Position numbers and translations under genes: made by a program. From positions 25,434 to 89,433 of the forward strand of contig JBBILZ010000001.1 of NCBI GenBank assembly GCA_037444665.1: a stretch of DNA of 64,000 nucleotides. Direction: 5' to 3'. The notes under the pieces were generated by a model. The model saw nothing but the letters and a program-made list of their open reading frames with translations. It did not search any database and had not been told where the DNA came from. How positions within the stretch are numbered: position 1 is the first letter of the stretch; every line of letters starts with the position of its first letter. This stretch comes from a candidate division WOR-3 bacterium (GTDB lineage: Bacteria > Hydrothermota > Tepidihabitantia > SM23-42 > JAOAFX01). Shown one piece after another: positions 1-64,000 of this stretch.

Positions 1-539
1 TACTAAATATTGAAAATGTGAGTAATGCATTAGAGATAATTACTTCTTCTATTGGTCTTGCTATCAGTCAGCGCCACATTACAATCTCAACTGCGGGCAT
101 AATTGAGGGAATAGAGTATTTTTTGAATTCAAAATGGAAGATAAAGCTTGCCATATCACTCAATTTTGCAGACCAGTCAAAGCGCGAAAAATATATGCCC
201 GTTGCAAAGAATAATAGACTCAACGATGTGCTTAAACTTGCCCGTGAATATTCAGCAAAAAAACAGATGGTTACTTTTGAATATGTTTTAATTAAAGGTA
301 TAAATGATTCGCTTGAGGATGCACACCAACTTTTGAAATTACTAAAATCAATCCCCTCAAAAATTAATCTAATTCCTTATAATGAGCACCCTGAACTTCC
401 ATATCAGGCACCAGACAGAGAAACAATTGAGCAATTCCAGAAGGTTCTATTCAATTCAAACCATCCGGTTATCCTGCGCAAATCAAAGGGCAAGGATATT
501 CTGGCTGCCTGTGGCCAGCTCGCAGGACAACCCTGTTAA
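1..539 (+). CDS. rlmN: 23S rRNA (adenine2503-C2)-methyltransferase RlmN, C-terminal part (5' end cut by the window edge)
   Basis: ORF 18..539 is open back to nt 1. The translation has RlmN/Cfr-type radical-SAM C-terminal motifs (ISTAG, NLIPYN, ACGQLAG). Confidence 0.8.
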   Translation, partial: LNIENVSNALEIITSSIGLAISQRHITISTAGIIEGIEYFLNSKWKIKLAISLNFADQSKREKYMPVAKNNRLNDVLKLAREYSAKKQMVTFEYVLIKGINDSLEDAHQLLKLLKSIPSKINLIPYNEHPELPYQAPDRETIEQFQKVLFNSNHPVILRKSKGKDILAACGQLAGQPC

Positions 540-546
540 TTAAAAT

Positions 547-1125
547 TTAGTAGTTCTCTGCCAGAACTTCATAGAAAGATTGCGGATGTTTGCACGCCGG
601 ACATTCCTTAGGTGCATCAGCCCCTTCAAAAATATAACCACAATTTCTACAGTGCCATTTTACAACATTGCCTTTTTTAAAGACCGCATTATTTTTAACA
701 TTGGCAAGTAATTTCCGGTAACGGCTTTCATGAAATTTTTCCACTTTGGCAATCTCTCTAAATGAATGAGCAATTTCAGGAAAACCTTCTTCATCAGCAA
801 TCTTTGCAAAATCAGCATAGAGTTTTGTCCATTCAAAATTTTCGCCATCTGCAGCAGATTGAAGATTGGATGCAGTATCTTTTATCATTCCGGCTGGATA
901 TGCTGCAGTTATCTCCAGGTCACCACCTTCAAGATATTTAAAAAAGACTTTGGCATGCTCTTTTTCATTATCTGCAGTCTCTAAGAATATTGCTGAAATC
1001 TGTTCATAACCTTCTTTTTTTGCTGCCGAAGCAAAATATGTATAACGGTTACGTGCCTGACTTTCTCCGGCAAAAGAGATCAACAGATTCTTTTCTGTTT
1101 TTGTTCCTTTCAATGATTTAGCCAT
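547..1125 (-). CDS. rbr: rubrerythrin
   Basis: 192 aa. N-terminal ferritin-like di-iron helices with E...EKEH pairs, and a C-terminal rubredoxin-like CRNCGY...CPACKHP. Confidence 0.9.
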
Positions 1126-1137
1126 AAAGACTCCTAT

Positions 1138-2007
1138 TTATTTTAATATCTCTTTAATTAATTCTGCTACATTGGCCGGTGTCTCTCCAACCCTGACACC
1201 CGCAGACTCAAATGCCTTTATCTTTTCTGCCGCAGTTCCTGCAGTTCCTGAGATTATTGCACCAGCATGGCCCATCCTTTTGTCTGGTGGTGCAGTCTTA
1301 CCTACAATAAAACCGAATGCCGGTTTCTTAAAATACTTTTTAATATAGTCTGCTGCATCCTGCTCATCCCTGCCCCCGATTTCACCAACAAGCACAACCG
1401 CTTCTGTATCCGGGTCTTTTGCAAACAATTCAAGGCAATCAATAAATTTTGTGCCGATTATCGGGTCACCACCAATGCCAATACAGGTGGATTGACCAAG
1501 CCCTATTCTCGTAATATGGTCAACAATTTCATAGGTGAGCGTACCACTACGGGATATAACACCGACCTTTCCTTTCTTGAATATATGCCCTGGTAAAATA
1601 CCAACTTTTGCCTCACCTGCAGACACAAGACCTGGTGAATTAGGACCAATCAAACGACATTTTTTATCTTTTAAATAGGCAATAATCTTCACCATTTCAA
1701 CTGTGGGAATCCCTTCAGAAATACAAACAACCAGTTCTACGCCTGCATCAATCGCTTCATAGATTGCACCCGGTGCAAACTTTGCCGGAACAAAAATAAC
1801 CGAAGTATTAGCACCTGTGTTCTTCACTGCCTCAGCCACAGAATTGAATACAGGCACACCCTCAACCTCTGTGCCACCCTTTCCTGGGGTCACTCCTGCA
1901 ACAACCTTTGTTCCGTAATTTAGCATCTGCCGTGTATGGAAACTACCATCCCTGCCTGTAATACCCTGAACAACTAACTTCGTGTTTTTATTTATCAAGA
2001 TACTCAT
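1138..2007 (-). CDS. sucD: succinyl-CoA synthetase alpha subunit
   Basis: 289 aa, CoA-binding N-terminus ([13 protein letters not shown]) and the catalytic His loop. Lies directly downstream of sucC on the same strand. Confidence 0.9.
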
Positions 2008-2023
2008 TTTTTCTCCTTGTTAT

Positions 2024-3157
2024 TTATTTTGAAAGAAGTTCAATCGCCTTTTTGGCACCTTCATCCATTGTTTTGGCAAAGATCAATCCTGCCTCTTTTA
2101 AAATTTCCATTGCCTTATCTTCATTTGTGCCAGTTAATCGTGCTACAATAGGTTGTTTGATATTCAAAGATTTTTTTGCCTCAAGAATTCCTGTAGCAAC
2201 ATCATCACACCGTGTAATACCGCCAAATATATTCAAGAATATGACCTTTACATTCTTATCCCGCAACAGTATAGAAAGGGCATTCTTAACCTTTTCTGGA
2301 GAGGAAGAGCCACCAATATCCAGGAAATTTGCGGGTTCACCGCCAAAATACTTTACCAAATCCATTGTTGCCATTGCCAGGCCAGCGCCATTAACCACAC
2401 AACCTATATTACCATTAAGTTTTACATAGGACAGGTCACTTTCACGGGCAAGGAGTTCATTTTCATCCTCACTTTCTCTGTCACGCATTGCCTCAATCTC
2501 AGGGTGGCGATAAAGACCATTATCGTCAAAATTAATCTTGGCATCAAGGGCAATAAGTTTACCCGTATTATCAACAACCAGCGGATTTATCTCAGCAAGT
2601 GACGCATCATTTTCAACAAATAATCTGTAAAGTTTCTCTGCAATATTCGCACATTCAATCGCAGTCTTTGTATTTCCATAAAGAAAGAGTCCAATCTCTC
2701 TTGCCTTGTGTTCAAGTAGACCTAACAAAGGGTCAGCATAGACTTTGTAGATTGCCTCTGGTCTCTGCCGCGCCACTTCTTCAATCTCTACACCACCTTC
2801 TTTGCATGCCATAAAAACAATCTTCTTTTCATTACGGTCAATAATTATTCCCAGATAGGCTTCAGATGCAATACCTATTGCTTCAGAAACAAGCACTTTT
2901 TTTACAGGTATACCCTTTATCTCCATTCCCAATATCTTTGAACCAAATTCCTTAACCTCTGCATCATTCTTTGCTACTTTTATACCACCAGCCTTACCCC
3001 TGCCACCAACCATTACCTGCGCTTTGATAACACAGGGTAATCCTATCTCTTTTGCACTTAGAATAACTTCATCCAGATTAAAACAGACCTTTTCCCGGGG
3101 CACGGGAATATTATATTTTTTGAAAAATTCCTTTGCCTGATATTCATGGATTTTCAA
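2024..3157 (-). CDS. sucC: succinyl-CoA synthetase beta subunit (ATP-grasp)
   Basis: 377 aa starting MKIHEYQAKEFFKKYNIPVP, typical of SucC. Operon with sucD. Confidence 0.9.
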   Translation of the reverse strand: MKIHEYQAKEFFKKYNIPVPREKVCFNLDEVILSAKEIGLPCVIKAQVMVGGRGKAGGIKVAKNDAEVKEFGSKILGMEIKGIPVKKVLVSEAIGIASEAYLGIIIDRNEKKIVFMACKEGGVEIEEVARQRPEAIYKVYADPLLGLLEHKAREIGLFLYGNTKTAIECANIAEKLYRLFVENDASLAEINPLVVDNTGKLIALDAKINFDDNGLYRHPEIEAMRDRESEDENELLARESDLSYVKLNGNIGCVVNGAGLAMATMDLVKYFGGEPANFLDIGGSSSPEKVKNALSILLRDKNVKVIFLNIFGGITRCDDVATGILEAKKSLNIKQPIVARLTGTNEDKAMEILKEAGLIFAKTMDEGAKKAIELLSK

Positions 3158-3236
3158 ATTGCCTCCTTACAAAGGCAATTATATGCAGAATAACACCAAA
3201 GTCAAGATAACCAGCATGGCATCAGCATCGCCTTAC

Positions 3237-4475
3237 TTATTTTAATCTCCAGATAGGACGGCCTAAAACATATAGTAATATTGAATAAATTAAAGTAATA
3301 GAAGCTGCAATCAATATGGCAATCCTTTCGCCCAAAATATGTGCTACAGTACCGATCCAGAGTGCGCCAAAGGGCAAAAGACCAAAAAAGACAAAGGTAT
3401 AGATTCCCATTACCCTACCCCGCATCCCTTCTTCAACCTGCAATTGAACAAGGGAATTGCTGAGGTTCATAATTAAAATCTGGGACATACCCGCACAAAA
3501 AAGGAAGACAATGGATAAAAGAAATCTATCTGAACCAGTAAAAAGAATAATAAAGACAGGGAACAAAGATGTCCCGATACTGAGCAGTTTGCCCTTGAAA
3601 TTAAAAATACCTAAGGAAGCAATAAAAAGTGCTGATGTCAATGCGCCAAGACCACGCGCAGTTTGAAGAAACCCATTGGTTCGTGCATCACCATGAAGGA
3701 TCTTCACTGCCCAGGCAGGTAAGAGCGTAGAAAAGGTAACACCAAATAATGCCATTATTGCAATGGTAAGAACAAGTAGCCGAATTGTTGGATGTCTGAA
3801 AGTATATCTGATACCCTGTTTCAAATCCTCAAATGGAGAGTTTACTTTGTTTTTAACAAATTCAAATACAATCTTCATTTTGAAAAGGGCACTGATGACA
3901 GCAATAAATGTAATTCCGTTAATAACAAAACACCAGCCAGGACCGAGTGCGGCATAAATTATACCACCCATTGCTGGTCCCAGGGCAATTGCAGTATTAA
4001 ACATTGCAGAGTTCAGGGCAATGGCATTTGTTAATGCCTCGGGTTCAACCAGTTCACGAACAAATGCCTGGCGTGCTGGTGCATCAAATGCATTGGCAAT
4101 ACCCATACAGGCAGCCAGAAGAATAATATGCCAGGCCTGAACAACTTTCAAAAAAGTTAAAGATGCCAGAATAAATGCGAGTATCATCATCGCTGTTTGT
4201 GTAATAAATAGTATCTTTTTTCTGGGAACACGGTCAGCAATCACCCCGGCATAGAGCATAAAAATCCAGGTAGGCAGTCCTGCGGCAAAACCCACATAAC
4301 CTAAATATGCAGGAGAGTGTGTCAATTCATAGATAAAAAAACCCTGGGCAGTGGTCTGCATCCAGGTGCCAAAGAGTGAGACGAGCTGTCCAAAAAACCA
4401 GAGTTTGTAATTGGGATATTTCAGTGCCAGAAATGTCTTATGCCAGAAAAATTTTCTATCTGCTTCCATAATCAC
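3237..4475 (-). CDS. MFS transporter
   Basis: 412 aa, about 12 predicted TM helices, MFS-like N-terminus and an R/K-rich loop between TM2 and TM3. Confidence 0.7.
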   Translation of the reverse strand: MIMEADRKFFWHKTFLALKYPNYKLWFFGQLVSLFGTWMQTTAQGFFIYELTHSPAYLGYVGFAAGLPTWIFMLYAGVIADRVPRKKILFITQTAMMILAFILASLTFLKVVQAWHIILLAACMGIANAFDAPARQAFVRELVEPEALTNAIALNSAMFNTAIALGPAMGGIIYAALGPGWCFVINGITFIAVISALFKMKIVFEFVKNKVNSPFEDLKQGIRYTFRHPTIRLLVLTIAIMALFGVTFSTLLPAWAVKILHGDARTNGFLQTARGLGALTSALFIASLGIFNFKGKLLSIGTSLFPVFIILFTGSDRFLLSIVFLFCAGMSQILIMNLSNSLVQLQVEEGMRGRVMGIYTFVFFGLLPFGALWIGTVAHILGERIAILIAASITLIYSILLYVLGRPIWRLK

Positions 4476-5331
4476 TGAGCCCGAACTGTTCCAGTATTCT
4501 CAATGTATTACGATACTCTTCAGGACTAATACGACGATTGAGTTCACGATATTCATTTGCGCGATAACTTGGATGATACTGGTCCATTACATTAATAAAT
4601 GAATTCTTTGATATCTCGCTGGCAATAAATTCAAAGACACTCTCTGATGCAGCAAGATTATTGGGTAGAACCAGATGGCGTATTATTAATCCCTTTGTGG
4701 CAATACCATCTTCTATTATTAAATCTCCAACCTGCCTGTGCATCTCTTTCAATGCCTGTCTAACAGCATCCCAGTAATCTGGAACTTTTGAATATTTTTC
4801 ACCATTTTCATTATTTCCATATTTGATATCGGGCATATAAATATCAATTATACCTTCAAGTAATTTTAGTGTTTTTATAGATTCATAACCACCGCAATTA
4901 TACACAATAGGCAAATGCAATCCATTCTCCTGCGCTATTGCCGATGCTTCAATAATCTGCGGCACCCAGGGTGTGGGCGTGACAAGGTTTATATTATGGC
5001 AGCCCAGTTCCTGCAAATCAAGCATCATCTGCGCAAGCACTTCAATACTTATCTCGCGTCCCAGACCAAGTTGGCTGATATCATAATTCTGGCAATAGAT
5101 GCAATGCAAATTGCAGTGAGTAAAAAAAATTGTGCCAGAGCCGAATCTACCAACAAGACAGAATTCCTCACCAAAATGTTGGTGATAGGAAGAAACCTTC
5201 GGTCTCAATCCTGCTTTACAATTTCCCGTCTCACCTTTCAGCCGATTAACTTTACACTCCCTGGGGCAGAGCTGACAGGGGTTGAGCAATTTATAAAATT
5301 CGGCAATCAATTCCCCGGTAATTTTTTTCAT
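4456..5331 (-). CDS. radical SAM protein, PFL-activase-like (PflX/COG1313-type)
   Basis: 291 aa. CX3CX2C radical-SAM motif CNLHCIYCQNY, preceded by an extra N-terminal Cys cluster CQLCPRECKV...GNC. Confidence 0.7.
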   Translation of the reverse strand: MKKITGELIAEFYKLLNPCQLCPRECKVNRLKGETGNCKAGLRPKVSSYHQHFGEEFCLVGRFGSGTIFFTHCNLHCIYCQNYDISQLGLGREISIEVLAQMMLDLQELGCHNINLVTPTPWVPQIIEASAIAQENGLHLPIVYNCGGYESIKTLKLLEGIIDIYMPDIKYGNNENGEKYSKVPDYWDAVRQALKEMHRQVGDLIIEDGIATKGLIIRHLVLPNNLAASESVFEFIASEISKNSFINVMDQYHPSYRANEYRELNRRISPEEYRNTLRILEQFGLSDYGSR

Positions 5332-5372
5332 TTATAATTCAGGTATTCAGGCATTTTTGATTTTCAGGTTGT

Positions 5373-6419
5373 TTACTTTTCTCCATACCGATAATATGCA
5401 GCACAAGACCCTTCAGATGAAACCATACAGGCACCAACTGGACTGCCCGGAGTACACTTTTTGCCAAATAGTGGGCACTCGTGTGGAATCTTTAGCCCTA
5501 ACAAGACCTTACCACAGATACAACCCTTTGGCTTTTGCACCTCAGGAATTTTAATATCATATTTTTTTGTAGCATCAAATCGCTGATACAATTTTTTTAA
5601 TGTAAGTCCAGATTCAGGGATAATACCAATCCCGCGCCATTGCGAATCCACTGGCTCAAATACTCTATCAAGCAATTTTAAGGCAGTTGTATTACCTTCG
5701 GGTTTGACCACCCGGTTATATTCAATCTCTATATACGCCTGGTTTTTGCATATCTGCTCAACCAAATTTTTAATCCCTAATAGTATATCAATCGGTTCAA
5801 AACCTGTAATACAACCAGGTATGTGATATTTTTCTGCAATCAAGGTGTATGGTTTTGAGCCAATAATCGTTGAAACATGTCCGGGCAAAATAAAACCATT
5901 GACATTGAGCCGGGGCGATTGAGCAATAAATTCCAGGGCAGGCGGAATAATTTTGAACGCAGGAATTATATAAAAATTTTTGATATCTTTTTTTTCAGCC
6001 TCAAGAATGGTTGCGGCGACTGTGGGCGATGTGGTTTCAAAACCTACGCCGATAAATACTACATCTTTGTGTAAATTGTCCTGAGCAATAGCCAGCGCAT
6101 CCATTGGCGAATAAATAATCTTTGGATGATAAATTTCAAGGCTACCTTGCGAACCGGGCACACGCACCATATCACCGAATGTCGTAATTATCACATTTTT
6201 TTGCCGGGCAAGTTCTATGGTCCAATCAATAATGTTTTGTGGTGTTACACAGACCGGGCAACCAGGTCCAGAAAGGAGTTTTAAATTCTTCGGCATCATC
6301 TTTCTTATACCTGCACGGGCAATTGCCATGGTGTGCGTTCCACAAACCTCCATCAGAGCAATAGGTTTCTTTACATTATTCCTAATCTGCCTGACAATTT
6401 CTTCAACTGGATTTTTCAT
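5373..6419 (-). CDS. hypD: [NiFe]-hydrogenase maturation factor HypD
   Basis: 348 aa with the HypD motifs EVCGTHT and GPGCPVCVTP, and a C-terminal Fe-S CxxC...CxxC region ending CMVSSEGSCAAY. Confidence 0.85.
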   Translation of the reverse strand: MKNPVEEIVRQIRNNVKKPIALMEVCGTHTMAIARAGIRKMMPKNLKLLSGPGCPVCVTPQNIIDWTIELARQKNVIITTFGDMVRVPGSQGSLEIYHPKIIYSPMDALAIAQDNLHKDVVFIGVGFETTSPTVAATILEAEKKDIKNFYIIPAFKIIPPALEFIAQSPRLNVNGFILPGHVSTIIGSKPYTLIAEKYHIPGCITGFEPIDILLGIKNLVEQICKNQAYIEIEYNRVVKPEGNTTALKLLDRVFEPVDSQWRGIGIIPESGLTLKKLYQRFDATKKYDIKIPEVQKPKGCICGKVLLGLKIPHECPLFGKKCTPGSPVGACMVSSEGSCAAYYRYGEK

Positions 6420-6442
6420 ATTGTGAGTAAAAATTGTAACAA

Positions 6443-7615
6443 TTAAATTTTTTCAACCTTGTGATAATACATCACCACACGGCTGCGTCCAGCATTTTTT
6501 GCCTCATATAATGCCTTGTCAGCATTCTTTATCAATTCTGAAGGATTTAGGCCATCATCAGGATACGCAGCTACCCCTGCGGAAAATTCAATCTTTTTTT
6601 CACCAGGTGAATGGGTGGAGTCGTATATTTTAAAATTACTCAACAAATTTGCCACCATTTTTGCTGCTTCTTCTTTTTTCGTCTCCGGGAACATAACGAT
6701 AAATTCATCACCACCGTACCTACCTACCAGGTCTGTATCACGGAAATATTTACTGAAAATCTGTGATAGACGAATTAATAACTGGTCACCTGCCTGATGG
6801 CCAAATGTATCATTGAAATATTTAAAATTATCAAGGTCAATAATTGCTATAGCAAGACTGTGCTGGAATCTTTTTGCCCGGTTCAACTCTTCGGCAAGTT
6901 TATCCCTGAAGAATCCAATGTTATATAGTTTTGTCAGCGGGTCAATTGACGCAAGGTCGCGCATAATAGCTAAACTCATCGTATTCTGAAGTGCGGTTGA
7001 GGCGATCCGAACAACCACGCCAACAATGTTTTTTTCCCTTTCATCAAGGGAATTCTCGCGCTTGAATGCAATAACACCAAATAACCTATTTTGATACACG
7101 AGAGGATAACAAATATCAGGTGTAAAAAATATATATGGTTCTTTAATCCTTAAAACTTCTGATTCATGCGTTCCCAGAGGCATCCTTTTTTCAGCAGTCA
7201 CACCTACCCTGCCTTCGCCAACATCATAAACGAGTTTGGGCAACCAATTTTCATTCAATCCATGATGGGCAACGAGGTTTAATCGCTTCTCTTTTTCATC
7301 AAGAAAGAATAAAGCAACCTGGTCAGAATTGAGGTAATTATTCAAAAAACCTGTGATTTCCGTAGCAATCTCAAGTGGGTCTAATCGTGAGGTTAAACGA
7401 ATTATTGAAGAAAATAAGAGATTGTCCTGAGATGTGATATTGCGTAATTCATTGCGCATGCTAATATTTTCCTGTTTCTGTCGTTCCAGTTCATCGGTCA
7501 ATATCGCAATCTGGGACAATATTTCACTTTTTTTCTGTGTTTTTTGTGCCACAATGACTATGATAATTATCAAACCTATAACCAGAATTATGGCACCAGT
7601 AATTATATATTCCAT
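6443..7615 (-). CDS. diguanylate cyclase (TM, coiled coil, GAF-like, GGDEF)
   Basis: 390 aa. N-terminal TM helix and coiled coil, then a GGDEF domain with an intact RYGGDEF active site. Confidence 0.8.
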   Translation of the reverse strand: MEYIITGAIILVIGLIIIIVIVAQKTQKKSEILSQIAILTDELERQKQENISMRNELRNITSQDNLLFSSIIRLTSRLDPLEIATEITGFLNNYLNSDQVALFFLDEKEKRLNLVAHHGLNENWLPKLVYDVGEGRVGVTAEKRMPLGTHESEVLRIKEPYIFFTPDICYPLVYQNRLFGVIAFKRENSLDEREKNIVGVVVRIASTALQNTMSLAIMRDLASIDPLTKLYNIGFFRDKLAEELNRAKRFQHSLAIAIIDLDNFKYFNDTFGHQAGDQLLIRLSQIFSKYFRDTDLVGRYGGDEFIVMFPETKKEEAAKMVANLLSNFKIYDSTHSPGEKKIEFSAGVAAYPDDGLNPSELIKNADKALYEAKNAGRSRVVMYYHKVEKI

Positions 7616-7744
7616 TCTACACCAGTTATTTTATTATATACAATATTTTAAAAAAATCAATAGGTCACTCTTAGTCCCTTGTCATACTGTTATGCAACCC
7701 GTTTTCCCAATTTGTTAAATGGTAATTAGTAAATGATTAAATTT

Positions 7745-7945
7745 GGATAAGTAAGTAGTAAGTAGCGAATAACGAAACCAGATAAACTAAAAAGACTAAA
7801 TAGACCAGAGAAATCCAGTATCGAGTATCCAGTATCAAGGAAGCATCCGCGTCCTATAACCAATAACCATACTGGCTGCTATGCCCTACAACCTTAGACC
7901 TGTTTCTAACCAATCCCTGATATAGTGCCCGATAAATCGGGCGAT
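7745..7945. repeat. intergenic modular repeat element, copy A (inverted relative to copy B)
   Basis: Modules shared with 62634..62826 in reverse complement: hairpin gcccgataaatcgggc, agggcatag, cagtatggttattgg, tctctggtctatttagtcttttt, and a (TAC)-type tract gtaagtagtaagtag. Lies between the divergent GGDEF gene and rtcB. Confidence 0.6.
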
Positions 7946-8101
7946 TACACCTCTGGCAAAAGCAGATGATAAATCAGAAAACTCAGGAGAGTCAGAACCA
8001 TATTGACACAGACATATTTCAGTGTAGAATATATTGCCCATATTTAATATGGGTTCGCCAATCTATTTTTATAAATTTAAATATTGATTAAGGAGGTCAC
8101 C

Positions 8102-9556
8102 ATGGCGTGGCAAGGCGAACTGATTAAATTGGATGAATACCATTATAAAATACCAAAAACTTATAAAAGCGGTATGAAAACCGATGGCATTATATTTGCT
8201 TCTCCAAAGATGCTGGAAAAGATAAAAGAGGACCTGGCACCTGAACAGGTAGCAAATGTCGCAACCCTTCCTGGTATTGTTGGCTATTCACTGGCAATGC
8301 CTGATATCCATTGGGGCTATGGATTTGCCATTGGTGGTGTGGCAGGATTTGATATAAAAGAAGGTATTATCTCACCAGGTGGTGTTGGTTATGATATAAA
8401 TTGTGGTGTAAGACTTCTCAGAACAAATCTCAAGTATGCAGAAATAAAAAATAGAATAAAGGACCTGGTGCAGGCAATCTTCCATAATGTACCATCTGGT
8501 GTTGGTTCTACAGGCAAAATTAGAATTGACGAGCGTGAGGTAAAAGAGGTTCTGTTATATGGTGCTCAATGGGCATTAAAAAAAGGCTATGGCTGGAAAC
8601 GGGATATTGATAAGATAGAAGAGAATGGAATGTTGAAAGGTGCAAATCCAGAAAAGGTTTCAAAGAGGGCAATTGAAAGGGGTAGACCCCAATTGGGCAC
8701 ACTCGGTGCAGGAAACCACTTCCTTGAAATCCAGATCGTAGAAGATATTTATGATACTGAAGCAGCAAAAATTATGGGAATCTATGAAACCGGTCAGATA
8801 ACTGTTATGATACACACTGGTTCAAGAGGGCTTGGTTATCAAATCTGTGATGATAATGTAAAAACACTGGGTAATGCAGTGCATAAGTACGGCATAAATA
8901 TTCCTGATAGACAACTTGCCTGCGCACCGATTGAATCTCCCGAAGGAAAATCTTATTTTGAACAGATGGCTTGTGCAGCAAATTACGCCTGGGCAAATCG
9001 TCAGTGTATAATGCACTGGGTGAGAGAGGCATTTGAAAAGACCCTGAACAAAAAAGCAGAAGATTTAGAAATGGAACTCATTTATGATGTTGCTCATAAT
9101 ATTGCCAAATTTGAGGAACATCAGGTAGCAGAACAGATAAAAAAAATTTGCGTTCATCGTAAGGGCGCAACCAGGGCATTTGTGGCTGGGCACAAGGATG
9201 TTCCAGAGGTTTATAAAAAGATTGGACAGCCAGTCTTAATACCTGGTGATATGGGCTCACACTCTTATCTATTATTAGGGACAGAACAGGCAATGAAAGA
9301 AACATTCGGCTCAACCTGCCATGGTGCAGGAAGGCTGCTTTCCAGAACAAAGGCACTTGATGTAACCAGAGGAAGAAGGATTGATAAGGAACTTGAGGCA
9401 AAAGGAATCTTTGTCCTCTGCGCATCAAATGATGTTTTAAGAGAAGAAGTTCCAGAAGCATATAAAGATATTGATGTGGTGATTGAAGCAGTTGTAGGTG
9501 CGGGAATATCAAAAAAGGTAGCCCGTATGAGACCACTCGGTGTGGTGAAAGGTTAA
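8102..9556 (+). CDS. rtcB: RNA-splicing ligase RtcB
   Basis: RtcB motifs (GVGYDINCGVR, HxGSRGLG). I moved the start to the ATG at 8102 (MAWQGEL), which has an AAGGAGG ribosome-binding site 7 nt upstream. The ORF track begins at an upstream TTG at 8084. Confidence 0.9.
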   Translation: MAWQGELIKLDEYHYKIPKTYKSGMKTDGIIFASPKMLEKIKEDLAPEQVANVATLPGIVGYSLAMPDIHWGYGFAIGGVAGFDIKEGIISPGGVGYDINCGVRLLRTNLKYAEIKNRIKDLVQAIFHNVPSGVGSTGKIRIDEREVKEVLLYGAQWALKKGYGWKRDIDKIEENGMLKGANPEKVSKRAIERGRPQLGTLGAGNHFLEIQIVEDIYDTEAAKIMGIYETGQITVMIHTGSRGLGYQICDDNVKTLGNAVHKYGINIPDRQLACAPIESPEGKSYFEQMACAANYAWANRQCIMHWVREAFEKTLNKKAEDLEMELIYDVAHNIAKFEEHQVAEQIKKICVHRKGATRAFVAGHKDVPEVYKKIGQPVLIPGDMGSHSYLLLGTEQAMKETFGSTCHGAGRLLSRTKALDVTRGRRIDKELEAKGIFVLCASNDVLREEVPEAYKDIDVVIEAVVGAGISKKVARMRPLGVVKG

Positions 9557-9558
9557 AA

Positions 9559-10926
9559 ATGATAGAAAAATTAAAATCCATGCTTTCAAAAATTGATACA
9601 GATTATGCAGACCTGCGTTATGAAATAAAAAATGAAATCAAGATTGTCCTTTCAGGTAAAGATATTGTTGAAGTGAGTTCCTGCCCGACTGACGGCTTTG
9701 TGCTCAGGGTGATAAAAAATAAATCATTCGCTTCTATTGCCTTCACAAAAACAGATGATTTTGAAAAGGCACTAAAGACTGCATTTAATAATGCAGAGGT
9801 AATGTCTAAAAACAATGGCATTGCCATTGAATTTGCGCCAGTTCCGATTGTTAAGGATTGTTTCATACCAGAATTAAAAGAAGACCCGTCTAAGATATCA
9901 ATAGAAGAAAAGATTGCATTGACCCGTCACTATAATGAAATTCCCTATCAGGTTCCAAATATAATGCATACAGATATTGCATACAATGAAGTAATCAGAG
10001 AAAAATATTTTGTCAGTTCTGAAGGCTCAGAAATATCTGAAAAACTTGTAACGACCCGCATTGCCGGTTCAATCATTAGCAGTGATGGCAAGATTATTCA
10101 AACAGTGCGTGTGGGTGTTGGTGGAAGTAATGCTTTCAATATACTACGAAACCGCGACCAGGAATTTATAAAAAAAGCAGAAATTGTCAGCAATCTATTA
10201 AAGGCAGAGCCAATCAGTGGCGGAACTTATAATGTCATTTTGAATCAGAGCCTGGGTGGAGTATTTACCCATGAAGCATTCGGACACTTCTCTGAAGCGG
10301 ATTTGATTGAAAATAATCCATCTATGCGGGAAAAAATGAAGATTGGTGCACAATTGGGTACCGAGATTCTCAATATTAAGGATGACCCTACTATTCCTGA
10401 CCAGCTCGGTCATTATAAATATGATGATGAAGGCGTGCAGGCAACACCGGTTCAGTTGCTAAAGAATGGTATACTTACAGGCAGACTCCATTCACGCCGG
10501 ACAGCAAAGGCATTTAATGAACCATTCAATGGTCATTGCGTTGCTGAAGATTATCATTTTGCACCGATAATAAGAATGGGAACAATATTTATCCAGCCTG
10601 GCAATAAATCATTTGAAGAACTACTCCAGATTTTGGGTGATGGCTTGTATCTCTGCGATGCAATGGGTGGACAGACCAGTGGCGAGAATTTTACATTTGC
10701 TGCCCAGTATGGCTATAGAGTAAAAGCAGGAAAAATTGCAGGACTCATACGCGACATAAATATTTCTGGAAATCTATACGATACCCTGAATAATATTCAG
10801 GCAATTGGCAATGATTTGAAATTAGGCGAAATTGGCGGATGTGGCAAAGGGCAGATCAATATCCGCTCTTGTTATGGTGCCCCTCATATAGTTATTAAAA
10901 ATCTCATTGTTGGAGGCGTTCAATGA
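9559..10926 (+). CDS. tldD: TldD-family metalloprotease
   Basis: 455 aa with the HExxxH motif (HEAFGHFSE). Translationally coupled to rtcB and to the following paralog. Confidence 0.75.
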   Translation: MIEKLKSMLSKIDTDYADLRYEIKNEIKIVLSGKDIVEVSSCPTDGFVLRVIKNKSFASIAFTKTDDFEKALKTAFNNAEVMSKNNGIAIEFAPVPIVKDCFIPELKEDPSKISIEEKIALTRHYNEIPYQVPNIMHTDIAYNEVIREKYFVSSEGSEISEKLVTTRIAGSIISSDGKIIQTVRVGVGGSNAFNILRNRDQEFIKKAEIVSNLLKAEPISGGTYNVILNQSLGGVFTHEAFGHFSEADLIENNPSMREKMKIGAQLGTEILNIKDDPTIPDQLGHYKYDDEGVQATPVQLLKNGILTGRLHSRRTAKAFNEPFNGHCVAEDYHFAPIIRMGTIFIQPGNKSFEELLQILGDGLYLCDAMGGQTSGENFTFAAQYGYRVKAGKIAGLIRDINISGNLYDTLNNIQAIGNDLKLGEIGGCGKGQINIRSCYGAPHIVIKNLIVGGVQ

Positions 10927-12236
10927 AAGATTTTTTATCATTGGTAAAACAGAAAGTAGACCAGGCTGAATTGTATTTTTATCAATCAACATATAATTCA
11001 ATTAACTATCAAAATGGAATACTGGATAACATTGATGCAACCATTCAGTGTGGCTACTCTTTAAGGATTATAAAAAACAATACACTCGGTTTTGCCTATA
11101 CTAAAAATCTTAATGACCCCGAATCATTGCTACAGGGTGCACTCAGTTCACTCAATGCAGGAACGAAAACCAGCCTCAGGTTCCCCTCACATCAGAATAA
11201 GAGATTACTCAATACTTATGAACCGGCAATAGAAACATTCGACTCAAAACAGGCAGCTGAAGAATGTAATCGGATTATAGAAATTCTCAAGGGAAAATTG
11301 AATACCAAAATTGATATTCATCAGGTCTACGGTACAGAAGAGATGACCATATTAAACACCAGTGGTGCTGAACTGTCAAATAAATTTTCTTATTATCTGT
11401 TTATAGGTATTGCAGTATTCCCACACACTGCAAGTGGTCTTATGTATATTCTTAAAGATAAAAAATTTTCTCCAGTGCCCGATGCTGACCTATCTGATTT
11501 TATAAATATGTACAAGCAGGCAGAGCCTGAATGTAAATTAAATAGTGGTAGAATGAAGGTTCTATTTTTACCCGATACTCTATACACCCTGCTCTGGCGT
11601 TTTGCGAGTGGAACTGCGGGCAGTAATATCTATTACAAAAAATCTCCGCTCATTAATAAAATAGGACAAAAGATATTCAGTGAGAAATTAACAATCTTAG
11701 AAGACCCGCACAATGACAATTATCCATTAGCCCGTGCCTTTGACGACGAAGGAACAGAGACACAAAAATTGTCTCTGGTTGAAAACGGAATATTAAAAAA
11801 CTTTTATTATGACCTCTTCTATGCAGATAAAATGGGAACATCATCTACTGGCAATGGCTATAAAAGTATGATGTGGGGTGGTGAAACTGCTTCATTAAAA
11901 CCTGCCCCCAGTTTGAGCCATACTGTTATTAAACCCGGTGATAAGAATTTGAAAGAATTAATAGCTACAATAGATAAAGGAATCATTGTGGCGGGTGTGC
12001 TTGGTGCACACAGCGGCAATATACCAAATGGCGATTTCTCAATAGGCGTGGAACCCTGCTTATATGTAGAAAAAGGGCAAATTTTAGGCAGGGCAAAGAA
12101 TACAATGATTGCCGGCAATATCTATGATGTAATGAAGAATGTTGTCGCAATTGAAGACAGGCTACATCAAGTACTCGCAGCAGGCAAAGCCTTACCCTCT
12201 ATACTTTTTGATGAAATAATGGTGGTGAGTGCATAA
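10923..12236 (+). CDS. pmbA: PmbA/TldE-family protein (TldD partner)
   Basis: 437 aa paralog lacking HExxxH. Its start overlaps the tldD stop by 4 nt. Confidence 0.7.
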   Translation: MKDFLSLVKQKVDQAELYFYQSTYNSINYQNGILDNIDATIQCGYSLRIIKNNTLGFAYTKNLNDPESLLQGALSSLNAGTKTSLRFPSHQNKRLLNTYEPAIETFDSKQAAEECNRIIEILKGKLNTKIDIHQVYGTEEMTILNTSGAELSNKFSYYLFIGIAVFPHTASGLMYILKDKKFSPVPDADLSDFINMYKQAEPECKLNSGRMKVLFLPDTLYTLLWRFASGTAGSNIYYKKSPLINKIGQKIFSEKLTILEDPHNDNYPLARAFDDEGTETQKLSLVENGILKNFYYDLFYADKMGTSSTGNGYKSMMWGGETASLKPAPSLSHTVIKPGDKNLKELIATIDKGIIVAGVLGAHSGNIPNGDFSIGVEPCLYVEKGQILGRAKNTMIAGNIYDVMKNVVAIEDRLHQVLAAGKALPSILFDEIMVVSA

Positions 12237-12279
12237 AAACTAAATAATTAAATCTTGTAGTATTAGTGGTTCAAATTTT

Positions 12280-14049
12280 ATGGGCAGGATAAAAGAAAAG
12301 ATTGAACAGGCACCAGTAATGCCCGGTGTCTACATTTTCAAAAATTCAAAAAATAAACCAATTTATATTGGCAAGGCAGGCAATTTAAGGAACCGACTCA
12401 TTTCCTACCTTAATAATCCTGACCCACGTATAAAATCAATTATCAAATATGCTTGCGATATTGATACAATCATCACGAATTCTGATACTGAGGCATTGAC
12501 CCTTGAAGAATCACTGATCAAACTACACAGACCAAAATACAATATTCGTTTGAAAGATGATAAAAAATTTCCCTATTTGAAGATAACAATTCAAGAAGAA
12601 TTTCCAAGAATCTTTTTTACAAGAAATTTAAAAGCAGATGGCTCAATTATTTTTGGACCCTATACCAGCGCAAAAGCATTGCGCCAGACCCGGGATGCAC
12701 TTTGCAAGATATTCAAACTTGCTTCCTGCAGTAAAGATTTTTCCCGCACCCTTATCCGACCCTGTCTTGCTTATTCAATTGGTAGATGCAGTGCACCCTG
12801 TGTCCGTAATATTAGCCAGGAAGATTACCGACATCTTGTGCAAAAGGCAATAAGGTTTTTAAAGGGTGAGTCTGATGAGTTGACCAGAGAAGTTGAACGG
12901 TTAATGTGGGAACAGGCGAAAAAAGAAAATTTTGAAGGAGCAAAGATTTTAAGGGATGAACTCTTTGCCCTACGGAAAATCTCTCAGCGTCAGCAAATCG
13001 TTATCAGGGATAATATCAATCGCGATATAATTGGGATAGCCCGTAGCGGTTTCATTTGTATTGCCTGTCTTTTCAGGATTAGAGAGAACCGTTTACACTC
13101 AAAAGAAATTTATCATCTTAAAATAACACCCTCTGATACTGATGAAAATATTATTGCTTCATTTATCCGTTTAGTCTATACCCACATCTCATTTCTACCT
13201 GATGAGATTGTCGTCTCCAAATTGCCCAGTGATTGGGATATTCAAAAAAAATGGTTCAAAGAAAAGGGTTTTGATGTAAAGATAAGGGTTCCCGCTACTG
13301 AAGAGGTTAAGAATCTCTTTAACTGGGCAGTCAAGAATGCAGAGACCGAACTCGCAGGGCTGGTCATAAAAAAGAAAACTCCTACTCCTATCCTTGAATT
13401 ACAGAATATCTTGAAACTTGAAAAACCGCCCAGATGGATTGAGGCATTTGATATTTCAAATCTGAAAGAAAAATTTGCAGTTGGTGCTTCTGTCTCATTC
13501 TATGATGGCAGACCCAATAAACAGAGATATCGTCGGTATAGAATAAAACGAGTCTCGGGCCAGAACGATTTTGCAATGATAAAGGAAATTGTTGGCCGGC
13601 GCATTACTGATTTAAAAAAATCCGGTAAATTACCCGACCTTTTGTTGATTGATGGTGGTAAGGCACAGCAAAATGCAGCACTTGAATCAATAAAAGAGAT
13701 TGATTTACCCATTGCGGTATTTGCCATTGCCAAACGAAGTGACCAGCTCTATTATCCTGATGGAAAGGTTGTGTCAATTCCAGCACTATCAAGGAGTGTA
13801 GTATTACTGAAAAGGATCAGGGATGAGGCACACCGTTTTGCCATTGGTTACCATAGAAAATTAAGGGAAAAGACTATCACCAGTTCCATTCTTGATAAGA
13901 TTCCGGGCATCGGTACGAAAAGAAAGTTAACTCTGTTAAAATACTTTGGCAGTGTAGAAAATCTAAAAAAATCATCAGAAGATGAGATCGCCAGAGTGCC
14001 TGGTATTGGTAGAAAGACCGCGAAAATTATTTACGAAACATTGCATTAG
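12280..14049 (+). CDS. uvrC: excinuclease ABC subunit C
   Basis: 589 aa. N-terminal GIY-YIG domain (GVYIFKN...IYIGKAGNLRNR), a UVR domain and a C-terminal HhH. Confidence 0.9.
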   Translation: MGRIKEKIEQAPVMPGVYIFKNSKNKPIYIGKAGNLRNRLISYLNNPDPRIKSIIKYACDIDTIITNSDTEALTLEESLIKLHRPKYNIRLKDDKKFPYLKITIQEEFPRIFFTRNLKADGSIIFGPYTSAKALRQTRDALCKIFKLASCSKDFSRTLIRPCLAYSIGRCSAPCVRNISQEDYRHLVQKAIRFLKGESDELTREVERLMWEQAKKENFEGAKILRDELFALRKISQRQQIVIRDNINRDIIGIARSGFICIACLFRIRENRLHSKEIYHLKITPSDTDENIIASFIRLVYTHISFLPDEIVVSKLPSDWDIQKKWFKEKGFDVKIRVPATEEVKNLFNWAVKNAETELAGLVIKKKTPTPILELQNILKLEKPPRWIEAFDISNLKEKFAVGASVSFYDGRPNKQRYRRYRIKRVSGQNDFAMIKEIVGRRITDLKKSGKLPDLLLIDGGKAQQNAALESIKEIDLPIAVFAIAKRSDQLYYPDGKVVSIPALSRSVVLLKRIRDEAHRFAIGYHRKLREKTITSSILDKIPGIGTKRKLTLLKYFGSVENLKKSSEDEIARVPGIGRKTAKIIYETLH

Positions 14050-14067
14050 AAATAATTAGAAATTTCA

Positions 14068-14664
14068 TCAAAATCTACCGAATTTAAAGGTCAGATGGCA
14101 CGCTCCATTGCTTAATGCTTTATCACTGATACCATCAAGGTCAGTGCCATAGATATAGCGATATGAACCACCAAGGTCAATACGAAAACATCTTGTAACA
14201 TTTAAGGTCAATTCAGCACCGGGTTCAAATACAAAAACAGCATCGTCATACCAGGGTTCAAAATAATCCGTGCGGTAACATATATCACCTCCACCGATTA
14301 ATGAACTGATGCCAAAGTGAATCATCCTGCGTGAGCCAAATATCCATTCTAAGATCAAACCTCCATAACCAAAATCCATATAATAATCCCTTAATGGATA
14401 ATCTGTATGCACCACGACCCTGTTCACAAGGCCATATCCACCACCACCAATGGCAAATGTATGATTCAAAACGATTGCTCCACGACCACCAAAAAAACAA
14501 GCAAAATCATTATTCAGTTCAGTAAATTTTATGACCGGACCACCAAATATGCCTTTCTCTACAGGACCCTTAATTAGAACCTCGTCCTGTTTCTCTCTGG
14601 GCACAATCTCAACCGCACCAAACCCATAATAATTGAGCAATATAAATCCCAATATCAGATTCAT
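14068..14664 (-). CDS. putative outer-membrane beta-barrel protein (hypothetical)
   Basis: 198 aa with a signal peptide, Gly/aromatic-rich beta pattern and a C-terminal ...FKFGRF ending in Phe. Strong AAAGGAGG ribosome-binding site. Confidence 0.5.
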   Translation of the reverse strand: MNLILGFILLNYYGFGAVEIVPREKQDEVLIKGPVEKGIFGGPVIKFTELNNDFACFFGGRGAIVLNHTFAIGGGGYGLVNRVVVHTDYPLRDYYMDFGYGGLILEWIFGSRRMIHFGISSLIGGGDICYRTDYFEPWYDDAVFVFEPGAELTLNVTRCFRIDLGGSYRYIYGTDLDGISDKALSNGACHLTFKFGRF

Positions 14665-14775
14665 TATACCTCCTTTTAAGGTTAAATCCTACCATAATAA
14701 AAGGCAAAATCTGTGCCAGTCTTTTACTTGAAATTTCGTGCTAAAGTATGGTGCAGTTGTTCAAAAATTGTAATA

Positions 14776-14794
14776 TCTGCACAATTTTTGTGCA
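14776..14794. promoter_or_regulatory. candidate operator: 17-nt perfect palindrome TGCACAATTTTTGTGCA (18/19 nt with flanks) inside the -35/-10 spacer of the 14664 gene
   Basis: Seen in sequence. The core is identical to the 19-nt palindrome ATGCACAATTTTTGTGCAT at 35815..35833. On the minus strand it sits between TTGATG (-35-like) and TATTAC (-10-like), 17 nt apart. Confidence 0.45.
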
Positions 14795-14831
14795 TCAAAA
14801 TATTTGGTTGACAAAATATGTGGAAAAATTG

Positions 14832-15887
14832 TTAATTACTCTTTGGACTAAGGCGCTTGCGTATAAATTCTGCCCTTTTTACATCCCGCTCCTGTTCCTC
14901 AAGAATTTCGCCATAGAATAATTGAATATTCCCTGGCCTCGTGATAAGCATTATCTCATTAACCGTCTCTATATCAATATCTTTTATCAATCCTAATCCT
15001 ATACCCAACCTGACTGCAGAAAGAAGATTCAGAACCTCATCACTATTGATTAACCTTGCTGAACGGAGTATAGCAACACTGCGATATATCTTGTCCTCAA
15101 GTTCATTCTTTGCCCGACTCATTATCACATCCCTTGCCTTTTTTTCAACATCAATCAACATCCGTGCAAATTTATTTATCTTTTCAATCAATTCATCTTC
15201 TTTGAATCCAAGCGTATGTTGATTTGATATCTGAAACAGGTTGCCTTTTATTTCGCTTCCCTCACCATATATCCCGCGGACCATCATACCAAGATTTAGG
15301 GTGCTCTTTAATATCTTGTCAATCTCATTGGTATACACGAGTCCGGGAAGATGGAATAATACTGACGCCCTCAAGCCAGTGCCAAGATTTGTTGGGCAGG
15401 AAGTGATAAAACCATAATTATCATTAAATGCATAACCCAATTCCATGCCCAGAATCTCTTCAACTTCGTATACCTCACTGGCAAGATTTGTCAGATTCAA
15501 ACCACAGGATAGACCCTGAATCCTCAAATGGTCTTCTTCATTAACCATTATGGTAATATTCCCTTTTTCACTGATAAAAACTGCGGTTGGCTGTTCCTTT
15601 TTAATAATTGCTGGTGAAATGAGGTGTGATTCAAAAAGGGATTCTCGTTCCAGACCTTTGATATTCTTTATCAATAGATACTTTCCTTTTAAATTCATCT
15701 CTATTGCTGAACCAACAATCTGAACAAGTTTCTCTGCATCTGCTTGTTTCAATTTGATTTCAAAATGCATTCCTTCAATATTTCTTGCCACCCTGATGCG
15801 TGTGGAAACAACAATCTCATTCTCTTCACACTGCCTGCTCAGTTCAGGAGAAACCAACCACTTTATGTTATCAAACATTTTCCACAC
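14832..15887 (-). CDS. mcsB: protein-arginine kinase McsB
   Basis: 351 aa. Phosphagen-kinase signature CPTNLGTGLRASV and a C-terminal dimerisation region. Confidence 0.8.
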   Translation of the reverse strand: MWKMFDNIKWLVSPELSRQCEENEIVVSTRIRVARNIEGMHFEIKLKQADAEKLVQIVGSAIEMNLKGKYLLIKNIKGLERESLFESHLISPAIIKKEQPTAVFISEKGNITIMVNEEDHLRIQGLSCGLNLTNLASEVYEVEEILGMELGYAFNDNYGFITSCPTNLGTGLRASVLFHLPGLVYTNEIDKILKSTLNLGMMVRGIYGEGSEIKGNLFQISNQHTLGFKEDELIEKINKFARMLIDVEKKARDVIMSRAKNELEDKIYRSVAILRSARLINSDEVLNLLSAVRLGIGLGLIKDIDIETVNEIMLITRPGNIQLFYGEILEEQERDVKRAEFIRKRLSPKSN

Positions 15888-16344
15888 CCAGTGTTTTCAA
15901 TTTATCCCTTATCTGTGCTGCGTCTTCGTAGGCTTCTTTCTCAAGGGCACGGCGCAATTCTTCACGTAGTCTAAAGATTTCAATTGCCCGGCGACCACCA
16001 GTCTTTGCCCTTTTACCAATATGTTTCTCACTCTCCTGCACTTCCTTTATCAATGCCTTGATATACGGCTCAAAAACTGAGAGGCAATTACTGCATCCAA
16101 ACCTACCTATTTTCTTGAATTCAGCAAGACTTAAACAACAGACCGAACAGATCACCCTGTCATCATCATGGCTTATTTTCTCTGATATCTTATGGAGCAG
16201 TTCAATGGGCGATGGTTTCTTATCATTCAATAAATTTCTTTTGCGCGCACACTCCTCACACAGATGGAGTATATTTTCTTGATCGCCGACGACATTCTTA
16301 AAAAAATGTTTCGCAGGCTTTTGCTTGCAATCATCACATAGCAT
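15871..16344 (-). CDS. mcsA: McsA-like activator of McsB (zinc fingers plus UVR domain)
   Basis: 157 aa. Two CxxC pairs (CDDC...CEEC and CSVC...CSNC) and a C-terminal UVR motif EAYEDAAQIRDKLK. Overlaps mcsB. Confidence 0.7.
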   Translation of the reverse strand: MLCDDCKQKPAKHFFKNVVGDQENILHLCEECARKRNLLNDKKPSPIELLHKISEKISHDDDRVICSVCCLSLAEFKKIGRFGCSNCLSVFEPYIKALIKEVQESEKHIGKRAKTGGRRAIEIFRLREELRRALEKEAYEDAAQIRDKLKTLGVENV

Positions 16345-17023
16345 ATAACCTTCCTTCTTTTAAATTATAAACAACATCACCTAATTTGGCAATATCCATT
16401 GCATGGGTCACCAGAATAATTGTCCTTCCTTCATCTTTTAGATGGAGCAACATCTCCATTAGTTTATTTTTATTCTCATAATCAAGATTACCGGTCGGCT
16501 CATCTGCAAGAATCAATAAAGGATTATTGATCAATGCACGGGCAATAGCAACCCTTTGCCTCTCACCCCCGGACAATTCATCAGGAAATCTATTTTTTTT
16601 ATCACTGATACCCAGTCGCTCCAGAATTCCCAATGCCTGCTCATTCATTTCCTTAACCTTTGCACCATTTAAAATTGCGGGAACTATTACATTCTCCAGC
16701 ACAGTAAAATCAGGTAATAGATGGTGAAATTGAAAAACAAAACCAATATATTTATTTCTAATCCGGGAAAGAGCCCGGTCATCATTGGCAAACAGGTCAA
16801 CCTCATTGAACCAGACCCTTCCTTTTGTGGGTTGGTCAAGGCTACCCAGAATATTCAACAGTGTTGATTTACCGCTGCCTGATGGTCCAAATATTACGAC
16901 AAATTGGCCTTTTACTACTTTCAAATCAATACCCCTCAGAACATTTATTGTTTCGTTCTTTAAATAATATGTTTTTTCAATATGTTCTGCAATCAGTAAT
17001 TCACTCATTGCGTAATGCCTCAA
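16334..17023 (-). CDS. lolD: ABC transporter ATP-binding protein, LolD/MacB-type
   Basis: 229 aa with Walker [10 protein letters not shown], signature LSGGERQR and Walker B LILADEPT. Paired with an FtsX-family permease. Confidence 0.7.
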
Positions 17024-18200
17024 CCGTTACTAACCGCGCCGCACGAAATGCGGGATAGATTGTAGCAAAGAAACTTGTCACTATTGCTGCAATCGCTACT
17101 GCAATAAAATCATTGAGCGACATCTCTACAGGCAGGGTCTGAATAAAATAGACATCACCTGGCAGATTTACAAATTGATATTTATTTAATAGTATGCATG
17201 CGATAAGAGAAAAAGCAATACCCAGTAATGTTCCGATAATACCCATTATGCTCCCCACAAAAATAAATATCCTCATTATCTGATTTGTAGTAAAACCATA
17301 AGAACGTAGAATACCAATCTCTTTTGTCTTCTTCTTTACGATATTAACAAGGGTTCCAATGATATTAAATCCTGCGACAATGATGATTAAAGTCAGAACA
17401 ATAAATGTCACGATCTTTTCCAATTTTAATGCCGCAAATACTGAATGATTTGATTCTATCCAGTCCTGAACCCGAAATGGATAGCCAATCCTTTCTTCAA
17501 TAAGTTTAGCATAATAAGGTGTTTTATACACATCATCAACCTTTAGTTCTATTGCACTCACTGCATTACCAATTTCAAAAAGTGCCTGCACATCCTTGAT
17601 ATTCATATAAACAATCGTTGCGTTGTAATCATAGACACCCAGGTCAAAGATTCCTTTAAGCACAAGCCTCTTTGCGCGGGGCAGGAGCCCAATCTGTTCA
17701 GTAAATGGAGATGTAACAATAAGTGTATCACCAACACCAGTCTTTAGATTGCGTGCCAGTTCAATGCCAATCACACAACCATCTTCAAGGTCAAAAACAC
17801 CATCAATCATATGTTCATTAACTTCCGTAATCTTTTTTTCAAGTTCTACATCAACACCCCTTATCACCACACCATCAGCATTCTTTTTATTTCGGATCAA
17901 AGATTTGGTTATGATAAATGGCGCCTTCGCCTTAATGAATGGCAGCCCCTCAAGTTTATCCATAACCTGTTGATAGTTTTCCAGTGGTTCATTGAAAAAG
18001 CGACGCACAATTATATGGGGTGTTCCACCAAGAATTCTCCGCCGTAACTCATTCTGGAAACCATTCATTATTGATAGGGTGATGAGCAATGCGCTCACTC
18101 CGACAAAGATACCACCAATAGCAATGGCAGCAGATAGCGAGAAAAATCTCCGGTGCCGTGAACGGAGATACCTTCTGGCAATAAAAAGTTCAACGAACAT
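17001..18200 (-). CDS. lipoprotein-release-type ABC permease (LolC/E-like, FtsX family)
   Basis: 399 aa. N-terminal TM helix, a periplasmic MacB_PCD-like domain and three C-terminal TM helices. Confidence 0.65.
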   Translation of the reverse strand: MFVELFIARRYLRSRHRRFFSLSAAIAIGGIFVGVSALLITLSIMNGFQNELRRRILGGTPHIIVRRFFNEPLENYQQVMDKLEGLPFIKAKAPFIITKSLIRNKKNADGVVIRGVDVELEKKITEVNEHMIDGVFDLEDGCVIGIELARNLKTGVGDTLIVTSPFTEQIGLLPRAKRLVLKGIFDLGVYDYNATIVYMNIKDVQALFEIGNAVSAIELKVDDVYKTPYYAKLIEERIGYPFRVQDWIESNHSVFAALKLEKIVTFIVLTLIIIVAGFNIIGTLVNIVKKKTKEIGILRSYGFTTNQIMRIFIFVGSIMGIIGTLLGIAFSLIACILLNKYQFVNLPGDVYFIQTLPVEMSLNDFIAVAIAAIVTSFFATIYPAFRAARLVTVEALRNE

Positions 18201-19623
18201 CTTCCTTCCTCATCTGGGGAAAGAGAATCACATCACGAATTGATGGTTGGTTAAGAAGTATCATACATAAGCGGTCAACACCGATTCCCAGACCACCTGT
18301 GGGCGGCATCCCATATTCTAATGCCTCAAGAAAATCTTCATCAATCTCACCAATTCCTTCTTCTTTCTGGGCAAGTTGCTGCTCAAATCTCCTGCGTTGT
18401 TCAATCGGGTCATTCAATTCAGAAAAGGCATTCGCAACTTCCAGACCAAAAATAATTAATTCAAACCTTTCAACCAGTAATGGATTGTCACGATGTTCTT
18501 TCGCCAGGGGCGAGATAACTTTTGGATAATCAATAACAAATGTCGGCTCAATTAAAGATTTCTGAACAAGTTCACTAAAGAGTTTATCAATCTTATAGCC
18601 CATGGTTTGATTCTCGGTCTTTATCCCATACTTCTCGCATATACCATTCAATTCTTTTTCTGTTATCTTTATAATGTCCACACCCAAATTTTTATTGAGT
18701 GCCTCAGTATATTTTATTTTTTTAAATGGCACATTTATAGTAATATCTTTATCCTGAAATATAATTTTATTATCAGGATAGAGATTTTTAACCAGATATG
18801 AAATCAAATTTTCCACCAGTTCCATTATTCCCTGATAATCAGTATATGCCTGATATGCCTCAATCATTGTAAATTCTGGATTATGGAAGCGGTCCAGCCC
18901 TTCATTACGAAAATCCTTGCAAAGTTCCCAGACCTTTTCATAACCACCAACAATCAATCTCTTTAAATACAATTCATCAGCAATACGCAGATACATCTCC
19001 TGGTCAAGTGCATTATAAAAGGTCTTAAATGGTCTTGCTGCTGCACCTCCGTATATCGGCTGTAATACCGGAGTTTCAACTTCAAGAAAACCCTGCCCAT
19101 TAAAAAAATTGCGCAGATGGGAAATGAGCATTGAGCGCCTTTTAAATACCTCTCTTACCTCTTGATTAGCAATCAGGTCAAGATACCTCTTGCGATAACG
19201 AATTTCTATATCTTTCAGACCATGCCATTTCTCAGGCAGTGGCTTCAAGGATTTTGAAAGCAGAACAAATTTTTCTACAAGGATCGTGATCTCCCCGGTC
19301 TTGGTCTTGAACACCTTTCCCTGAACACCAATAAAATCACCAATATCAAAATTTTCAAAAAGTTTAAAATTCTCGCCGAGTTCTTGTTGCCGCAGATAAA
19401 TCTGGAGTCTTTCGTTCTCGTCTTGCAATGTTGCAAATATGGTCTTGCCATGGCTCCTTATCGCTATGATCCTACCGGCGGTGCTGACCTCGGTCTGGGC
19501 ATTACTCAATTCTTCAAATTTTTCTTTTATCTGGACAAAGTTATGGCTCCGATCAAATCTATACGGATAGGGATTAATCTGGAAATCCCGTAATCTTTTA
19601 AGTTTGTTTAGTCTCTCTTCCAT
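18190..19623 (-). CDS. lysS: lysine--tRNA ligase (class II)
   Basis: 477 aa. N-terminal OB fold, class II motifs 1-3 and a LysS-type C-terminus (GIGVDRLCMIL). Confidence 0.9.
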   Translation of the reverse strand: MEERLNKLKRLRDFQINPYPYRFDRSHNFVQIKEKFEELSNAQTEVSTAGRIIAIRSHGKTIFATLQDENERLQIYLRQQELGENFKLFENFDIGDFIGVQGKVFKTKTGEITILVEKFVLLSKSLKPLPEKWHGLKDIEIRYRKRYLDLIANQEVREVFKRRSMLISHLRNFFNGQGFLEVETPVLQPIYGGAAARPFKTFYNALDQEMYLRIADELYLKRLIVGGYEKVWELCKDFRNEGLDRFHNPEFTMIEAYQAYTDYQGIMELVENLISYLVKNLYPDNKIIFQDKDITINVPFKKIKYTEALNKNLGVDIIKITEKELNGICEKYGIKTENQTMGYKIDKLFSELVQKSLIEPTFVIDYPKVISPLAKEHRDNPLLVERFELIIFGLEVANAFSELNDPIEQRRRFEQQLAQKEEGIGEIDEDFLEALEYGMPPTGGLGIGVDRLCMILLNQPSIRDVILFPQMRKEDVR

Positions 19624-19670
19624 AAAGAATAATACACCAAACTATTGAAAAGTCAACTGCTGAAGTAAAA

Positions 19671-20975
19671 TTATGATTTTTTATAACAGAGCCTTGCCCA
19701 GTCAAATGCCTCAACAACATATTTGATAAATCTTCTCAACTCATTCTGATGTTTTCTGAATGCGGTATTAAGGATATTCTCACACAATTTTTGTTCTATT
19801 TCAAAATCTACATATGCAGTTTTGTATATACACAATAGATTATCAAAGATTATTTCAAAATCACCCCTGCTGAATTTTCTTAACAACACTTTATTTTTAA
19901 TAAATCTCGTGGTCCAATCATCTTCCGCGGGGGTTGTGGCAATTACCAGTAGAATATTTGTTTCTTTATAGGCATAGGGCGTGGGACGAACACGATTATG
20001 TAGCAGACGGTCATCAATCTTTTTCATATCTTTGTCATTCAAGGCAATACGTACCAACCCTTCAAGAAATGCCATACCCCTTTGTTGGAAATGATACTCC
20101 CAGATATGGTTCAACTCCTCAAATTCATCAATGATAATTACCAGACCACTGAGTCCAATCTGTTTTGTCAGATAACTGATACCACTGAGAATATAATTAT
20201 AAAAATCTGCAGCCGTAGAAAAATCATACAATGCCGGGATCTGCTGTCCACCCTTTATCCGATAAGGTGCTTCATGGTCTGTTGCATATTCTTTTGTAGA
20301 TTCGCCTTCTATCCATTGATAAAAGACTTCACTATATTTATCATTATCATCTTGCATATCTTTAATTTTTTTGAGGACCGGGGTTAAAAAACAATGGTCA
20401 GGCATCGGTATTTCAACTGATTGCCTCAATAAGTCACGGAATCCATATTCACAATTATCTTTGATAAATCTTAAACTATACACAAGTTCGTGATATATTT
20501 TTTTCGGCCGATACGGTGGGGTTTCCTGAATATGGAGCACACAATAGGTTGTAGCCACACCCTGTCTTAATGATAGATGCCGGAGGTATTCAGCAAGATG
20601 GGTCTTTCCTGAGCCATATTCACCCTCAATTAAAAAGACACCACCGCTCCCCTTTTTTAAATTATCCAGTGATTTCTGAAACAGGTCTATTTCATATGCC
20701 CGACCAAAGGTAAAGTGTTCAATACCCTGATATGGAACAACGCCCATTCTGAGCGCCTCAATTATCCTTCGGGACGAAATTCTGTCTAATTCTATTTCTT
20801 CAACATTCAGTTTTTTTAGCCATTTTGTCGGAAGCCAGAGGACCAATCCACTACGGAATTGGACGCGGGACTCAATATCGTTCCATCTTGTTTCAAGGAC
20901 CACGCCTTCACCAAAAATATTATGGACAACTATGTTAAAATTCTTCTTGTTCAACTTCTTCTTTTTCTTTATCAA
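19671..20975 (-). CDS. P-loop NTPase of unassigned family (paralog A)
   Basis: 434 aa. Walker A GEYGSGKTHL near residue 120 and Walker B LVIIIDEFEEL near residue 285. The ~160-aa spacing is atypical for AAA+. Its N-terminus overlaps the 3' end of paralog B by 41 nt. Confidence 0.6.
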   Translation of the reverse strand: MIKKKKKLNKKNFNIVVHNIFGEGVVLETRWNDIESRVQFRSGLVLWLPTKWLKKLNVEEIELDRISSRRIIEALRMGVVPYQGIEHFTFGRAYEIDLFQKSLDNLKKGSGGVFLIEGEYGSGKTHLAEYLRHLSLRQGVATTYCVLHIQETPPYRPKKIYHELVYSLRFIKDNCEYGFRDLLRQSVEIPMPDHCFLTPVLKKIKDMQDDNDKYSEVFYQWIEGESTKEYATDHEAPYRIKGGQQIPALYDFSTAADFYNYILSGISYLTKQIGLSGLVIIIDEFEELNHIWEYHFQQRGMAFLEGLVRIALNDKDMKKIDDRLLHNRVRPTPYAYKETNILLVIATTPAEDDWTTRFIKNKVLLRKFSRGDFEIIFDNLLCIYKTAYVDFEIEQKLCENILNTAFRKHQNELRRFIKYVVEAFDWARLCYKKS

Positions 20976-22191
20976 GGAGCTCTGCTACACGCGCCTTGAA
21001 TATTGTCATTGCTGTATTTTTGTCAATCGGTTGATTGTTCTCTCTTATCCTCTGAAATGCCTCAATTATTCCCACAACAAAAGTGCGGCGATAAAATATA
21101 TCAAGTATCTGTTTTTCAAGAACCGCTGCAATCATATTTTTTAGGGAGATTGAAAGGGTATTTGAATCAAATTCAAAATTATATGCAGATTCAAATACTT
21201 TTGCCAGCCTCTCCCCTAATTTTTGTAAAAATTCTTCTGGATTCATCTCTATCTTTTCCAGGTCAATTTTAACTCCGGTAGGATTTATCTTTGTAAAACT
21301 TGAGCGCAACCTCTGTTTCAATGCCTCATATACTCCACCTGTCCCTTCAAGCAAAAGATGTTCATCAGGGACCGCATAAAAGAATATAGCACCGGGCAAT
21401 CGGGAATTTCCACACTCGTCAATAATCTGGCGGAGATTGTCCAGGGCACGGCGTTTATCCTTTGTTGAAGAGATGCTCATACCCCTCTCTGCCTCATCAA
21501 ATAAGAAAATAATACCATTATAACCGATTATATTCACAAATTGGATAAAACTCCTTAGCATCCTGAAGGCAGTAGAGCGGTCTATCCTTTCTGCAATACG
21601 ATGTTGCAGTTTCAATTCTCTTACTATATCCTCACCCTTTAACCACTGGACTAAAGAATAAAATCTTTCCTCATCATCAGCCGCAAGGCTCTTGAGTGCT
21701 TCTTTAATACAATTTGTATAACTTGTGCTTTCAAGATTTTTTATGAGTGAAGCAAAATCTCTATCATCGCGAACACGATAATACCATTTACGAAGCAAAG
21801 CCTCTATACCTAATTCCCAGGGGCTCAGCATCTCCTGTTCTGTCAAAGGTGTGCTGATATTTGAAACAATCTTTTTATAGACCAATTCCAGCCTATCAAA
21901 TGGACATTCTGTAGCGCTCAATGATACATAACTTGTAATATAATTGTATTTCCAGGCAAGGTTTCTGATTGAATATAAAAAATGTGTCTTACCTCCACCA
22001 TAATTGCCCGTAATCAATTTAAATGTAGAGATGCTCTGCCTGCCCGGAAAATTAAAATAGTCATTTTCTAACACATTCAAATAAGGTTCAAGCCCGACTG
22101 TAAAATATTCAATGCCAAATTCAGGTGGCGTTCCAAAACCACCGAGTTTATCTATTATTCTTCTTGCAATCACTTGATTTATCCTGCTCAT
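20935..22191 (-). CDS. P-loop NTPase of unassigned family (paralog B)
   Basis: 418 aa. Walker A GNYGGGKTHF near residue 70 and Walker B IIFLFDEAERG near residue 230. Clear paralogy to A around both motifs. Confidence 0.6.
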   Translation of the reverse strand: MSRINQVIARRIIDKLGGFGTPPEFGIEYFTVGLEPYLNVLENDYFNFPGRQSISTFKLITGNYGGGKTHFLYSIRNLAWKYNYITSYVSLSATECPFDRLELVYKKIVSNISTPLTEQEMLSPWELGIEALLRKWYYRVRDDRDFASLIKNLESTSYTNCIKEALKSLAADDEERFYSLVQWLKGEDIVRELKLQHRIAERIDRSTAFRMLRSFIQFVNIIGYNGIIFLFDEAERGMSISSTKDKRRALDNLRQIIDECGNSRLPGAIFFYAVPDEHLLLEGTGGVYEALKQRLRSSFTKINPTGVKIDLEKIEMNPEEFLQKLGERLAKVFESAYNFEFDSNTLSISLKNMIAAVLEKQILDIFYRRTFVVGIIEAFQRIRENNQPIDKNTAMTIFKARVAELLDKEKEEVEQEEF

Positions 22192-22205
22192 ATCCTCTCA
22201 ACTCC

Positions 22206-22226
22206 TTACTACTTACTACCTACTAT
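22206..22226. repeat. TAC-tract repeat fragment (ttactacttactacctactat)
   Basis: Same motif as in the A, B and 57.66 kb copies. Overlaps the stop of the 22216..23097 gene and supplies the AAGGAG ribosome-binding site of NTPase B on the minus strand. Confidence 0.5.
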
Positions 22227-23097
22227 CCTTCTCTATCGCCATATATCCATAATAAGTCCCTTCACCTTCTTCATCATCAGGTATCCAGATTGCCTGTTTT
22301 TTATCTGTGGTTGCATCAAATGTTGCAACATATAGATGAATAGATTTCTGAGTGAATTCAGATTTTTTAAAAAGATACAAAAGATAAGCAAGTTCTACCC
22401 TTGAAAATTCACGATAGTTCTCTTTCCTGGGGTCAATAAAAAACTGCGGTGGTTGTTGTAAGAACACATACTCATCCAATACATCTACGAGAAGCACCTT
22501 TTCTCCATACGGTCGATTCAACAGGTTCAACCTTCTTTTGTATGCACTTTCAAGGTCAAGATAAAATTCCTTTGGGTCAAATTTTTTCTTTTTCAATTCT
22601 TCGTCAAATTTTTTTATAGTCTGATAGACTGTTTCCGGTTCAAGAGGGATTTTGGACTTTAATTTCTCAATCTGTGGTCCAAAATACAGGGCTGCCTCGC
22701 CAAATTCAAAGTTTAAAACAAGGGTATAAAAACCGACTCTTAATATTGGATACTGGCCCTTTATTATTCTGTTATCCTGTTGGAAAAGTGTTTTGAGTTT
22801 TTCACCGAATGCAAAGCGAAATTCCTCTTTTGCCTTTTCAACCTCTTTCTTTTCCTGATTGAGCCAGTCAATTAACTGGTTTTTCAAATCAAATTCTGCA
22901 AGGCTATTCGCAATTTTTAAGAGTTCAGAAACTCTTTTCTCCATAATATAGGCATTATCTACTGGACTCTCTTTTAATTTCGCATAGTCGTTTATCAATT
23001 TTGTTATTTTACCTGCTGCCTTTATCAATCCCTTGAATCCTTCTACAATCTCTTTCATTAGCAGCAATATAATAACCAAAAATATACCCGATGTCAA
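22216..23097 (-). CDS. hypothetical protein, first gene of the NTPase A/B operon
   Basis: 293 aa with no motif I recognise. A short hydrophobic N-terminus is followed by K/E-rich helical regions. Co-directional and close to NTPases B and A. Confidence 0.5.
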   Translation of the reverse strand: MTSGIFLVIILLLMKEIVEGFKGLIKAAGKITKLINDYAKLKESPVDNAYIMEKRVSELLKIANSLAEFDLKNQLIDWLNQEKKEVEKAKEEFRFAFGEKLKTLFQQDNRIIKGQYPILRVGFYTLVLNFEFGEAALYFGPQIEKLKSKIPLEPETVYQTIKKFDEELKKKKFDPKEFYLDLESAYKRRLNLLNRPYGEKVLLVDVLDEYVFLQQPPQFFIDPRKENYREFSRVELAYLLYLFKKSEFTQKSIHLYVATFDATTDKKQAIWIPDDEEGEGTYYGYMAIEKDSR

Positions 23098-23342
23098 TAA
23101 GTTTTTGGGAAAACAATCCTACTTTATCAAAGTTTTTTCAATCATTGACTTATTAAAATTTCTGGTTAAAATGGATTGCAAGGTTATTATGCAAACAAGC
23201 GAAAAGAGAACGAATAATCTATTCAACAGCAAGTTTTTTACCAAGGCAGATTGTAAAATCCAGAATCTCAGAAGAGAAAATTAAACCTTTTGAGACTATC
23301 AATGCAACACTCCTTTTTGCAGATATATCTGGATTCACGGCA

Positions 23343-25898
23343 ATGAGTGAAAAACTTGCCCGCTTAGGCAAAGAAGGGGCAGAAGAAGTAAACAAGATAA
23401 TCAACTCCTTTTTTGCTCCACTCATCAGTGTCGTGTATAAGTGGGATGGAGATATTTATCGGTTTGGTGGCGATGCTTTCTTAGCATTCTTCCCTGAAAT
23501 GCCGGCAAAAGAGTTATCAAGCAAAAGGGCACTGAAAGCGGGTATTGAGATTTCAAAATTTGTTAAAGCCCATGAAATAACAAAGACCAAAGTAGGCTCA
23601 TTCAAAATCAAAATCCATATCGGGTTGACAAAAGGCAAGATCTATTTTCAGGACCTGAAAAATAATTTCTTTCTTGGTGGCAGGATAGTAAATGATTTAA
23701 TGAAAATGATTGACCTTGCTGGTCCTGGTCAGATTGTTGTCAGCTCTGATGTTAAAAAAGAACTACCTGAAGTAAGTTTTACACCAAAAGAGGATACCTG
23801 GCAATATCTCGGAATGAAAATGAAACCGGCTAAAACACAGACAGAAATTAGTAAATTCTCCCCTAAAATATCTGATGATAAATTTACTACACTAAAAAAT
23901 TATATTCCTGATTGGTTACTTAAAAGGATTGAATTGAAACCACATTTTGACCACAAGGATGGAGAACATAGAAAGATTGCGGTCATCTTTTTGCATTTTG
24001 CCGGTATCCCCTATGATAAAAATCCTAAACAGGCGAGCGCAATGCTGGAGAGATTGTATAAAATTGTGAGCCAGTCAGTAGAAAAATACGACGGCTGGAT
24101 AAATGCAATTGATATCTATAAAGACAGCGAAAGATTTCTTGTGGTCTTTGGTTTTCCCAAAATTTATGAAGATGATGAAAAGAGGGCTGTTCTTTTTGCC
24201 TATGAAATTCTGAACCATCCTGAATTAAAACGGTTGCATTTGAGGGCAGGGATAAACTCGGGTTCAGTCTTTGCCGCACCCGTAGGCAGTGAATTGAGGC
24301 GTGAATATGCAACATTGGGTGATGCAGTAAATCTTGCAGCAAGGCTTGCTGCCAAAGCACAGAACCAAACAATTGTAGCAAGCGAACCCATATTTAATAA
24401 AACATTTGGACTCTTTGATTATGAATTTTTAGGTGAACAGGAATTTAAAGGGAAAAAGAAAAAGATTAAGACATATAAGATAATCAGAAAAAAACAGATT
24501 GAAAAGAAGGCACTGACAAGATGGCTCTCTGAAAGTGAAAAGATTGTTGGTAGAGATAAAGAAATTAAAAAGATGCAAAACCTTGTCAGTTTATGTTCTA
24601 CGGGAAAGGGACAGATTCTCGGAATTACTGGTGAGCCCGGGGTCGGAAAATCAAGACTGGTTCAGGAACTTATTAAATTTACAGAAAAGGCAGGATACTA
24701 TATTGTTAAAGGTGATTGCATTTCCTATGGCAGTGCCTTTTCATACCATCCCTGGGTAGAAATTTTAGAACAATTTTTTGATATTTCATCCAGCGATTCC
24801 TTAAAAATACGCACTAATAAAATAAAAGAGAAGTGCATCAGTGTTGATAAAAAACTTACTCAGTGGCTGCCAGTAATTGGCGAGGTTATGGGTGTTCCAT
24901 TCTTAGAAACATCACTCACAAAATACTTAGATGCCAAGATAAAAAAACAGCGTGTTTTTGATATTATCTTTGACTTCTTGAAATTTGTTGCCCGGACCAA
25001 ACCAGTAAATGTAATTATTGAAGACCTGCACTGGGCTGATACTGCTTCAATGGAACTTGTGAATTATATTGGTAGAAACATTGAGGATAAACAGATACTT
25101 TTAACACTGGTCTATCGTCCATTAAAGAAAAAAGAAGAATTTATGGAGAAGGGCTGGACAACTGAATTGAGTTTAAAAGAACTTTCAAAAGAAGAGAGTA
25201 TTGAGCTCGTTCAACTTTTACTCAATATCAAAAATATCCCTGATGACCTGAAAAAAATTATTATTGAAAAATCACAGGGGAACCCTTTTTATATTGAAGA
25301 ACTCGTAAAATCACTGATTGAGCAGGGCTATGTGATTGAAGAAAAAGGAACATGGAAATTTAAGGGTGATATAAAGAAACTTCAATTACCTGATACACTT
25401 GAGGCGGTTATCTTATCAAGGATTGACCGACTTGACCTGGAAGACCGTGATGTATTGCAGACCGCTTCAGTCCTGGGCAGGGAGTTTGATGAATTCTTGC
25501 TTGAACAAATATTCCCTGCGCCACAACTATTAAAAAAATCCCTTCATAATCTTGAGCGCCTTGATTTGATAAAACAGGAAGACAGCAAAGGAAAAAGGCA
25601 TTACTTTTTCAAACATATCCTCACCCAGGAGGTTGCATATGGTACCCTGTCTTTTGCCCGCAAACAAGAACTCCATCGCCAGACCGGCAGATTTATAGAG
25701 ACTGAACTTAAAGACCGAAAAGAAGAATTTCTGGGTCTGCTCTCTTACCACTTCTATGCGGGTGGAGATTATGATAAATCTCTGCTCTATTCAGTTGAAG
25801 CAGGTGAAAAGGCAAAAAAGGTCTATGCCAATGAAGAGGCAATAGAATTCTTCACCCGGGCAATTGATTCATACGAAAGATTGGAAGGAAAGATATAG
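23343..25898 (+). CDS. tandem class III nucleotidyl cyclase domains, STAND (AAA_16-type) ATPase and the start of a TPR region
   Basis: CHD1 carries the metal-binding Asp motifs (LLFADISGFT, GDAFLAFF), while CHD2 carries the N/R motifs (GDAVNLAARL). Walker A GITGEPGVGKSRL, then GNPFYIEEL and TASVLGREF, typical of MalT/AfsR-like ATPases. The conserved LLFADISGFT motif is encoded from about 23289, upstream of the first in-frame ATG/GTG/TTG at 23343, so the true 5' end is unresolved. Confidence 0.7.
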   Translation: MSEKLARLGKEGAEEVNKIINSFFAPLISVVYKWDGDIYRFGGDAFLAFFPEMPAKELSSKRALKAGIEISKFVKAHEITKTKVGSFKIKIHIGLTKGKIYFQDLKNNFFLGGRIVNDLMKMIDLAGPGQIVVSSDVKKELPEVSFTPKEDTWQYLGMKMKPAKTQTEISKFSPKISDDKFTTLKNYIPDWLLKRIELKPHFDHKDGEHRKIAVIFLHFAGIPYDKNPKQASAMLERLYKIVSQSVEKYDGWINAIDIYKDSERFLVVFGFPKIYEDDEKRAVLFAYEILNHPELKRLHLRAGINSGSVFAAPVGSELRREYATLGDAVNLAARLAAKAQNQTIVASEPIFNKTFGLFDYEFLGEQEFKGKKKKIKTYKIIRKKQIEKKALTRWLSESEKIVGRDKEIKKMQNLVSLCSTGKGQILGITGEPGVGKSRLVQELIKFTEKAGYYIVKGDCISYGSAFSYHPWVEILEQFFDISSSDSLKIRTNKIKEKCISVDKKLTQWLPVIGEVMGVPFLETSLTKYLDAKIKKQRVFDIIFDFLKFVARTKPVNVIIEDLHWADTASMELVNYIGRNIEDKQILLTLVYRPLKKKEEFMEKGWTTELSLKELSKEESIELVQLLLNIKNIPDDLKKIIIEKSQGNPFYIEELVKSLIEQGYVIEEKGTWKFKGDIKKLQLPDTLEAVILSRIDRLDLEDRDVLQTASVLGREFDEFLLEQIFPAPQLLKKSLHNLERLDLIKQEDSKGKRHYFFKHILTQEVAYGTLSFARKQELHRQTGRFIETELKDRKEEFLGLLSYHFYAGGDYDKSLLYSVEAGEKAKKVYANEEAIEFFTRAIDSYERLEGKI

Positions 25899-27027
25899 AT
25901 TGCGGACACAAGATTATCTGACAGAAGATAAATGTAGTTCAGTTAGACAAAGTGAACAAGTGAAAAGTATTCGCCAAAATCTATTAATAAAAGCCCTCAG
26001 AGGCAGAGCAGAGATTAATTATTTAACAGGAAAAATTGACGAAGGCATAAGAGATTATACACAGATACTCCAAGAATATGGTGAGAAGAATAGAGACGGA
26101 AATTTTTTTACAATGTTGGATACGATGATTCATATTGCTAATCTTCTGGCGGTTGGAAAGAGTGATTTTTCAGGGGCACAAACACTGATAAAAAAAGCAT
26201 TTAAAAAATTGGGCAAAAAAATGAATACCCGTACCTATGCCCGTGGTCTAAATTGTCTGGGTATAATTTTTAGGCGCCAAAGTAAATATGTTCAAGCACT
26301 AAGTCATTTCAGAAAAGCCTTACGCATATATCAGACTTTAAAAGAAAAAGAAGGTATCGCCGGTGTTTACTCTAACATTGCGCTTACCTATTTTAACAAA
26401 GGTAATCTTGATATTGCACTGAAATATTATAAAAAATGCTTCATTCTATGCCGAGATTCAAATGACCTGCCGACCATAGGAACAACCCTGGGCAATATCG
26501 GCCTTGTTTATCAGGAAAAGCGTCAATATGATAATGCTTTAAAGTACTATAAAGATTATTATGCACTGTCTCTAAAATCAGGCCATAAATTGGGTGTCAG
26601 TATTGCTTTAAGAGACATTGGCGCAATTTATGAAAAAAAATGTTTTTATGATAGGGCATTAGAATATTACAAGAAATCTCTTACTATAGCCGAAGAGATA
26701 AATGCACAAAGAGAAATCGGCATTGTTTCCGGACTCATTGGCTTCACATATAAAGAGCAGGGAGACTTTACCAATGCACTAAAATATTTGACCAGGGCGC
26801 TATCTATATTTGAAAAAATCTCTGATAAAAAACGGTTGGGTTTTGCTTTTATGCATTTAGGGATGGTCTATAGCGAACTCAAAAAATTTGAGGTAGCAAA
26901 ACAGTATCTCAATCAGGCTCAAAAAATTTTTGAAGATATCGGTGATAAAATATCTCTGTCCCGTGTTTTTACCTTGCTCTCAAAATTGGAGACCACACAG
27001 GGGAACGATAGTTACAATGAAAGATAA
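25864..27027 (+). CDS. TPR-repeat protein, paralog 1 (5' overlaps the cyclase ORF in another frame, 3' cut by an in-frame TAA)
   Basis: 387 aa of 34-residue TPR units (e.g. GNIGLVYQEKRQYDNALKYYK). The homology to paralogs 2 and 3 begins near SIRQNLLIKALRGRAE, with a possible GTG start around 25953. A TAA at 27025-27027 is followed in frame by the conserved C-terminal module. Confidence 0.55.
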   Translation: MIHTKDWKERYRLRTQDYLTEDKCSSVRQSEQVKSIRQNLLIKALRGRAEINYLTGKIDEGIRDYTQILQEYGEKNRDGNFFTMLDTMIHIANLLAVGKSDFSGAQTLIKKAFKKLGKKMNTRTYARGLNCLGIIFRRQSKYVQALSHFRKALRIYQTLKEKEGIAGVYSNIALTYFNKGNLDIALKYYKKCFILCRDSNDLPTIGTTLGNIGLVYQEKRQYDNALKYYKDYYALSLKSGHKLGVSIALRDIGAIYEKKCFYDRALEYYKKSLTIAEEINAQREIGIVSGLIGFTYKEQGDFTNALKYLTRALSIFEKISDKKRLGFAFMHLGMVYSELKKFEVAKQYLNQAQKIFEDIGDKISLSRVFTLLSKLETTQGNDSYNER

Positions 27028-27045
27028 ATATTTTTCTCAACAATC

Positions 27046-27258
27046 TTGAAGACTCGTGTGAGACTTGAATATGCAAAATCTCTTTACGAACTTGGGAAAG
27101 TATACCTAACTTGTCGTGAAACGTGGAACGTGAAAGGTAAAACGGCGAAAAAGGCGTTACAATATTTAAAAGAAGCAGAAAAGATTTTCAAAAAAGCAGG
27201 TGCTGAATTGTGGTTGAAGAAAACCAGCGACTTAATAAATCAATTACCCAATTATTAA
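27046..27258 (+). other. orphaned C-terminal module of TPR paralog 1, same frame and separated by a single in-frame stop
   Basis: The 70-aa ORF VRLEYAKSLYELGKVYL...AGAELWLKK matches the C-terminus of paralog 3 (LELAKSLYELGKVYL...AGAELWLKK). Its frame is identical to 25864..27027. Confidence 0.5.
27073..27221 (+). repeat. ~149-bp direct repeat, copy 1 (3' module of the TPR paralogs), about 85-90% identical to 29999..30148
   Basis: Aligned by eye: gcaaaatctctttacgaacttgggaaagtata...gcaggtgctgaattgtggtt. Confidence 0.7.
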
Positions 27259-28722
27259 ATGAAGGTGGATGCAAGAAGAGACCTTTTATTACGTGCATTA
27301 GAAGGAAAGGGTGCGGTTTTAATGTTGATTGGAAAATTTGATGCAGCTGCGAGCCTTTATCATCAATTGGCAAATAAGGGGCAGGATAATCCACTGATCG
27401 TAGCAAGGGCAGAAAGATCAATTGCTGATGTTTACCTGAAACAGGGCAAATACGATGAAGCTCTAAAAATTCTTGAAGGCAAAAAAGAAAATATCATCGG
27501 TGATTCAGAAAGTGGAGCAATTGAAAAGGCGTTAATTCATATATCTAAAGGTGGGGTTTACAGGTATAAAGGAGAATTAAGAAAAGCAACTAAAGAAATA
27601 AACAATGGATTAAAAATCTTATCTTTTATTCACAAAGAAACTAAGTTAAAAAAGAGATTTATTATCAAAAAAGCGCAGGCAACCGCCTTCAATAACCTGG
27701 CTTCAATTTCTCTGCTTAAAGGTAATTATAAAAAAGCAATAAAATTGTATAACAAATCATTGAAAATAATAAAAGATTTAAACGAAAAACAGGCAATTGG
27801 AACAACAAACGGTAATCTGGGCCTAATTTTTTTGGATAAAGGCGAATATTCAAAGGCAATTAATCTATTTATGAACCATATAAAAATATCAAAAATGATT
27901 GGTGATAAACGAGGCCTTAGTTTGGCAATTGGGAATTTAGGTTTGGTCTATGAAAATATGGGCAATTATAATAAGGCGATTGGGTTATTTACCAGATATC
28001 TTAAAATCGCTCAAGAGTTAGGAGATGAGCGTGGGATAGGGACTGCCTGTGGTAATTTAGGGCTGGCGTATAGAGACAAACAACAATATTCTGAAGCAAT
28101 TAAATTTCTCTTAAAAGATTTGGTCATTTCCGAAAAAATAGGCGACAGATACGGTTCCGGTATCTCTTGCTTAAATCTGGCTTTTGCTTATCTGGAAAAA
28201 GATAGTTTTAATGATGCAAAAAAATATTTATTCAGATCATTTAAAATATTTAAGAATATGGGTGATACATTTGATATGATTTATGTTAATCTGGGTTTAG
28301 CACTGTTAGGTTTATTGAAAATTAAAATGGGAACTGCGTCGCGACTTAGTATTGGGAAAACATTAAAATTTATTAAAAACGCACTAAAAACTGCAAAGGA
28401 GATGAATTCTAAAACAGCAATAGCAGATTGTTATTTTATATTTGCAAAAGCATATGTAGCCATTTCCAACTTCAAAAATGCTCAAATATATTTTAAAAAA
28501 GCCATCAAATATTTCAATAATCTGAAGTCAAAAAGGATGCTCGCTGATTCATACTTTGAATACGCAAAAATGCTAAAAAACTGGGAATCACCGAGACTTG
28601 AAGGTACCAGGAAATTTGAACAAAATTTAAAAAGGGCATTAAAGATATATAATGAATTAAGCTTGCCACAAAAAATCAAAGAAGTAAAAAAAGTAATGGA
28701 ACAAAACTTTGCTAATGATTAA
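27259..28722 (+). CDS. TPR-repeat protein, paralog 2
   Basis: 487 aa. N-terminus RRDLLLRALEGKGAVLMLIGKFDAA is homologous to paralogs 1 and 3, and the body is many TPR units. The TAAATG junction with the preceding ORF suggests coupling. Confidence 0.7.
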   Translation: MKVDARRDLLLRALEGKGAVLMLIGKFDAAASLYHQLANKGQDNPLIVARAERSIADVYLKQGKYDEALKILEGKKENIIGDSESGAIEKALIHISKGGVYRYKGELRKATKEINNGLKILSFIHKETKLKKRFIIKKAQATAFNNLASISLLKGNYKKAIKLYNKSLKIIKDLNEKQAIGTTNGNLGLIFLDKGEYSKAINLFMNHIKISKMIGDKRGLSLAIGNLGLVYENMGNYNKAIGLFTRYLKIAQELGDERGIGTACGNLGLAYRDKQQYSEAIKFLLKDLVISEKIGDRYGSGISCLNLAFAYLEKDSFNDAKKYLFRSFKIFKNMGDTFDMIYVNLGLALLGLLKIKMGTASRLSIGKTLKFIKNALKTAKEMNSKTAIADCYFIFAKAYVAISNFKNAQIYFKKAIKYFNNLKSKRMLADSYFEYAKMLKNWESPRLEGTRKFEQNLKRALKIYNELSLPQKIKEVKKVMEQNFAND

Positions 28723-30169
28723 AACCGGAAATTTAAGAAAACAGTTGCTAATCGACGCATTAGAAGGAAGAGCCAATGTATATAGACTTATAGGCGAATA
28801 CGATGAAGCAATACAAGACTATCAGAAGGCTATATTCTGGTGTAAAAAGGGAACAAAACCAGACTCCCTTTTAATAGCAAATCTAATAATTCACCTTGCT
28901 GACATCTTTCGAGAAGGCAAAAATGATTATGATAAGTCAGCGATGCTTATTAAAAAATTATTTAACAGGATGAGTAAAAAAAATAAAAATGCGCTTTATC
29001 CACTCGGTTTAAATATCCTTGGTATTATTCTCACCCACAGAGGAAGGTATAAACAAGCACTGGAATATCATAAAAAGGCACTCAGTATTAATAAAAAATT
29101 AAAGGACAAAACAGAAACAGGGAAAACATATTTGGTTATTGGAGACATTTATTATTATACAGGTGACTTCACAAATGCATTGAAATACTACAAAAAATCG
29201 GCTACAATATTAAAAACAACAGGCAATAAAACCAATCTTGATATAGCTTATAATAATATCGGTTCTATTTATTATGACCAGGGTAAATCTTTTATGGCGT
29301 TAAAATATTACAAAAGATCTCTTAACATATCTGAAAAGATAGAATCCAAACTTGATATTGGCGTTACTTGTGGCAATATTGGAACAGTATATCATAGTAT
29401 AGGCAACCTTGATATTGCCTTGAAATATTATGAGAAATCTATTAACATATTAAAGCAGATTGATTATAAAATAGGAATTACCACAGGTTACAACAACCTT
29501 GGTGCTGCATATTACGATAAAGGTAGATTCCATACCGCATTGAGATACTATAGAAAATCTTTAAGTACATTTCAGGAGATAGGTTATTATTTGGGGATTG
29601 GACTCGTTTATTTGAAGATGGGTCAGGCTTATACAGGATTAAGAAATTTCAGCCGAGCGGATAAATATCTTAAATTAGCAGAAAAAATATTTATGGGGAA
29701 TCCCAATAAAAAAATTCTATCAAAAATTTATATAGGTTTCTCGGAATTATACTACGGAAAAAAAGATTACGAAGGTGCATTTAAACATGCAAACAAGGCA
29801 CTCTCTTTAACAAGAGAAACAAAAATAATAGAACAGAAGATTTCGGCATTAAGACTAATGGGGAAGGCAATAAAGTGCCTGACGCATAATACAGGGCACA
29901 CGATGCAGGATAAAGCAATACCATCCACTAAAAAAGCGATTTCTTATCTTGAAGAATCAATTGCCCTTGCGCGGAGATACAATATGAAACTGGAACTTGC
30001 AAAATCTCTTTACGAACTTGGGAAAGTATATTTACCTTCTCGTGAAACGGAAAATGCGAAAGGCGAAACGGAGAAAAAGGCGTTACGATATTTAAAAGAA
30101 GCAGCAGAAATTTTCAAAAAAGCAGGTGCTGAATTGTGGTTAAAGAAAGTAAAAAACTTAATCGCTTAA
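28709..30169 (+). CDS. TPR-repeat protein, paralog 3
   Basis: 486 aa. N-terminus RKQLLIDALEGRANVYRLIGEYDEA and a C-terminal module shared with the paralog-1 tail. Overlaps the end of paralog 2. Confidence 0.7.
   Translation: MLMIKTGNLRKQLLIDALEGRANVYRLIGEYDEAIQDYQKAIFWCKKGTKPDSLLIANLIIHLADIFREGKNDYDKSAMLIKKLFNRMSKKNKNALYPLGLNILGIILTHRGRYKQALEYHKKALSINKKLKDKTETGKTYLVIGDIYYYTGDFTNALKYYKKSATILKTTGNKTNLDIAYNNIGSIYYDQGKSFMALKYYKRSLNISEKIESKLDIGVTCGNIGTVYHSIGNLDIALKYYEKSINILKQIDYKIGITTGYNNLGAAYYDKGRFHTALRYYRKSLSTFQEIGYYLGIGLVYLKMGQAYTGLRNFSRADKYLKLAEKIFMGNPNKKILSKIYIGFSELYYGKKDYEGAFKHANKALSLTRETKIIEQKISALRLMGKAIKCLTHNTGHTMQDKAIPSTKKAISYLEESIALARRYNMKLELAKSLYELGKVYLPSRETENAKGETEKKALRYLKEAAEIFKKAGAELWLKKVKNLIA
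29999..30148 (+). repeat. ~149-bp direct repeat, copy 2
   Basis: See 27073..27221. Confidence 0.7.
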
Positions 30170-30263
30170 TTATTATCAGAAACCCAGTAATAAATAAACT
30201 AAAATATATAAAAAGTAAAATGATATTCATACAGAATAGAGTTAAGCTTAATTCTTTACATTA

Positions 30264-30291
30264 TTGACATAGCGAATTTAATCTATATAAT
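30264..30291 (+). promoter_or_regulatory. sigma70-type promoter TTGACA-N16-TATAAT for the FBP aldolase/phosphatase gene
   Basis: Perfect hexamers at 30264-30269 and 30286-30291. AAGGAGG ribosome-binding site at about 30314, ATG at 30327. Confidence 0.6.
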
Positions 30292-30326
30292 AATTTATTA
30301 TATCTAATAAGTGTTAAGGAGGCATA

Positions 30327-31412
30327 ATGGCGATTACTTTGAGCATTATTAAGGCAGATATTGGTGGGTATGTGGGGCACTCAAGCATGCATCCCAATAT
30401 AATTGCCCGTGCAATTCAATTGCTTGATGCCCAGAAAAATAAGGGCACAATTGTTGACTTCCATGTTTCGCATTGTGGCGATGACCTGGAACTCATTATG
30501 AGCCATCGGCTCGGCAATGATTCTAATGAGATTCATAAACTTGCCTGGGACATATTTGTTGAATGCACAAATGTCGCAAAAGAATTAAAACTTTATGGTG
30601 CGGGTCAGGACCTTCTTTCTGATGCCTTCTCTGGTAATGTCAAAGGTATGGGACCAGGCTGTGCTGAAATGACCTTTGAAGAACGTAAAAGTGAACCGGT
30701 TATTGTCTTTGCCGCAGATAAAACCTCTCCTGGTGCCTGGAACTATCCTTTATTCAAAATGTTTGCTGACCCATTCAATACAATTGGACTGGTCATTGAC
30801 CCGAGCATGCACGATGGATTTGTTTTTGAAGTGCACGATGTTTTCCATGACAAGAATGCCAAAATGAACACACCCGAAGATATGTATGACCTTTTGTGTC
30901 TCATTGGTGCATCTGAACATTATATTATAAAGAATGTCTATAAAAAAGATGGCACCATTGCTGCGACAACTTCAACCCAGAAAGTAAATTTACTTGCAGG
31001 AAGATATGTAGGTAAAGATGACCCGGTAATGATTGTGCGCTGTCAGAGTGGTCTACCTGCAGTTGGTGAGGTACTTGAGCCATTCTCATTCCCTTATATG
31101 GTAACAGGCTGGATGCGTGGCTCACACTGGGGACCATTTATGCCAGTTTCAGTGGAACAAGCAAACCCCACAAGGTTTGACGGGCCACCAAGGCTAATTG
31201 CACTGGGCTTTCAAATATCAAATGGAATGCTTGTTGGACCAAGGGATATGTTTGCTGACCCGAGTTATGACCATACCAGGCAGAAGGCAAATGAGATTGC
31301 TGATTATATCAGAAGGCATGGTCCATTTGAACCACAAAGGTTACCTCTTACGGAAATGGAATATACTACACTTCCTCAGGTGCTCAATAAATTAAAAGAC
31401 CGGTTTAAATAG
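30327..31412 (+). CDS. fbp: fructose-1,6-bisphosphate aldolase/phosphatase (bifunctional, archaeal-type class V FBPase)
   Basis: 361 aa. N-terminus ITLSIIKADIGGYVGHS is the hallmark of the FBP aldolase/phosphatase family. Confidence 0.85.
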   Translation: MAITLSIIKADIGGYVGHSSMHPNIIARAIQLLDAQKNKGTIVDFHVSHCGDDLELIMSHRLGNDSNEIHKLAWDIFVECTNVAKELKLYGAGQDLLSDAFSGNVKGMGPGCAEMTFEERKSEPVIVFAADKTSPGAWNYPLFKMFADPFNTIGLVIDPSMHDGFVFEVHDVFHDKNAKMNTPEDMYDLLCLIGASEHYIIKNVYKKDGTIAATTSTQKVNLLAGRYVGKDDPVMIVRCQSGLPAVGEVLEPFSFPYMVTGWMRGSHWGPFMPVSVEQANPTRFDGPPRLIALGFQISNGMLVGPRDMFADPSYDHTRQKANEIADYIRRHGPFEPQRLPLTEMEYTTLPQVLNKLKDRFK

Positions 31413-31438
31413 AAAAGCGATAAATTTTTCAATCCCTA

Positions 31439-31473
31439 AAAATCCCCCTTTTTTAAGGGGGATTTTATTTTTA
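31439..31473 (+). terminator. rho-independent terminator after fbp
   Basis: Hairpin aaatccccc-ttttttaa-gggggattt followed by a T-tract. Confidence 0.7.
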
Positions 31474-31485
31474 AAAAAATTTACT

Positions 31486-31512
31486 TGACTAAGGACAAAA
31501 TCCGCATATAAT
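31486..31512 (+). promoter_or_regulatory. promoter TTGACT-N15-TATAAT, leaderless (the ATG lies 6 nt after the -10)
   Basis: Hexamers at 31486-31491 and 31507-31512, ATG at 31518, with no room for a Shine-Dalgarno sequence. Confidence 0.55.
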
Positions 31513-31517
31513 TTCGC

Positions 31518-32576
31518 ATGAATAAAATATTATTTAAATATTTCAGTTTTCAGCATTATATTATCTCAGAAAAAAAAGCGCTGGTGATTTTTTTATTATC
31601 AATAATCACCCTCTGCTCTGCTCAGATCTGGCAACCTGGTGCTACTGGATATACATTTTTGAAATTGGGTATTGGTGTTCGTCCAGTGGCAATGGGTAAT
31701 GCATTTACTGCTTTGAGCGATGATGGCAATGCAGTATTCTGGAACCCGGCAGGGCTCGGCGTTAATAACAGTTATTATATTTCGGGTATGGGAATGTCGC
31801 ATCTTGGTTTTATCCAGTATTATAATCTAACTTCATCAATCTTTTTAGGCAAAAAGGCCGGCTCACTGGGCATTGGTATTTGCTACCTGACTGCAAAAGA
31901 TACAAGGCGTGATGAGGCAGGCAATGAATCTGAAGATTTCCGTAATTCTGATATGCTGTTAAATTGTGGTTATGGAAAGAGTATTGGCAAAAAAAATCAA
32001 ATCTCATTTGGTGGTGGTGCAAAAGTTGTTTACAGTCGGCTGGAGAGTGTGAGTGCCTATGGATTCCTGGGTGATTTTGGTCTAATACTACATCCTGTTA
32101 AATTTATTTATTTAGGAACCACAATCAAAAATTTAGGCACACCAAGAAAGTTTATTGAAAAGTGGGAATATCCACCAGTAAATTTTCGGCAGGGGCTTGC
32201 CTTAAAAATACCATTCGGTCAAAGCCACTGGGCACTGAGCATTGATTATTCTCTATATCCAGACTATATACCAACATTTTCTATTGGTAGTGAAGTTCAC
32301 ATTCGTGAACCAAAGATAATGCAACAAACTACCAAAGCAATATTTGGTCAGGAAACAATGATTTCGGGATTTTCCTTGATGGCTGGTTATCAGACTGGTT
32401 ATCAGGACCTGGGCTGGTCAGGTTTAACTTTTGGTTTTTCTTTAGAGATAATGATAGGCTCGGGACTATTTCTTGATATTGGTGCAGTAGCTCTCTCCTA
32501 CGGATATTTAGGCTATTCTGAGCGTATCGGTATTGGATTAAATTATGCGCCAGAGTTAAAGAAGGCAAAGAGTTAG
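31518..32576 (+). CDS. outer-membrane beta-barrel protein, PorV/PorQ-like (T9SS-associated family)
   Basis: 352 aa with a signal peptide. N-terminal motif VAMGNAFTALSDDGNAVFWNPAGLG, which I recall as the signature of the PorV/PorQ/UPF0164 barrel family, followed by an alternating beta pattern. Confidence 0.5.
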   Translation: MNKILFKYFSFQHYIISEKKALVIFLLSIITLCSAQIWQPGATGYTFLKLGIGVRPVAMGNAFTALSDDGNAVFWNPAGLGVNNSYYISGMGMSHLGFIQYYNLTSSIFLGKKAGSLGIGICYLTAKDTRRDEAGNESEDFRNSDMLLNCGYGKSIGKKNQISFGGGAKVVYSRLESVSAYGFLGDFGLILHPVKFIYLGTTIKNLGTPRKFIEKWEYPPVNFRQGLALKIPFGQSHWALSIDYSLYPDYIPTFSIGSEVHIREPKIMQQTTKAIFGQETMISGFSLMAGYQTGYQDLGWSGLTFGFSLEIMIGSGLFLDIGAVALSYGYLGYSERIGIGLNYAPELKKAKS

Positions 32577-33543
32577 TATAATTACTCGCCGCATTCCAGA
32601 TTAGTATTCCATCTGCATCAGCATTCATAGCACCCAATATTTGAGAAAATATATAATCATCATTATAGTCTTCAGCATAAAGGTCAAAACCCTGGACAAA
32701 TGGAATCACCTTTACATTGAGTGGTAATTTTTTGAATGCCTCTTCTACTGAATCAAAATAGATCCAGTAGTTCCGCCAGTATTCGCAGACCTCTTTTTTA
32801 AAGTTAGGATGAAAATGTGAAGGATAGAGCATTGGATAGACAACATCTACAACCGCGCCAAAGCGTGAGACTTCCTGGCCTTCGGTCTTTAAATCATACC
32901 ACACTGCATAGCCAAAGATGCAGATGCCAATCTCAGCGTCAACCTTTTTTCTGACCTCTTCAAGGAATCCAATGATTGGCTCATACCTTGAACCTTTGAC
33001 ATCGGTCCATCTGATGCTCTCAAGGTTCCCATCTGTTGGAAATCTTATGTAGTCAAAAGCAAATGAATGAACCCCTTTTTTTGTCAACTCCTCAACAATA
33101 CTTATCAGATACTGTTGCACTCTTTTATTATATGGATTTACCCAGGCAGTCCCTGTTTTATCATACCAGATTTTACCTGCTGTATCACGGATTGCACAAT
33201 CATCATATTGAGCAAGATAACCATCACGAAAGCAGACAATCCTTGCAATCAATTTCACATTTTTCTCTTTACATCTTTTAATCAAATAATCAAGGTCAAT
33301 GTATTTTCTGAATGCCTTAAGTTCCTTAACTAAATTTAGTTCTGATTCATAGGTGAGATAACCATAATCACCTTTTAAATCCACAACGATTGTATTAATA
33401 TAACCAGAGTCAGCATAAGCAAAGACCTTTTCTAAATAACTCTTCTTGCCTGCCTGATAAGGATTCAGATAGATACCCTGAATAAGACTATCAGGATTAG
33501 TCAAAAATATTGAATACAGGACAAATATTACACAGGGGTTCAT
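32329..33543 (-). CDS. putative glycoside hydrolase-like TIM-barrel protein (GHL10/DUF4015-like)
   Basis: About 404 aa from the internal Met MNPCVIFVLYSIFL, which has a signal peptide. The ORF track extends it to 33576. The family call is from memory and uncertain. The 3' 248 nt overlap the convergent PorV-like ORF, so one end is probably mis-called. Confidence 0.45.
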   Translation of the reverse strand: MNPCVIFVLYSIFLTNPDSLIQGIYLNPYQAGKKSYLEKVFAYADSGYINTIVVDLKGDYGYLTYESELNLVKELKAFRKYIDLDYLIKRCKEKNVKLIARIVCFRDGYLAQYDDCAIRDTAGKIWYDKTGTAWVNPYNKRVQQYLISIVEELTKKGVHSFAFDYIRFPTDGNLESIRWTDVKGSRYEPIIGFLEEVRKKVDAEIGICIFGYAVWYDLKTEGQEVSRFGAVVDVVYPMLYPSHFHPNFKKEVCEYWRNYWIYFDSVEEAFKKLPLNVKVIPFVQGFDLYAEDYNDDYIFSQILGAMNADADGILIWNAASNYTNSLPSLTLAHNLIQYRYAQNSLNIRRRELLHQYQEIVPSLSLSLKKNQKLNLTSPGPDNQSDNQPSRKIPKSLFPDQILLW

Positions 33544-34162
33544 TTTTCTTACAGAATTCTTTACCCAATCTAACAATTAAAGCATGGTATTCATTGTATA
33601 ATTGAGTATCTTTATATAAATTATCTTCAAATAATCTTTTGACCTCATCATAGTGAGCATCCTGGTTTATTAACTTATGCCTTGATAATATCCTGCGGGT
33701 ATATGCATCAACCACAAAAACCGGTCTGCCCAGCGCATAAAGAAGAATGGAATCAGCAGTCTCATACCCAATCCCCGGGATAGAGAGAAGTTCTTTTCTG
33801 ATAATTTCTGTAGCCCTGGTTTCAAAATTTGCGATATCGCCTTCATAATTCTCAACAAAATACTTTAAGAAAGCAATCAATCTTTTGCTCTTCAGTCTAT
33901 AGAATCCAGATGGCTTTATTAAATCTGGAATTCTGTCCATATTTTTTAACAATTTTTTGGGATTCATTAATTTTGCTTTTTTAATGTTATTGATTGCCTT
34001 TTCTACATTTTTCCAGCTTGTATTCTGGGTGAGAATAGCACCTATCATAATCTCAAATGGCGAATCTCCAGGCCACCAGTATTGGGGACCAAATTTATTA
34101 AAAAGACAATAATAAATATTTAAAAATAATTTACCTGAATCTTTATCTCTCTTTTTGCCCAT
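33497..34162 (-). CDS. HhH-GPD superfamily DNA glycosylase (endonuclease III-like, no Fe-S cluster)
   Basis: 221 aa. HhH motif LLSIPGIGYETADSILLYALGRPVFVVDAYTRRIL, with no C-terminal 4-Cys cluster. Confidence 0.65.
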   Translation of the reverse strand: MGKKRDKDSGKLFLNIYYCLFNKFGPQYWWPGDSPFEIMIGAILTQNTSWKNVEKAINNIKKAKLMNPKKLLKNMDRIPDLIKPSGFYRLKSKRLIAFLKYFVENYEGDIANFETRATEIIRKELLSIPGIGYETADSILLYALGRPVFVVDAYTRRILSRHKLINQDAHYDEVKRLFEDNLYKDTQLYNEYHALIVRLGKEFCKKNEPLCNICPVFNIFD

Positions 34163-34192
34163 TAATAACTGGATACAATCTGAGTTGATTTT

Positions 34193-34843
34193 TTATTCTA
34201 AGTGATAGTCAGTGAGACTGAACTCACCATTACTATTCTTGAATCTAACCAGACCTATACCCGGTGCATAGTATTCTTCTAAATATATCTGTTGGGAAAT
34301 AGTTGAATCTGGTGTCGCAACAGACTCAGATATTGAGATAATAACCTTATAGACCTCGCCATAGAGTTCATCATCTTGATAGTCTGAAACCAATCCCTCT
34401 ATCAAATATCTTGCCTTTATCCATTCACCAAAAAAATCAAGTGAATCTGAAAGCGAATCAATGAATCTATTTCCAGTGACCAATGGCAGTTCAAGTCTGG
34501 TAATATAACCCTGTAAAATTGTATAAATAGAGCCACCATAATTGTGCGTTATCTCTATATATTCTTTGATGCCTTTGATATCCTTAGAAAAATAATGGAA
34601 TTCACCAGAAGCATTGAAAGGATAAACTTCCCTTTGTAATAATGTATCCACTGGTTCAACTGTAATACTCACAATCTCGGGTTTGTATAAATCATTATTT
34701 GCGTATCGCCACCAATTCCCTTCTTTTACTGGAAAGTATTCACTGCCCGAACGCTCAATAATATTATTCTTGCAGGAATTAGAAGAGATTATTATTATAC
34801 ACACTAAAACAGTTCTTATCAGCAATTTAAAATTCATAACCAA
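34193..34843 (-). CDS. hypothetical lipoprotein
   Basis: 216 aa, signal peptide ending ...ISSNSC. No recognisable domain. Confidence 0.5.
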   Translation of the reverse strand: MVMNFKLLIRTVLVCIIIISSNSCKNNIIERSGSEYFPVKEGNWWRYANNDLYKPEIVSITVEPVDTLLQREVYPFNASGEFHYFSKDIKGIKEYIEITHNYGGSIYTILQGYITRLELPLVTGNRFIDSLSDSLDFFGEWIKARYLIEGLVSDYQDDELYGEVYKVIISISESVATPDSTISQQIYLEEYYAPGIGLVRFKNSNGEFSLTDYHLE

Positions 34844-35291
34844 TCCCTAAATTTATGCCCAGGCTACCAGCTTGGGCTTTAAAATCAGTTATACCACTGT
34901 AATAGAACATAGGATAGATATTCAGTGCCTCATAATGGAAATTTATGAGAAAACCGATTGTGTAATTGAATCCTATACCCCACTCCTTATTTTTGTTCAA
35001 TGTTCTTGATACATAGCCACCACCAAATTCTAAGAATGGTGATATGCGCCAGTTCATTTTTTTTATCAAAAGTGTAACACCATAGTTACTAAAAGAATAT
35101 CCCGGATTCTTTCCCTGATAATAAGAACCAAACAGCCCGAGGTCTAAATAGACATTATGATTTAAATCTTCTTTACCGATAAATGCTTTAAAAGATAGAC
35201 CGTTGTTCAACTCATTATCAAGCCCGATGATTGGTTGATTAAAACCTGCCTCAACACCTGCATGTATACTCAATATTACAATCAATAACAT
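34827..35291 (-). CDS. small outer-membrane beta-barrel protein (hypothetical)
   Basis: 154 aa. Signal peptide, alternating aromatic/Gly pattern and a terminal ...GIGYEF. Confidence 0.5.
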   Translation of the reverse strand: MLLIVILSIHAGVEAGFNQPIIGLDNELNNGLSFKAFIGKEDLNHNVYLDLGLFGSYYQGKNPGYSFSNYGVTLLIKKMNWRISPFLEFGGGYVSRTLNKNKEWGIGFNYTIGFLINFHYEALNIYPMFYYSGITDFKAQAGSLGINLGIGYEF

Positions 35292-35400
35292 ACTAAATAA
35301 TAACTAAAAAAAAATAAAAGTCAAGAGAAAATGCACAGATAAATTTTTAGAGCTTTTCCTGAAAATGTAGTGTAGGGCTTTATGCACGTGAAATAAAGGA

Positions 35401-35458
35401 TATCAAGATATCAGAATATCAGAGGGAAGGGCATCAGGGTAGCAGGGTATCAGAGTAT
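35401..35458. repeat. intergenic repeat copy C, module 1 ((TATCA/CAGGGTA)n-like tract)
   Basis: tatcaagatatcagaatatcagagggaagggcatcagggtagcagggtatcagagtat. Related to cagtatcgagtatccagtatcaagg in copy A. Confidence 0.45.
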
Positions 35459-35519
35459 TTAATTGTATTGTAGTTTCAGTACATTTCACCACGCAACATT
35501 ACGGACTAAATTCTAAGCA

Positions 35520-35700
35520 CTAAAAGAATCGTTTATCAGTTTATCCGCCAAACTGTATGGCGGACGAAAATCGCTTCGGTTAGGTTTTTGTAGTCGTTCA
35601 ACGACAAACGACACCGTTAGACGAAACGCATCTCTAAACCGACAAACGTTTAACGATTTACGTGGGTAACTGAGATTTAAATATTGGTGTGGATTATGTT
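35520..35700 (-). ncRNA. candidate structured RNA (unclassified), a GC-richer island in an AT-rich divergent intergenic region
   Basis: Locally higher GC and several short stems (ccgccaaactgtatggcgg, cgtttatcag...cgtttaacga, repeated gacgaaa/acgacaaacg). The only ORF is a weak 77-aa one on the minus strand. Strand and boundaries are guesses. Confidence 0.2.
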
Positions 35701-35728
35701 CCCCGATTCCTCCTGATTCCATTTCAGC

Positions 35729-35766
35729 ATTTAGGTATTTAGGCATTTTGGACTTTTAGGCATTTT
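35729..35766. repeat. intergenic repeat copy C, module 2 (tttaggcattttggacttttaggcatttt)
   Basis: 29/29 identical to 62664..62692 in copy B. Confidence 0.6.
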
Positions 35767-35814
35767 ATTTTATAAGTCATGGTCATTTAAGTTTACCGCA
35801 CAAGTTTTAGTATA

Positions 35815-35833
35815 TATGCACAATTTTTGTGCA
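35815..35833. promoter_or_regulatory. candidate operator: 19-nt perfect palindrome ATGCACAATTTTTGTGCAT about 80 nt upstream of the FN3-lipoprotein operon
   Basis: Core identical to 14776..14794. Confidence 0.45.
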
Positions 35834-35911
35834 TTATTTATGAAAAACTCCCGAAATTTCAAGGCTTTAACCTGGCACAGGATTTGCATATTATATTGGC
35901 AGAGGTGCCAA

Positions 35912-36682
35912 ATGAAAAGAATAAAAGATTCCCTTCAATTGATTCTGGTCGCATCCGGGCTAATTTTTTCGCCCTGCTGTTATGAAGAAGCAGACAATGA
36001 GCCACCTGCAGTTCCCAGAGGTTTGAATTCCATTACTGGTGACGAACAAGTGATGCTCACCTGGTATCAGAATACTGAACCTGACCTTGCTGGTTATAGG
36101 GTCTTTCGCAGTCCTGCACCAGAAGGACCTTATTATCTTATCGGTGAAACAAACTTAGATTATTTCCTTGATTATGGTTTAATGAACGGACAAACCTATT
36201 TCTATGCAATCTCTGCTTATGACATACATAATAACGAAAGTGAACTTTCTTATGAGACGGTCTATGATACACCCAGACCCGAAGGATTTGATGAAAAAAT
36301 CTTTGATTATACTGAATACCCTGCGTATGCTGGTTGGGACTTCAGCAATTATACAGTAGTTCCATACAATTATTCAAACTGTGATTTTTATTTTGGTTAT
36401 GACGATTACAATAATTCTTATTATTTCTTCATTGGTAAGCCCGGTGGATTGATTCAGGATATGGGTTATACCTATTCTTTTGATGAGATTGGTTATGCGC
36501 CTGATGATGGTTGGTCTCCAACCGGCATTGCACAAGCCATTGAAGGCCATACCTATGTTATCTGGACCTGGGACAACCATTTTGCCAAAGTCCGTATCAC
36601 ATCAATAAAATCTGATTATGTCGTGTTTGACTGGGCATACCAGGTTGACCCGGGTAACCCGGAACTGGTGAGGAAAAAATGA
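35912..36682 (+). CDS. secreted or lipoprotein-like protein with a fibronectin type III domain
   Basis: Start set at MKRIKDSLQLILVASGLIFSPCC, which has an AGAGGTG ribosome-binding site. The ORF track starts at 35816, inside the operator. FN3-like segment PPAVPRGLNS...LTWYQNTEPDLAGYRVFRS...TYFYAISAYD. Confidence 0.55.
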   Translation: MKRIKDSLQLILVASGLIFSPCCYEEADNEPPAVPRGLNSITGDEQVMLTWYQNTEPDLAGYRVFRSPAPEGPYYLIGETNLDYFLDYGLMNGQTYFYAISAYDIHNNESELSYETVYDTPRPEGFDEKIFDYTEYPAYAGWDFSNYTVVPYNYSNCDFYFGYDDYNNSYYFFIGKPGGLIQDMGYTYSFDEIGYAPDDGWSPTGIAQAIEGHTYVIWTWDNHFAKVRITSIKSDYVVFDWAYQVDPGNPELVRKK

Positions 36683-36723
36683 AAAATAATCTGCATTTTT
36701 GCAGAGCAACAAAGGAGGTTAAA

Positions 36724-37698
36724 ATGAAACGCTTATTTTTACTCACCCTTGCCGCAATCCCACTATTTGCATTCAGTGTCAATTTCATCTACTGCGATTA
36801 TGATTATGATGATGACTACTGGAACGATGAATACTGGTATCCTGAACCCGATTATTATGATGACTACTGGGTCTATTACCCACATGGCTATTATTGTGTT
36901 TACTATGTGTGGTACCATCCCTGGTGGTGGGATTGGTATTGGTGGCATTGCCATTGGTGCCACCATTTTGACTGGCACTTTTTCCGTGCTGGTTTCTATG
37001 TTGTCTGGTATGAAGACGGATGCTGGTGGTTCAGACCGAGATATGGCAGGTGGGTACGATACAAAGTTCCCTATGCCTATAATGAATTCAGATATAAAGC
37101 AAGGTCCTATGGAGTCAATCTTCCAGAAAAGCCCACAAGGGAAATTAATATTCCTTATAATGAAAAAGAGATTCAACGCCTGACAAAAGAAAAGGACCCA
37201 CAACTATATGCACGCATAGAAAAAGAGTACAGGTCAGGGAACCTGGACAGAATGAAGCAAGAATACGAAACAAAAGTAAAAAGAGAAATTGCAGTGAAGA
37301 ATGAAGAATACAGAAAAACAAAATTACAAAACCCGGCTGATGAACGATATAATACAGGCAAGGATGTAAATAATAAAACAATTGACCGAAGAAAATCTGA
37401 TTCTTATAATGATGATAGGCAAAAGTCAGATTATAATGAGTCAAGAATAATAAAGAAGTCTAAAAATGTGCCTGACAATGATACTGAAACTCCTGAAAGA
37501 TATGACGAATCTGATAATAGAAAATACGAGCAAAAAAAGAATTACACAGCACCAGACAAGTCTAAACAAACTGAACGCGGAGACGAATACAACGCACCAA
37601 AAACTCCAAAAACACCAATCAGAAACCTACCCCCACCTGACCAGGAACAGGAAAAAAGAACGGTTAAAAAACAGAGTGTGCAAAAATCAAGGAGATAA
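36724..37698 (+). CDS. secreted Trp/Tyr/His/Asp-rich low-complexity protein with a Lys/Glu/Arg-rich C-terminal tail (novel)
   Basis: Start at MKRLFLLTLAAIPLFAFS with an AAGGAGG ribosome-binding site. The ORF track starts at 36679, which overlaps the upstream stop in an ATGA. About 100 residues with roughly 16 Trp, 28 Tyr, 7 His and 4 Cys (e.g. YHPWWWDWYWWHCHWCHHFDWHFF). An antisense ORF exists but lacks these supports. Confidence 0.55.
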   Translation: MKRLFLLTLAAIPLFAFSVNFIYCDYDYDDDYWNDEYWYPEPDYYDDYWVYYPHGYYCVYYVWYHPWWWDWYWWHCHWCHHFDWHFFRAGFYVVWYEDGCWWFRPRYGRWVRYKVPYAYNEFRYKARSYGVNLPEKPTREINIPYNEKEIQRLTKEKDPQLYARIEKEYRSGNLDRMKQEYETKVKREIAVKNEEYRKTKLQNPADERYNTGKDVNNKTIDRRKSDSYNDDRQKSDYNESRIIKKSKNVPDNDTETPERYDESDNRKYEQKKNYTAPDKSKQTERGDEYNAPKTPKTPIRNLPPPDQEQEKRTVKKQSVQKSRR

Positions 37699-37700
37699 AA

Positions 37701-38348
37701 ATGTTCACCACCATATTTTTCTTAATCATCAGCATAAATACAGAAACAGTTGCGATGACTACTCCGGACAATTCATTAAATATTGAGAGCTGGCTTAATA
37801 AAGACGAACCCGTATATGTCCCTGGTGAACGACTGAAAATCTTCTTTAAGGTGGATAAGGACTGCTATGTCGCAGTCTATGATATTGATGTTGGGGGAAG
37901 GGAAAATCTTCTCTTCCCCCAGCAAGGGGACAATGGATTTGTTCAGGCAAATAAGGTCTATGAACTACCCCCTGCAGATGCAGATTTTGATTATGAGATA
38001 ACCGGCCCTGAAGGCATAGAAAAAATTATTATTCTTGCCTCAATTAAAGAATTGCCTGACCTTGCTGATACCATAGAAGTATCAAAAAGAGAAATTGAGC
38101 TATCCATTGAAGAACCAGAGCCAGCAAAACTGAGAATTATCTCAACACCTCCCAAATCCAGGATCTATATCAAAGAAGTAATGACTGGCGAGCGTGTTTA
38201 TGTCGGAAAAACACCACGGACCATTGTCTTAAAGCCTGGCGAATATATTGTGGAGATAAAAAAATTAGGGTATCAGACCATTAAAAGGCGAATCTGGCTT
38301 GAGCCGGAAGAAAAAAGAAGGATCTATGTTAGTCTATGGCCCTGGTAA
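37701..38348 (+). CDS. secreted protein with a DUF4384-like domain and a C-terminal PEGA domain
   Basis: 215 aa. Signal peptide, VYVPGERLKIFFKVDKDCYVAVYDIDVGG (DUF4384-like, from memory) and a PEGA-like IISTPPKSRIYI...GKTPRTIVLKPGEYIVEIKKLGY. Starts 3 nt after the upstream stop. Confidence 0.45.
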   Translation: MFTTIFFLIISINTETVAMTTPDNSLNIESWLNKDEPVYVPGERLKIFFKVDKDCYVAVYDIDVGGRENLLFPQQGDNGFVQANKVYELPPADADFDYEITGPEGIEKIIILASIKELPDLADTIEVSKREIELSIEEPEPAKLRIISTPPKSRIYIKEVMTGERVYVGKTPRTIVLKPGEYIVEIKKLGYQTIKRRIWLEPEEKRRIYVSLWPW

Positions 38349-38390
38349 TCTTGACAAACCAATTATATTTTATATAATTGAGGAGTTAAA

Positions 38391-38759
38391 ATGAATAGAA
38401 TATTCTTAAGCATTATCTTTATTCTCGGTAGTTTATGGGCAGTGAAACCTGTGCCCAGAATTGAAAAAACAGATGAAGACAAAAAACCTGTTATACAGAT
38501 TCAGATTCCTGATGAGAATAAAGAGGACCAAAAAGAACAGAATAATAATTCTTTAGAGACTAACAAACCAAAGAACCAGAATAATAAAAATGACCAGTTC
38601 ATTGATAGTGACTCAAATAATGTAAATGACCAGCGTGAAAATGACCTGTTAAAGATAAAACAATTGAAAAACAAATTTAAGGACCTCTTCAAAAAAGATA
38701 GCGACACAGATAGAAAACCCAAAGAACCAGTAAAAACAAAGAAATCTGTTAAAAAATAG
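38391..38759 (+). CDS. secreted Lys/Asn/Gln/Asp-rich low-complexity protein
   Basis: 122 aa. Signal peptide followed by a KNQDE-rich, probably disordered, polypeptide. Confidence 0.4.
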   Translation: MNRIFLSIIFILGSLWAVKPVPRIEKTDEDKKPVIQIQIPDENKEDQKEQNNNSLETNKPKNQNNKNDQFIDSDSNNVNDQRENDLLKIKQLKNKFKDLFKKDSDTDRKPKEPVKTKKSVKK

Positions 38760-39450
38760 TTGATGTGTATTCCTTCAATATGATGCTGTTTTTACCCGAA
38801 GAAGTTAAAAGTTTCACAAAGCGGTGGGGAAAATTTTTTTCAATATAAAAATAGAATTTTATACTCGTAAATACTACGCGCGGCTTCATCATTATCTTCC
38901 AGCATTCAAAAATACCAACAGGTGTTGTTACACTATCTTCACCAATCACCTCTAAATCAGCATTCACTATCATAAATTCAGGCACGAGTAATCTTATCCT
39001 TTTTTTAAAATCTTTACTATAGGTAAAACCCCTTAATACAAAGTCAAGTGTATGTCGGTCATATACCGGCGCACTCTCTTTATAAAAACTCTTTCTGCCC
39101 TGATAATTGACTTCAATAATATGATCTTTTTTAACACTCAACTCCCATTTTCCTTTTATGATTTTATTTAGATAGATTGTCTGTAGATTTACTGGGTCAA
39201 GGATTGTTTCCACTGTGCGGTCTGAAATATATGTAATACGATAGCCAGCACTGTCCCTTTCTGATTTTACTTCTATCTTACCAATCTTTCCCTTATCATT
39301 TGTCTCATAAACAATATATTCGCTATCAGGCAATAGAGATTCACCAGCAAAAAGATAAAACGATAATAAAAAAAATATACAAAAAGCATACTTTGAAAAA
39401 TTGTTAGCAGAAACAGTTGTGTGAAATCTCACAATCTTAAGACTTTGCAC
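38749..39450 (-). CDS. hypothetical exported protein (possibly DUF3108-like)
   Basis: 233 aa, hydrophobic N-terminus and beta-rich. The family guess is weak. Confidence 0.4.
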   Translation of the reverse strand: MQSLKIVRFHTTVSANNFSKYAFCIFFLLSFYLFAGESLLPDSEYIVYETNDKGKIGKIEVKSERDSAGYRITYISDRTVETILDPVNLQTIYLNKIIKGKWELSVKKDHIIEVNYQGRKSFYKESAPVYDRHTLDFVLRGFTYSKDFKKRIRLLVPEFMIVNADLEVIGEDSVTTPVGIFECWKIMMKPRVVFTSIKFYFYIEKNFPHRFVKLLTSSGKNSIILKEYTSTIF

Positions 39451-40123
39451 CTAAATGGTCAACAATGTCCAATAATTGAATAATATCATCAATCTCATAA
39501 TCTGCACCAGAATTTTTTGTTCCAAAGGTATCACCATATCGGGCAAAAACAGTTTTCATTCCGATGACTTTTGCACCAGTAATATCCCTCTCTGCCCAAT
39601 CACCCACCATCATTCCCTCTTCTGGTTTTATATTCAATTTTTCAAGGGTGATTTTAAATGGTGCTGGGTCAGGTTTTCTTTTATAGGTATCTTCAAAAGT
39701 AACGACAACATCAAAAAGGTGATGGAGATTCAATTGACAGAGCCTTAGCCATGCCTGTAACTTAGGGGCATCAGTCACAACTGCAAGTTTTAAACCCCTT
39801 TTTATCAAACCGATAAGAGTAATATAAACATGGGGATAGAGCACGAGTGCTGCTTCACGCGCCCGGCGATAACCAACAATGCCGGCGGCATGGATCCGTG
39901 AATCAATGTGGCCAAACTCCCGTGTCAAAAATTTATCAAAGACAGTCTGGTCTTCAATACCCACTTCTCTGTATATATCAAAAATTTTCTGTCGTGCAAC
40001 ATTCCTGTCCATCTTGAGACCCGCATCTATCATTGCACTTACTGCGGCGTCCACTGCTGACTCTTTCATTGCCATAAAATCTACGAGGGTATTATCAAGG
40101 TCAAAGATTATACCTTTTATCAT
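39437..40123 (-). CDS. HAD-superfamily hydrolase (phosphoglycolate phosphatase-like)
   Basis: HAD motif I IIFDLDNTLVD and motif IV near VGDWAERD. Confidence 0.7.
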   Translation of the reverse strand: MIKGIIFDLDNTLVDFMAMKESAVDAAVSAMIDAGLKMDRNVARQKIFDIYREVGIEDQTVFDKFLTREFGHIDSRIHAAGIVGYRRAREAALVLYPHVYITLIGLIKRGLKLAVVTDAPKLQAWLRLCQLNLHHLFDVVVTFEDTYKRKPDPAPFKITLEKLNIKPEEGMMVGDWAERDITGAKVIGMKTVFARYGDTFGTKNSGADYEIDDIIQLLDIVDHLGAKS

Positions 40124-41130
40124 AAATTTGCCCTCAATATCTTCGCTGATTTTTCTGGTCCATACCGGTTAATGTAAAAACCTGTACCCAGTTCAAAACC
40201 TGTTGTCCGATATATTCGTGGAATTATCTCAATATGCCAGTGAAAATCCTGTTCAATGGTTTTCCAGTAATCAGGACGCGGCAAAAGATTGGGACTATCA
40301 GTGAGCACAAGATTATACGGTGGGTCACTAAATCCATTGCGAATTGAACCGCAGATTTTTTTTAAGGTATATGCGAGGTCATCCAGTTCAATCTTGCTGA
40401 TGAGTTTGTAAGAGTATTTATGATTTTTTGGAATGACCATAACCTCACCAGGAAATCGTGAGGCATAAGGAGCAAATGCTACAAAATTATCGGTCTGGAG
40501 AATGAGTCTTTCTGCCATATCAATTTCCTGCTGAATAATATCACAGAAGATACACCTTTCTTTATAGCGATAATATTCGTAAGAGCCATTGAGTTTTTGT
40601 TTTACGCGATTTGGTGTTGCAGGCAGGGCAATCAAATCAGAATGAGTATGATTAATCGTTGAAGAACCAGCAAGCCGACCATAATTTTTAAAAATTAATA
40701 CATATCTGATTCTCTTATCTTTGTGCAAATCTTCAATTCTATATCGGTATGTATCAAGGACAAGTGAAATCTGCTGTGTGCTGAGGTCAGCAAAATTTGT
40801 TATATGTGTGGGCGATTCTATTATCACCTCATTGGCACCAGTGCCAGTAACCATATCATAAACGCCAACACCAAATTTTTCCAGTTCACCTTCAACCCTT
40901 AAAATAGGGTGAATATTCGGAACAACACGCACTCTCCAGCCTGGACCATTGGGCTGAGAACCATCCCTTATTGCATATATCTCTTTGGGTGTGTTCAATT
41001 CATTACCTTCACAGAATGGACAGGGTCCAGATTGAGTGGCAATCTCAGCAGAGACCACCGGGATCACATCGTTTTCCGTATCAATAATTACCCAGGTATC
41101 GGTCACAATATCCCTTCTTACCTCGGACAT
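40120..41130 (-). CDS. GalT-family (HIT-like) hexose-1-phosphate nucleotidyltransferase
   Basis: 336 aa. Zn site CPFCEGNE and a histidine triad region FKNYGRLAGSSTINHTHSD resembling GalT FENRG...HPHGQ. Confidence 0.6.
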   Translation of the reverse strand: MSEVRRDIVTDTWVIIDTENDVIPVVSAEIATQSGPCPFCEGNELNTPKEIYAIRDGSQPNGPGWRVRVVPNIHPILRVEGELEKFGVGVYDMVTGTGANEVIIESPTHITNFADLSTQQISLVLDTYRYRIEDLHKDKRIRYVLIFKNYGRLAGSSTINHTHSDLIALPATPNRVKQKLNGSYEYYRYKERCIFCDIIQQEIDMAERLILQTDNFVAFAPYASRFPGEVMVIPKNHKYSYKLISKIELDDLAYTLKKICGSIRNGFSDPPYNLVLTDSPNLLPRPDYWKTIEQDFHWHIEIIPRIYRTTGFELGTGFYINRYGPEKSAKILRANL

Positions 41131-41243
41131 TTTACCTCCTTAACCGTCATACTCTCCATCTATTTTTGCCATAACAATCACAAATCTTTATCTGAATTTT
41201 TCGGGTAATATCAATCTGGAAATTGGCCAGAGAATTCAATCTG

Positions 41244-43070
41244 TTATTCAACCGTCACACTCTTTGCCAGATTCCTTGGCCGGTCAACATCCAGTCCTTT
41301 GAATGTTGCAATAAAATAGGCGAGTAATTGCAATGGTATAACTGCAAGGATTGGTGAAATAAATTCATTGCATCCGGGAATTTCTATTACATATTTACTA
41401 ACTTTAGCGGTCTGCTGGTCCCCTTTTGTAACCACACTGATAACCTGACCTTTGCGCGCAACAACTTCCTGAATATTGTTTAACATTTTTTCGTAGACAC
41501 TGGCTTCTGGGTTAATACAGACCACCGGCATATTTTCATCAATCAGGGCGATCGGGCCATGTTTCATTTCACCTGCGGCATAGCCTGTTGCATGGATATA
41601 AGAAATTTCTTTTAATTTCAGAGCACCTTCAAGTGCAGTTGGATAATTTATTCCCCTACCTAAAAATAGAAAGTCCCTTACATTATAAAACTTTAAAGCA
41701 ATCTTCCTGATCTCTTCCTGCTGATTTAATATCTCTTCTACCTGTCCAGGTATTTTTTTCATTTCATTCAAATGATAAGATAATTCATCCTGACGAACAA
41801 ATCCTCTTAATGCACCGAGATAAAGGCTGAACAGAAATAGATTTAAAATTTCTGCCGTATATGCCTTGGTTGATGCAACACCAATTTCAGGGCCAGCCAT
41901 AATTGAAATGGCACTATCTGACTCTTTGTAGATACTTGAATGTAATACATTTACCAATGAAACAACCCTCAGGAATCGTGCCTTTGCCTCTCTCAATCCT
42001 GCAATCGTGTCAGCAGTTTCACCGGACTGGCTGATTGCCATTACCATTGTATCTCCATCAAGAACCATATCCCGATAACGAAATTCACTTGAAATATCAA
42101 CTTCAGTGCTGACACGAGCGAAACGCTCAATTAAATATTTACCAACGACTCCTGCATGCCAGGATGTTCCACAGGCCTGGATATATATTCGGGAAATCTT
42201 CAAAAAATCCTTATCTGAAAAATTCAGTTCTTCACCAAAATTAATTTTATTATTAATAATGCGTGCATTAATAATCTGTGAAAGTACGCGGGGTTGTTCA
42301 TAGATCTCTTTGAGCATGAAATGGGGAAAATTATCTTTTTCAATGTCTTTTATTTTGATCGTAACCTTTCGTGGCTGAATTGCAATCTCTTCACCCTTAA
42401 AATCTTTGATTAAATAATTTTTGGGTGCAATCTCGGCAACTGTATCATTGGGCATATCTATTATCCTGTCAAATATTGCAATAACACCAGAGACGTCACT
42501 TGCCAGCGCTGATTCATTATCATTCACAGCCAGGACCAGTGGTGCATCGTGCCGGGCACAAACAATACGGTCAGGCTCTTTTGTAGAAATCACAGCAAAT
42601 GCAAAATTGCCTTTTAAACGGGATACAGATTGTAGCACCGCATCAAATAAACTGGTCTTTAAATTCTCCTCAATAAGATGGACAATAACTTCTGAGTCTG
42701 TATAAGAACGGAAGATATGTCCCCTGCTCTCAAGTTCGTCTTTTAATAAATGATAGTTTTCAATAATACCATTTACAACCAGGGCAAGGTTCTCATTACA
42801 ATCAATAAGGGGATGGGTATTTTCCTCATGCGGACTGCCATGTGTTGCCCAGCGTGTGTGGCCAATTCCAATGCCTCCGCTCACTGGTGCCCTTTTTATT
42901 AATTCCTGAAGTTCACTCAGCTTGCCTGGAACTTTACGAATGAGAAGTTCTTCATTGTTTATTACTGCAATTCCGCTTGAATCATAGCCACGATATTCAA
43001 GACGCCACAGACCACCCAATAGTACACTTGTAATATCCCTTGGTCCAACATAACCAACAATTCCACACAT
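41244..43070 (-). CDS. glmS: glutamine--fructose-6-phosphate aminotransferase
   Basis: 608 aa. N-terminal MCGIVGY with the Ntn Cys2, two SIS domains and a C-terminal ...KSVTVE. Confidence 0.9.
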   Translation of the reverse strand: MCGIVGYVGPRDITSVLLGGLWRLEYRGYDSSGIAVINNEELLIRKVPGKLSELQELIKRAPVSGGIGIGHTRWATHGSPHEENTHPLIDCNENLALVVNGIIENYHLLKDELESRGHIFRSYTDSEVIVHLIEENLKTSLFDAVLQSVSRLKGNFAFAVISTKEPDRIVCARHDAPLVLAVNDNESALASDVSGVIAIFDRIIDMPNDTVAEIAPKNYLIKDFKGEEIAIQPRKVTIKIKDIEKDNFPHFMLKEIYEQPRVLSQIINARIINNKINFGEELNFSDKDFLKISRIYIQACGTSWHAGVVGKYLIERFARVSTEVDISSEFRYRDMVLDGDTMVMAISQSGETADTIAGLREAKARFLRVVSLVNVLHSSIYKESDSAISIMAGPEIGVASTKAYTAEILNLFLFSLYLGALRGFVRQDELSYHLNEMKKIPGQVEEILNQQEEIRKIALKFYNVRDFLFLGRGINYPTALEGALKLKEISYIHATGYAAGEMKHGPIALIDENMPVVCINPEASVYEKMLNNIQEVVARKGQVISVVTKGDQQTAKVSKYVIEIPGCNEFISPILAVIPLQLLAYFIATFKGLDVDRPRNLAKSVTVE

Positions 43071-43134
43071 TATAAATGATTATATAAAAATTAATAAGGT
43101 TGTCAAGGATTTGCTAAACAAATTTTTTATTTCT

Positions 43135-45147
43135 TTATTTTACCAGCAAATTTATCGTCCTCTTAAAAACCTCTGGTTCAATCTCAACGAGTGTAATACT
43201 TTTTAAAAAATCTAAAAAACCCGCAATATCTAAATTCAAAAGATGGTCTTGTACCTGCAATTCAAAGGGTAGATCATAAAAGAATGCACCACTGCCAAGG
43301 GCATCTTCAAATCTTGCAATATTTTCAGCAATTATCTTTTTTATGGATCCCTCACGGGGTACAGGAAACTTCATATCCGGCATCTGAAATTTATTGAGCG
43401 TGAGTATTTTTCCTTCAATATCAAGTGCATCAATACCTTCTTCATAAAGTGCTTCAGCAATAATAAAACCATAAAGCGAACCAAGAAGATGAATAATATG
43501 GGTGTTCTTGCCATCATAAAAAAGAGGAAAATCATGGAGCCCGAGATGCGGGAAAAATCTATTTTTTAAGACTGCCGAAAGTAAATAATTGTAATTTCCT
43601 GCGCCCTTTCCTTCAAAGATTTTGGAAAAGTCAGGACCTTCACCAATACATCGCGCATAAATCTTTTTTTCTTTTTCCAGCACATTTACTTTTTCCCAGC
43701 ATCTTCCGCCCAGGATAAATCTCTCAAGAACATAATAAATCCTTCCCAGCATATGCCCGGTGCTAATATCAAAAACACTGTATTCGCCAAAAGATTTTTC
43801 AGTAATATTGGAATGAATCTTTCCGTAAGTAATTTTATTTTCTAATTTATCACTCAGAAAATATATGCCTGGTCTCATCTCTCTAATAATCCCATCATTG
43901 AACAGTTTCTGAAAGATCGCTTTTAAAATCTCTTCAGGATAAATTGTACTGAATATCTGAAAAAGACTATTAAAGGTTGTGCCAATCCTGCGCCTTTGAT
44001 AAAGATACGAATATACCTGCTGTGGTATAACGGATAATAGAGGTTGATAATTCTTTTCATATAATATTCCCTGTCGGGCAAGTTCAAAGAATGTTTCAAA
44101 GAGAATCTTTTCCCAGTCATTTGAGTAAACAGCAATGGCAAAGAGATTATCAGTGCGGCGATTTCCCCTGCCTGTCCTCTGAAGTAAGGATGAAATATTA
44201 TAGGGCGGACGATAAAGCACAATCGCATCAACATCACCAATATCAATACCAAGTTCTAAGGTTGAGGTCGCCAGTAATATTGCCCGATCAGATTGATTCA
44301 TAAATTTTTCCACCTCTTCCCTTTTGGTTCTCGGCAGACTTGCGTGATGCACAAATACCCGGTCTTCAAAAGCCGGAAATTTAATTTTTTGTGAAAAACT
44401 TTCAGCAAGGCTCCGCGCATTAAAAAAAGCAAGTATTTTCTTTAATTGCCGCTTCTGTATTATGTTATACATCTCTTTTATAAAATTTTTTGCCGGCACC
44501 AGCATATACTCAATTTCACGCATTGATTTAAGGAAACAGACTTGTGGGTTATCAAAGTATCGCTTGCCAATCTCTATATCATCAATCGTTGCAGAAAGTG
44601 CACAATACTGCACTCTTTTATTATTTTTTTCCAGAATTTTTCTTAATCTAATTAAAAGAATCCTCAACTGGTCACCCCTTGGAGTATTATCAAGAAGATG
44701 GATCTCATCAAGGATTATTGCAGAAAGATTCAAAAAAATCTCAGGCACACGGGTCAACATAGAATCAAATGATTCTGGAGTAGTTAAAAGGACATTGGAT
44801 AGATTTCTTTTATTAATAATAGGATGGTCTCCAGTCTTACGACTTATTGAAAGATTTAAATCATTTATCGGCTCTTCCAGCCTTCTAAAAAGGTCATTGA
44901 CCAGGGCACGGGTCGGTGTAATATAGAGCACTTCAAGACCTTTTGTATCGCCTTGAAGCAGATTTTCCAATACTGGAGCAATCACTGCCTCGGTCTTGCC
45001 AGTGGCAGCAGGTGAAATTACCACAACATTTTCTTTATTGAGAATATGGGGAATAGCAAGTTCCTGGATTGGAGTAAACCTTCCAAATCTGCTAAAAAAC
45101 GGACCCCAGGTATATTTCAATAGCTCTTTAATTTGTTGAGAATCCAT
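43135..45147 (-). CDS. DEAD/DEAH-box (DEIH) superfamily-2 helicase, Lhr-core-like
   Basis: 670 aa. Motif I SPAATGKT, motif II DEIH and motif VI QRTGRGNRR, with a roughly 250-aa C-terminal extension. Confidence 0.55.
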   Translation of the reverse strand: MDSQQIKELLKYTWGPFFSRFGRFTPIQELAIPHILNKENVVVISPAATGKTEAVIAPVLENLLQGDTKGLEVLYITPTRALVNDLFRRLEEPINDLNLSISRKTGDHPIINKRNLSNVLLTTPESFDSMLTRVPEIFLNLSAIILDEIHLLDNTPRGDQLRILLIRLRKILEKNNKRVQYCALSATIDDIEIGKRYFDNPQVCFLKSMREIEYMLVPAKNFIKEMYNIIQKRQLKKILAFFNARSLAESFSQKIKFPAFEDRVFVHHASLPRTKREEVEKFMNQSDRAILLATSTLELGIDIGDVDAIVLYRPPYNISSLLQRTGRGNRRTDNLFAIAVYSNDWEKILFETFFELARQGILYEKNYQPLLSVIPQQVYSYLYQRRRIGTTFNSLFQIFSTIYPEEILKAIFQKLFNDGIIREMRPGIYFLSDKLENKITYGKIHSNITEKSFGEYSVFDISTGHMLGRIYYVLERFILGGRCWEKVNVLEKEKKIYARCIGEGPDFSKIFEGKGAGNYNYLLSAVLKNRFFPHLGLHDFPLFYDGKNTHIIHLLGSLYGFIIAEALYEEGIDALDIEGKILTLNKFQMPDMKFPVPREGSIKKIIAENIARFEDALGSGAFFYDLPFELQVQDHLLNLDIAGFLDFLKSITLVEIEPEVFKRTINLLVK

Positions 45148-45194
45148 TATTTATCAGTTCTCTTTTATCAATCCTGAAATTATCTCTAAAAAAA

Positions 45195-46289
45195 TTATTT
45201 AATCAATATTATTTTATTGAACGAATAAGCATCTGAAATCTTAAAAAAATACACACCATTCGGTAACCTTGACAGGTCAATATGATTGATTGGCTCTGCC
45301 AATACTGTTTTTTTGATAATTCTACCAGAGCAATCAAAAATATATATTCTTGCCCCAGCACTTGCCTTATGTAGTAATAAATTCCCATTTGTTATTGTTG
45401 GTTGCATTGAACTTTTTGTTATTTTATGGCACACCTCTTCCAGAGCAACAAGTGGACCAAAATAGATAGAACCAGCAGAACCATCTTCTCCATTACCAAA
45501 ACCACCATTACCACCTATTCCACCTGCAACTGATAAAGATAAATAGTTTGTATCCAAGACTGAATAAAAGATCTTAATACGGCCACCTCCAGCACCACCG
45601 CCACCGCCACCTGAGGCATCACCGCCTGCTCCTCCCTTTGCAAAGATTGACGAATATCTAATGGTCAATGTATCGGTCCACATTTTAATGCCACCGCCTG
45701 AACCACCACCACCTGCTTCATAACCTCCATCATAGCCACGCATTCCATTGGCTGACACTGCAGAAGAGTCTATGATTATTTTGTTTCCTTTTAAATAGAT
45801 AAGTGCTCCGCCATTACCACCAAAACCATCCACATATGAGAGCCTTCCAGCACCACCACCTGAACCCGGATTGATAACAGTATCATTTGGACTCCCATAC
45901 GAAATCCCACCAGCACCCGGGCTTACATCACCTCCAGCACCACCAGCCCCTCCATAACCAGCACCACCGCCACCACCACTGATTCCTGCGTGGCCATATC
46001 CGGGTCCATATCCATCAGGATGGGTATTCGTGCCTCCGAGATAACCAAAGCCATCTCCTTGAATAACAGAGGAATTATGAATATGTATCAGGGGTGCCTG
46101 CAAAATGACCTTGCCCGTTGAATCAATACCATTCCAGAGCCTTACTTTTAATTTGGCATTGTTCAGATGAACTTTTATATTATATTGATGAAGGTTGCAC
46201 ATCACAAGACTATCATTGACAATTAACAGACTGTCATTGTCTTCATAAATGTAATTGATTAATATAAAAACTCCTAATAATATACCCAT
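45195..46289 (-). CDS. glycine-rich secreted protein with a T9SS C-terminal sorting domain
   Basis: 364 aa with long GGxGG tracts. C-terminal PNGVYFFKISDAYSFNKIILIK resembles the T9SS CTD. Confidence 0.55.
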   Translation of the reverse strand: MGILLGVFILINYIYEDNDSLLIVNDSLVMCNLHQYNIKVHLNNAKLKVRLWNGIDSTGKVILQAPLIHIHNSSVIQGDGFGYLGGTNTHPDGYGPGYGHAGISGGGGGAGYGGAGGAGGDVSPGAGGISYGSPNDTVINPGSGGGAGRLSYVDGFGGNGGALIYLKGNKIIIDSSAVSANGMRGYDGGYEAGGGGSGGGIKMWTDTLTIRYSSIFAKGGAGGDASGGGGGGAGGGRIKIFYSVLDTNYLSLSVAGGIGGNGGFGNGEDGSAGSIYFGPLVALEEVCHKITKSSMQPTITNGNLLLHKASAGARIYIFDCSGRIIKKTVLAEPINHIDLSRLPNGVYFFKISDAYSFNKIILIK

Positions 46290-46344
46290 ATAGCCTCCAC
46301 AAAATTATATATAACTCTGTTGGCCTGTCAATAAAATATTCATA

Positions 46345-46383
46345 ATAAAAAACCCGCCCCTTAAAATTTTTTAAGGGGCGGGC
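46345..46383 (-). terminator. rho-independent terminator, bidirectional hairpin, downstream of the 989-aa gene
   Basis: cccgcccctt-aaaatttttt-aaggggcggg, with a T-tract on the minus strand (A-run at 46345-46352 on the plus strand). Confidence 0.65.
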
Positions 46384-46402
46384 ACATAGTAAGATGCGGT
46401 TT

Positions 46403-49342
46403 TTACTTCACGAGTATGAGTTTGTGGCTTGCAGTCTTTGCTTCGGCTTCAAGTATCAAGAAGTAGACACCACTGAGCACTGAACGGCCGCTATTGTCCT
46501 TGCCATCCCAGTACACGGTCTTGGCACCTGCAGACTCAAATGGACGGTCAACAAGTGTCCTGACCAATCTGCCAGCACCATCATAGACCTTCAGCGTGAC
46601 ATGGCCATTCTTTGTTGTCGCATAAGAGATCGGTGTATAACCCTTTGTCGGATTAGGTATATTAGGTGCAAACCCGAACTTGAGCTGTGATATTGGTGTG
46701 TTCGGTTTTTCCTGAACACCAGGGACTAAACCAGTATGGAAGACCTCATGGTCAGGTATGTATGCACCACTATAATAACCACTCGCGACAAAGACACCCA
46801 CATCGCCGGCAGCGGTCAAGGTGACTGCAACTGGTGATACATTACCCATTGGGTGCGGTTTGGGCTTATTCCAGTTGGTCCAGGTATTTGTATATGGGCT
46901 ATATGACCAGGTCTCGTCACTTGCGCCACCTGAAATCTGACCGCACACGACCCAGAGCTCTTTATTAACATGGTCCACACCACTGGGCACACGATAACGG
47001 CCGACCATTCCTGGAATGGTTGCTGGTGAACCCCAGGCAATCTGGGAGCAGTTGTTCGGATTGATGATACCTACGATGTAGTCATTGCGATAGGTTGATG
47101 AACCATCATATCCACAGGCGACAATAGCAAATGTATCAATCACACCACCTGCAGCACAACCCCTGCCAACACCGGTCATTGATGTTGCCTGGGTCCAGGT
47201 GTCAAGATATGTATCATAGAAGTAGACATTGGTATGAGGTGCGGGTGATCCACCCCAGTTTCCACCGCCAAATGTAAAGATCAATGAGTCTTTGTAAACA
47301 CCACTGACCTGATCCATATTTCCCATAGGACAGTTAGCACCACTTGACCACTGATTAGAACCCGGGTCATATATATCAACCCTCGTAAGGGCTGTTGGCC
47401 AGGCATCAGTACCACCGAGTCTGTAGTATTTTCCATTTACACCCTGGGCAGTTCCATAAGCACCACAGCCATAAGGATTTGTTGGACCCGCAGTCCAGGA
47501 ACCAGCAGTAATATCATATATCTGGGTCTGGTTAGTATAACCACTAGTAGTTCTAATGCCAAAGACCATATATTTACCATCATTTATGGTCGCCATTGAA
47601 TGTCCTGAACTTGGTGATGGGAACTGGGCAGAGAGAATCTCCCAGAATGTCGGATTGACCGTGGAAACCTGTGTCAATGTATCATTTACTGGATTCACAT
47701 CTCCTGCCATTACAGTAAATGCCTTTATTGTGTAACTGATACCGGTCGTGCCACAGCAGGTCCAGTTCGTGAATGTAATGGTCGTATCTGCGCCTGCATT
47801 GAGTGTAATATTCTGGGTCTGGTTATAGACCAAAGTCCCTGAAGAGTCAATCTGGAAATAAACATCAAATGTTTCGTTGTTATTTCCATAGTTTCTATAG
47901 GTTGCACTTGGAGTATATGTGGTATTGGGTAAGAGGTTTGTTGGTGGTTGATTAATAGCAGTCGTTCCCACATCATGCTGCGCTACATAGAGTTCGCCAT
48001 TGATTGTCACATTATCAATCGCTCCATACCACATCCAGCCACCGCCATCATCATAATATGCATAGACCTGTAATCTTGGATAGGTTTTATATGCACTCAC
48101 ATCTGCTGAATCCCATCTTCCAGAAACATCAGCAGTATAGGTCATTAAAGGCACAACATGCCAGGTTGAGCCATCAAAGTATTTGATACCGACTTCCAGA
48201 TACTCAGGGGTTCCAAGATAATTGAATGTCACACCCCATTTTAGCCAGTTCGTTGTGCTGTGGGGCACAATCACTGGAGAAAGTGCAGTATCCTGGAGTG
48301 GAGGTGCACTACTTCCTGCAGCATCATCATCAAACCAGAGACAGGAATCCTGTGCATTGGGTGGCATCCAACCTGTATGGAGATTGGAAGGTGCAACACC
48401 CCAGCCATTAGGGAATGCATAGGCACCGGTCTTTGTCCAGCCCTGCCAGCCGGTCTCAAAATCCCACCGAACAGTATCATTAAGTACGATACCCACATCA
48501 TATACCCAGATCTTATCCGGACCTGACTGGTCAAGGATATAGACATACTGGCCATCAAATGCACAGTCTGCCTCATAACCCTGGGTCTGACCCGGGTCGC
48601 ACTGCCAGACCGATTCTGGTGTTGCTGCAGGCACACCATTGGTCAGTCTGAATTGATAGAAATGGGATGGTGCTGCCTCTTCAGCCTGGAACATTAAGGT
48701 TGGTGCACTGGTTCCACTATAAGCACCACTGGCTCCGCAAGGATATTGGGGACGGCTTATTGTAGTCCAGGTACCGGTCTGGGATGGTTGGGCATATCCA
48801 AGAACATTGGAAGTCCAGTCTGTAGCATAGACTGCGTCATCAACACCATTGAAGTCAAGGCCTTCAAGGGTGCCGGATACTGTGCGATAGACACTCCCAG
48901 TTCCATTGGTCACATCTATGCGATAGATGGTATTGTTAAATCCTGCCATATACATTATGTTGCTACCAGCGTATCCAATACCGAGCCTGTATGTAGGGAC
49001 GCCTGAACCAAATGTCACTGAATCAATCTTTGTGCAGGGGGAATGTTTCTGAATCGCATACATCTTATTATAAGCACTATTCCACTGGGTAACCCAGAGT
49101 GCATCCCTTTCCCAGTCATAGGCAAGACCCCAGCAATAACCAGTTGCATTAATTGGACTCAAATCAATCGTATCAACCAAGGTTGGGGTTGACAGAGGAC
49201 CATTATAGGGCACACCCTTTGGATTACCTGGAACTTTAAACACATGGGATGGTACTGCACTCGGTGCTGATAGGTCATCATTGGCTCCGAATGCCATCGG
49301 TACCAACACCAGGATTAATAATAGATATGCTATTTTTTTCAT
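46403..49342 (-). CDS. large secreted cell-surface protein with Kelch/beta-propeller-like repeats and a T9SS C-terminal sorting domain
   Basis: Start set at MKKIAYLLLILVLVPMAFG, which has an AAGGAG ribosome-binding site. The ORF track has 49372. C-terminus SGVYFLILEAEAKTASHKLILVK, a T9SS CTD. Kelch-like GKYYRLGG and SLIFTFGG. The gene is visibly more GC-rich than its surroundings. Confidence 0.6.
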   Translation of the reverse strand: MKKIAYLLLILVLVPMAFGANDDLSAPSAVPSHVFKVPGNPKGVPYNGPLSTPTLVDTIDLSPINATGYCWGLAYDWERDALWVTQWNSAYNKMYAIQKHSPCTKIDSVTFGSGVPTYRLGIGYAGSNIMYMAGFNNTIYRIDVTNGTGSVYRTVSGTLEGLDFNGVDDAVYATDWTSNVLGYAQPSQTGTWTTISRPQYPCGASGAYSGTSAPTLMFQAEEAAPSHFYQFRLTNGVPAATPESVWQCDPGQTQGYEADCAFDGQYVYILDQSGPDKIWVYDVGIVLNDTVRWDFETGWQGWTKTGAYAFPNGWGVAPSNLHTGWMPPNAQDSCLWFDDDAAGSSAPPLQDTALSPVIVPHSTTNWLKWGVTFNYLGTPEYLEVGIKYFDGSTWHVVPLMTYTADVSGRWDSADVSAYKTYPRLQVYAYYDDGGGWMWYGAIDNVTINGELYVAQHDVGTTAINQPPTNLLPNTTYTPSATYRNYGNNNETFDVYFQIDSSGTLVYNQTQNITLNAGADTTITFTNWTCCGTTGISYTIKAFTVMAGDVNPVNDTLTQVSTVNPTFWEILSAQFPSPSSGHSMATINDGKYMVFGIRTTSGYTNQTQIYDITAGSWTAGPTNPYGCGAYGTAQGVNGKYYRLGGTDAWPTALTRVDIYDPGSNQWSSGANCPMGNMDQVSGVYKDSLIFTFGGGNWGGSPAPHTNVYFYDTYLDTWTQATSMTGVGRGCAAGGVIDTFAIVACGYDGSSTYRNDYIVGIINPNNCSQIAWGSPATIPGMVGRYRVPSGVDHVNKELWVVCGQISGGASDETWSYSPYTNTWTNWNKPKPHPMGNVSPVAVTLTAAGDVGVFVASGYYSGAYIPDHEVFHTGLVPGVQEKPNTPISQLKFGFAPNIPNPTKGYTPISYATTKNGHVTLKVYDGAGRLVRTLVDRPFESAGAKTVYWDGKDNSGRSVLSGVYFLILEAEAKTASHKLILVK

Positions 49343-49524
49343 TTCATCTCCTTTTTTTCTGCAAAAGAACACACCAGAATACTATTATTCTGGATATTTG
49401 GTTGTATTTTTTTTGCTATCACCCCCTTTCAATTTTTTTGTCATGTTTGTAAATTCTAATAACAATATATTATAATCAAAAAATGGAAAATGTCAATACC
49501 CATTTTACCCTCAGTTGTTATTCG

Positions 49525-49552
49525 TTGACAATGATAATTTATTGGCTATAAT
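49525..49552 (+). promoter_or_regulatory. promoter TTGACA-N16-TATAAT, leaderless (ATG 6 nt after the -10)
   Basis: Hexamers at 49525-49530 and 49547-49552, ATG at 49559. Confidence 0.55.
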
Positions 49553-49558
49553 TATCTT

Positions 49559-50569
49559 ATGCTAAAGGAATTGTGCGAAATATCTGGGGTAAGTGGTGAT
49601 GAAGATAGAATACGACTATTTATAAAAGAACAGCTCTATAAATATGTTGATGATTTAACCGAAGATGCCTATGGAAATCTTATTGTTCATAGAGGTAAAG
49701 GAAAAAATCCAAAGATTTTACTTGCCGCACATATGGATGAAGTTGGAATGATGATTACCAATATTGAAAAGAATGGACTATTGAAATTCAAAACAATAGG
49801 TCTGCGTGCCCAGTCCATTCTTGCAAAACGGGTAATTGTTGGTGAGAAAAAAATATCTGGTGTGATTGGACATAAACCAATCCATTTATCCCAGCCCACA
49901 GAAAGGAATAAATTACCTGAAATCAAAGAACTTTTTATTGATATCGGCACAAACTCACGAGAAGAAGCAGAAGGGTTTGTCCAGATTGGTGATTTGGCAA
50001 CATTTGATACAAAATTTTATAAAGATGGCGAGAATCTTTATGGCAAGGCATTTGATAATCGCATCGGTTGTTATGTGCTGATGAAATTACTACAGGACAC
50101 AGACCTGAGCGCTTATTTTGCCTTCACTGTCCAGGAGGAGTTAGGATTAAGAGGGGCAAAACTTGTGGCATATCGGGTTAACCCGGACATTGCCATTGCG
50201 GTTGATACAACAGGAACAAATGAATTGCCTGAGGAAAAGGATATACCAATATATCCTGCCCTTGGCAATGGACCAGTATTGACCATTTCTGATGCAACAA
50301 TCATCTGTGATAGAAAAATTATTAAATTAATTGAAAATACAGCAAAGAAACATAATATAAAATACCAGTACAAACAACCAATGATTGGAGGTACTGATGC
50401 AGGGGTAATCCATCTTGCACGCGAAGGTATCCCTTCTGCTGTGCTCTCAATACCTGCACGATATATACATTCTCCATTATCAATCGCCTCAATGAAAGAT
50501 ATTAATAATACCATAAAATTATTAACCTTCACCATAGAAGAAATTTTAAGGGGAGTAAAATGGAATTGA
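49559..50569 (+). CDS. M42-family aminopeptidase (FrvX/YsdC-like), copy 1
   Basis: 336 aa with HMDEVGMM and the M42 domain organisation. Confidence 0.75.
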   Translation: MLKELCEISGVSGDEDRIRLFIKEQLYKYVDDLTEDAYGNLIVHRGKGKNPKILLAAHMDEVGMMITNIEKNGLLKFKTIGLRAQSILAKRVIVGEKKISGVIGHKPIHLSQPTERNKLPEIKELFIDIGTNSREEAEGFVQIGDLATFDTKFYKDGENLYGKAFDNRIGCYVLMKLLQDTDLSAYFAFTVQEELGLRGAKLVAYRVNPDIAIAVDTTGTNELPEEKDIPIYPALGNGPVLTISDATIICDRKIIKLIENTAKKHNIKYQYKQPMIGGTDAGVIHLAREGIPSAVLSIPARYIHSPLSIASMKDINNTIKLLTFTIEEILRGVKWN

Positions 50570-51555
50570 TTAAAAATCTCACTGAAATTTATGGTCCTTC
50601 AGGACGGGAAGATAGGGTCCGTATGCTGATAAAATCAGAAATAAAAAAGTTCTGCAAAAATATCAGGACCGACGCGCTCGGTAATTTGATTGCCCACATA
50701 CCAGCAACTGGTAAAAAAAATGCAAAGAAATTAATGTTCTGTGCGCATATGGATGAAATCGGTCTAATTGTAAAACATATTGACAAACAGGGGTTTCTGA
50801 GATTTACCAGCGTAGGCGGTATCTTTCCCGAGAAGATTTTACATCAACGCGTAATCTTTGAAAATGGTGTGACCGGTGTTATTGGTGTAGAAACAAAACC
50901 AGAAACGCCAAAACCACCAACCATTGATAATTTTTATATTGATATTGGAGCAGATAATCAGAGCCAGGCAAAGAAATTGGTCCAGATTGGTGATATTGCT
51001 TCATTTTATCAACAAGCTGAAATTATAAATAATAAAATTTTCTCCAAGGCACTTGATGACCGAATAGGCTGTTATTGTCTCATTGAAACAATGAAAAGAT
51101 TAAAGAAGAACTCTTTTGACCTCTATTTTGTATTTTCTACACAGGAAGAAGTGGGTCTGCGTGGCGCCCGCACCAGTGCCTTTAGTATTAATCCAGATTA
51201 CGCAATTGCAGTTGATGTCACGGCAACAGGAGATACGCCTGAATCACCCCAGATGGCAGTGAGTATTGGTAAGGGTGTCGCCATAAAGATAAAGGACAGT
51301 GCATTTATTACCAGTACTATTATCAAAGATAAGATCATAAGCTATGCCCAGAATTTTAAAATTCCCTATCAATTAGAAATCTTAGAGCGAGGCACAACCG
51401 ACGCCGCGATTATTCAATTAATTAAAGAAGGAGTATTGAGCGGAGTCCTGTCCATCCCGACCCGCTATATCCATTCACCAAATGAAGTGTGTGACCTGAA
51501 TGATGTCAGTGCAACCATCAATCTTTTACAAGTTTGTGCGGAAAAGGGTTTTTAG
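50560..51555 (+). CDS. M42-family aminopeptidase, copy 2 (tandem paralog)
   Basis: 331 aa with HMDEIGLIV. Overlaps copy 1 by 10 nt. Confidence 0.75.
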   Translation: MELIKNLTEIYGPSGREDRVRMLIKSEIKKFCKNIRTDALGNLIAHIPATGKKNAKKLMFCAHMDEIGLIVKHIDKQGFLRFTSVGGIFPEKILHQRVIFENGVTGVIGVETKPETPKPPTIDNFYIDIGADNQSQAKKLVQIGDIASFYQQAEIINNKIFSKALDDRIGCYCLIETMKRLKKNSFDLYFVFSTQEEVGLRGARTSAFSINPDYAIAVDVTATGDTPESPQMAVSIGKGVAIKIKDSAFITSTIIKDKIISYAQNFKIPYQLEILERGTTDAAIIQLIKEGVLSGVLSIPTRYIHSPNEVCDLNDVSATINLLQVCAEKGF

Positions 51556-51561
51556 CAATTA

Positions 51562-52314
51562 ATGAAAAAAGGATATTCAATAGTATTCAGTTCTACAAAT
51601 TCCACAACCTCCCGACATTTTTTTCTTTCCCGCAAAATGTTCTTTGCAATTGCTTTTATACTTTCCCTTATATTAATCTTTATTATTTTCGGACTCGTAA
51701 AATACAGTGCCCTGTCTTATCGTATTATTGAGATGGAACTATTAAGAAGACGCAATGCAGAAATGGAAAAGGAGTTTAGCAAACTTGAAGCAATCAAGAA
51801 GAATTTAGAAATTGCGCAAGCAGAAAATCAAAAAATAAAGGCAATGCTGGGTATTGATAAATCACCTGCTGAAGTTACGCCTTCATTTGAAAAAATTGAG
51901 AATAAATACGAAAAAGAGATAAATGATTCAAAAAAAGACGAAAACCTTCCTTATTTATTACCGGTGCTTGGCCAAATCTCAAGAAAATTTTCTGAAGCGC
52001 ATAAGGGTATTGATATTGCTGCACCTATGTATTCACCAGTAATCGCTGCAGCAGGTGGCAAAGTTGCCTCTGTTGGTTGGGATTCACTCTATGGAAATTA
52101 TATTATCATTGAGCACAGTGAAAATTATAAAACTTTTTATGGACATCTCCATTCTATCCTCGTAAAGTTTGGTGATGTGGTCTCTGCTGGAAAAATCATT
52201 GGCTCACTTGGGTCAACAGGTAAATCAACATCTCCGCACCTCCATTATGAAGTAAAAAATCAGGGACAATCTGTTGACCCGATGGTTTATTTACCTACAA
52301 GGTCAGAAAAATAG
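51562..52314 (+). CDS. M23-family peptidoglycan metalloendopeptidase
   Basis: N-terminal TM or signal sequence and a coiled coil. M23 motifs HKGIDIAAP and GSTGKSTSPHLHYE. Confidence 0.7.
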   Translation: MKKGYSIVFSSTNSTTSRHFFLSRKMFFAIAFILSLILIFIIFGLVKYSALSYRIIEMELLRRRNAEMEKEFSKLEAIKKNLEIAQAENQKIKAMLGIDKSPAEVTPSFEKIENKYEKEINDSKKDENLPYLLPVLGQISRKFSEAHKGIDIAAPMYSPVIAAAGGKVASVGWDSLYGNYIIIEHSENYKTFYGHLHSILVKFGDVVSAGKIIGSLGSTGKSTSPHLHYEVKNQGQSVDPMVYLPTRSEK

Positions 52315-52323
52315 AGGAGGTTT

Positions 52324-53280
52324 ATGAAAGCATTAATTACTGGCATTTCAGGATTTGCTGGCAGCCATCTTGCAGACTATCTTTTATCGCTTAATAACTT
52401 TGAAGTCTTTGGAACAATTAAGTGGCGGTCAAGGCTTGATAATATAAATCATCTCCTTGATAAAATCAAATTGTATGAATGCGATATTAGAGATGCGTCA
52501 GCCATAAAATATGTGGTGAGCGAGGTGAAACCAAACTATATATTCCATCTTGCTGCCCAGAGCTATGTGCCCTTTTCCTGGCGTGCACCTTCAGAAACCT
52601 TATCAACCAATATCCTCGGTGAATTAAATCTATTTGAGGCAGTGAGGGAGTTAAAGATTGATGCGTCTATTCACATTGCTGGCTCAAGCGAAGAATATGG
52701 AATGGTCTATCCTGATGAAATACCGATCAAGGAAACAAATCCATTAAGACCATTGAGCCCTTATGCAGTAAGCAAAATCGCCCAGGATATGCTCGGTTAT
52801 CAGTATTATAAAAGTTATGGAATAAAGATCATTAGAACCAGGGCATTCAATCATACTGGTCCGCGCCGCGGTGAGGTCTTTGTCACTTCTAATTTTGCCC
52901 GACAGATTATTGAAATTGAAAAAAAGAAAAGACAACCAGTAATTTATGTTGGCAATCTTGAAGCAGTAAGGGATTTTCTTGATGTGCGTGATGTGGTCCG
53001 TGGTTATTATCTTGCTCTGAACAAAGGAGAACCCGGTGAAGTTTATAATATCGCATCAAGTAAAGGCGTAAAAATTAAAGAACTTCTGGACTTAATGATT
53101 AAACTGGCTCATCTTAATCTCAAGGTCATACAGGAGCCGTCCCGTATGAGACCTTCAGATGTTGAACTGCTCGTTGGTTCAAATGAAAAATTTAAAAAGG
53201 CAACGGGCTGGCAACCTGAAATACCATTTGAAAAAACGATCCAGGACCTTCTTGATTATTGGCGGTCAAGGATAATATGA
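52324..53280 (+). CDS. NAD-dependent sugar epimerase/dehydratase (GDP-mannose-4,6-dehydratase-like SDR)
   Basis: GxxGxxG ITGISGFAGSHL and the extended-SDR catalytic YxxxK. Confidence 0.65.
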   Translation: MKALITGISGFAGSHLADYLLSLNNFEVFGTIKWRSRLDNINHLLDKIKLYECDIRDASAIKYVVSEVKPNYIFHLAAQSYVPFSWRAPSETLSTNILGELNLFEAVRELKIDASIHIAGSSEEYGMVYPDEIPIKETNPLRPLSPYAVSKIAQDMLGYQYYKSYGIKIIRTRAFNHTGPRRGEVFVTSNFARQIIEIEKKKRQPVIYVGNLEAVRDFLDVRDVVRGYYLALNKGEPGEVYNIASSKGVKIKELLDLMIKLAHLNLKVIQEPSRMRPSDVELLVGSNEKFKKATGWQPEIPFEKTIQDLLDYWRSRII

Positions 53281-54209
53281 AACGGATTCTGGTCACCGGT
53301 TCTGAAGGTTTTGCCGGCTCACATTTAATGAAAATCTTAAAAGAATCGCTCAATATCATAATACCTACCTGTTTTCCCTTATTAAAACCGAAACATGGCA
53401 AATTCATCAGCCTTGACATTACTAATATTGATATGGTGCGCGAGATATTTAAAACACACAATCCAGACATAATTTTCCATCTGGCAGCAGTAAGTTCTGT
53501 TGCCAAGTCGTTTCTTGACCGACCATTTACTTATAATACAAATGTAATGGGGACAGTGAACCTGCTTGAGGCTGCGCAATCATTAAATAAAAAAATTAAG
53601 TTTATTTTTATTTCTACCTGCGAGGTCTATGGTGGTGGAGAAAATTTAAAAGAAGATGCTCCCATCGTTTTGAAAAATCCCTATGCCGTAAGTAAATATG
53701 CCTGCGAACTTATCTGTAAAGAATACACCAGTTCAAATATTGAAATTATAATCTTAAGACCATTCAATCATACGGGTCCTGGACAATCTGATGATTTTGT
53801 TGTTCCTTCTATTGCACGACAGGTTGCCGAGATTGAGCAGGGTAAAAAGATACCCTTGATTGAATTGGGCAATACTCAAATAAAAAGAGAATTTATGGAT
53901 GTTATGGATGTGGTGCTGGCTTACAAACTTGCCATTGAAAAATCTCTTGTTCCGGATATTTATAATATTTCTTCAAATAAAAGCCATTCCCTTGCCGATA
54001 TTATTGAAATTTTCAAAAAAATGACCCGGGTTAAATTTGATATAAAGATTGACCCATCACGCCTGCGCAAAACCGATATTCCTATCCTCACTGGTAACGG
54101 AGAAAAATTTTCACAATTGACTGGCTGGAAACCAAAAATAAAATTAGAAAAGACCATAGAAGACACACTGAATTATTGGCGGGCAAAAGTGCAGGATACT
54201 AACAAGTAA
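53277..54209 (+). CDS. NAD-dependent sugar epimerase/reductase (SDR), second copy
   Basis: Start at MKRILVTGSEGFAGSHL, whose ATG overlaps the upstream TGA. The ORF track starts at a TTG at 53259. Confidence 0.65.
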   Translation: MKRILVTGSEGFAGSHLMKILKESLNIIIPTCFPLLKPKHGKFISLDITNIDMVREIFKTHNPDIIFHLAAVSSVAKSFLDRPFTYNTNVMGTVNLLEAAQSLNKKIKFIFISTCEVYGGGENLKEDAPIVLKNPYAVSKYACELICKEYTSSNIEIIILRPFNHTGPGQSDDFVVPSIARQVAEIEQGKKIPLIELGNTQIKREFMDVMDVVLAYKLAIEKSLVPDIYNISSNKSHSLADIIEIFKKMTRVKFDIKIDPSRLRKTDIPILTGNGEKFSQLTGWKPKIKLEKTIEDTLNYWRAKVQDTNK

Positions 54210-54253
54210 AAAGTAAACCGATGTGCTTTCCTTTGTAAATAATCATTTTTACT

Positions 54254-55345
54254 ATGAATATTCTGGTAATTAACTGGCAGGACTGGCAAAATCCTTACGC
54301 AGGTGGTGCAGAGGTCTATTTTTATGAAATATTTTCGCGCCTGATCAAAAAGGGGCATAAGGTAATATTGCTCTGTAGCAGAGGGCAAAAACAAAAACGA
54401 TATGAAATTGTTGATGGTTTTGAAATTTTTCGTATCGGGAGAAGATCAAATTTCAATTTTTTTGTGCCGTCTGCGCTGCGTGCATTAATGCGACACAAAA
54501 AGATTGATGTAATAATTGATGACCAGAACAAAATCCCTTTCTACTCACCACTCTTTACTAAAAGCAGAAATCTTATTATGATTATGCATCTTTTTAGAAA
54601 GGCAATATTTAAAGAAACAAACTTTATCTTTGCAAGTTATGTATTTATTACGGAACGACTCATTCCACTACTTTATCCCCATTCACATTTCATTGCAATT
54701 TCGCAGAGCACTGCCGGTGACCTACGCGCTATGGGAGTGAAGAACAAAATCTATGTTGTCTATAGCGGGATACCCAAAATTACAATTAAAAGTAATGTGC
54801 CACGTCAGAAAAATCTCATTGCTTATGTGGGAAGGATTAAAAAATATAAATCCATTGACCATCTTCTGTACGCTGTGCACAATCTCAAAAAAGAATATCC
54901 AGTAGAATTGACCATTGTAGGTGGGGGCGATGGCCTGTTAGATTTGAAGAAAATTGCCCAGAGATTGAATCTTGCTGTTAATTTCAGGGGTTTTGTAAAA
55001 GAAAATGAGAAATACGAGGTATATCACCAGGCACGCATTGTAGTCCAACCCTCTATCAAAGAAGGTTGGGGGTTGACCTCAATTGAAGCGCAGGCATGCG
55101 GAACCCCTGTCATCTGCGCCAATAGTCCAGGTTTAAAAGAAACAGTAATTGATGGAAAAACAGGCTATTTATATGAATATGGCAATATCCCTCAATTGAC
55201 CGATAGAATCAAAGAGTTACTCATTGATGATGAAAAATGGAAAAGTTTTTCAAATGAAGCACAGGAATGGACGAAAAATTTTTCGTGGGACAAAGCCGCA
55301 GAAATGATGGATAAAATCCTTTGTGCAGAAATGGAAAATCTATGA
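54254..55345 (+). CDS. glycosyltransferase family 4 (GT-B, GT1/GT4-type)
   Basis: C-terminal EGWGLTSIEAQACGTPVICANSPGLKETV. Confidence 0.75.
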   Translation: MNILVINWQDWQNPYAGGAEVYFYEIFSRLIKKGHKVILLCSRGQKQKRYEIVDGFEIFRIGRRSNFNFFVPSALRALMRHKKIDVIIDDQNKIPFYSPLFTKSRNLIMIMHLFRKAIFKETNFIFASYVFITERLIPLLYPHSHFIAISQSTAGDLRAMGVKNKIYVVYSGIPKITIKSNVPRQKNLIAYVGRIKKYKSIDHLLYAVHNLKKEYPVELTIVGGGDGLLDLKKIAQRLNLAVNFRGFVKENEKYEVYHQARIVVQPSIKEGWGLTSIEAQACGTPVICANSPGLKETVIDGKTGYLYEYGNIPQLTDRIKELLIDDEKWKSFSNEAQEWTKNFSWDKAAEMMDKILCAEMENL

Positions 55346-57600
55346 AATCTATTATTTTTATATGTATCATTACATTATTGAGTCCTTGTCTCATTTTTTC
55401 GGCGACCCGGAATCCTGTTGATGACTTTTCAATTGCACTCAAAAATTATGAGCAGGGTGAATATTATATTGCCCGGGTATTCTTTGAGCAGTTTGTCAAT
55501 AACAACCCTTATGATACATTAATTCCACAGGCATATTACTATCTATTAAAAATCTATGACCAGAATAATGATTTGACGAAATTCTTCAGTCGTGCAAATA
55601 AATTTCTTGAGTCTTTCACATATGATAAAAAAAGGGAAGAAATTTTCAATCTGTTGCTCAAAAAACTTGTAGAGCAGAATACATATTATCTTGCTTATAA
55701 ATACATTCAGAAATATGATTATATATCCGTTGACACCGTTCTTCTTAGTAAAATCATTCTGAACCTGAGCACGCAGACGATTTTTATTGATAAATTCTTA
55801 GAAATTTTCCCTGAAAATGAATCATTAAAGATTTTAAAGGCATTGACAATAAAAAACTTAAATGAGCGGACGCAGATATTCCAAACAATAAAAAAACCCA
55901 GGAGTAGTTTATATTTAATTGATAATTATCTGCTCATAGGAGATACTGTAAGTGCGTGGGAAGAATATCAAAGTATCAAATTGAATGAAATCCCTGAAAA
56001 TATGTTATACCGGTGGGCAATGTTTGCAATTATCTTCAATGAAAATGACTTGAAGAAAATACTATCCCGACTGGAGACCTATCCGGAGTTAAAAGAAAAA
56101 AAGAAAATCTTAAATATATTCATAGAAAAAAGACTCCCTGACAGTATTTCTATCCAGCAGGACCAGGACCTTAAATTTGTCCAGAAATTTTTTAATATGC
56201 GCCATATTGATTCAACTCAACTGCTCTTTCCTGAGAACATAAATATGGATTCTATTCTGAATGACACATCCAACATTGAAAATAATCTTTTAAGTTTAAG
56301 GCAACAGATTAAATCAAATTATAAACTTGATTCAATCTACTGTGAACATCTTATCAAAAAGCAGGCATACGCCGAAGCCTATAATGTGATTAAAGATTAT
56401 TTACCATATCCTGAAACAAGAAATTTTAGCCGTATGACAAGGGCATTAAAATACTGCGCTGAAAATAATTTTAAAATGGCATTGAATGACCTTATATTCT
56501 GTTTAAACAACGACCCTTACATAAAGTTCATTTATGCCGAATGCCTTAAACAAACCGGTCGTGACCCGGTGCCAGTTTACGAAGAACTGTTAGCCAGTTG
56601 TCGTGATTCACTGATTAGGTTTCAGAGTTTGAGTGAATATATTAAATACAAATATAATAAAGACGATTATCCAGCCATAACCAAAATAGTCTTTCAAGAG
56701 ATTCAGAATGATACTGATCTTACAAAACTTTATCTTTTGAGCCTTGTCCGCACAGGTAAGACTGCAAAGGCAGAAACACTTTATCAAAAAATATTCGGTA
56801 ACCTTGATCTGGATTTCCATAACGCCCGCATCAATTATCTTATGGAAAACAAATTATGGAAAAAAGCCAGTATCGTACTGGATTCCCTTATCAAAATTAC
56901 GGAGTATCAGAATAACCAAATCTTAAATTACAATAATGCTCTGGTTGCCTTTTGCACTGAAAATTATGCGTATGCTGAAACCTGTTTTCATAATTTCATC
57001 AGCCGTTTCAAAAAGAACAAATATTATTATCCAGCATTATTCAAAATTGGGACACTAAAATATTTAAAGCAGAGTTTTGATTCTGCTGCATATTATTATG
57101 GTCTCGCGGCAAAAGATTCTATGCTGCGTATAGAGGCATTACAGAATCAGTTGCTTGCCCTCAAAAAAAGTGAACGCTGGGCAGAGCTGATTGATGTGGG
57201 ACAAATGTTTATTAAAATCTGCCCCGATTCAATGAAACCAGATTATTACTTTGAAATTGGCTATGCCTGTTTAAGGGCAGGGTTAATAAACCAGGCAATA
57301 AAAAATCTAAAAACAGCTATCAGTTTAAAATCAAATGTTAATTATCATTACTGGCTCGGTGAAGCATATCTTGGTAAAGGTGATTTTCAAAGGGCTTTGT
57401 ATCACTATCAAAAAATAGTTTATAACTTTAAAAAAGACGAAATGTGGTATCCAACTGCCCTGTTTAAAACTGGACTTGCCTTAGAGATGCTTGATGAAAT
57501 GAAAGAAGCAAAGGAAATTTACCACAGGATTATCAAGGAAAGGGGAACCGGTGATATCTGGGGCAATGAAGCACAAAAAAGGCTGGAGTTATTAAAATGA
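55342..57600 (+). CDS. exported TPR-like helical-repeat protein
   Basis: Start at MKSIIFICIITLLSPCLIFS, an ATGA overlap with the GT4 stop. About 750 aa of helical repeats. Confidence 0.5.
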   Translation: MKSIIFICIITLLSPCLIFSATRNPVDDFSIALKNYEQGEYYIARVFFEQFVNNNPYDTLIPQAYYYLLKIYDQNNDLTKFFSRANKFLESFTYDKKREEIFNLLLKKLVEQNTYYLAYKYIQKYDYISVDTVLLSKIILNLSTQTIFIDKFLEIFPENESLKILKALTIKNLNERTQIFQTIKKPRSSLYLIDNYLLIGDTVSAWEEYQSIKLNEIPENMLYRWAMFAIIFNENDLKKILSRLETYPELKEKKKILNIFIEKRLPDSISIQQDQDLKFVQKFFNMRHIDSTQLLFPENINMDSILNDTSNIENNLLSLRQQIKSNYKLDSIYCEHLIKKQAYAEAYNVIKDYLPYPETRNFSRMTRALKYCAENNFKMALNDLIFCLNNDPYIKFIYAECLKQTGRDPVPVYEELLASCRDSLIRFQSLSEYIKYKYNKDDYPAITKIVFQEIQNDTDLTKLYLLSLVRTGKTAKAETLYQKIFGNLDLDFHNARINYLMENKLWKKASIVLDSLIKITEYQNNQILNYNNALVAFCTENYAYAETCFHNFISRFKKNKYYYPALFKIGTLKYLKQSFDSAAYYYGLAAKDSMLRIEALQNQLLALKKSERWAELIDVGQMFIKICPDSMKPDYYFEIGYACLRAGLINQAIKNLKTAISLKSNVNYHYWLGEAYLGKGDFQRALYHYQKIVYNFKKDEMWYPTALFKTGLALEMLDEMKEAKEIYHRIIKERGTGDIWGNEAQKRLELLK

Positions 57601-58127
57601 TAAGAAAATCGCCCTATCATTTTATTCGTGGTATCATTCCTTTTGCAGTATTCCCCTATTTTCACTTACTACTTACTACTTACTACCTACTACTTACTAA
57701 CTGCTGCGGTTACTCCACCCGTTCATTATTACCTGGATATATTAAAAAGGTCCATATAAAAATCTTTGAAAACCAGACCCTTAAGCCTGGGTTGGATGAA
57801 ATAGCAACCCAGACGACGACTGAAGCATTTCGCAATAATTCAGGTTTGAAAATTGTCAGTGAAGATGAAGCTGATATTGTTGTCAGTGGCAAAATAACTG
57901 GTTTTTCAAAAGACCCTTATGTATATACTGGTGCCCTTGATGTTTCACAATATAAAATTACTGTCAAATTCTCGGTTACCTGTTTTGATCAGGTGAAGAA
58001 TACAATCTACTGGCAAGGTGATATTTCAGATTGGGCAATTTATACTACTGATGAAGATGCAAGTATCAAAGAAGCAACCAAAAGAGCTGCGGAAAGGCTC
58101 GTAACAACTATTTTAACTAACTGGTAA
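57597..58127 (+). CDS. LptE-like LPS-assembly lipoprotein
   Basis: 176 aa. CGYSTRSLLP resembles LptE CGWHLRD after the lipobox. The hydrophobic N-region FHLLLTTYYLLLT is encoded by the TAC-tract repeat. Start overlaps the upstream stop (ATGA). Confidence 0.4.
   Translation: MIRKSPYHFIRGIIPFAVFPYFHLLLTTYYLLLTNCCGYSTRSLLPGYIKKVHIKIFENQTLKPGLDEIATQTTTEAFRNNSGLKIVSEDEADIVVSGKITGFSKDPYVYTGALDVSQYKITVKFSVTCFDQVKNTIYWQGDISDWAIYTTDEDASIKEATKRAAERLVTTILTNW
57664..57700. repeat. TAC-tract repeat (acttactacttactacttactacctactacttactaa) inside the LptE-like ORF
   Basis: Same family as 7751-7765, 22206-22226 and 62801-62825. Confidence 0.55.
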
Positions 58128-58183
58128 AATTATTTTTATCTATTGATAAAATGCTGAAATGTAAACAATTATGACCTCTATTA

Positions 58184-58211
58184 TTGACATAATTATTTTA
58201 ATGTCTATAAT
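58184..58211 (+). promoter_or_regulatory. promoter TTGACA-N16-TATAAT, leaderless or near-leaderless (ATG 8 nt after the -10)
   Basis: Hexamers at 58184-58189 and 58206-58211, ATG at 58220. Confidence 0.55.
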
Positions 58212-58219
58212 GATTTAAG

Positions 58220-60265
58220 ATGGAACCAGAAATTTCAATAGTTATTGTTAATTATAATGTCAAACACTTTCTGGAACAATGTTTAATGGCAATTGAGCGC
58301 GCAAAACATAACCTTACGATAGAAATCATTGTGGTTGACAACGCCTCAGTTGATGGCAGTCAAACCATGCTCAAGAAAACATTTCCTCAAGTTAGACTTA
58401 TTGAAAACCATAATAACCTGGGCTTTGGCAGGGCAAATAATCAGGCATTAAAGATTGCCCGCGGCAAATATATATTGATTTTAAATCCCGATACATTAAT
58501 TCAGGAAGATACCCTTCAGGTATTAAAGAATTTTCTTGATGAACATCAAGAGGCGAGTATGGTAGGTTGCAAATTGATTAATCCAGATGGTTCATTCCAG
58601 ATTGCCAGCCGCAGGAGCATCCCGACGCCGTGGGTGGCATTCGCCAAAATCATCGGGTTGAGCAGAATGTTTCCAAAAAGCAAAATCTTTGGCAGATATA
58701 ATCTTACCTATCTCTCCCCAGAGATTGAATCTGAGGTTGATATCCTGTCCGGTTCTCTAATGATGGCAAGAAAGGATGTCCTTGAAAAAGTAGGCTATTT
58801 TGATGAGGATTATTTTATGTATGGGGAGGACATTGATTTGTGTTATAAAATAAAAAAGGCAGGCGGAAAAATTTACTACACACCAAGAACAAAAGCAATT
58901 CATTATAAAGGCGAAAGCACAAAAAAAGGAGAATTTTCTTACATTACCAACTTTTATTCATCAATGTTAATATTTATTGATAAACATTTCAAAAATCATT
59001 ATTCGGTATTGGTGAAGTTTATTTTAGTGCTGGGTATATATTTAAGGGCAATTATTGCCTTTTTTCTCTCTTTTTTTAAAAGCATAACCGCCGTGCTATT
59101 TGATTTTCTTATAATCATACTTTGTATCTTTATGGCAATAAAATTATGGCTACCTCATTATCCACTGACACGATTTAGCATCATCTTTCCAGTATACACA
59201 TTGGTCTGGCTGTTCAGTATATATTTATCAGGGGCATACCATCCCCGTGGGAAATACCATATTAAGCAGGTCATTGCCGGTGCCCTTGTCGGATTTTTAT
59301 TAAATTCCACATTCACCTACTTTTTTAAGCAGTTTGCATATTCACGGGTAGTAGTCTTGATTGCCTTTGGCCTGAACACATTTCTTTTAAGTTGCTGGCG
59401 TACAATCTATCGCCTCATTGGCCCGCATTCAATCAAACACCCACTTTCTAAACTCCGCCGCACAATTATTGTCGGTGCGGGCAAAGAAGGTTTGAGAATT
59501 CTTAAGAAATTGAGGACAAGACCTGATATTCCTTATGAAGTATGTGGTTTTGTTGATTTTGATGAAAAAAATATTGGCAAAGAAGTTGATGGCGCTGAAG
59601 TTCTGGCAACAATTAAAAATATCAAAGATGTAATAAAGATACAAAAAATTGATGATGTAATATTTTCAAGTGACCGCCTCAGTAATAAACAAATACTTGA
59701 AACAATATCGTATGCCAGTGGCACAGGCGTAAATTTCCGTATTGTTCCTCATGAACTGGAGTATATTATAGCAAAATCATCAGTTGATGAGATTGATACT
59801 CTTCCATTATTAGATTTTATGAGTTCTTATGACCCGATTGATTTGATGGCGAAAAGATTCTTTGATATTTTTATCGCGGTGATTATGATTATTATATTAT
59901 CGCCGCTCTGGTTGATAAATTTTATTACAGGAGCAAAATTGGTGGGTAAAAAGATTCTCACTGAAAAAAATGTGTTAGAAACAATTTACATATTTGAAGG
60001 AGGAATACCTTTTTTAAAAAATACACCGCTATATTTTGCGGTCTTAAAAGGAACACTGAGTATGGTCGGTGCAGAGATGAGTGATATAGATAAACAAAAA
60101 GAAAGACCACCATTTAAATTAGGGCTGACAGGATTTGTACAGGTTAAATCCCGTGAAAAGAACAAAAAACTCAGCCCGCAGGAGAAAATTTATTATAACC
60201 TTTATTATTTAAAGAACCGTTCCCTGATTACAGACCTGCAGATTTTATTGAAATCTATATTTTAA
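58220..60265 (+). CDS. bifunctional GT2 glycosyltransferase and polyprenyl-phosphate sugar-transferase-like protein
   Basis: N-terminal GT-A (ISIVIVNYN, DNASVDGS, DxD). A central TM block, then a Rossmann TIIVGAGKEGLRIL as in WbaP-type PGPTs. The C-terminal sugar-transferase motif is degenerate (LKGTLSMVGAE versus canonical GDMSLVGPRP). Confidence 0.55.
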   Translation: MEPEISIVIVNYNVKHFLEQCLMAIERAKHNLTIEIIVVDNASVDGSQTMLKKTFPQVRLIENHNNLGFGRANNQALKIARGKYILILNPDTLIQEDTLQVLKNFLDEHQEASMVGCKLINPDGSFQIASRRSIPTPWVAFAKIIGLSRMFPKSKIFGRYNLTYLSPEIESEVDILSGSLMMARKDVLEKVGYFDEDYFMYGEDIDLCYKIKKAGGKIYYTPRTKAIHYKGESTKKGEFSYITNFYSSMLIFIDKHFKNHYSVLVKFILVLGIYLRAIIAFFLSFFKSITAVLFDFLIIILCIFMAIKLWLPHYPLTRFSIIFPVYTLVWLFSIYLSGAYHPRGKYHIKQVIAGALVGFLLNSTFTYFFKQFAYSRVVVLIAFGLNTFLLSCWRTIYRLIGPHSIKHPLSKLRRTIIVGAGKEGLRILKKLRTRPDIPYEVCGFVDFDEKNIGKEVDGAEVLATIKNIKDVIKIQKIDDVIFSSDRLSNKQILETISYASGTGVNFRIVPHELEYIIAKSSVDEIDTLPLLDFMSSYDPIDLMAKRFFDIFIAVIMIIILSPLWLINFITGAKLVGKKILTEKNVLETIYIFEGGIPFLKNTPLYFAVLKGTLSMVGAEMSDIDKQKERPPFKLGLTGFVQVKSREKNKKLSPQEKIYYNLYYLKNRSLITDLQILLKSIF

Positions 60266-60738
60266 TCCTCAGGTGGTTTGTTGCGCCCTTTGCGCACTTC
60301 CCTTATTAATTCCCTGATCTCCCTTTCAAAATCTTCCTGGAATATCATAAATTTTGCCTGCTGTACTGGTGTAAGTATCTGCCTTAAATCCTCTATCTCT
60401 TTCATCTGCGCAGTTATCCTTTTTTTATGAATCTCCTGAAATTTATTCAAAACATTTACGATTTCCTGCTCCGGCGTATTATTTTTTAACAAATCTCTCA
60501 ATTTCTGAATTAATTCCAGCCTTTGTTTTTGAAATTCTTGCTCGGTCTTTCTCATCTCTTTCAGGTGAGGAAAAAATTTTGTGGTCTGTTCTTCGGTCAG
60601 GTCAAGTGCTTCAGTTAATTTATAAATCCTCACCTTCTCAATTATCTCGCGCGGGTCTTTTTTATCGTATGGTTCCTGTGCTACAAGCAGCAACACAGGC
60701 ACAAATAACAATATTAATTTTTTCATAGATACCCCCAA
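60262..60738 (-). CDS. periplasmic Spy/CpxP-family (LTxxQ) protein
   Basis: Signal peptide and LTEEQ/LTPVQ motifs in a K/E-rich helical protein. Confidence 0.6.
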   Translation of the reverse strand: MGVSMKKLILLFVPVLLLVAQEPYDKKDPREIIEKVRIYKLTEALDLTEEQTTKFFPHLKEMRKTEQEFQKQRLELIQKLRDLLKNNTPEQEIVNVLNKFQEIHKKRITAQMKEIEDLRQILTPVQQAKFMIFQEDFEREIRELIREVRKGRNKPPED

Positions 60739-60762
60739 TGTTTTTTTGAAATTAAAAAAAAT

Positions 60763-61326
60763 CTAAAGATATTTTTTTCCATATTTCTCGCTAATAACCT
60801 CAATAAATTTCCGCTGCTCATCCGTGGTCAAATCTTTTAATCCCTGTTCAATATCTTCGTCAAAGTATTCTTCAAGGGCATTAAACTGGCTCACTATATT
60901 ATTATCAACTATCCTTTCCAGCAACAGGGCATTGAAATATTTATCCTGCGAAAGGCTAAATATGGGCACTGAAATTTCCAGGGATTGCTCTTTTTGCCGA
61001 TTAAAAAGAAGAACAAACACTAATACACCCAGTGCCGGTATAAGAATACTCCAGATTTTCCACAATGCTTTCTTCAAAACAATCTCCTGCTGGCGCACCC
61101 TACTTTTCATTTTTATAAAAACCTCTTCTGCCGGGATAACGACTTCATCTTTATCCATCATTGCATAAATCTTTTTAATCGCTGACAACTCTTTCTGACA
61201 TACATCACATTCTTTCAAATGGGCTTCAAATATGCTTTTATTTTGAATATCCAGCAACCCTTCAATATAGTCTATGACTCTCTCCTGAAATTGACATTTA
61301 TTAATTTTTTTATTCATCATATCCAA
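60763..61326 (-). CDS. zinc-finger (zf-HC2) anti-sigma factor
   Basis: N-terminal C...HLKECDVCQKEL, one TM helix and a periplasmic C-terminal domain. Overlaps the sigma gene. Confidence 0.6.
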   Translation of the reverse strand: MDMMNKKINKCQFQERVIDYIEGLLDIQNKSIFEAHLKECDVCQKELSAIKKIYAMMDKDEVVIPAEEVFIKMKSRVRQQEIVLKKALWKIWSILIPALGVLVFVLLFNRQKEQSLEISVPIFSLSQDKYFNALLLERIVDNNIVSQFNALEEYFDEDIEQGLKDLTTDEQRKFIEVISEKYGKKYL

Positions 61327-61847
61327 TCCTTTAATAAAATTCTTAATTTTCTAATCGCCTGAAAATGATTTGCCTTTGCAGCGCCTGAAGAGATTCCCAT
61401 TATCTCTCCAATCTCATCAAATGTATATCCTTCATAGTGTCTGAGGATAAAAGCCATTTTCTGGCGTCCAGGTAACTTGGCAAGGGCGTCATCTATTGCC
61501 TTTTTTAACATCAGATTCCTCTCTCCAGGATTTGGTATTGAACTATCAATTTCCAGTTCGTCATGCGATTTTCTTTTAAATGAAATACAGGTATTAATGG
61601 TAATACGATAGAGCCAGGTAAAGAATTTACTCCTTTCATCAAATTTTTTAAGATTTCTATAAACCTTTGTAAAAACTTCCAGTGTGAGTTCCTGGGCATC
61701 TGCCTCATTTCTAACATACCGATAACAGATTGAGTAAACAGGATGTTTATACATTTCAAATAGCGAATCAAATGCCTTTTCATCACCATTTTTATATCTT
61801 CTGACCAATAATAATTCTTCATTATCATTCATTATATTTTGACGCAA
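61317..61847 (-). CDS. ECF-type RNA polymerase sigma-70 factor
   Basis: Region 2 (FDSLFEMYKHPVYSICYRYVRNEADAQELTLEVF) and region 4 (AFILRHYEGYTFDEIGEIMGISSGAAK). Confidence 0.8.
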   Translation of the reverse strand: MRQNIMNDNEELLLVRRYKNGDEKAFDSLFEMYKHPVYSICYRYVRNEADAQELTLEVFTKVYRNLKKFDERSKFFTWLYRITINTCISFKRKSHDELEIDSSIPNPGERNLMLKKAIDDALAKLPGRQKMAFILRHYEGYTFDEIGEIMGISSGAAKANHFQAIRKLRILLKDWI

Positions 61848-61957
61848 TTGATTATCCTGTGGTTTAATCCGCTAAACAATAATAATTATTGGTCTTGATG
61901 TCTGAATAACCTGAAGATTGACAAATTGGTGGAATTTTAATGTTAATTAATGCAAAT

Positions 61958-62131
61958 TTAATAATCCTCCTCGGTATAAGGCTCAAATTGCTCTTTCTCA
62001 GCACCACATTCAGGGCACACCCAATCATCAGGAAGCTGTTCAAAAAGTGTGCCTGGTTCAACACCATTATCTGGATCCCCGTATTCAGGGTCATAAATAT
62101 AGCCGCAAATAGTGCATTGCCATTTGCCCAT
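61958..62131 (-). CDS. rubredoxin (57 aa, absent from the ORF track because it is under 60 aa)
   Basis: My own translation of the minus strand: [57 protein letters not shown]. Classic CxxCG...CPxCG. GGAGG ribosome-binding site 7 nt upstream. Confidence 0.8.
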
Positions 62132-62199
62132 TATACCTCCTTTAAAGCAGTCTATTATATTTATTAATTTATACCTGTCAATACAAAAATAATACTAAT

Positions 62200-62706
62200 T
62201 TATCTGTGTTGAGGACATATTACTGCACCATTTTCAGAATTATATATATATGTCTGCCCGGTCACCGGACAAAATGTTTCCTGAGCACTGATATCATTCA
62301 AGTCTTCAAGTTTTTCTGGATATTTACCATTCTCTGTATAATATATTTGTATTGCCATTTCTATTTTTCGTAGCTGTGCCTGGCACTGTAAAATATTTGC
62401 CCTTTCTGGCGGTGATACTGCAGCCTGATTTTCTCGGCTTCCCCGTGTATATATTATACCGGCTTTATAGACCAGTACTGCTACAATAATCAGTGCAATG
62501 ATGAGCACAAGAAATGCATAAGTCCTCGCTATTCCTCTTTTCACAATGGTGATTATAAACAATTTATCATAAATGTCAATTATTGATTTAGCTGAGGTCT
62601 CTCCACTATTCTGATTTATCTTTCCAATTGTAGTTGCCCGATTTATCGGGCGTAGATTAATTTTTAGGCATTTTGGACTTTTAGGCATTTTAATTTTACA
62701 GGGCAT
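62200..62706 (-). CDS. hypothetical membrane protein with a pseudopilin-like segment (start uncertain)
   Basis: A TM helix YAFLVLIIALIIVAVLV, then LRKIEMAIQIYYTENGKYPEKLEDL resembling the GspG/T4-pilin conserved region. The 5' 70 nt of the called ORF lie in repeat copy B, so the true start is probably the internal GTG at ...VKRGIARTYAF. Confidence 0.35.
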   Translation of the reverse strand: MPCKIKMPKSPKCLKINLRPINRATTIGKINQNSGETSAKSIIDIYDKLFIITIVKRGIARTYAFLVLIIALIIVAVLVYKAGIIYTRGSRENQAAVSPPERANILQCQAQLRKIEMAIQIYYTENGKYPEKLEDLNDISAQETFCPVTGQTYIYNSENGAVICPQHR

Positions 62707-62826
62707 AGATACCGGTATGGTTATTGGGCATGGTCTATTTAGTCTTTTTGGTCTATTTTGTTTCTCTGGTCTTTCTGTTTCTGTTATTTTCTACATACTA
62801 CTTACTACCTACTACCTACTCATCCA
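62634..62826. repeat. intergenic modular repeat element, copy B
   Basis: Hairpin gcccgatttatcgggc, tttaggcattttggacttttaggcatttt, agggcatag, ccggtatggttattgg, ggtctatttagtcttttt and a TAC tract. See copy A. Confidence 0.6.
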
Positions 62827-62888
62827 CCCATTCCCTGATTCTACTTGACACCCCTGTTAATACCATACTTGCCTGAAAGCCTTTTTTA

Positions 62889-62896
62889 TGTAAAAT
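62889..62896 (+). promoter_or_regulatory. extended -10 promoter TGTAAAAT, leaderless (truB ATG 6 nt downstream)
   Basis: TGnTAAAAT at 62889-62896, ATG at 62902. Confidence 0.4.
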
Positions 62897-62901
62897 TAAC
62901 T

Positions 62902-63567
62902 ATGCCTGAGATAAATCATATAATTCCTGTTTACAAACCTGTTGGGCCGGCAACATTTGATATAATTAGAATCTTCAAGAAAAAAACCAATTACCAGGGC
63001 AAGATAGGCCATGGTGGTTCACTTGACCCATTTGCCTGTGGCGTTGTGCTTCTGCTCTTAGGAAAAGCAACCCAGCGATTTGAAGAAATATCATCATGGC
63101 AAAAAGTTTATATTGCTGGCGCCAGATTGGGCGCAACTTCTACAACCGGAGATGTTGTAGGAGAAATAAAGACCGACCCATCCAAAAACCATTCCCAAAT
63201 AGGACGCCATTTATTAGAAAATACCATAAAAAACTTCATTGGTGAAATAGAGCAAAAAGTCCCCATTTATTCAGCGGCAAAATTTCAAGGCACCCCGATG
63301 TACAAACTCGCGCGCAATGGCATTGAAATAGAAAAGACAAAAAAGGTAAAAGTTTACAATATTGAATTTATTTATTTGAAATATCCACTATTAACCCTGA
63401 AAATAACCTGTGCCGGTGGAGTTTATATTCGCCAGCTGATACAGGATATAGCTGACAAAATTGGTGAGAAGGCATTCTTATACTTCCTTGAACGTTGCCA
63501 GGTCGGTGAGTTTACAAAAGAAAATTGTATTAGTATTGATAATTTTGATAAAATTACCATTCAATAA
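62902..63567 (+). CDS. truB: tRNA pseudouridine(55) synthase
   Basis: Start at MPEINHIIPVYKP. The ORF track begins at 62845, inside the repeat. TruB motif HGGSLDPFACGVLL. Confidence 0.85.
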   Translation: MPEINHIIPVYKPVGPATFDIIRIFKKKTNYQGKIGHGGSLDPFACGVVLLLLGKATQRFEEISSWQKVYIAGARLGATSTTGDVVGEIKTDPSKNHSQIGRHLLENTIKNFIGEIEQKVPIYSAAKFQGTPMYKLARNGIEIEKTKKVKVYNIEFIYLKYPLLTLKITCAGGVYIRQLIQDIADKIGEKAFLYFLERCQVGEFTKENCISIDNFDKITIQ

Positions 63568-63985
63568 TCAAATCTTCTTCAGGAAAAAATTTTTTCTTTA
63601 TAATGCGACAATATTGTTTATCCTGATAAAATTCAATTTTATTTATTCTATAATTTATCTTTAAACCAAAATTCTTTGGTGCAATTATTACAAACTCAGC
63701 ATTCATAATCGGTCTCCCCCATTTCTTGGTCGTTGTTGTAATGTATCTAAAATACCTTTTCTTCAATTTCTGGGAATAAGTAATCTTAAATGAATTTTCT
63801 CTTCCTGGTTCCATCTTCATAACAAAATAGATTCCATTTGTATCCTTATCAAAGGGATAATGAAGTAAAATTGTATCTGGGTAATAATGGAATGAATCAA
63901 CAGGGAAAGGATAGAAAAATTTTACAAATTTTACTGTTTTTGTAGCATTCTCAAAAAAATATTCACCTGTAACACACACATCCAT
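63554..63985 (-). CDS. hypothetical protein
   Basis: 143-aa ORF convergent with truB. No recognisable motif. It lies close to the window end. Confidence 0.3.
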   Translation of the reverse strand: MDVCVTGEYFFENATKTVKFVKFFYPFPVDSFHYYPDTILLHYPFDKDTNGIYFVMKMEPGRENSFKITYSQKLKKRYFRYITTTTKKWGRPIMNAEFVIIAPKNFGLKINYRINKIEFYQDKQYCRIIKKKFFPEEDLIIEW

Positions 63986-64000
63986 TGTTCTTAATTCAAT

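Follow-up and report, generated by a model that had tools for sequence, protein, structure and literature searches.

The locus is made up of a cyclase-ATPase gene followed by TPR-repeat genes that are encoded separately, the number of which varies between strains, probably because a 188-bp repeat permits deletion of two of them. In the window (the whole 64,000-nucleotide stretch of DNA that was analysed), three intact TPR genes representing three old paralogue types were found, and the neighbours are housekeeping genes (AsnS/AspS-type tRNA synthetase, UvrC, FBPase) with conserved synteny. Between the genes of the locus there is no conspicuous promoter or terminator, and a Shine-Dalgarno (SD)-like motif lies upstream of 16 of the 38 long ORFs across the whole window. 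The features are as follows.

23189..25898, + strand: cyclase-STAND gene (Pfam Guanylate_cyc and AAA_16; orthologues of 902-908 aa with an identical last residue)
23200..23210, + strand: site of one extra nucleotide compared with the sister strains (DNA alignment of the window, L003 and L105)
25883..25889, + strand: SD-like GGAAGGA, read from the sequence, 10 nt 5' of the TPR1 start codon
25900..27027, + strand: TPR1, intact short-form (T1-type) stand-alone TPR protein, 375 aa (TPR_12, E 5e-56)
27028..27258, + strand: putative remnant of a long-form TPR paralogue that was lost (homology to the C-terminal module of long-form TPR genes)
27259..28722, + strand: TPR2, intact, long-form, T2-type, 487 aa (strong Pfam TPR_12/TPR_1 matches)
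28715..30169 (alternative start 28709), + strand: TPR3, intact, long-form, T3-type, 484 aa (strong TPR_12/TPR_1 matches)
29985..30172, + strand: repeat copy B at the 3' end of TPR3, 84% identical over 188 nt to copy A

Analysis of open reading frames confirmed that the cyclase ORF ends at 25898, as given in the initial annotation. Because the start ATG at 23189 is out of frame with the gene body, the longest cyclase/AAA_16 ORF in the window is 23343-25898 (851 aa), closed by a TAG at 25896-25898. In the protein that the gene encodes, tandem class III cyclase-homology domains come first, then an AAA_16 P-loop NTPase and a helical arm, and a single TPR-like motif closes the chain. Pfam searches of the window ORF identified a class III cyclase domain (Guanylate_cyc, E 1e-16) and, after the cyclase domains, a STAND NTPase (AAA_16, E 2e-22; NB-ARC and ATPase_2 matched weakly), and the motif GEPGxGKSR was invariant across alignment A1. 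The best PDB match was the C1-C2 core of ADCY10 (E 5e-27), which covered both cyclase domains, and the two cyclase-homology domains should pair into one pseudo-heterodimeric active site. A TPR sensor is absent from the cyclase polypeptide, which ends after the single TPR-like motif; the TPRs are found in the downstream genes, and the point at which cyclase and TPRs are split is a lysine-rich linker. Orthologues at 73-96% identity share the end residue of the cyclase (…SYE[KR]LEGKI(QKS); window …SYERLEGKI), and dN/dS for the gene was 0.088 against L003. These comparisons indicate that the TAG at 25896-25898 is the native, conserved end of the gene.

The sole true frameshift in the locus lies at the 5' end of the cyclase gene, where alignment revealed a one-nucleotide insertion near 23205: the window reads GCGAAAAGAGAACG and the sister strains read GCGAAA[A/G]-AGAAAG. 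The insertion puts the first 51 cyclase residues out of frame, including the metal-binding motif FADISGFT, which occurs with GGDAF in cyclase domain 1 of the orthologues; intact orthologues contain two Guanylate_cyc stretches and the window ORF one. By eye, the NCBI protein P0122 (851 aa) agrees with the window ORF. The cyclase module may therefore be non-functional in the window strain, unless the insertion is an assembly error. This frameshift had been missed in the first reading of the sequence.

TPR1 starts with a TTG at 25900, 2 nt past the cyclase stop. Its frame had been described as open from 25846 and as continuing the TPR register; the frame is indeed stop-free from that point, but the residues encoded by 25846-25899 (NSSPGQLIHTKDWKERY) are not TPR-like. 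At its other end, the TAA at 27025-27027 closes the frame, with 76 further open codons behind it that include a 70-aa ORF (27046-27258), as had been noted. T1-type homologues end at this point and the genes beyond are unrelated; those of L089 and L091 and the fused proteins P0062 and P0070 all terminate at the same place. The TAA is also present in three other strains (L002, L003 and L105), a gene of 375 aa is called at the equal position in L003 and L105, and dN/dS for TPR1 (0.14 against L003 and 0.05 against L002) points to purifying selection. Since TPR1-type proteins elsewhere end about nine residues or less from it, the TAA at 27025-27027 is the native TPR1 stop. The claim that it severs TPR1 from its own C-terminal module is thus opposed by the homologue ends, by the three strains and by the dN/dS values alike.

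Comparison with relatives bore on the organisation of the locus. Among about 20 of them, the cyclase stop is TAG, TAA or TGA, and the next TPR gene overlaps it, abuts it (TAG-ATG in L004) or follows at a distance of at most about 130 nt, and any frame occurs. A TPR gene directly follows the cyclase in at least 17 of 22 related loci, and stand-alone arrays range from 0 to 6 genes; L096, L098 and L100 have no TPR gene downstream of the cyclase, so adjacency is not obligatory. Fused forms accounted for 9 of 105 hits at ≥38% identity, and for 15 of 15 among the listed hits at 33-35% identity. Judged from these hits, the split form dominates a clade centred on candidate division WOR-3, in which the operon type is ordinary and conserved.

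TPR2 begins with an ATG that directly abuts the TAA of the vestige, and the ATG of TPR3 overlaps the TPR2 stop by 8 nt; a gene call in L001 begins at the equivalent of 28715, the TPR3 start. Pairwise protein identity is 40% for T1/T3, 27% for T1/T2 and 26% for T2/T3, and at the DNA level the gene bodies are 45-51% identical, with ≤59% in the best 150-nt window between them. Each paralogue is nearer to a TPR gene of another species than to its array neighbours: the closest relatives are L086_1 and L084_1 for TPR2 (34%) and L084_3 and L101_2 for TPR3 (41%). The order T2-type then T3-type downstream of the cyclase also occurs in L084 and L086. At 26-40% identity, and each with its closest relative in another species, the three paralogues are of ancient types, and the rapid diversification that had been proposed for them is not borne out.

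The segment between TPR1 and TPR2 has another origin. Pfam search of 27028-27258 gave no match; the 70-aa piece matches the C-terminal module that most of the clade's long-form TPR genes have in conserved form, and its tail, TSDLINQLPNY, is closer to L084_3 and L092_1 than to TPR3. By this homology it is not part of TPR1 and probably represents the 3' stump of a lost fourth TPR paralogue, of which it would keep about the last 60 codons, with the conserved C-terminal module (LEYAKSLYELGK…IFKKAGAELWLKK…) included. The vestige also contains copy A (27059-27246) of a direct repeat detected by repeat search, with copy B at 29985-30172 (188 nt, 84% identity). A shorter repeat had been recorded here before (85-90% over roughly 149 bp), and it is real: 88.6% over 149 nt, far beyond chance.

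In the strains L002, L003 and L105, which have about 95% nucleotide identity to the window, TPR1 is followed by a chimeric stump and then FBPase, without TPR2 and without the body of TPR3. In L002 and L003 the left side of the junction resembles copy A and the right side copy B, the crossover lying within window positions 27075-27106, and L105 has a different, alternating A/B mosaic, giving two junction mosaics in all. The mosaic of L105 implies that its ancestor carried both repeat copies at this locus. Direct repeats thus flank the variable segment and recombinant junctions are present in other strains, as for repeat-mediated gain or loss of a cassette. The earlier suggestion that the paralogues have recombining ends is borne out, in that the repeat coincides with a difference between strains of the same species, which have or lack TPR2-TPR3, and the junction mosaics are not all alike. 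Homologous recombination between the stump and the TPR3 3' end would have taken out TPR2 and TPR3 in the sister strains, in at least two events or after gene conversion; the polymorphism is read here as deletion in the sister strains, and it could be an insertion in the window strain. The Logan contig L001, assembled independently, is 100% identical to the window over the TPR2-TPR3 segment, and its run may be the source data of the assembly.

Several other explanations of these gene ends were weighed. That a single cyclase-STAND-TPR gene was freshly broken, by a frameshift within 25846-25898 and a nonsense mutation at 27025, and is now a pseudogene fits the existence of fused homologues of 1230-1470 aa, the frame change at the junction and the frame that stays open past the TAA. 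Even orthologues with as little as about 73% identity, however, end the cyclase at the same residue, about 20 relatives retain the split with stops, frames and spacers that vary, TPR1's TAA is common to three other strains, T1-type homologues end at the same point before unrelated genes, and dN/dS is 0.09 for the cyclase and 0.05-0.14 for TPR1, which makes this reading barely conceivable. As a candidate pseudogene the locus was rejected: orthologues read through neither site, and selection on the parts is not relaxed. Programmed recoding, in which fused proteins arise through +1 frameshifting where the cyclase stops, or through read-through or reassignment of TAA, could draw on the 53-nt overlap between the cyclase ORF and the TPR1 frame, on TPR1, the 70-aa piece and TPR2 sharing one frame parted by TAA codons only, and on the TPR ORFs that follow in frame right after the stop in L099, L004 and L005. 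Yet neither a slippery site nor a frame relationship is conserved among relatives (spacers of 0-130 nt), L084, L085 and L092 have 100-130 nt of spacer in which every frame is closed by a stop, all three stop codons end conserved genes (FBPase, for example, matches its Pfam model end to end), and TPR1 comes with an SD-like motif and a start of its own, so that recoding is extremely improbable. For the 70-aa ORF at 27046-27258, maintenance as a small gene, either a free docking module or an upstream ORF coupled to TPR2, is a doubtful alternative. All four strains have the frame open, L002 and L105 have a gene call of 68 aa there, its TAA abuts the ATG of TPR2, which lacks an SD-like motif, and long-form TPRs are most conserved in the C-terminal module; but L002, L003 and L105 keep the ORF with no TPR2 to couple, it has no SD-like motif and starts with TTG or GTG depending on the strain, its dN/dS of about 0.3-0.4 (from fewer than 10 substitutions) is higher than that of TPR1, and in the chimeric copy the stop codon is now GAA and the tail is altered.

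The array itself could be questioned as an assembly chimera in which TPR2-TPR3, from elsewhere or from another population, were joined through the 188-bp repeat. Same-strain Logan contigs do break within the repeat copies (L001 spans window 27186-30027), contig L104 ends at 23178, just short of the cyclase start, and TPR2-TPR3 are missing in three other strains. Against this, L001 carries the right part of copy A, TPR2, TPR3 and the left part of copy B at 100% identity, A-specific and B-specific variants are both present in the window in the expected order, the L105 mosaic implies an ancestor with both copies at the locus, and the T2-type then T3-type order 3' of the cyclase recurs in L084 and L086; a chimera is very unlikely. 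We also considered a defence system against phage, of a STAND (Avs-like) or Pycsar-like kind, in which the TPR array would be the sensor repertoire of an arms race. TPR orthologues share just 34-45% identity against 73-76% for the cyclase-NTPase, TPR copy number turns over in the arrays and some copies have decayed, BrxD-like ATPases adjoin the locus and the cyclase domains match PycC models. PADLOC matches, however, were generic only (PycC for the cyclase fold, and TPR), with no specific model match that would mark an Avs system, and no cNMP-activated effector gene lies beside the cyclase, where the genes are TPR genes and FBPase downstream and the BrxD-like ATPases upstream. These ATPases are confined to the window species and absent in L084-L101, the surroundings are housekeeping genes in conserved synteny, and the paralogues are old, without recent diversification. 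A defence role is accordingly unlikely.

With a conserved split operon as the preferred reading, we compared the locus with known systems. Its tandem cyclase domains match the ADCY10 C1-C2 core, and a P-loop STAND NTPase comes next, with TPRs after it; ADCY10 too has a C-terminal NTPase-TPR region. Fused bacterial class III cyclase-STAND(AAA_16)-TPR proteins (P0026, P0035, P0062, P0070 and Chloroflexota-type proteins of 1340-1470 aa) can be aligned with the cyclase-NTPase of the locus along its full length. In proteins of this kind the TPRs are commonly part of the same chain. Unlike ADCY10 and these fused proteins, the locus and most of the WOR-3-centred clade have the TPRs as 0-6 separate downstream genes of several types. 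With MalT it shares the layout of P-loop NTPase, helical arm and TPR-like sensor, and TPR1-3 scored 38-57 bits against Pfam TPR_MalT, sub-threshold to marginal at the cut-off of 45, but its effector is a nucleotide cyclase instead of an HTH and its sensor is in trans, in several copies. Avs and bacterial NLR-like proteins likewise pair a STAND NTPase with a TPR sensor region that evolves fast, and the locus shows turnover in TPR copy number, whereas it has neither a cell-killing effector nor a mobile or defence-island context conserved across species. Pycsar PycC has the class III cyclase fold as well (PycC models, E 4.5e-20 to 1e-9), and differs in that the locus has two tandem cyclase domains and a STAND NTPase with no adjacent cNMP-sensing effector gene. 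A conceptual analogue is found in the rhs/cdiA polymorphic toxins, where orphan C-terminal cassettes lie downstream. The locus resembles them in its tandem, partly vestigial 3' modules and in a conserved stretch that lets recombination add or remove cassettes; it differs in having no toxin/immunity pair, in that the repeat lies at the 3' end and not at a main-gene switching junction, and in that TPR2 and TPR3 are each whole genes that have a start of their own.

The fused homologues suggest that the cyclase-NTPase and TPR parts form one functional unit, and a TPR gene directly follows in at least 17 of 22 loci; from both, we infer that the TPR proteins are trans-acting sensor subunits of an ADCY10-like cyclase-STAND NTPase. 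Each would dock non-covalently on the cyclase-NTPase through a conserved N-terminal repeat (LLIxALxGRAxxYxLxGxYDxAI), extending the TPR begun at the NTPase C-terminus, and the conserved C-terminal module may add to docking. At either end of the TPR proteins, the outermost 30 residues rank with the best-conserved stretches (0.54-0.62, against ≤0.59 for the internal TPR consensus). This terminal conservation exceeds the internal consensus positions only slightly. Once docked, a TPR protein would be an interchangeable ligand-sensing or autoinhibitory subunit gating NTP-dependent oligomerisation and cNMP synthesis, a gating modelled on the fused TPR or SUPR sensors of MalT and Avs; the gating logic of MalT, which is lent to this mechanism, is established.

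Taken as a whole, an explanation that combines a conserved operon type, native stops, the stump of a lost gene, repeat-driven TPR loss and a trans-sensor mechanism is probable. The stops of the cyclase gene and of TPR1 are not lesions: what looked like a frameshift and a premature stop are ordinary ends of genes, and the pseudogene reading is wrong. The initial annotation had described the sequence correctly bar two details, and its interpretation holds in part. Its proposal of one long gene broken by a frameshift fails; its fallback of two genes is right, the cyclase stop being conserved and the TPR paralogues widely conserved in relatives as separate intact genes. The pseudogenisation it saw is not at the TPR1 break, and the decay lies elsewhere, in the 70-aa vestige and, unless it is an assembly error, in the 5' frameshift of the cyclase. 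More tentatively, and with odds well short of even, the locus may be one engine with many sensors, a single cyclase-NTPase with a strain-variable TPR repertoire in trans that docks by its terminal modules, the 3' module doubling as a recombination handle. If true, bacteria would have here a counterpart of sensor/helper NLR networks whose output is a second messenger.

The locus is a split cyclase-STAND gene followed by a variable array of TPR genes, and all of its components come from known families. Its features and upstream neighbours are as follows.

Features of the locus and its upstream neighbours (window coordinates)
19671-20975, minus strand: BrxC_BrxD-family (BrxD/SngB-like) ATPase
20935-22191, minus strand: BrxC_BrxD-family (BrxD/SngB-like) ATPase
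22216-23028/23097, minus strand: unknown protein of 270/293 aa, upstream of and divergent to the cyclase gene
23343-25898: longest ORF of the cyclase-NTPase gene, 851 aa, TAG stop; Guanylate_cyc and AAA_16 domains
TTG 25900 to TAA 27025-27027: TPR1; strong match to TPR_12/TPR_1
Up to TAA 27256-27258: open frame of the 70-aa piece (the stump)
27259-28722: TPR2, ATG start; strong match to TPR_12/TPR_1
28715-30169: TPR3, ATG start; strong match to TPR_12/TPR_1

The coordinates of the initial annotation were accurate and its sequence observation was confirmed: a stop-free stretch in the next frame runs from 25846 up to TAA 27025-27027, after which the TPR1 frame continues for 76 further codons without a stop. 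The Pfam search gave no match for the 70-aa piece. Exact-protein look-ups matched TPR2, the FBPase and the 270-aa form of the upstream protein, and returned no match for the 851-aa ORF, TPR3 (TTG start), TPR1 (M-start) or a 280-aa upstream ORF. The ATG of TPR2 begins at the base right after the stump stop (TAAATG, 27256-27261), that of TPR3 lies within the TPR2 stop region with an 8-nt overlap (ATGATTAA, 28715-28722), and no SD-like motif was found upstream of either gene; both junctions look like sites of translational coupling. No promoter or terminator signal was prominent inside the array. Beyond it, a perfect sigma-70 consensus (TTGACA, 16 nt, TATAAT; 30264-30291) stands 36 nt upstream of a class V (archaeal-type) fructose-1,6-bisphosphatase (FBPase) gene (30327-31412) with a strong AAGGAGG ribosome-binding site.

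The frame change between the cyclase gene and TPR1 had been read as one long gene broken by a frameshift, with two genes as the fallback. A homologue search with the cyclase-NTPase returned about 100 relatives (the named ones mostly from candidate division WOR-3), most of them ~900 aa long with cyclase and AAA_16 domains and without TPRs; the fused cyclase-AAA-TPR form accounted for 9 of 105 matches at ≥38% identity and for all 15 matches listed at 33-35% identity (1341-1470 aa). The four closest orthologues (78-96% identity) had their C-terminus at the same residue (…AIDSYE[KR]LEGKI), and the fifth ended three residues further on. Across 20 related metagenome loci and the conspecific contigs, the cyclase-NTPase stop lay 10-25 codons beyond the invariant EAIEFFTRAI motif in every locus compared; the stop codon was TAG, TAA or TGA, and the next gene overlapped the stop, abutted it (TAG-ATG in locus L004) or followed in the same frame, with a largest spacer of ~130 nt that contained stops in all frames. 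This conserved position, combined with varied stop codons, frames and spacers, excluded a recent frameshift as well as programmed recoding, programmed frameshifting being rejected because frames and spacers at the junction differ between relatives; stop-codon reassignment was considered and also rejected. On comparative sequence evidence, the frame change proves to be a gene boundary conserved across relatives; this refutes the single broken gene and bears out the two-gene reading. Fused relatives, all more than 1200 aa long, carry a lysine-rich linker at the corresponding point (protein P0035: …LEGKIQKKIIGEYKKSKKIFEKKGKEQERLELFIRALQGRA…), indicating that the split falls between repeats. TTG 25900, located 2 nt past the cyclase stop, is preceded at a distance of 10 nt by a GGAAGGA motif, and in the sister strains L003 and L105 a 375-aa gene was called exactly at the TPR1 position. 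A profile scan of genome contigs (alignment A1) yielded mostly distant fused cyclase-AAA-TPR genes, with at least three loci above 40% identity, and the scan that proved useful was one of metagenomes, with the conserved 119 C-terminal aa as query.

The TAA at 27025-27027 was common to three sister strains ~95% identical in DNA (L002, Logan SRR12999147; L003, Logan SRR24079483; L105, NCBI GCA_037443805.1). The dN/dS of TPR1 was 0.14 against L003 and 0.05 against L002, compared with 0.088 for the cyclase-NTPase gene and 0.034 for FBPase; purifying selection acts on TPR1. TPR1-type proteins of the related loci L089 and L091, 44-45% identical to TPR1 (the cyclase gene is 73% identical in both), ended no more than ~9 residues from the TPR1 stop, and in L091 the gene was followed by a different protein-coding ORF. 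The same end point was found in P0062 and P0070, two fused proteins with a T1-type TPR part. The shared TAA, the purifying selection and the end points of the homologues indicated that TPR1 is a naturally short form and that the TAA is its native stop, refuting the proposal that it cuts TPR1 from its own C-terminal module.

A conserved module forms the C-terminal end of most long-form TPR genes in the clade (…[FL]ELAKxxYExGK…AxxYLxxAxxIFxKxGAxxWLKKxxxL…). The 70-aa piece consists solely of this module, and its tail (…LWLKKTSDLINQLPNY) is nearer to L084_3 and L092_1, TPR genes of two related loci, than to TPR3, which marks it as what is left of the 3′ end of a distinct long-form gene, one that evidently once stood between TPR1 and TPR2. 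Its dN/dS of ~0.3-0.4 comes from fewer than 10 substitutions, so that a loss of constraint is suggested rather than proven. A decaying TPR gene is present in L086, where the orthologue of L084_4, the fourth TPR gene of L084, lies in four or more frame pieces (13305-14806). The second TPR ORF of L086 is without the usual N-terminal residues.

Pairwise alignment of the window paralogues gave protein identities of 40% (T1/T3), 27% (T1/T2) and 26% (T2/T3), and an all-against-all TPR comparison separated four or more types. For each window gene the best matches came from another species and ranked above the gene's own neighbours: L089_1 and L091_1 for TPR1 (44-45% identity), L086_1 and L084_1 for TPR2 (34%), and L084_3 and L101_2 for TPR3 (41%, a small margin over the 40% to TPR1). 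TPR orthologues were only 34-45% identical, whereas the cyclase-NTPases of the same loci were 73-76% identical, and the order of a T2-type then a T3-type gene was common to the window, L084 and L086. Array length varied among relatives, from none (L096, L098, L100) to six; the longest array seen, in L084 (10473-19809, JGI contig Ga0207433_10004240), has six consecutive stand-alone TPR genes after the cyclase-NTPase gene and reaches ~140 nt from the end of the fetched stretch. Two loci, L093 and L094, were fused. A homologue search with TPR3 gave best full-length matches of 37-38% identity and a best partial match of 49% over 63% of the query, and it missed the query itself, indicating a word index swamped by TPR proteins, so the failure to find close relatives of TPR3 is weak evidence. 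These comparisons point to a long-running birth-and-death process among old paralogues; rapid recent diversification was not borne out, since the nearest relative of each paralogue belongs to another species.

The stump contains copy A (27059-27246) of a direct repeat whose copy B is the 3′ end of TPR3 (29985-30172), with 84% identity over 188 nt and 88.6% over the 149-nt interval first reported; between the TPR gene bodies, DNA identity is only 45-51% and does not exceed 59% in any stretch of 150 nt. All three sister strains run from TPR1 through a single stump to the FBPase gene, without TPR2 and the body of TPR3. Their stumps are A/B chimeras, in agreement with the recombining ends proposed initially. 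In L002 and L003 the left part is copy-A-like and the right part copy-B-like, with the crossover inside a 32-nt stretch that is the same in both copies (27075-27106 / 30001-30032), and in L105 a much longer A-like tract is followed by alternating A-type and B-type sites and then by B-like sequence. Two different mosaics indicated that the copies have recombined, or converted one another, more than once, and given such exchange the alternation in L105 implies that one of its ancestors had both. The mosaics and the shared T2-then-T3 order favour loss of TPR2-TPR3 in the sister strains, the reverse, an insertion in the window, being less likely. L001, an independently assembled Logan contig of the window's strain whose run may be source-assembly data, reproduced the TPR2-TPR3 segment at 100% identity; its two ends fall within the repeat copies, where a de Bruijn graph would be expected to break. 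The repeat thus appears to drive strain-level polymorphism of TPR2-TPR3.

Compared with L003 and L105, the window carries a 1-nt insertion near 23205 (GCGAAAAGAGAACG versus GCGAAA[A/G]-AGAAAG), so that the start codon ATG 23189 and the body of the cyclase gene are in different frames (23189-23343). FADISGFT, the first metal-binding motif in cyclase domain 1, is among the 51 N-terminal residues lost, and the window ORF has one Guanylate_cyc stretch where intact orthologues have two. Domain 2 is without the corresponding motif (orthologues have FLHF[AST]GIPYD there), which suggests a C1/C2-type pseudo-heterodimer in one chain, an arrangement found in class III cyclases; by this analogy the truncation should eliminate catalysis. 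With a dN/dS of 0.088 over the rest of the gene, the insertion is either a very recent change or an assembly error. The 851-aa protein deposited at NCBI (P0122) seems to correspond to this truncated ORF. Logan contig L104, which comes from the same strain and is 99.99% identical, stops shortly before the site, at 23178.

The best solved-structure match of the cyclase part (residues 13-387 of the 902-aa orthologue P0001; window 23343-24500) was the C1-C2 core of mammalian ADCY10 (E 5e-27). Because the cyclase domains of full-length ADCY10 are followed by a P-loop NTPase and TPRs, the locus can be seen as the cyclase-STAND-TPR architecture in a split, bacterial form, with the TPR part here in separate genes; to our knowledge, the role of the ADCY10 NTPase-TPR region is poorly understood. 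By analogy with MalT and Avs, we infer that the TPR proteins may act as detachable sensor or regulatory subunits of the cyclase-NTPase, which would control its NTP-dependent oligomerisation and hence cyclase activity. This role is supported indirectly by a TPR gene directly downstream of the cyclase-NTPase gene in at least 17 of 22 related loci, by the fused forms, by the conserved N- and C-terminal ends of the TPR proteins and by the tight, coupling-like junctions. A role in defence is possible but unsupported: PADLOC defence-system models gave only generic cyclase and TPR matches on the locus, and the BrxD-like neighbours are kept within the window's species only. The divergently transcribed upstream trio (19671-23097) is syntenic with the cyclase gene in conspecific L003, L104 and L105, and a conserved link was rejected because this synteny is absent in the related loci L084-L101. 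In L086 (2624-4540) and L100 (1522-4704) the cyclase-NTPase gene is preceded, at a distance of a few kb, by a second and distantly related STAND-type gene (28-29% identical).

In the literature searched, split cyclase-STAND genes with TPR gene arrays were not found described, and a 2026 STAND survey does not mention cyclases (PMC13581612). What survives of the initial interpretation is the two-gene reading, the recombining ends and the variable array length; the frameshift/nonsense pseudogene is refuted. Since both apparent lesions, the cyclase and TPR1 stops, are normal gene boundaries, a pseudogene annotation is not appropriate for this locus; the true defect in this assembly lies at the 5′ end of the cyclase gene, a 1-nt indel. 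The locus is a clear small case, from an uncultivated phylum, of copy-number change mediated by a repeat, and a natural split form of an architecture common to mammalian soluble adenylyl cyclase, and its lineage, with 0-6 TPR paralogues and strain-level gain and loss, offers a tractable test of the TPR region as a detachable sensor or regulatory subunit.

Follow-up and report, generated by a model that had tools for sequence, protein, structure and literature searches.

A conserved gene cluster for exported proteins in uncultured WOR-3 bacteria with a predicted enhancer-dependent sigma-54 promoter

The cluster described here is real, is conserved in uncultured WOR-3 bacteria, and encodes four exported proteins. 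It is best explained, with a probability of about 0.6, as an envelope gene cluster driven by an enhancer-dependent sigma-54 promoter, a reading derived from sequence comparison whose regulatory part is well supported. The cluster was analysed within a 64-kb stretch of DNA, referred to below as the window. In the proposed mechanism, an NtrC-family activator with an AAA+ domain and a Fis-type HTH would bind a dyad at 35816-35834, an A/T palindrome at 35852-35863 would probably help the DNA to bend, and the bound activator would open a sigma-54 promoter at 35873-35887. Sigma-54 transcription would then cover genes 1, 2, and 3 as one tightly coupled unit, while gene 4 would probably be expressed constitutively from its own sigma-70 promoter at 38351-38378, supplemented by read-through. 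The four products may act together in the periplasm, in the outer membrane, or at the cell surface, with the gene 1 lipoprotein as the likely membrane anchor and conserved core. The cluster could be one arm of a regulon for envelope remodelling or envelope stress that a signal induces; this designation names a category and not a mechanism.

Four co-directional open reading frames on the + strand make up the cluster, extending from 35816 or 35912 to 36682, from 36679 or 36724 to 37698, from 37701 to 38348, and from 38391 to 38759. The true starts of genes 1 and 2 are 35912 and 36724, respectively. The ATG at 35816 was rejected as the start of gene 1, because it lies within the palindrome and the sigma-54 promoter falls inside the resulting long reading frame. 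Counted from the conserved starts, the intergenic gaps are 41 nt (genes 1 and 2), 2 nt (genes 2 and 3), and 42 nt (genes 3 and 4). The tight spacing of the original prediction is thus retained, with its values of 40, 3, and 42 nt corrected. The gap of 2 nt recurs in the relatives checked, and the gap between genes 1 and 2 ranges from 1 to 314 nt among relatives. A hairpin in the latter gap (36690-36705) was dismissed as a regulatory element, since it is not conserved and the length of the gap is variable. Terminator-like hairpins within gene 2 lie in TGG/CCA-rich coding sequence and were treated as chance. The GC-richer candidate RNA proposed upstream of the cluster was abandoned, as it has no Rfam match and is not conserved in relatives; Rfam returned no match at gathering thresholds when the entire window was searched, and none for 35250-35920 at E<=1.

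The gene order 1-2-3-4 is identical in every WOR-3 locus with a long enough contig, corresponding to about 23 species-level genomes. It is kept in all WOR-3 loci with a gene 1 identity of at least 62%, and in three complete WOR-3 genomes that contain the cluster (CP070664, CP070795, and CP070834). The four genes therefore co-occur in relatives, and their description as a conserved, co-inherited module of exported proteins is borne out. Each of the four proteins has a hydrophobic, signal-like N-terminus, a feature kept in orthologues. The signal peptides assigned to all four proteins hold to this extent; the N-terminus of gene 3 is hydrophobic but lacks a basic n-region, and its signal peptide is regarded as putative.

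The proposal of a four-gene operon stands for genes 1 to 3, given their tight spacing and conserved order, but not for gene 4. The gap between genes 3 and 4 contains a conserved, perfect sigma-70-type promoter, TTGACA-16-TATAAT (38351-38378, + strand), which matches the consensus at 12 of 12 positions. In the WOR-3 loci, the -35 box of this promoter is exact in 23 of 23 cases and the -10 box in 22 of 23. The window contains nine perfect sigma-70 promoters, all upstream of genes, compared with 0.185 in shuffles. Because the gene 4 promoter is kept in relatives, the unit is described as a three-gene sigma-54 operon with a separately promoted gene 4. Co-transcription of genes 1 to 3 is predicted from their arrangement.

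The 19-nt palindrome originally noted before the cluster, ATGCACAATTTTTGTGCAT, is exact at 35816-35834. It occurs twice in the window, where 0.04 copies are expected by chance. The palindrome constitutes a dyad, ATGCACAA-TTT-TTGTGCAT, to which no strand is assigned and which is proposed as the UAS (enhancer) of an NtrC-family activator. With its sequence TGCACAA-N3-TTGTGCA it resembles the NtrC box, which in E. coli is TGCACCAnnnTGGTGCA with GCAnnA/TnnTGC as the most conserved core (PMC8743547). Compared with this box, the window dyad agrees at 15 of 17 positions, differs by one base per half-site, and keeps the core. WOR-3 and Hydrothermota loci keep TGCACA-N5-TGTGCA before gene 1, at a distance of 38-39, 48-50, or 59-60 nt from the promoter. 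In the window the sigma-54 promoter lies 38 nt downstream of the dyad, and only some 73 nt separate the centre of the dyad from the predicted transcription start. Classical NtrC sites are located farther out, at -100 to -150. The half-sites are invariant and show no compensatory variation, as is expected of a protein-binding DNA site. For this reason, and due to its recurrence upstream of promoters, the palindrome was rejected as an intrinsic terminator.

The promoter TGGCACAGGATTTGC (35873-35887, + strand) is an exact match to the -24/-12 consensus, located 24 nt before the ATG, with GG at -24 and GC at -12 and placed upstream of a gene. It is one of only two exact matches to TGGCAC-N5-TTGC in the 64 kb. 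In 37 of 84 loci, spread across phyla, the start of gene 1 has an exact TGGCA[CT]-N5-TTGC; the background is 0.0011 per equivalent span of 210 nt. The element CGAAATTTCAAG (35852-35863, + strand), an A/T palindrome of the TGAAATTTCA type, is positioned 9 nt upstream of the -24 box. The identical 12-mer precedes the second sigma-54 promoter of the window at the same distance of 9 nt. An alignment of 56 promoter sequences located before different genes shows that the architecture of dyad and promoter is kept, with the A/T element occurring as (C/T)GAAATTTCA or GTAATTTCA. This element may bend the DNA or offer a second site for a protein. The RBS of gene 1, GCAGAGGTG (35899-35907, + strand), lies upstream of its ATG, and GCAGAGGTG or GTAGAGGTG is found at this place in nearly all WOR-3 loci.

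The second regulatory module is located on the - strand (14704-14795) and comprises a dyad (14777-14795), CGAAATTTCAAG (14727-14738), and the promoter TGGCACAGATTTTGC (14704-14718). Its dyad and promoter are separated by 58-59 nt, a distance that exceeds the one at gene 1 by two helical turns. Behind this module, a Gly-rich protein of 198 aa with a C-terminal Phe is encoded (14068-14664, - strand), which is like an outer-membrane beta-barrel. Its homologues are preceded by the same dyad and promoter in the metagenome loci L102 and L107, and it is a predicted co-regulated member of the proposed regulon. Other genes behind dyad and promoter in metagenomes encode outer-membrane-like, DUF6982, and secreted proteins, among them a 340-aa secreted protein with a barrel-like C-terminus. 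One ORF of the regulon was judged Hsp20-like by eye and has no Pfam match at E<=0.1. Sigma-54 is known for regulons whose focus is the cell exterior (PMC3162934). As the same enhancer and promoter precede other, mostly exported proteins, the gene cluster is proposed to be one arm of an envelope regulon.

A motif scan of the 64-kb window revealed neither rpoN nor a sigma-54 activator gene. In Ignavibacterium (L046), Hydrothermota (L049), and Eisenbacteria (L074 and L075), the gene directly before gene 1 encodes Sigma54_activat and HTH_8 domains. Separately, a GAF-PAS protein is encoded upstream of gene 1 in a further locus (L002), where the gene is cut by a masked run of N. The palindrome had been interpreted as an operator, and this interpretation is not upheld: a perfect sigma-54 promoter follows it, dyad and promoter co-recur before other genes, and activator genes adjoin gene 1 in the four relatives named. 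Since it recurs at fixed spacing before other envelope-protein genes, the palindrome reads as an enhancer and is most likely the predicted docking site of an activator for the sigma-54 promoter, not the operator of a repressor.

Gene 1 (35912-36682, + strand) encodes a lipoprotein of 256 aa in which an FN3 domain at the N-terminus is followed by a highly conserved beta-sandwich of about 125 aa at the C-terminus. The FN3 assignment is confirmed by structure only. The domain is a seven-stranded beta-sandwich that superimposes on solved FN3 domains, whereas the protein has no match to fn3 (PF00041) or any other Pfam family at E<=1, and a precomputed PF00041 match exists in only 1 of 120 gene 1 homologues listed. 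The assignment as a lipoprotein is supported by the signal-like N-terminus and by the lipobox Cys22, which is invariant in 50 gene 1 sequences with the consensus L-x-G-C. The lipobox in the window is atypical (F-S-P-C), a feature common to close relatives. Gene 1 is widespread in the FCB group, with about 50% identity across phyla and occurrence in at least 578 species genomes. Its downstream neighbour in this group usually encodes a protein that is of the DUF4384, aromatic, or His/Cys-rich kind and has a charged tail.

Gene 3 (37701-38348, + strand) starts 2 nt past the gene 2 stop and encodes an exported protein of 215 aa. The predicted DUF4384 and PEGA domains were both recovered above the Pfam cut-offs in an HMM search. 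DUF4384 (PF14326) covers residues 39-114 with 71.2 bits and an E-value of 7.6e-20 (gathering score 27), and PEGA (PF08308) covers residues 143-212 with 40.8 bits and an E-value of 2.1e-10 (gathering score 20.8). Gene 4 (38391-38759, + strand) encodes a small secreted protein of 122 aa rich in K/N/Q/D/E, with phmmer matches in every syntenic locus. Its description as KNQ-rich is accurate, as K/N/Q account for 43% of the mature protein.

It is rather unlikely that the cluster is one four-gene operon, repressed via a palindromic operator, that builds a surface or extracellular, S-layer-like structure around the aromatic-rich protein. The export of all four products and their co-inheritance agree with such a structure. 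So do the acidic residues directly after the lipid-modified Cys of gene 1, which we take to be similar to the surface-export signal of Bacteroidota. The suggested link of PEGA to the cell surface is also sound, since the domain was originally described in cell-surface proteins (PMC2447325). However, in the literature found, DUF4384 is mainly fused to caspase-like proteases and Ser/Thr kinases, and also to Csx30, and not to S-layer proteins. No likeness to S-layer, secretion, or assembly-machine proteins was detected in the cluster using Pfam, NCBIfam, and the PDB. Specifically, Pfam and NCBIfam gave no S-layer family or SLH anchor for the four proteins, NCBIfam returned only noise for all of them, and sequence and profile searches of the PDB found nothing significant for gene 2 or gene 3. 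Repression is further opposed by the requirement of sigma-54 for an activator and by the position of the dyad, which lies upstream at helically phased distances typical of an enhancer and not of a promoter-overlapping operator. A single operon is likewise at odds with the separate promoter of gene 4.

Gene 2 (36724-37698, + strand) encodes a secreted orphan protein of 324 aa, consisting of an acidic aromatic N-part, the sequence HCHWCHH, a helical middle (80-200), and a disordered tail rich in K/E/R/D. The unusual character ascribed to this W/Y-rich protein is evident, as W/Y/F/H make up 50% of residues 23-130 and the orphan family is confined to WOR-3. Its Cys/His cluster raises a further alternative, considered decidedly unlikely, in which the cluster is a metal or haem envelope module with an HmuY-like gene 1, a calcium-binding gene 4, and a metal/redox regulon resembling ZraSR-ZraP. 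Gene 2 would in this case bind the metal or haem via HCHWCHH, which lies in a Trp-rich context. Among 48 gene 2 homologues, C76 and W78 are invariant and H80 is present in 46, while position 79 is Cys in 37, His in 6, and V or A in 5. The exchange of Cys for His is typical of metal ligands, so that the swaps at C79 favour this reading. CxxCH occurs in 36 of the 48 homologues, and 11 have H, V, or A in place of its second Cys. The lack of conservation of this Cys, including the cases of V or A, is the wrong pattern for covalent haem c, and neither cytochrome c maturation genes nor a further CxxCH protein is present in the window. Moreover, C58 and C76 may simply form a disulfide.

CxxCH, mostly as CYDCH, is also present in gene 1 partner proteins of KSB1, Hydrothermus, Eisenbacteria, and Chlorobiota-labelled MAGs, and other partners are His-rich. 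Alignment of the gene 2 profile with the partner alignment by hhalign covered only the 14-column CxxCH motif (probability 41%, E 2.9e-4), which accords with a metal site. No homology emerged when single partners from Hydrothermia (L006), KSB1, and Calditrichaeota were aligned with the gene 2 profile. As hhalign aligned this one motif only, homology of gene 2 to DUF6600 proteins or to the middle regions of DUF4384 proteins is not claimed. One gene 2 homologue carries the UniRef label "DUF3300", which Pfam does not confirm.

The C-terminal domain of gene 1, which is not covered by Pfam, bears on the same alternative. H213, H223, D158, D183, and D221 are invariant, and weak matches to HmuY (PF14064) were found in 3 of 19 C-terminal domains of the family, with a best E-value of 0.0011, which is below threshold. 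The window protein is not one of these three. The match is marginal, and a PDB profile search with this domain yielded nothing significant and did not recover HmuY; in the fold search, the result lists were filled by FN3 matches. Gene 4 contributes a conserved motif, D-x-D-S-N-G/N-V-N-D-Q-R-E-D, followed by an amphipathic basic helix. From its DxDxNG..D..E pattern, the motif is a candidate calcium loop. Neither a TonB-dependent receptor nor a metal transporter is linked to the cluster, which counts against the metal or haem alternative. A broader proposal, and a long shot, is that gene 1 and a variable partner, here split into genes 2 and 3, form a previously unrecognised FCB-wide envelope system. 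In this system, an HmuY-like FN3 lipoprotein and an aromatic, Cys/His-rich protein with [WY]-C-x-x-C-H in a Trp-rich context would bind haem or a redox-active metal and would be switched on by a dedicated sigma-54 activator. The pair would then represent a novel type of carrier for haem or metal, or else an electron-transfer protein unlike the known cytochrome folds.

It is highly improbable that the cluster is an Ntr operon with a true NtrC site for cell-surface nitrogen scavenging under nitrogen limitation: the dyad matches the NtrC box at 15 of 17 positions and in L001 and L003 the opposite strand carries glnA at a distance of two to three genes upstream, but similar half-sites are common to many NtrC-family activators, the exact sigma-54 promoter in L001 and L003 is found nowhere but at gene 1, so that none precedes glnA, and no nitrogen-metabolism gene is among those behind dyad and promoter in metagenomes.

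WOR-3 bacteria and their relatives are uncultured, and almost nothing is known of their gene regulation. Sequence comparison alone provides a complete predicted enhancer-promoter architecture and a first predicted sigma-54 regulon for these lineages, and indicates that the organism uses the textbook consensus sequences of sigma-70 and sigma-54 promoters. The predicted dyad and promoter are concrete targets for binding assays and metatranscriptomics. For structural and biochemical studies of the FCB-group envelope, the gene 1 family and the half-aromatic orphan gene 2 are promising subjects.

The envelope cluster with its predicted sigma-54 control shares several features with NtrC-activated promoters of the E. 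coli glnAp2 type. These include the -24/-12 sequence TGGCAC-N5-TTGC, an upstream 17-bp dyad with the core GCAnnA-N3-TnnTGC, frequently doubled at a distance of about two helical turns, and activators of the AAA+/Fis-type HTH kind, which in relatives are encoded beside the target. In contrast, the half-site is TGCACAA here and TGCACCA for NtrC, the enhancer is much nearer to the promoter, with its centre at about -73 to -95, an additional TGAAATTTCA element, also conserved, is present at about -45, and the targets are exported proteins instead of nitrogen-assimilation genes. In the PspF/psp and ZraSR/ZraP systems of E. coli, a dedicated sigma-54 activator induces a few envelope proteins, including the His-rich periplasmic ZraP. 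The predicted regulon likewise consists mostly of exported proteins, although these have no sequence relationship to PspA-E or ZraP and the lipoprotein core is conserved across phyla. In the Borrelia Rrp2-RpoN-RpoS pathway, an NtrC-family activator and sigma-54 govern envelope lipoproteins indirectly via RpoS, whereas the lipoprotein gene described here itself carries the -24/-12 promoter.

Similar to the HmuY lipoproteins of Bacteroidota (PF14064), gene 1 encodes an FCB-group lipoprotein with an all-beta C-terminal domain and two invariant His residues. It differs in its matches below the Pfam threshold, in having no adjacent TonB-dependent receptor, in the FN3 domain in front, and in the spacing of the His residues, which are 10 residues apart compared with about 32 in HmuY. 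Gene 3 genuinely belongs to both the DUF4384 and the PEGA families. Unlike the published DUF4384 fusions, it is a small, stand-alone, exported protein that is genetically tied to an FN3 lipoprotein.

Four plus-strand ORFs, found by ORF calling, fill positions 35816–38759 of the window, which has a G+C content of about 37%. The true starts, set by orthologue alignments and ribosome-binding sites, lie at 35912 for gene 1 (MKRIK...), 36724 for gene 2 (MKRLF..., with AAGGAGG in front), 37701 for gene 3, and 38391 for gene 4, leaving intergenic gaps of 41, 2, and 42 nt. The ATG at 35816, which gives the longest ORF for gene 1, was rejected as its start, as it sits within the palindrome preceding the cluster. 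Synteny, the check proposed with the original observation, holds: the gene order 1-2-3-4 is kept in three complete WOR-3 genomes and in all WOR-3 loci with a gene 1 identity of at least 62%, about 23 species-level genomes when loci whose contig reaches far enough are counted. The cluster as originally observed is largely correct; its interpretation calls for revision in regulation and operon structure. Among WOR-3 loci, genes 2 and 3 are 2 nt apart, and genes 1 and 2 anything from 1 to 314 nt. In some WOR-3 lineages, genes 1 and 2 are separated by an additional ORF of about 90–100 aa (...ELIPKMLAVGRSRGTPDFE...KIPSxEY...; L003 5697–5999, L013, L014, L019–L021, and L023), for which no Pfam match was found. 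A remnant with an internal deletion persists in L026, and the ORF is absent from the window lineage. Three minus-strand genes flanking the cluster (34827–35291, 34193–34843, and 38749–39450) resemble envelope proteins too: one encodes a 154-aa barrel-like protein with C-terminal Phe, one a protein of 216 aa whose lipobox reads SNSC, and one a weakly DUF3108-like protein; at its 3' end, this last gene shares 11 nt with the end of gene 4.

An exact copy of the 19-nt palindrome ATGCACAATTTTTGTGCAT lies at 35816–35834, as originally observed, and another, with one mismatch, is found at 14777–14795 (2 copies in the window versus 0.04 expected). A perfect sigma-54 -24/-12 promoter, TGGCACAGGATTTGC, is located on the plus strand at 35873–35887, 38 nt 3' of the palindrome and 24 nt ahead of the gene 1 ATG. 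The promoter motif has just one further exact match within the 64 kb, at 14704–14718 on the minus strand, upstream of the gene for a 198-aa Gly-rich, barrel-like protein. Both promoters are preceded by the dyad and, exactly 9 nt away, by CGAAATTTCAAG; the two dyad–promoter gaps differ by two helical turns. Of 84 non-redundant loci, 37 have an exact TGGCA[CT]-N5-TTGC at the start of gene 1 (background 0.0011 per equivalent span), among them loci of Calditrichota, KSB1, Eisenbacteria, and Ignavibacteria. This spread across phyla indicates that sigma-54 control of gene 1 is old. The dyad, TGCACA-N5-TGTGCA, is kept in WOR-3 and Hydrothermota. In 56 aligned promoters, the order from 5' to 3' is a first dyad, in many cases another about 21 nt further on, a TGAAATTTCA-type element, CTGGCAC-N5-TTGCAT, GCAGAGGTG, and the ATG; the window has the single-dyad version.

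All four genes had been assigned to one operon. Genes 1–3 do form one predicted unit, whereas gene 4 has a promoter of its own: the 42 nt before it contain TTGACA-16-TATAAT, a 12/12 match, which is kept in the WOR-3 loci (-35 box exact in 23/23, -10 box in 22/23) and whose -35 box often overlaps the stop codon of gene 3. Nine perfect TTGACA-N16-18-TATAAT promoters occur in the window, versus 0.185 in shuffles, all ahead of genes (30264, 38351, 49525, and 58184 on the plus strand; 62579, 62181, 49496, 46331, and 43106 on the minus strand), so the organism uses the canonical sigma-70 consensus. The sigma-70 promoters of the window have short leaders. As read from its promoters, the cluster is best described as a predicted sigma-54 operon of genes 1–3 plus gene 4 with a separate promoter.

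Conservation before gene 1 is confined to the last ~110 nt. The GC-richer stretch at 35530–35725, proposed as a candidate RNA, has no Rfam match and is not conserved among the relatives fetched. Its plus-strand folding does not surpass that of shuffles (z -0.54), and its minus-strand folding is modestly better (z -2.46; 3 of 200 shuffles as good). A 34-nt repeat, TTTAGGCATTTTGGACTTTTAGGCATTTTA, is present in three copies of 76–97% identity (5346–5379, 35738–35771, and 62663–62696) and probably corresponds to the originally noted repeat copy C. Each copy coincides with, or lies shortly before, the start of an ORF on the minus strand; read on that strand, the repeat possibly serves as a common promoter or leader element. 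Other repeats in the window include heptamer-like runs (TTACTAC/TTACTACC) at three separate intergenic sites (22192–22238, 57652–57712, and 62788–62820) and a 188-nt sequence in two copies of 84% identity, 2.9 kb apart (27059–27246 and 29985–30172), flanking neighbouring genes of ~487 aa (27259–28722 and 28709–30169). Degenerate CCACC/GCCACC-rich repeats at 45584–45995 lie within a minus-strand gene (45195–46289), the product of which would be Gly-rich and repetitive.

Gene 1 has no match in Pfam or NCBIfam. Its Cys22 is invariant within a lipobox in the orthologue alignment, and the product is therefore a predicted lipoprotein. The AlphaFold model built from the alignment is confident (pLDDT 89.7). 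The C-terminal domain of ~125 residues is highly conserved (IQDxGY, YAPxxGWS, GHTYxxWTxDNHFAKxR, and FDWAYQ); no sequence relative was found in the PDB, and matches to HmuY are marginal (3 of 19 members, best E 0.0011). Gene 1 ranges far beyond the other genes of the cluster: it has 1999 homologues, and relatives are spread over at least 578 species genomes, from WOR-3, TA06, Hydrothermota, Ignavibacteria, Calditrichota, KSB1, Zixibacteria, and Eisenbacteria; the nearest loci belong to MAGs of WOR-3 and "Stahlbacteria". Beyond the main WOR-3 clade, three kinds of partner gene follow it, encoding a 320–530-aa DUF4384 protein whose middle is aromatic or His/Cys-rich and whose tail is basic; a Trp-rich FecR and DUF6600 protein with a charged tail; or (most Ignavibacteria) an unrelated ~150-aa secreted protein. 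In a Calditrichaeota MAG (L004 1–5182) and a KSB1 MAG (L005 4839–5225), the homologue lies just 3' of flagellar genes (flagellin, FlaG, FliD, FliS; FlgN), which may be coincidence or reflect common sigma-54 control.

As judged by sequence, gene 2 is an orphan family of WOR-3: all homologues are from WOR-3 MAGs, there is no Pfam family, and a search of 1.84 billion proteins gave only 18 representatives at E<=0.001. A conserved region, in which columns of W, Y, C, P, and G are invariant, extends to about residue 175, followed by a variable, disordered, charged tail; W/Y/F/H make up 50% of residues 23–130, and C58, C76, and W78 are invariant. The model is confident for residues 80–200 only (helices and one hairpin), with no fold match. 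Gene 3 matches DUF4384 (E 7.6e-20) and PEGA (E 2.1e-10), in agreement with the original assignments. CYDCH is present in several DUF4384 partners, and in a profile comparison of these with gene 2 only this motif aligns (probability 41%). An attractive possibility is that genes 2 and 3 arose by fission of a DUF4384-type partner. Gene 4 encodes a small, predicted secreted protein with 43% K/N/Q in its mature form; its conserved motif, D-x-D-S-N-G-V-N-D-Q-R-E-D followed by KIKQLKSKFKDL, is possibly a DxDxDG-type calcium loop.

All four products are predicted to be exported. The best-supported reading is an envelope module induced by a signal, whose conserved core would be the lipoprotein. A putative surface-array role is possible. 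A metal or haem role is also possible, albeit not strongly supported: the His-rich partners, the weak HmuY hint, and the Cys/His cluster of gene 2 (HCHWCHH, a CxxCH in 36 of 48 members) point towards it, but the second Cys is replaced by H, V, or A in about 11–12 of the 48 members, and no maturation genes were found nearby. Membership of a nitrogen regulon is unlikely.

In one metagenome scan, 46 loci carried both dyad and promoter, about half of them at gene 1. The others precede genes for the barrel-like protein described above, for a DUF6982 protein (Pfam E 3e-26), and for a secreted protein of 340–380 aa whose C-terminus is Gly-rich and barrel-like, and one 90-aa ORF that resembles Hsp20 by eye and has no Pfam match at E<=0.1. 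These regulon partners are also mostly predicted to be exported; sigma-54 regulons are generally tied to the cell exterior (PMC3162934). In loci of Ignavibacterium, Hydrothermota, and Eisenbacteria, the gene immediately 5' of gene 1 encodes a protein with Sigma54_activat and HTH_8 domains, joined in Ignavibacterium by a receiver domain; the dyad and promoter of the Hydrothermota locus are situated between the activator gene and gene 1. A motif scan found no activator gene or rpoN within the 64-kb window. In E. coli, the NtrC box reads TGCACCAnnnTGGTGCA, and conservation is highest at GCAnnA/TnnTGC (PMC8743547). As this core is retained in the window dyad and activator genes adjoin gene 1 in relatives, the palindrome, originally taken for an operator, reads instead as a predicted enhancer for an NtrC-family activator, with the sigma-54 promoter downstream. 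One protein family and the regulatory targets are new, and the regulatory scheme is of a known kind.

What the first reader, a model, noticed from the sequence alone, without database searches (positions are those of the whole stretch)
36724..37698. Secreted protein whose ~100-residue core is about 45% Trp+Tyr, with His/Cys clusters and an acidic Tyr/Asp-rich lead-in
After a good signal peptide, the sequence reads DYDYDDDYWNDEYWYPEPDYYDDYWVYYPHGYYCVYYVWYHPWWWDWYWWHCHWCHHFDWHFFRAGFYVVWYEDGCWWFRPRYGRW. I count about 16 Trp, 28 Tyr, 7 His and 4 Cys, followed by a roughly 200-aa Lys/Glu/Arg-rich tail. I know of no protein family with this composition. An acidic Tyr/Asp block followed by a W/H/C cluster could suit binding of metals or mineral surfaces, redox-active aromatic chemistry, or a precursor for Trp/Tyr cross-linking. 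The DNA here is itself a GGT/TGG microsatellite-like tract (ggtggtgggattggtattggtggcattgccattggtgcc). I prefer the plus strand over the antisense ORF at 36763..37203 because the plus strand has an AAGGAGG ribosome-binding site, a signal peptide and tight operon spacing.
Basis: seen in the sequence. Interest (0 to 1): 0.75.

Follow-up and report, generated by a model that had tools for sequence, protein, structure and literature searches.

The report
Tryptophan-packed secreted protein of WOR-3 bacteria
This is a real, conserved, exported protein of uncultured WOR-3 bacteria with a 90-residue core that is 40% tryptophan plus tyrosine; it matches no known family or fold, always sits in the same four-gene cell-envelope operon, and its function is still unknown.

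Summary
Window 36724..37698 (+) encodes a 324-aa protein with a signal peptide, an acidic Asp/Tyr lead-in and a core with 16 Trp and about 20 Tyr. A helical region and a basic disordered tail follow. It is not a repeat expansion, an antisense artefact or an assembly error. 92 homologs (39-100% identity) exist, all in WOR-3/Stahlbacteria MAGs. Twelve of the 16 Trp are at least 95% conserved, and codon-position divergence fits the plus frame.

The gene is always second in a four-gene cassette: FN3/beta-sandwich lipoprotein, this protein, a DUF4384+PEGA protein, and a small Lys-rich secreted protein. The lipoprotein is widespread in FCB-group phyla. There, the next gene often encodes other aromatic-rich or Cys/His-rich exported proteins with basic tails (DUF6600, DUF4384 fusions, further orphans).

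Best reading, at low confidence: a subunit of a cell-envelope complex whose aromatic, Cys/His-stabilised module is a specific binding or packing surface, and whose basic tail binds anionic envelope polymers. Metal binding remains possible. The CXXCH motif occurs in only 72% of members, so a c-type haem is unlikely.

The parts
35912..36682 (+). g1: lipoprotein with an FN3 domain and a conserved C-terminal beta-sandwich domain (256 aa). It is the first gene of the cassette and the most conserved one.
36712..36718 (+). Shine-Dalgarno sequence AAGGAGG, 5 nt upstream of the ATG of g2
   Evidence: Read directly from the sequence.
36724..37698 (+). g2: the Trp/Tyr-rich exported protein (324 aa plus stop), which is the finding
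   Evidence: 92 homologs. Codon-position divergence 0.26/0.18/0.53 in this frame.
36724..36780 (+). Signal-peptide-like N-terminus (MKR + LFLLTLAAIPLFAF + S), residues 1-19
   Evidence: Read from the sequence; the pattern is conserved in the aligned homologs. No lipobox: residue 24 is Cys in only 33 of 92. Cleavage was not predicted with a dedicated tool.
36796..36873 (+). Acidic Asp/Tyr(/Trp) lead-in, residues 25-50
   Evidence: Median net charge -9 and no Lys or Arg across the family. AF2 pLDDT below 50, so predicted disordered.
36874..37032 (+). Hyper-aromatic core, residues 51-103. It includes PWWWDWYWW and the three-stranded GFYVVWY / CWWF / RWVRY sheet that begins here.
   Evidence: 12 of 16 Trp are at least 95% conserved as Trp. 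The Wimley-White interfacial energy of the best 19-aa window is -16.8 kcal/mol, against -9.3 for the next ORF in the window. AF2 gives pLDDT 50-63 for residues 56-76 and above 80 from about residue 80.
36949..36966 (+). Cys/His cluster C76-H-W-C79-H80-H81 (a CXXCH-type motif)
   Evidence: C76 is kept in 88/91, C79 in 70/91 (His in 14, Val in 6, Ala in 1), H80 in 86/91. CXXCH is present in 66/92. C58 is kept in 89/90.
37033..37323 (+). Conserved basic alpha/beta and long charged-helix region, residues 104-200 (RPRYGRWVRY..., LPEKPxREI, KDPxLY, SGNLE)
   Evidence: Invariant columns R104, P105, R106, Y107, G108 and others. AF2 pLDDT 80-94, with helices at model residues 128-180. Median net charge +10.
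37324..37695 (+). Variable Lys/Arg/Glu/Asn-rich tail, residues 201-324, ending in a conserved C-terminal Arg
   Evidence: Not alignable between distant homologs, yet always present. Median net charge +10.5 and K+R 25%. The final Arg is at least 90% conserved.
37701..38348 (+). g3: exported DUF4384 + PEGA protein (215 aa), starting 2 nt after the g2 stop
   Evidence: Pfam DUF4384 E=7.6e-20 and PEGA E=2.1e-10. Present after g2 in every locus that extends that far.
38391..38759 (+). g4: small exported Lys/Asn/Asp/Glu-rich protein (122 aa), predicted disordered from its composition
   Evidence: No Pfam hit. Conserved after g3 in every locus that extends that far, at 27-94% identity.

Best explanation
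g2 is a Sec-exported, non-enzymatic subunit of a conserved four-protein cell-envelope module of WOR-3 bacteria. The other three are the g1 lipoprotein (FN3 plus beta-sandwich), g3 (DUF4384+PEGA) and the small Lys-rich g4.

Proposed working, from N- to C-terminus:
- A disordered polyanionic Asp/Tyr lead-in.
- A compact module of about 55 residues built from position-specific Trp and Tyr, held together by the C58/C76 pair (a disulfide or a shared ligand) and a His-rich CHWCHH cluster. This module is the specific docking or packing surface, either for the beta-sandwich partners g1/g3 or for a membrane or glycan interface.
- A folded basic alpha/beta unit with a long charged helix that acts as a spacer.
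- A polycationic disordered tail that binds anionic envelope polymers (lipopolysaccharide, peptidoglycan-associated or extracellular polymers).

Shown here: the gene is real and under purifying selection; it has export-type N-termini, as do its three partners; the operon is strictly conserved; the residues are conserved position by position; the charge dipole is conserved.

Inferred: that the four proteins form a complex, what the aromatic module binds, and what the tail binds.
For: - Purifying selection in the plus frame.
- 92 homologs with conserved residues 35-195, and 12 of 16 Trp at least 95% conserved as Trp. This argues for a defined fold rather than a generic sticky low-complexity stretch.
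- All four cassette proteins start with signal-peptide-like or lipoprotein-like N-termini.
- The cassette g1-g2-g3-g4 is intact in every one of 44 loci where the contig allows, while the flanking genes differ.
- FN3, PEGA and beta-sandwich domains are typical of cell-surface and envelope proteins. PEGA was described in cell-surface proteins (PMC2447325, listed).
- Rosetta-stone type evidence. In other phyla the gene after g1 fuses DUF4384(+PEGA) with a basic tail (L087, L118 and others). Some instead fuse DUF4384 with a Cys/His/aromatic stretch and a tail (L046, L112, L125). So the modules that WOR-3 splits over g2, g3 and g4 occur in one polypeptide elsewhere.
- In Hydrothermia-type loci the same slot holds FecR+DUF6600 (a W/Y/G-rich domain) plus a basic tail.
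- The charge dipole is conserved: lead-in -9, middle +10, tail +10.5.
- A cultured WOR-3 bacterium is diderm, so a periplasm and an outer membrane exist (PMC12285271).
Against: - No experiment or interaction prediction supports a complex; a multimer prediction could not be run.
- AF2 confidence for the most aromatic segment is only 50-63 and the alignment is shallow (Neff about 2.2), so the 'compact module' is not established.
- No fold match gives functional guidance.
- In one large clade of g1 homologs the next gene is an unrelated secreted protein of about 150 aa without an aromatic region or a tail. The g1-partner rule is therefore not universal.
- The conserved Cys/His cluster could mean that cofactor chemistry, not scaffolding, is the real function.
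Confidence: 0.35

Rival explanations
1. It is a periplasmic or surface metal-binding protein (Zn, Cu or Fe), acting as a metallochaperone, a buffer or a metal-stabilised sensor. The metal would be held by C58, C76, C79/H79, H77, H80 and H81. Neighbouring Trp could contribute cation-pi contacts. The Asp/Tyr lead-in could chelate hard cations such as Fe(III) or Ca(II).
For: C58 (89/90), C76 (88/91) and H80 (86/91) are nearly invariant, and H77 and H81 are about 81% conserved. The commonest replacement of C79 is His (14 of 21 changes), which is the classic ligand-for-ligand swap. The lead-in is conserved as pure Asp/Glu/Tyr/Trp with no basic residue. Own knowledge: the transferrin Fe(III) site uses Tyr, Asp and His, and CusF uses a Trp cation-pi contact.
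Against: C79 is Val or Ala in 7 sequences. Three sequences lack C76 and one of them also lacks C58. The number of Cys varies from 2 to 9 and is often odd. There is no similarity to any known metal-binding family or fold. No metal transporter or regulator lies in the cassette or is conserved next to it. A Cys pair can equally be a structural disulfide.
Confidence: 0.2
2. It is a monotopic membrane-interface anchor. The uniformly aromatic segment (residues 56-87) wedges into the interfacial zone of the inner or outer membrane, as Trp-rich peptides do, and holds the charged helix and tail at the membrane surface.
For: The interfacial partitioning energy is extreme (-16.8 kcal/mol for YYCVYYVWYHPWWWDWYWW, nearly twice that of any other ORF in the window). 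AF2 predicts two short helices there at low confidence, as expected for a segment that needs a lipid environment. The invariant P-W-W-W recalls the PWWWP of tritrpticin (own knowledge).
Against: The positions are conserved specifically as Trp rather than as any aromatic residue. The Cys/His cluster is conserved and the segment carries a net negative charge with no flanking Lys or Arg. None of this is typical of interfacial anchors, which tolerate W/Y/F exchange and are usually cationic.
Confidence: 0.15
3. It is an extracellular adhesive or matrix protein. Tyr/Trp-rich and Lys/Arg-rich parts interact through cation-pi contacts (as in mussel-foot-protein coacervates, or by head-to-tail electrostatic polymerisation) and glue cells to surfaces, minerals or each other.
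For: An acidic aromatic head and a basic tail lie in one chain, and this arrangement is conserved. A second Lys-rich disordered protein (g4) lies in the same operon. Other lineages carry even more Tyr-rich orphans in the same slot, with Ser/Lys-rich tails (L098, 52% W+Y).
Against: No secretion signal beyond Sec was detected in g2: there is no T9SS C-terminal domain, although such domains occur elsewhere in the window. The strict positional conservation and the confidently folded residues 80-200 do not look like a coacervating low-complexity protein.
Confidence: 0.1
4. It is a c-type haem protein. Haem would be attached covalently at C76-x-x-C79-H80, and the dense Trp/Tyr array would serve as an electron- or hole-hopping path.
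For: A Sec-type signal plus CXXCH in 66 of 92 members. CXXCH also recurs in unrelated-looking partner proteins of g1 in other phyla: YPRYxCxxCH in L046, L110, L112, L114, L125, L086, L100 and L124.
Against: The motif is not invariant. C79 is His, Val or Ala in 21 of 91 sequences and H80 is lost in 5. There is no sequence or fold similarity to any cytochrome. Published surveys find cytochrome c oxidase only in the Hydrothermia cluster of WOR-3, which carries the DUF6600 version instead of this family (PMC12285271). Whether these genomes encode haem-lyase systems could not be checked here.
Confidence: 0.06
5. It is not a real protein: the ORF is an artefact of a repeat tract or an assembly error, the true gene is the antisense ORF 36763..37203, or it is a peptide precursor that is destroyed by Trp/Tyr cross-linking.
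For: Alternative frames are unusually open here (median stop-free runs of 79-96 aa on two antisense frames). Trp, Tyr and Asp codons give the DNA a repetitive look.
Against: Only frame +1 is open in all 39 orthologs, and third codon positions diverge two to three times faster than first and second positions. 92 homologs exist in independent assemblies. Tandem repeats are negligible. No RNA family is hit. The protein is 324 aa long, residues 80-200 are confidently folded, and no modifying enzyme lies in the operon.
Confidence: 0.01

Closest known systems
DUF6600 (PF20245) proteins of the FecR-DUF6600-basic-tail type
   Same: They are exported and carry a module of about 100 aa very rich in Trp, Tyr and Gly, followed by a long Lys/Glu/Pro/Arg-rich tail. 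They are encoded directly after an ortholog of the same FN3 lipoprotein g1 (L047 Hydrothermia, L060, L063). Their function is also unknown; no paper in the library mentions the domain.
   Different: Homology is not detectable. There was no Pfam hit at E<=10 in 28 members, and hhalign of the two profiles gave probability 2%. The WOR-3 family has no FecR domain and no Gly-rich W-G-W hairpin repeat. It does have an acidic Asp/Tyr lead-in and a conserved Cys/His cluster.
DUF4384(+PEGA)-basic-tail and DUF4384-'YPRYxCxxCH'-tail proteins encoded after g1 in KSB1, Calditrichota and unbinned metagenome contigs
   Same: They occupy the same operon slot, start with the same type of export-like N-terminus and end in the same type of basic tail. 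Some have a Cys/His/aromatic stretch containing CxxCH. In WOR-3 the DUF4384+PEGA part is the separate next gene, g3.
   Different: The aromatic cores do not align significantly (hhalign probabilities 0.1-0.9%). One marginal hmmsearch hit (L124, 9.9 bits) was in a register that hhalign did not confirm. Their Trp content is far lower.
Trp-rich membrane-interface segments: tritrpticin (PWWWP), indolicidin, the puroindoline Trp-rich domain, the HIV gp41 membrane-proximal region (own knowledge)
   Same: Clusters of consecutive Trp, including P-W-W-W, and very favourable interfacial partitioning.
   Different: Those segments are short, cationic and tolerant of aromatic exchange. Here the segment is about 55 aa, has a net negative charge with almost no Lys or Arg, has Trp conserved position by position, and carries Cys and His.
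c-type cytochromes (CXXCH haem attachment)
   Same: A Sec-exported protein with C-x-x-C-H in 72% of members.
   Different: The motif is not invariant. There is no cytochrome fold or sequence similarity, and the lineages carrying the family are reported as mostly non-respiring.
Charged single-helix or extended periplasmic spacers such as TolA domain II and ER/K helices (own knowledge)
   Same: A long Glu/Lys/Arg-rich helix (AF2 model helices 128-180, pLDDT 80-87) followed by a disordered charged tail in an envelope protein.
   Different: No sequence relation. There is no membrane anchor of the TolA type and no Tol-Pal genes in the cassette.

Membership tests
DUF6600 (PF20245) | Match to the Pfam model at or above its gathering score | tested here: not met
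   No DUF6600 hit at E<=10 in any of 28 family members. As a positive control, the Hydrothermia slot-2 protein scores E=3.7e-27.
DUF6600 (PF20245) | Profile-profile similarity to an alignment of DUF6600 domains | tested here: not met
   hhalign of A2 against A3: probability 2.2%, E=0.022, 47 columns. This is a compositional resemblance only.
DUF6600 (PF20245) | Same genomic slot (directly after the g1 lipoprotein) and the same architecture (aromatic module followed by a basic tail) | tested here: met
   This supports 'works like', not membership.
c-type cytochrome | Invariant CXXCH haem-attachment motif in an exported protein | tested here: not met
   CXXCH is present in 66 of 92. C79 is His, Val or Ala in 21 sequences and H80 is lost in 5.
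c-type cytochrome | Cytochrome-like sequence or fold | tested here: not met
c-type cytochrome | Cytochrome c maturation system (Ccm or Ccs) in the same genome | not testable with these tools
   Whole genomes could not be scanned. The literature reports cytochrome c oxidase only in the Hydrothermia cluster of WOR-3 (PMC12285271).
DUF3300 / DUF5667 (names UniRef gives to two orthologs) | Match to the Pfam models | tested here: not met
   The names are on P0008 and P0035. Neither family appears at E<=10 when these same proteins are scanned.
Simple-repeat or low-complexity expansion | Tandem DNA repeats underlying the biased region, with length and sequence varying freely between relatives | tested here: not met
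   Only two arrays of at most 3.3 copies, scores 33-49. The core has the same length and conserved positions in 92 sequences.
Trp-rich cationic membrane-active peptides or domains | Short Trp cluster flanked by Lys/Arg, with net positive charge | tested here: not met
   Residues 25-103 contain 0-2% Lys+Arg, and the median net charge is -9 for the lead-in and -2 for the core.
Bacterial lipoprotein | Lipobox with an invariant Cys at the end of the signal peptide | tested here: not met
   Residue 24 is Cys in only 33 of 92 and is otherwise Tyr, Asn, Ser, Ala and others. By contrast, g1 has an invariant lipobox Cys.
Conserved WOR-3 four-gene envelope cassette (defined here) | Gene order g1 (FN3 lipoprotein), g2, g3 (DUF4384+PEGA), g4 (small basic protein) on one strand with short spacers | tested here: met
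   All 44 loci keep this order wherever the contig is long enough. In the window the spacers are 41, 2 and 42 nt.

The most novel reading that the evidence does not exclude
The Trp/Tyr module could be one representative of an unrecognised class of envelope proteins across the FCB group. In this reading, one conserved FN3 lipoprotein is partnered by interchangeable hyper-aromatic modules that are unrelated in sequence. Four such types were seen: this family, DUF6600, the L098 type with 52% W+Y, and the Cys-rich L096/L097 type. Each is followed by a basic tail. Aromatic density itself would then be the selected property. It could act as a pi-stacked 'zipper' interaction surface, or as a metal- or haem-assisted Trp/Tyr charge-hopping element in the periplasm. 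Either would be a new fold and a new mode of action.
Probability: 0.2. Interest if true: 0.8.

Novelty: categorically new. Interest (0 to 1): 0.55.

Why it matters
Proteins with 40-50% Trp+Tyr that are conserved position by position are very rare. Trp is the costliest and rarest residue, so keeping 12 invariant Trp in 55 residues implies a structure or chemistry that ordinary folds do not provide.

The family has no Pfam model, no solved or recognisable fold, and no relative among 1.84 billion representative proteins. Yet it sits in a strictly conserved operon whose first gene is shared by several FCB-group phyla.

If the aromatic module proves to be a new binding fold, a new metal or redox site, or the variable partner of a widespread lipoprotein, it would open a small unexplored part of diderm envelope biology in uncultured bacteria. 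It would also be an attractive target for structure determination.

If it turns out to be an ordinary scaffold, the result is still a clean definition of a new family and a four-gene module that can be annotated.

Tried and rejected
- Pfam and NCBIfam scans of 28 members at E<=10 gave only noise: DUF6003 at E=0.12 and the MmpL3 tail at E=0.5.
- A PDB sequence search with the family profile gave only noise: phage spackle at E=0.23.
- An exhaustive profile search of 1.84e9 representatives returned only the family itself, N-terminally cut fragments and one spurious repeat protein, P0114.
- hhalign against DUF6600, against the slot-2 proteins of KSB1, Calditrichota and Hydrothermia, and against the 'YPRYxCxxCH' module was never significant.
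- hmmsearch with filters off against 71 slot-2 proteins gave marginal hits: L124 (E=0.002, 9.9 bits), L100 and L046. The L124 alignment looked attractive, placing CxxCH on CxxCH and FY..DxG..PRxG on the hairpin. I do not count it as homology, because the score is tiny, the composition is biased and hhalign chose another register.
- The UniRef labels DUF3300 and DUF5667 were not reproducible.
- A link to flagella was considered because FliC/FlaG/FliD/FliS, FlgN or FliW/CsrA lie upstream of g1 in some loci. This holds for only 5 loci and for no WOR-3 locus, so I dropped it.
- Literature searches found nothing on DUF6600, only passing mentions of DUF4384, and nothing combining WOR-3 with tryptophan-rich proteins.
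- Repeat expansion, antisense coding, an RNA element and an assembly artefact were all rejected.
Full report
**What is in the sequence.** The window has an ORF at 36679..37698 on the plus strand. It gives a 324-aa protein beginning MKRLFLLTLAAIPLFAFSVNFIYC. Most orthologs begin at exactly this Met, while the public gene call (P0001, 339 aa) uses the upstream ATG.

The quoted 86-aa stretch (residues 25-110) holds 16 Trp, 19 Tyr, 7 His and 4 Cys. The Trp, His and Cys counts are therefore right. The Tyr count of 28 is too high for that stretch; the whole protein has 37. W+Y is 41% there and 52% in the densest 50 aa.

Against the window's own amino-acid usage (W 1.0%, Y 4.9%), the chance of at least 16 Trp in 91 residues is about 2e-15. 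No other ORF of at least 150 aa in the window exceeds 21% W+Y in any 90-aa stretch. The DNA is not a microsatellite: Tandem Repeats Finder reports only a GATTAT x3.3 and a 15-mer x2.3. No Rfam family matches the region.

**Coding strand.** I extracted the orthologous gene from 39 loci and threaded the DNA onto the protein alignment. Mean pairwise differences at codon positions 1, 2 and 3 of the conserved core are 0.256, 0.176 and 0.526. Frame +1 is the only frame open in every ortholog. The antisense frames are long on average because Trp, Tyr and Asp codons create few stops on the other strand, but they are interrupted in many genomes. The plus-strand reading is therefore settled as far as sequence can settle it. 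An identical protein is also encoded on an independently assembled contig, so an assembly artefact is excluded.

**The family.**
- A search of 5.8 billion clustered proteins found 92 homologs at 39-100% identity over essentially the full length. All that carry a name come from candidate division WOR-3 or unclassified 'bacterium' MAGs.
- A scan of one genome per GTDB species found the gene in 40 species. All are WOR-3, Candidatus Stahlbacteria or the old 'TA06 DG_78' bin.
- The conserved part is residues 35-195; the tail is not alignable but is always present.
- The extreme composition is a family trait. W+Y in the core is 34-46% in all 90 members that cover it, with on average 16.4 Trp and 20.0 Tyr.
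- The Trp are conserved as Trp, not merely as aromatic residues. W38, W49, W63, W67, W69, W73, W78, W84, W95, W101 and W102 are at least 95% conserved, and W68 is 88%. That is the signature of a defined structure, not of a sticky low-complexity region.
- Charge is also conserved. The Asp/Tyr lead-in has a median net charge of -9 and no Lys or Arg. The aromatic core is about neutral. Residues 104-200 carry +10 and the tail +10.5.
- The last residue is Arg in at least 90% of aligned members, although the tail is otherwise free to vary. I cannot explain this.

**Tests against what is known.**
- Pfam and NCBIfam scans of 28 members at E<=10 gave only noise.
- Two orthologs are called 'DUF3300' and 'DUF5667 domain-containing' in UniRef. 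The same proteins do not hit those models.
- A profile search of all PDB sequences gave nothing below E=0.2.
- An exhaustive HMMER profile search of 1.84 billion representative proteins returned 20 hits. These were three full-length cluster representatives of the family, truncated fragments of it, and one spurious repeat protein.
- AlphaFold2 on a 45-sequence alignment of residues 20-200 gave mean pLDDT 72.5 and pTM 0.65. The acidic lead-in is disordered. The most aromatic stretch (about residues 56-76) is drawn as two short helices at pLDDT 50-63. From about residue 80 onward confidence is 80-94, with a three-stranded sheet (GFYVVWY, CWWFRP, RWVRY) and then helices that include a long charged one.
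- By every test I could run, this is an orphan family with no recognisable fold.

**Genomic context.**
- In the window the gene is second of four co-directional genes with spacers of 41, 2 and 42 nt. They are g1 (35912-36682), g2 (the finding), g3 (37701-38348; Pfam DUF4384 E=8e-20 and PEGA E=2e-10) and g4 (38391-38759, a 122-aa Lys/Asn/Asp/Glu-rich protein).
- All four begin with signal-peptide-like sequences.
- The order g1-g2-g3-g4 is kept in every one of 44 loci wherever the contig reaches, down to 39% identity of g2. The flanking genes differ.
- The rest of the window is ordinary housekeeping and envelope content, including proteins with T9SS sorting tails.
- A cultured WOR-3 bacterium is diderm and non-motile (PMC12285271), so these are proteins of a periplasm or outer-membrane setting.

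**The wider system.**
- g1 is far more widespread than g2. It has about 2000 homologs at roughly 40-55% identity in KSB1, Calditrichota, Bacteroidota and Hydrothermia.
- I fetched three such genome loci and 80 metagenome loci and examined the gene that follows g1.
- Where g1 is at least 62% identical to the window's, the next gene is always the W/Y family.
- Elsewhere the slot holds one of the following:
  - FecR + DUF6600 (itself a Trp/Tyr/Gly-rich domain) + a basic tail (L047, L060, L063).
  - DUF4384 (+PEGA) + a basic tail in one polypeptide (L087, L094, L088, L121, L118, L078, L101, L106).
  - DUF4384 + a 'YPRYxCxxCH...DPYxxxC' stretch + a tail (L046, L112, L125), or small lipoproteins with the same motif (L086, L100, L124).
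  - Other orphan hyper-aromatic exported proteins with Ser/Lys/Arg-rich tails (L098 with 52% W+Y in 60 aa; L096/L113 with 40%; L097 with a CCCCC run).
  - In one large clade, an unrelated secreted protein of about 150 aa with none of these features.
- So the modules that WOR-3 spreads over g2, g3 and g4 are fused elsewhere. An aromatic-rich, often Cys/His-bearing, basic-tailed partner of g1 recurs in forms with no detectable sequence similarity.
- Homology between them could not be shown. hhalign gave 2% probability against DUF6600 and below 1% against the others. A marginal hmmsearch hit to L124 was not confirmed.

**The Cys/His cluster.**
- C58 (89/90) and C76 (88/91) are almost invariant, and nine members have only these two Cys in the core.
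- C79 is Cys in 70 sequences, His in 14, Val in 6 and Ala in 1.
- H80 is kept in 86 of 91. H77 and H81 are kept in about 81%.
- C76-x-x-C79-H80 is formally the haem c attachment motif, but it is intact in only 66 of 92 members. There is no cytochrome-like fold or sequence. The WOR-3 groups that carry this family are described as largely non-respiring. I rate a haem protein as unlikely.
- The Cys-to-His swap at position 79 is what a metal ligand would do, so a structural or functional metal site is a live possibility. A C58-C76 disulfide is equally compatible. In the three sequences that lack C76, C58 is lost too in one.

**How it most likely works.** I commit, at low confidence (0.35), to a structural or adaptor role in a four-protein envelope complex.
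- The protein is exported by Sec.
- The position-specific Trp/Tyr module, stabilised by the Cys pair and perhaps a metal, is a specific docking or packing surface. Its target would be the beta-sandwich partners g1/g3 or a membrane or glycan interface.
- The charged helix is a spacer.
- The basic tail binds anionic envelope polymers.

The export-type N-termini, selection, synteny, positional conservation and domain-fusion relationships are shown. The complex, the ligand of the aromatic module and the ligand of the tail are inferred.

The rivals are a metal-binding protein (0.2), a monotopic membrane-interface anchor (0.15; the 19-aa window YYCVYYVWYHPWWWDWYWW has an interfacial free energy of -16.8 kcal/mol), an adhesive or matrix protein using cation-pi contacts (0.1), a c-type haem protein (0.06) and an artefact or precursor (0.01).

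**Novelty and verdict.** At the level of protein family and predicted fold the finding lies outside everything the available libraries hold, which is why I file it as categorically new. Whether the mechanism is new is unknown.

A specialist would find the composition and its strict conservation surprising, and the recurrent aromatic partner of a widespread lipoprotein is a lead worth following. No long-standing question becomes testable yet, and function rests on inference. Interest: 0.55.

Noticed in passing
window 38351-38378 (+): A perfect sigma-70 consensus promoter (TTGACA, 16 nt, TATAAT; 12 of 12) lies in the 42-nt spacer between g3 and g4, so g4 may have its own promoter. Whether WOR-3 uses this promoter type is unknown.
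   Followed up: no
window 36940-36965 (+): A 26-nt palindrome, TGGTGGCATTGCCATTGGTGCCACCA followed by TTTT, sits exactly on the WWHCHWCHH codons and was flagged as terminator-like. It is probably a by-product of TGG/CAT/TGC/CAC codons, but its conservation at the DNA level was not checked.
   Followed up: no
window 37693-37695 (last codon of g2); alignment A1: The C-terminal residue is Arg in at least 90% of aligned homologs, although the tail is otherwise unalignable. Most slot-2 proteins of other lineages, and g4, also end in Arg or Lys. This is unexplained.
   Followed up: partly
L098, L096, L113, L097 (genes directly after g1 homologs): These are further orphan hyper-aromatic exported proteins with Ser/Lys/Arg-rich tails. 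L098 has 52% W+Y in 60 aa, L096 and L113 have 40%, and L097 has 33% plus a CCCCC run. None has a Pfam hit and none aligns to the WOR-3 family.
   Followed up: partly
L046, L110, L112, L114, L125, L086, L100, L124 (genes after g1 homologs): A recurring motif, [YW]YPRYxCxxCH...DPYxxxC, appears in DUF4384 proteins and in small lipoproteins encoded next to g1 homologs. It may be a separate uncharacterised Cys/His module.
   Followed up: partly
L045 1-4725; L046 4839-5225; L059, L065, L066 upstream of g1: Late flagellar genes (flagellin, FlaG, FliD, FliS; FlgN; FliW-CsrA) lie just upstream of g1 in 5 non-WOR-3 loci. None does so in a WOR-3 locus.
   Followed up: partly
window 36679-36723: The public gene call for this protein (P0001, 339 aa) starts at ATG 36679, which overlaps the g1 stop. 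That is 15 codons upstream of the RBS-preceded start used by most orthologs, so it is probably a start-site mis-annotation.
   Followed up: yes
P0008, P0035 (orthologs): The UniRef names 'DUF3300 domain-containing' and 'DUF5667 domain-containing' are not reproduced when the same sequences are scanned against current Pfam at E<=10.
   Followed up: yes
window 35912-36682 (g1), residues 213-226: g1 has an invariant GHTYVxWTxDNHFAK segment (H213, H223) in a C-terminal beta-sandwich that could not be assigned to a family. There are only weak cohesin (E=0.004) and HmuY (E=0.1, in the L047 ortholog) hints.
   Followed up: partly
window 34193-34843 (-) and 38749-39450 (-): Two ORFs with weak DUF3108-like hits (E=0.08, and E=0.002-0.01) lie near the cassette on the opposite strand: one directly downstream of g4, the other about 1 kb upstream of g1. 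The same neighbours occur in the close relative L003 but not in distant loci.
   Followed up: no
window 23343-30169 (+): An 851-aa protein with an adenylate/guanylate cyclase domain plus AAA_16 is followed by three TPR-repeat proteins. This is a STAND-like signalling cluster unrelated to the finding.
   Followed up: no
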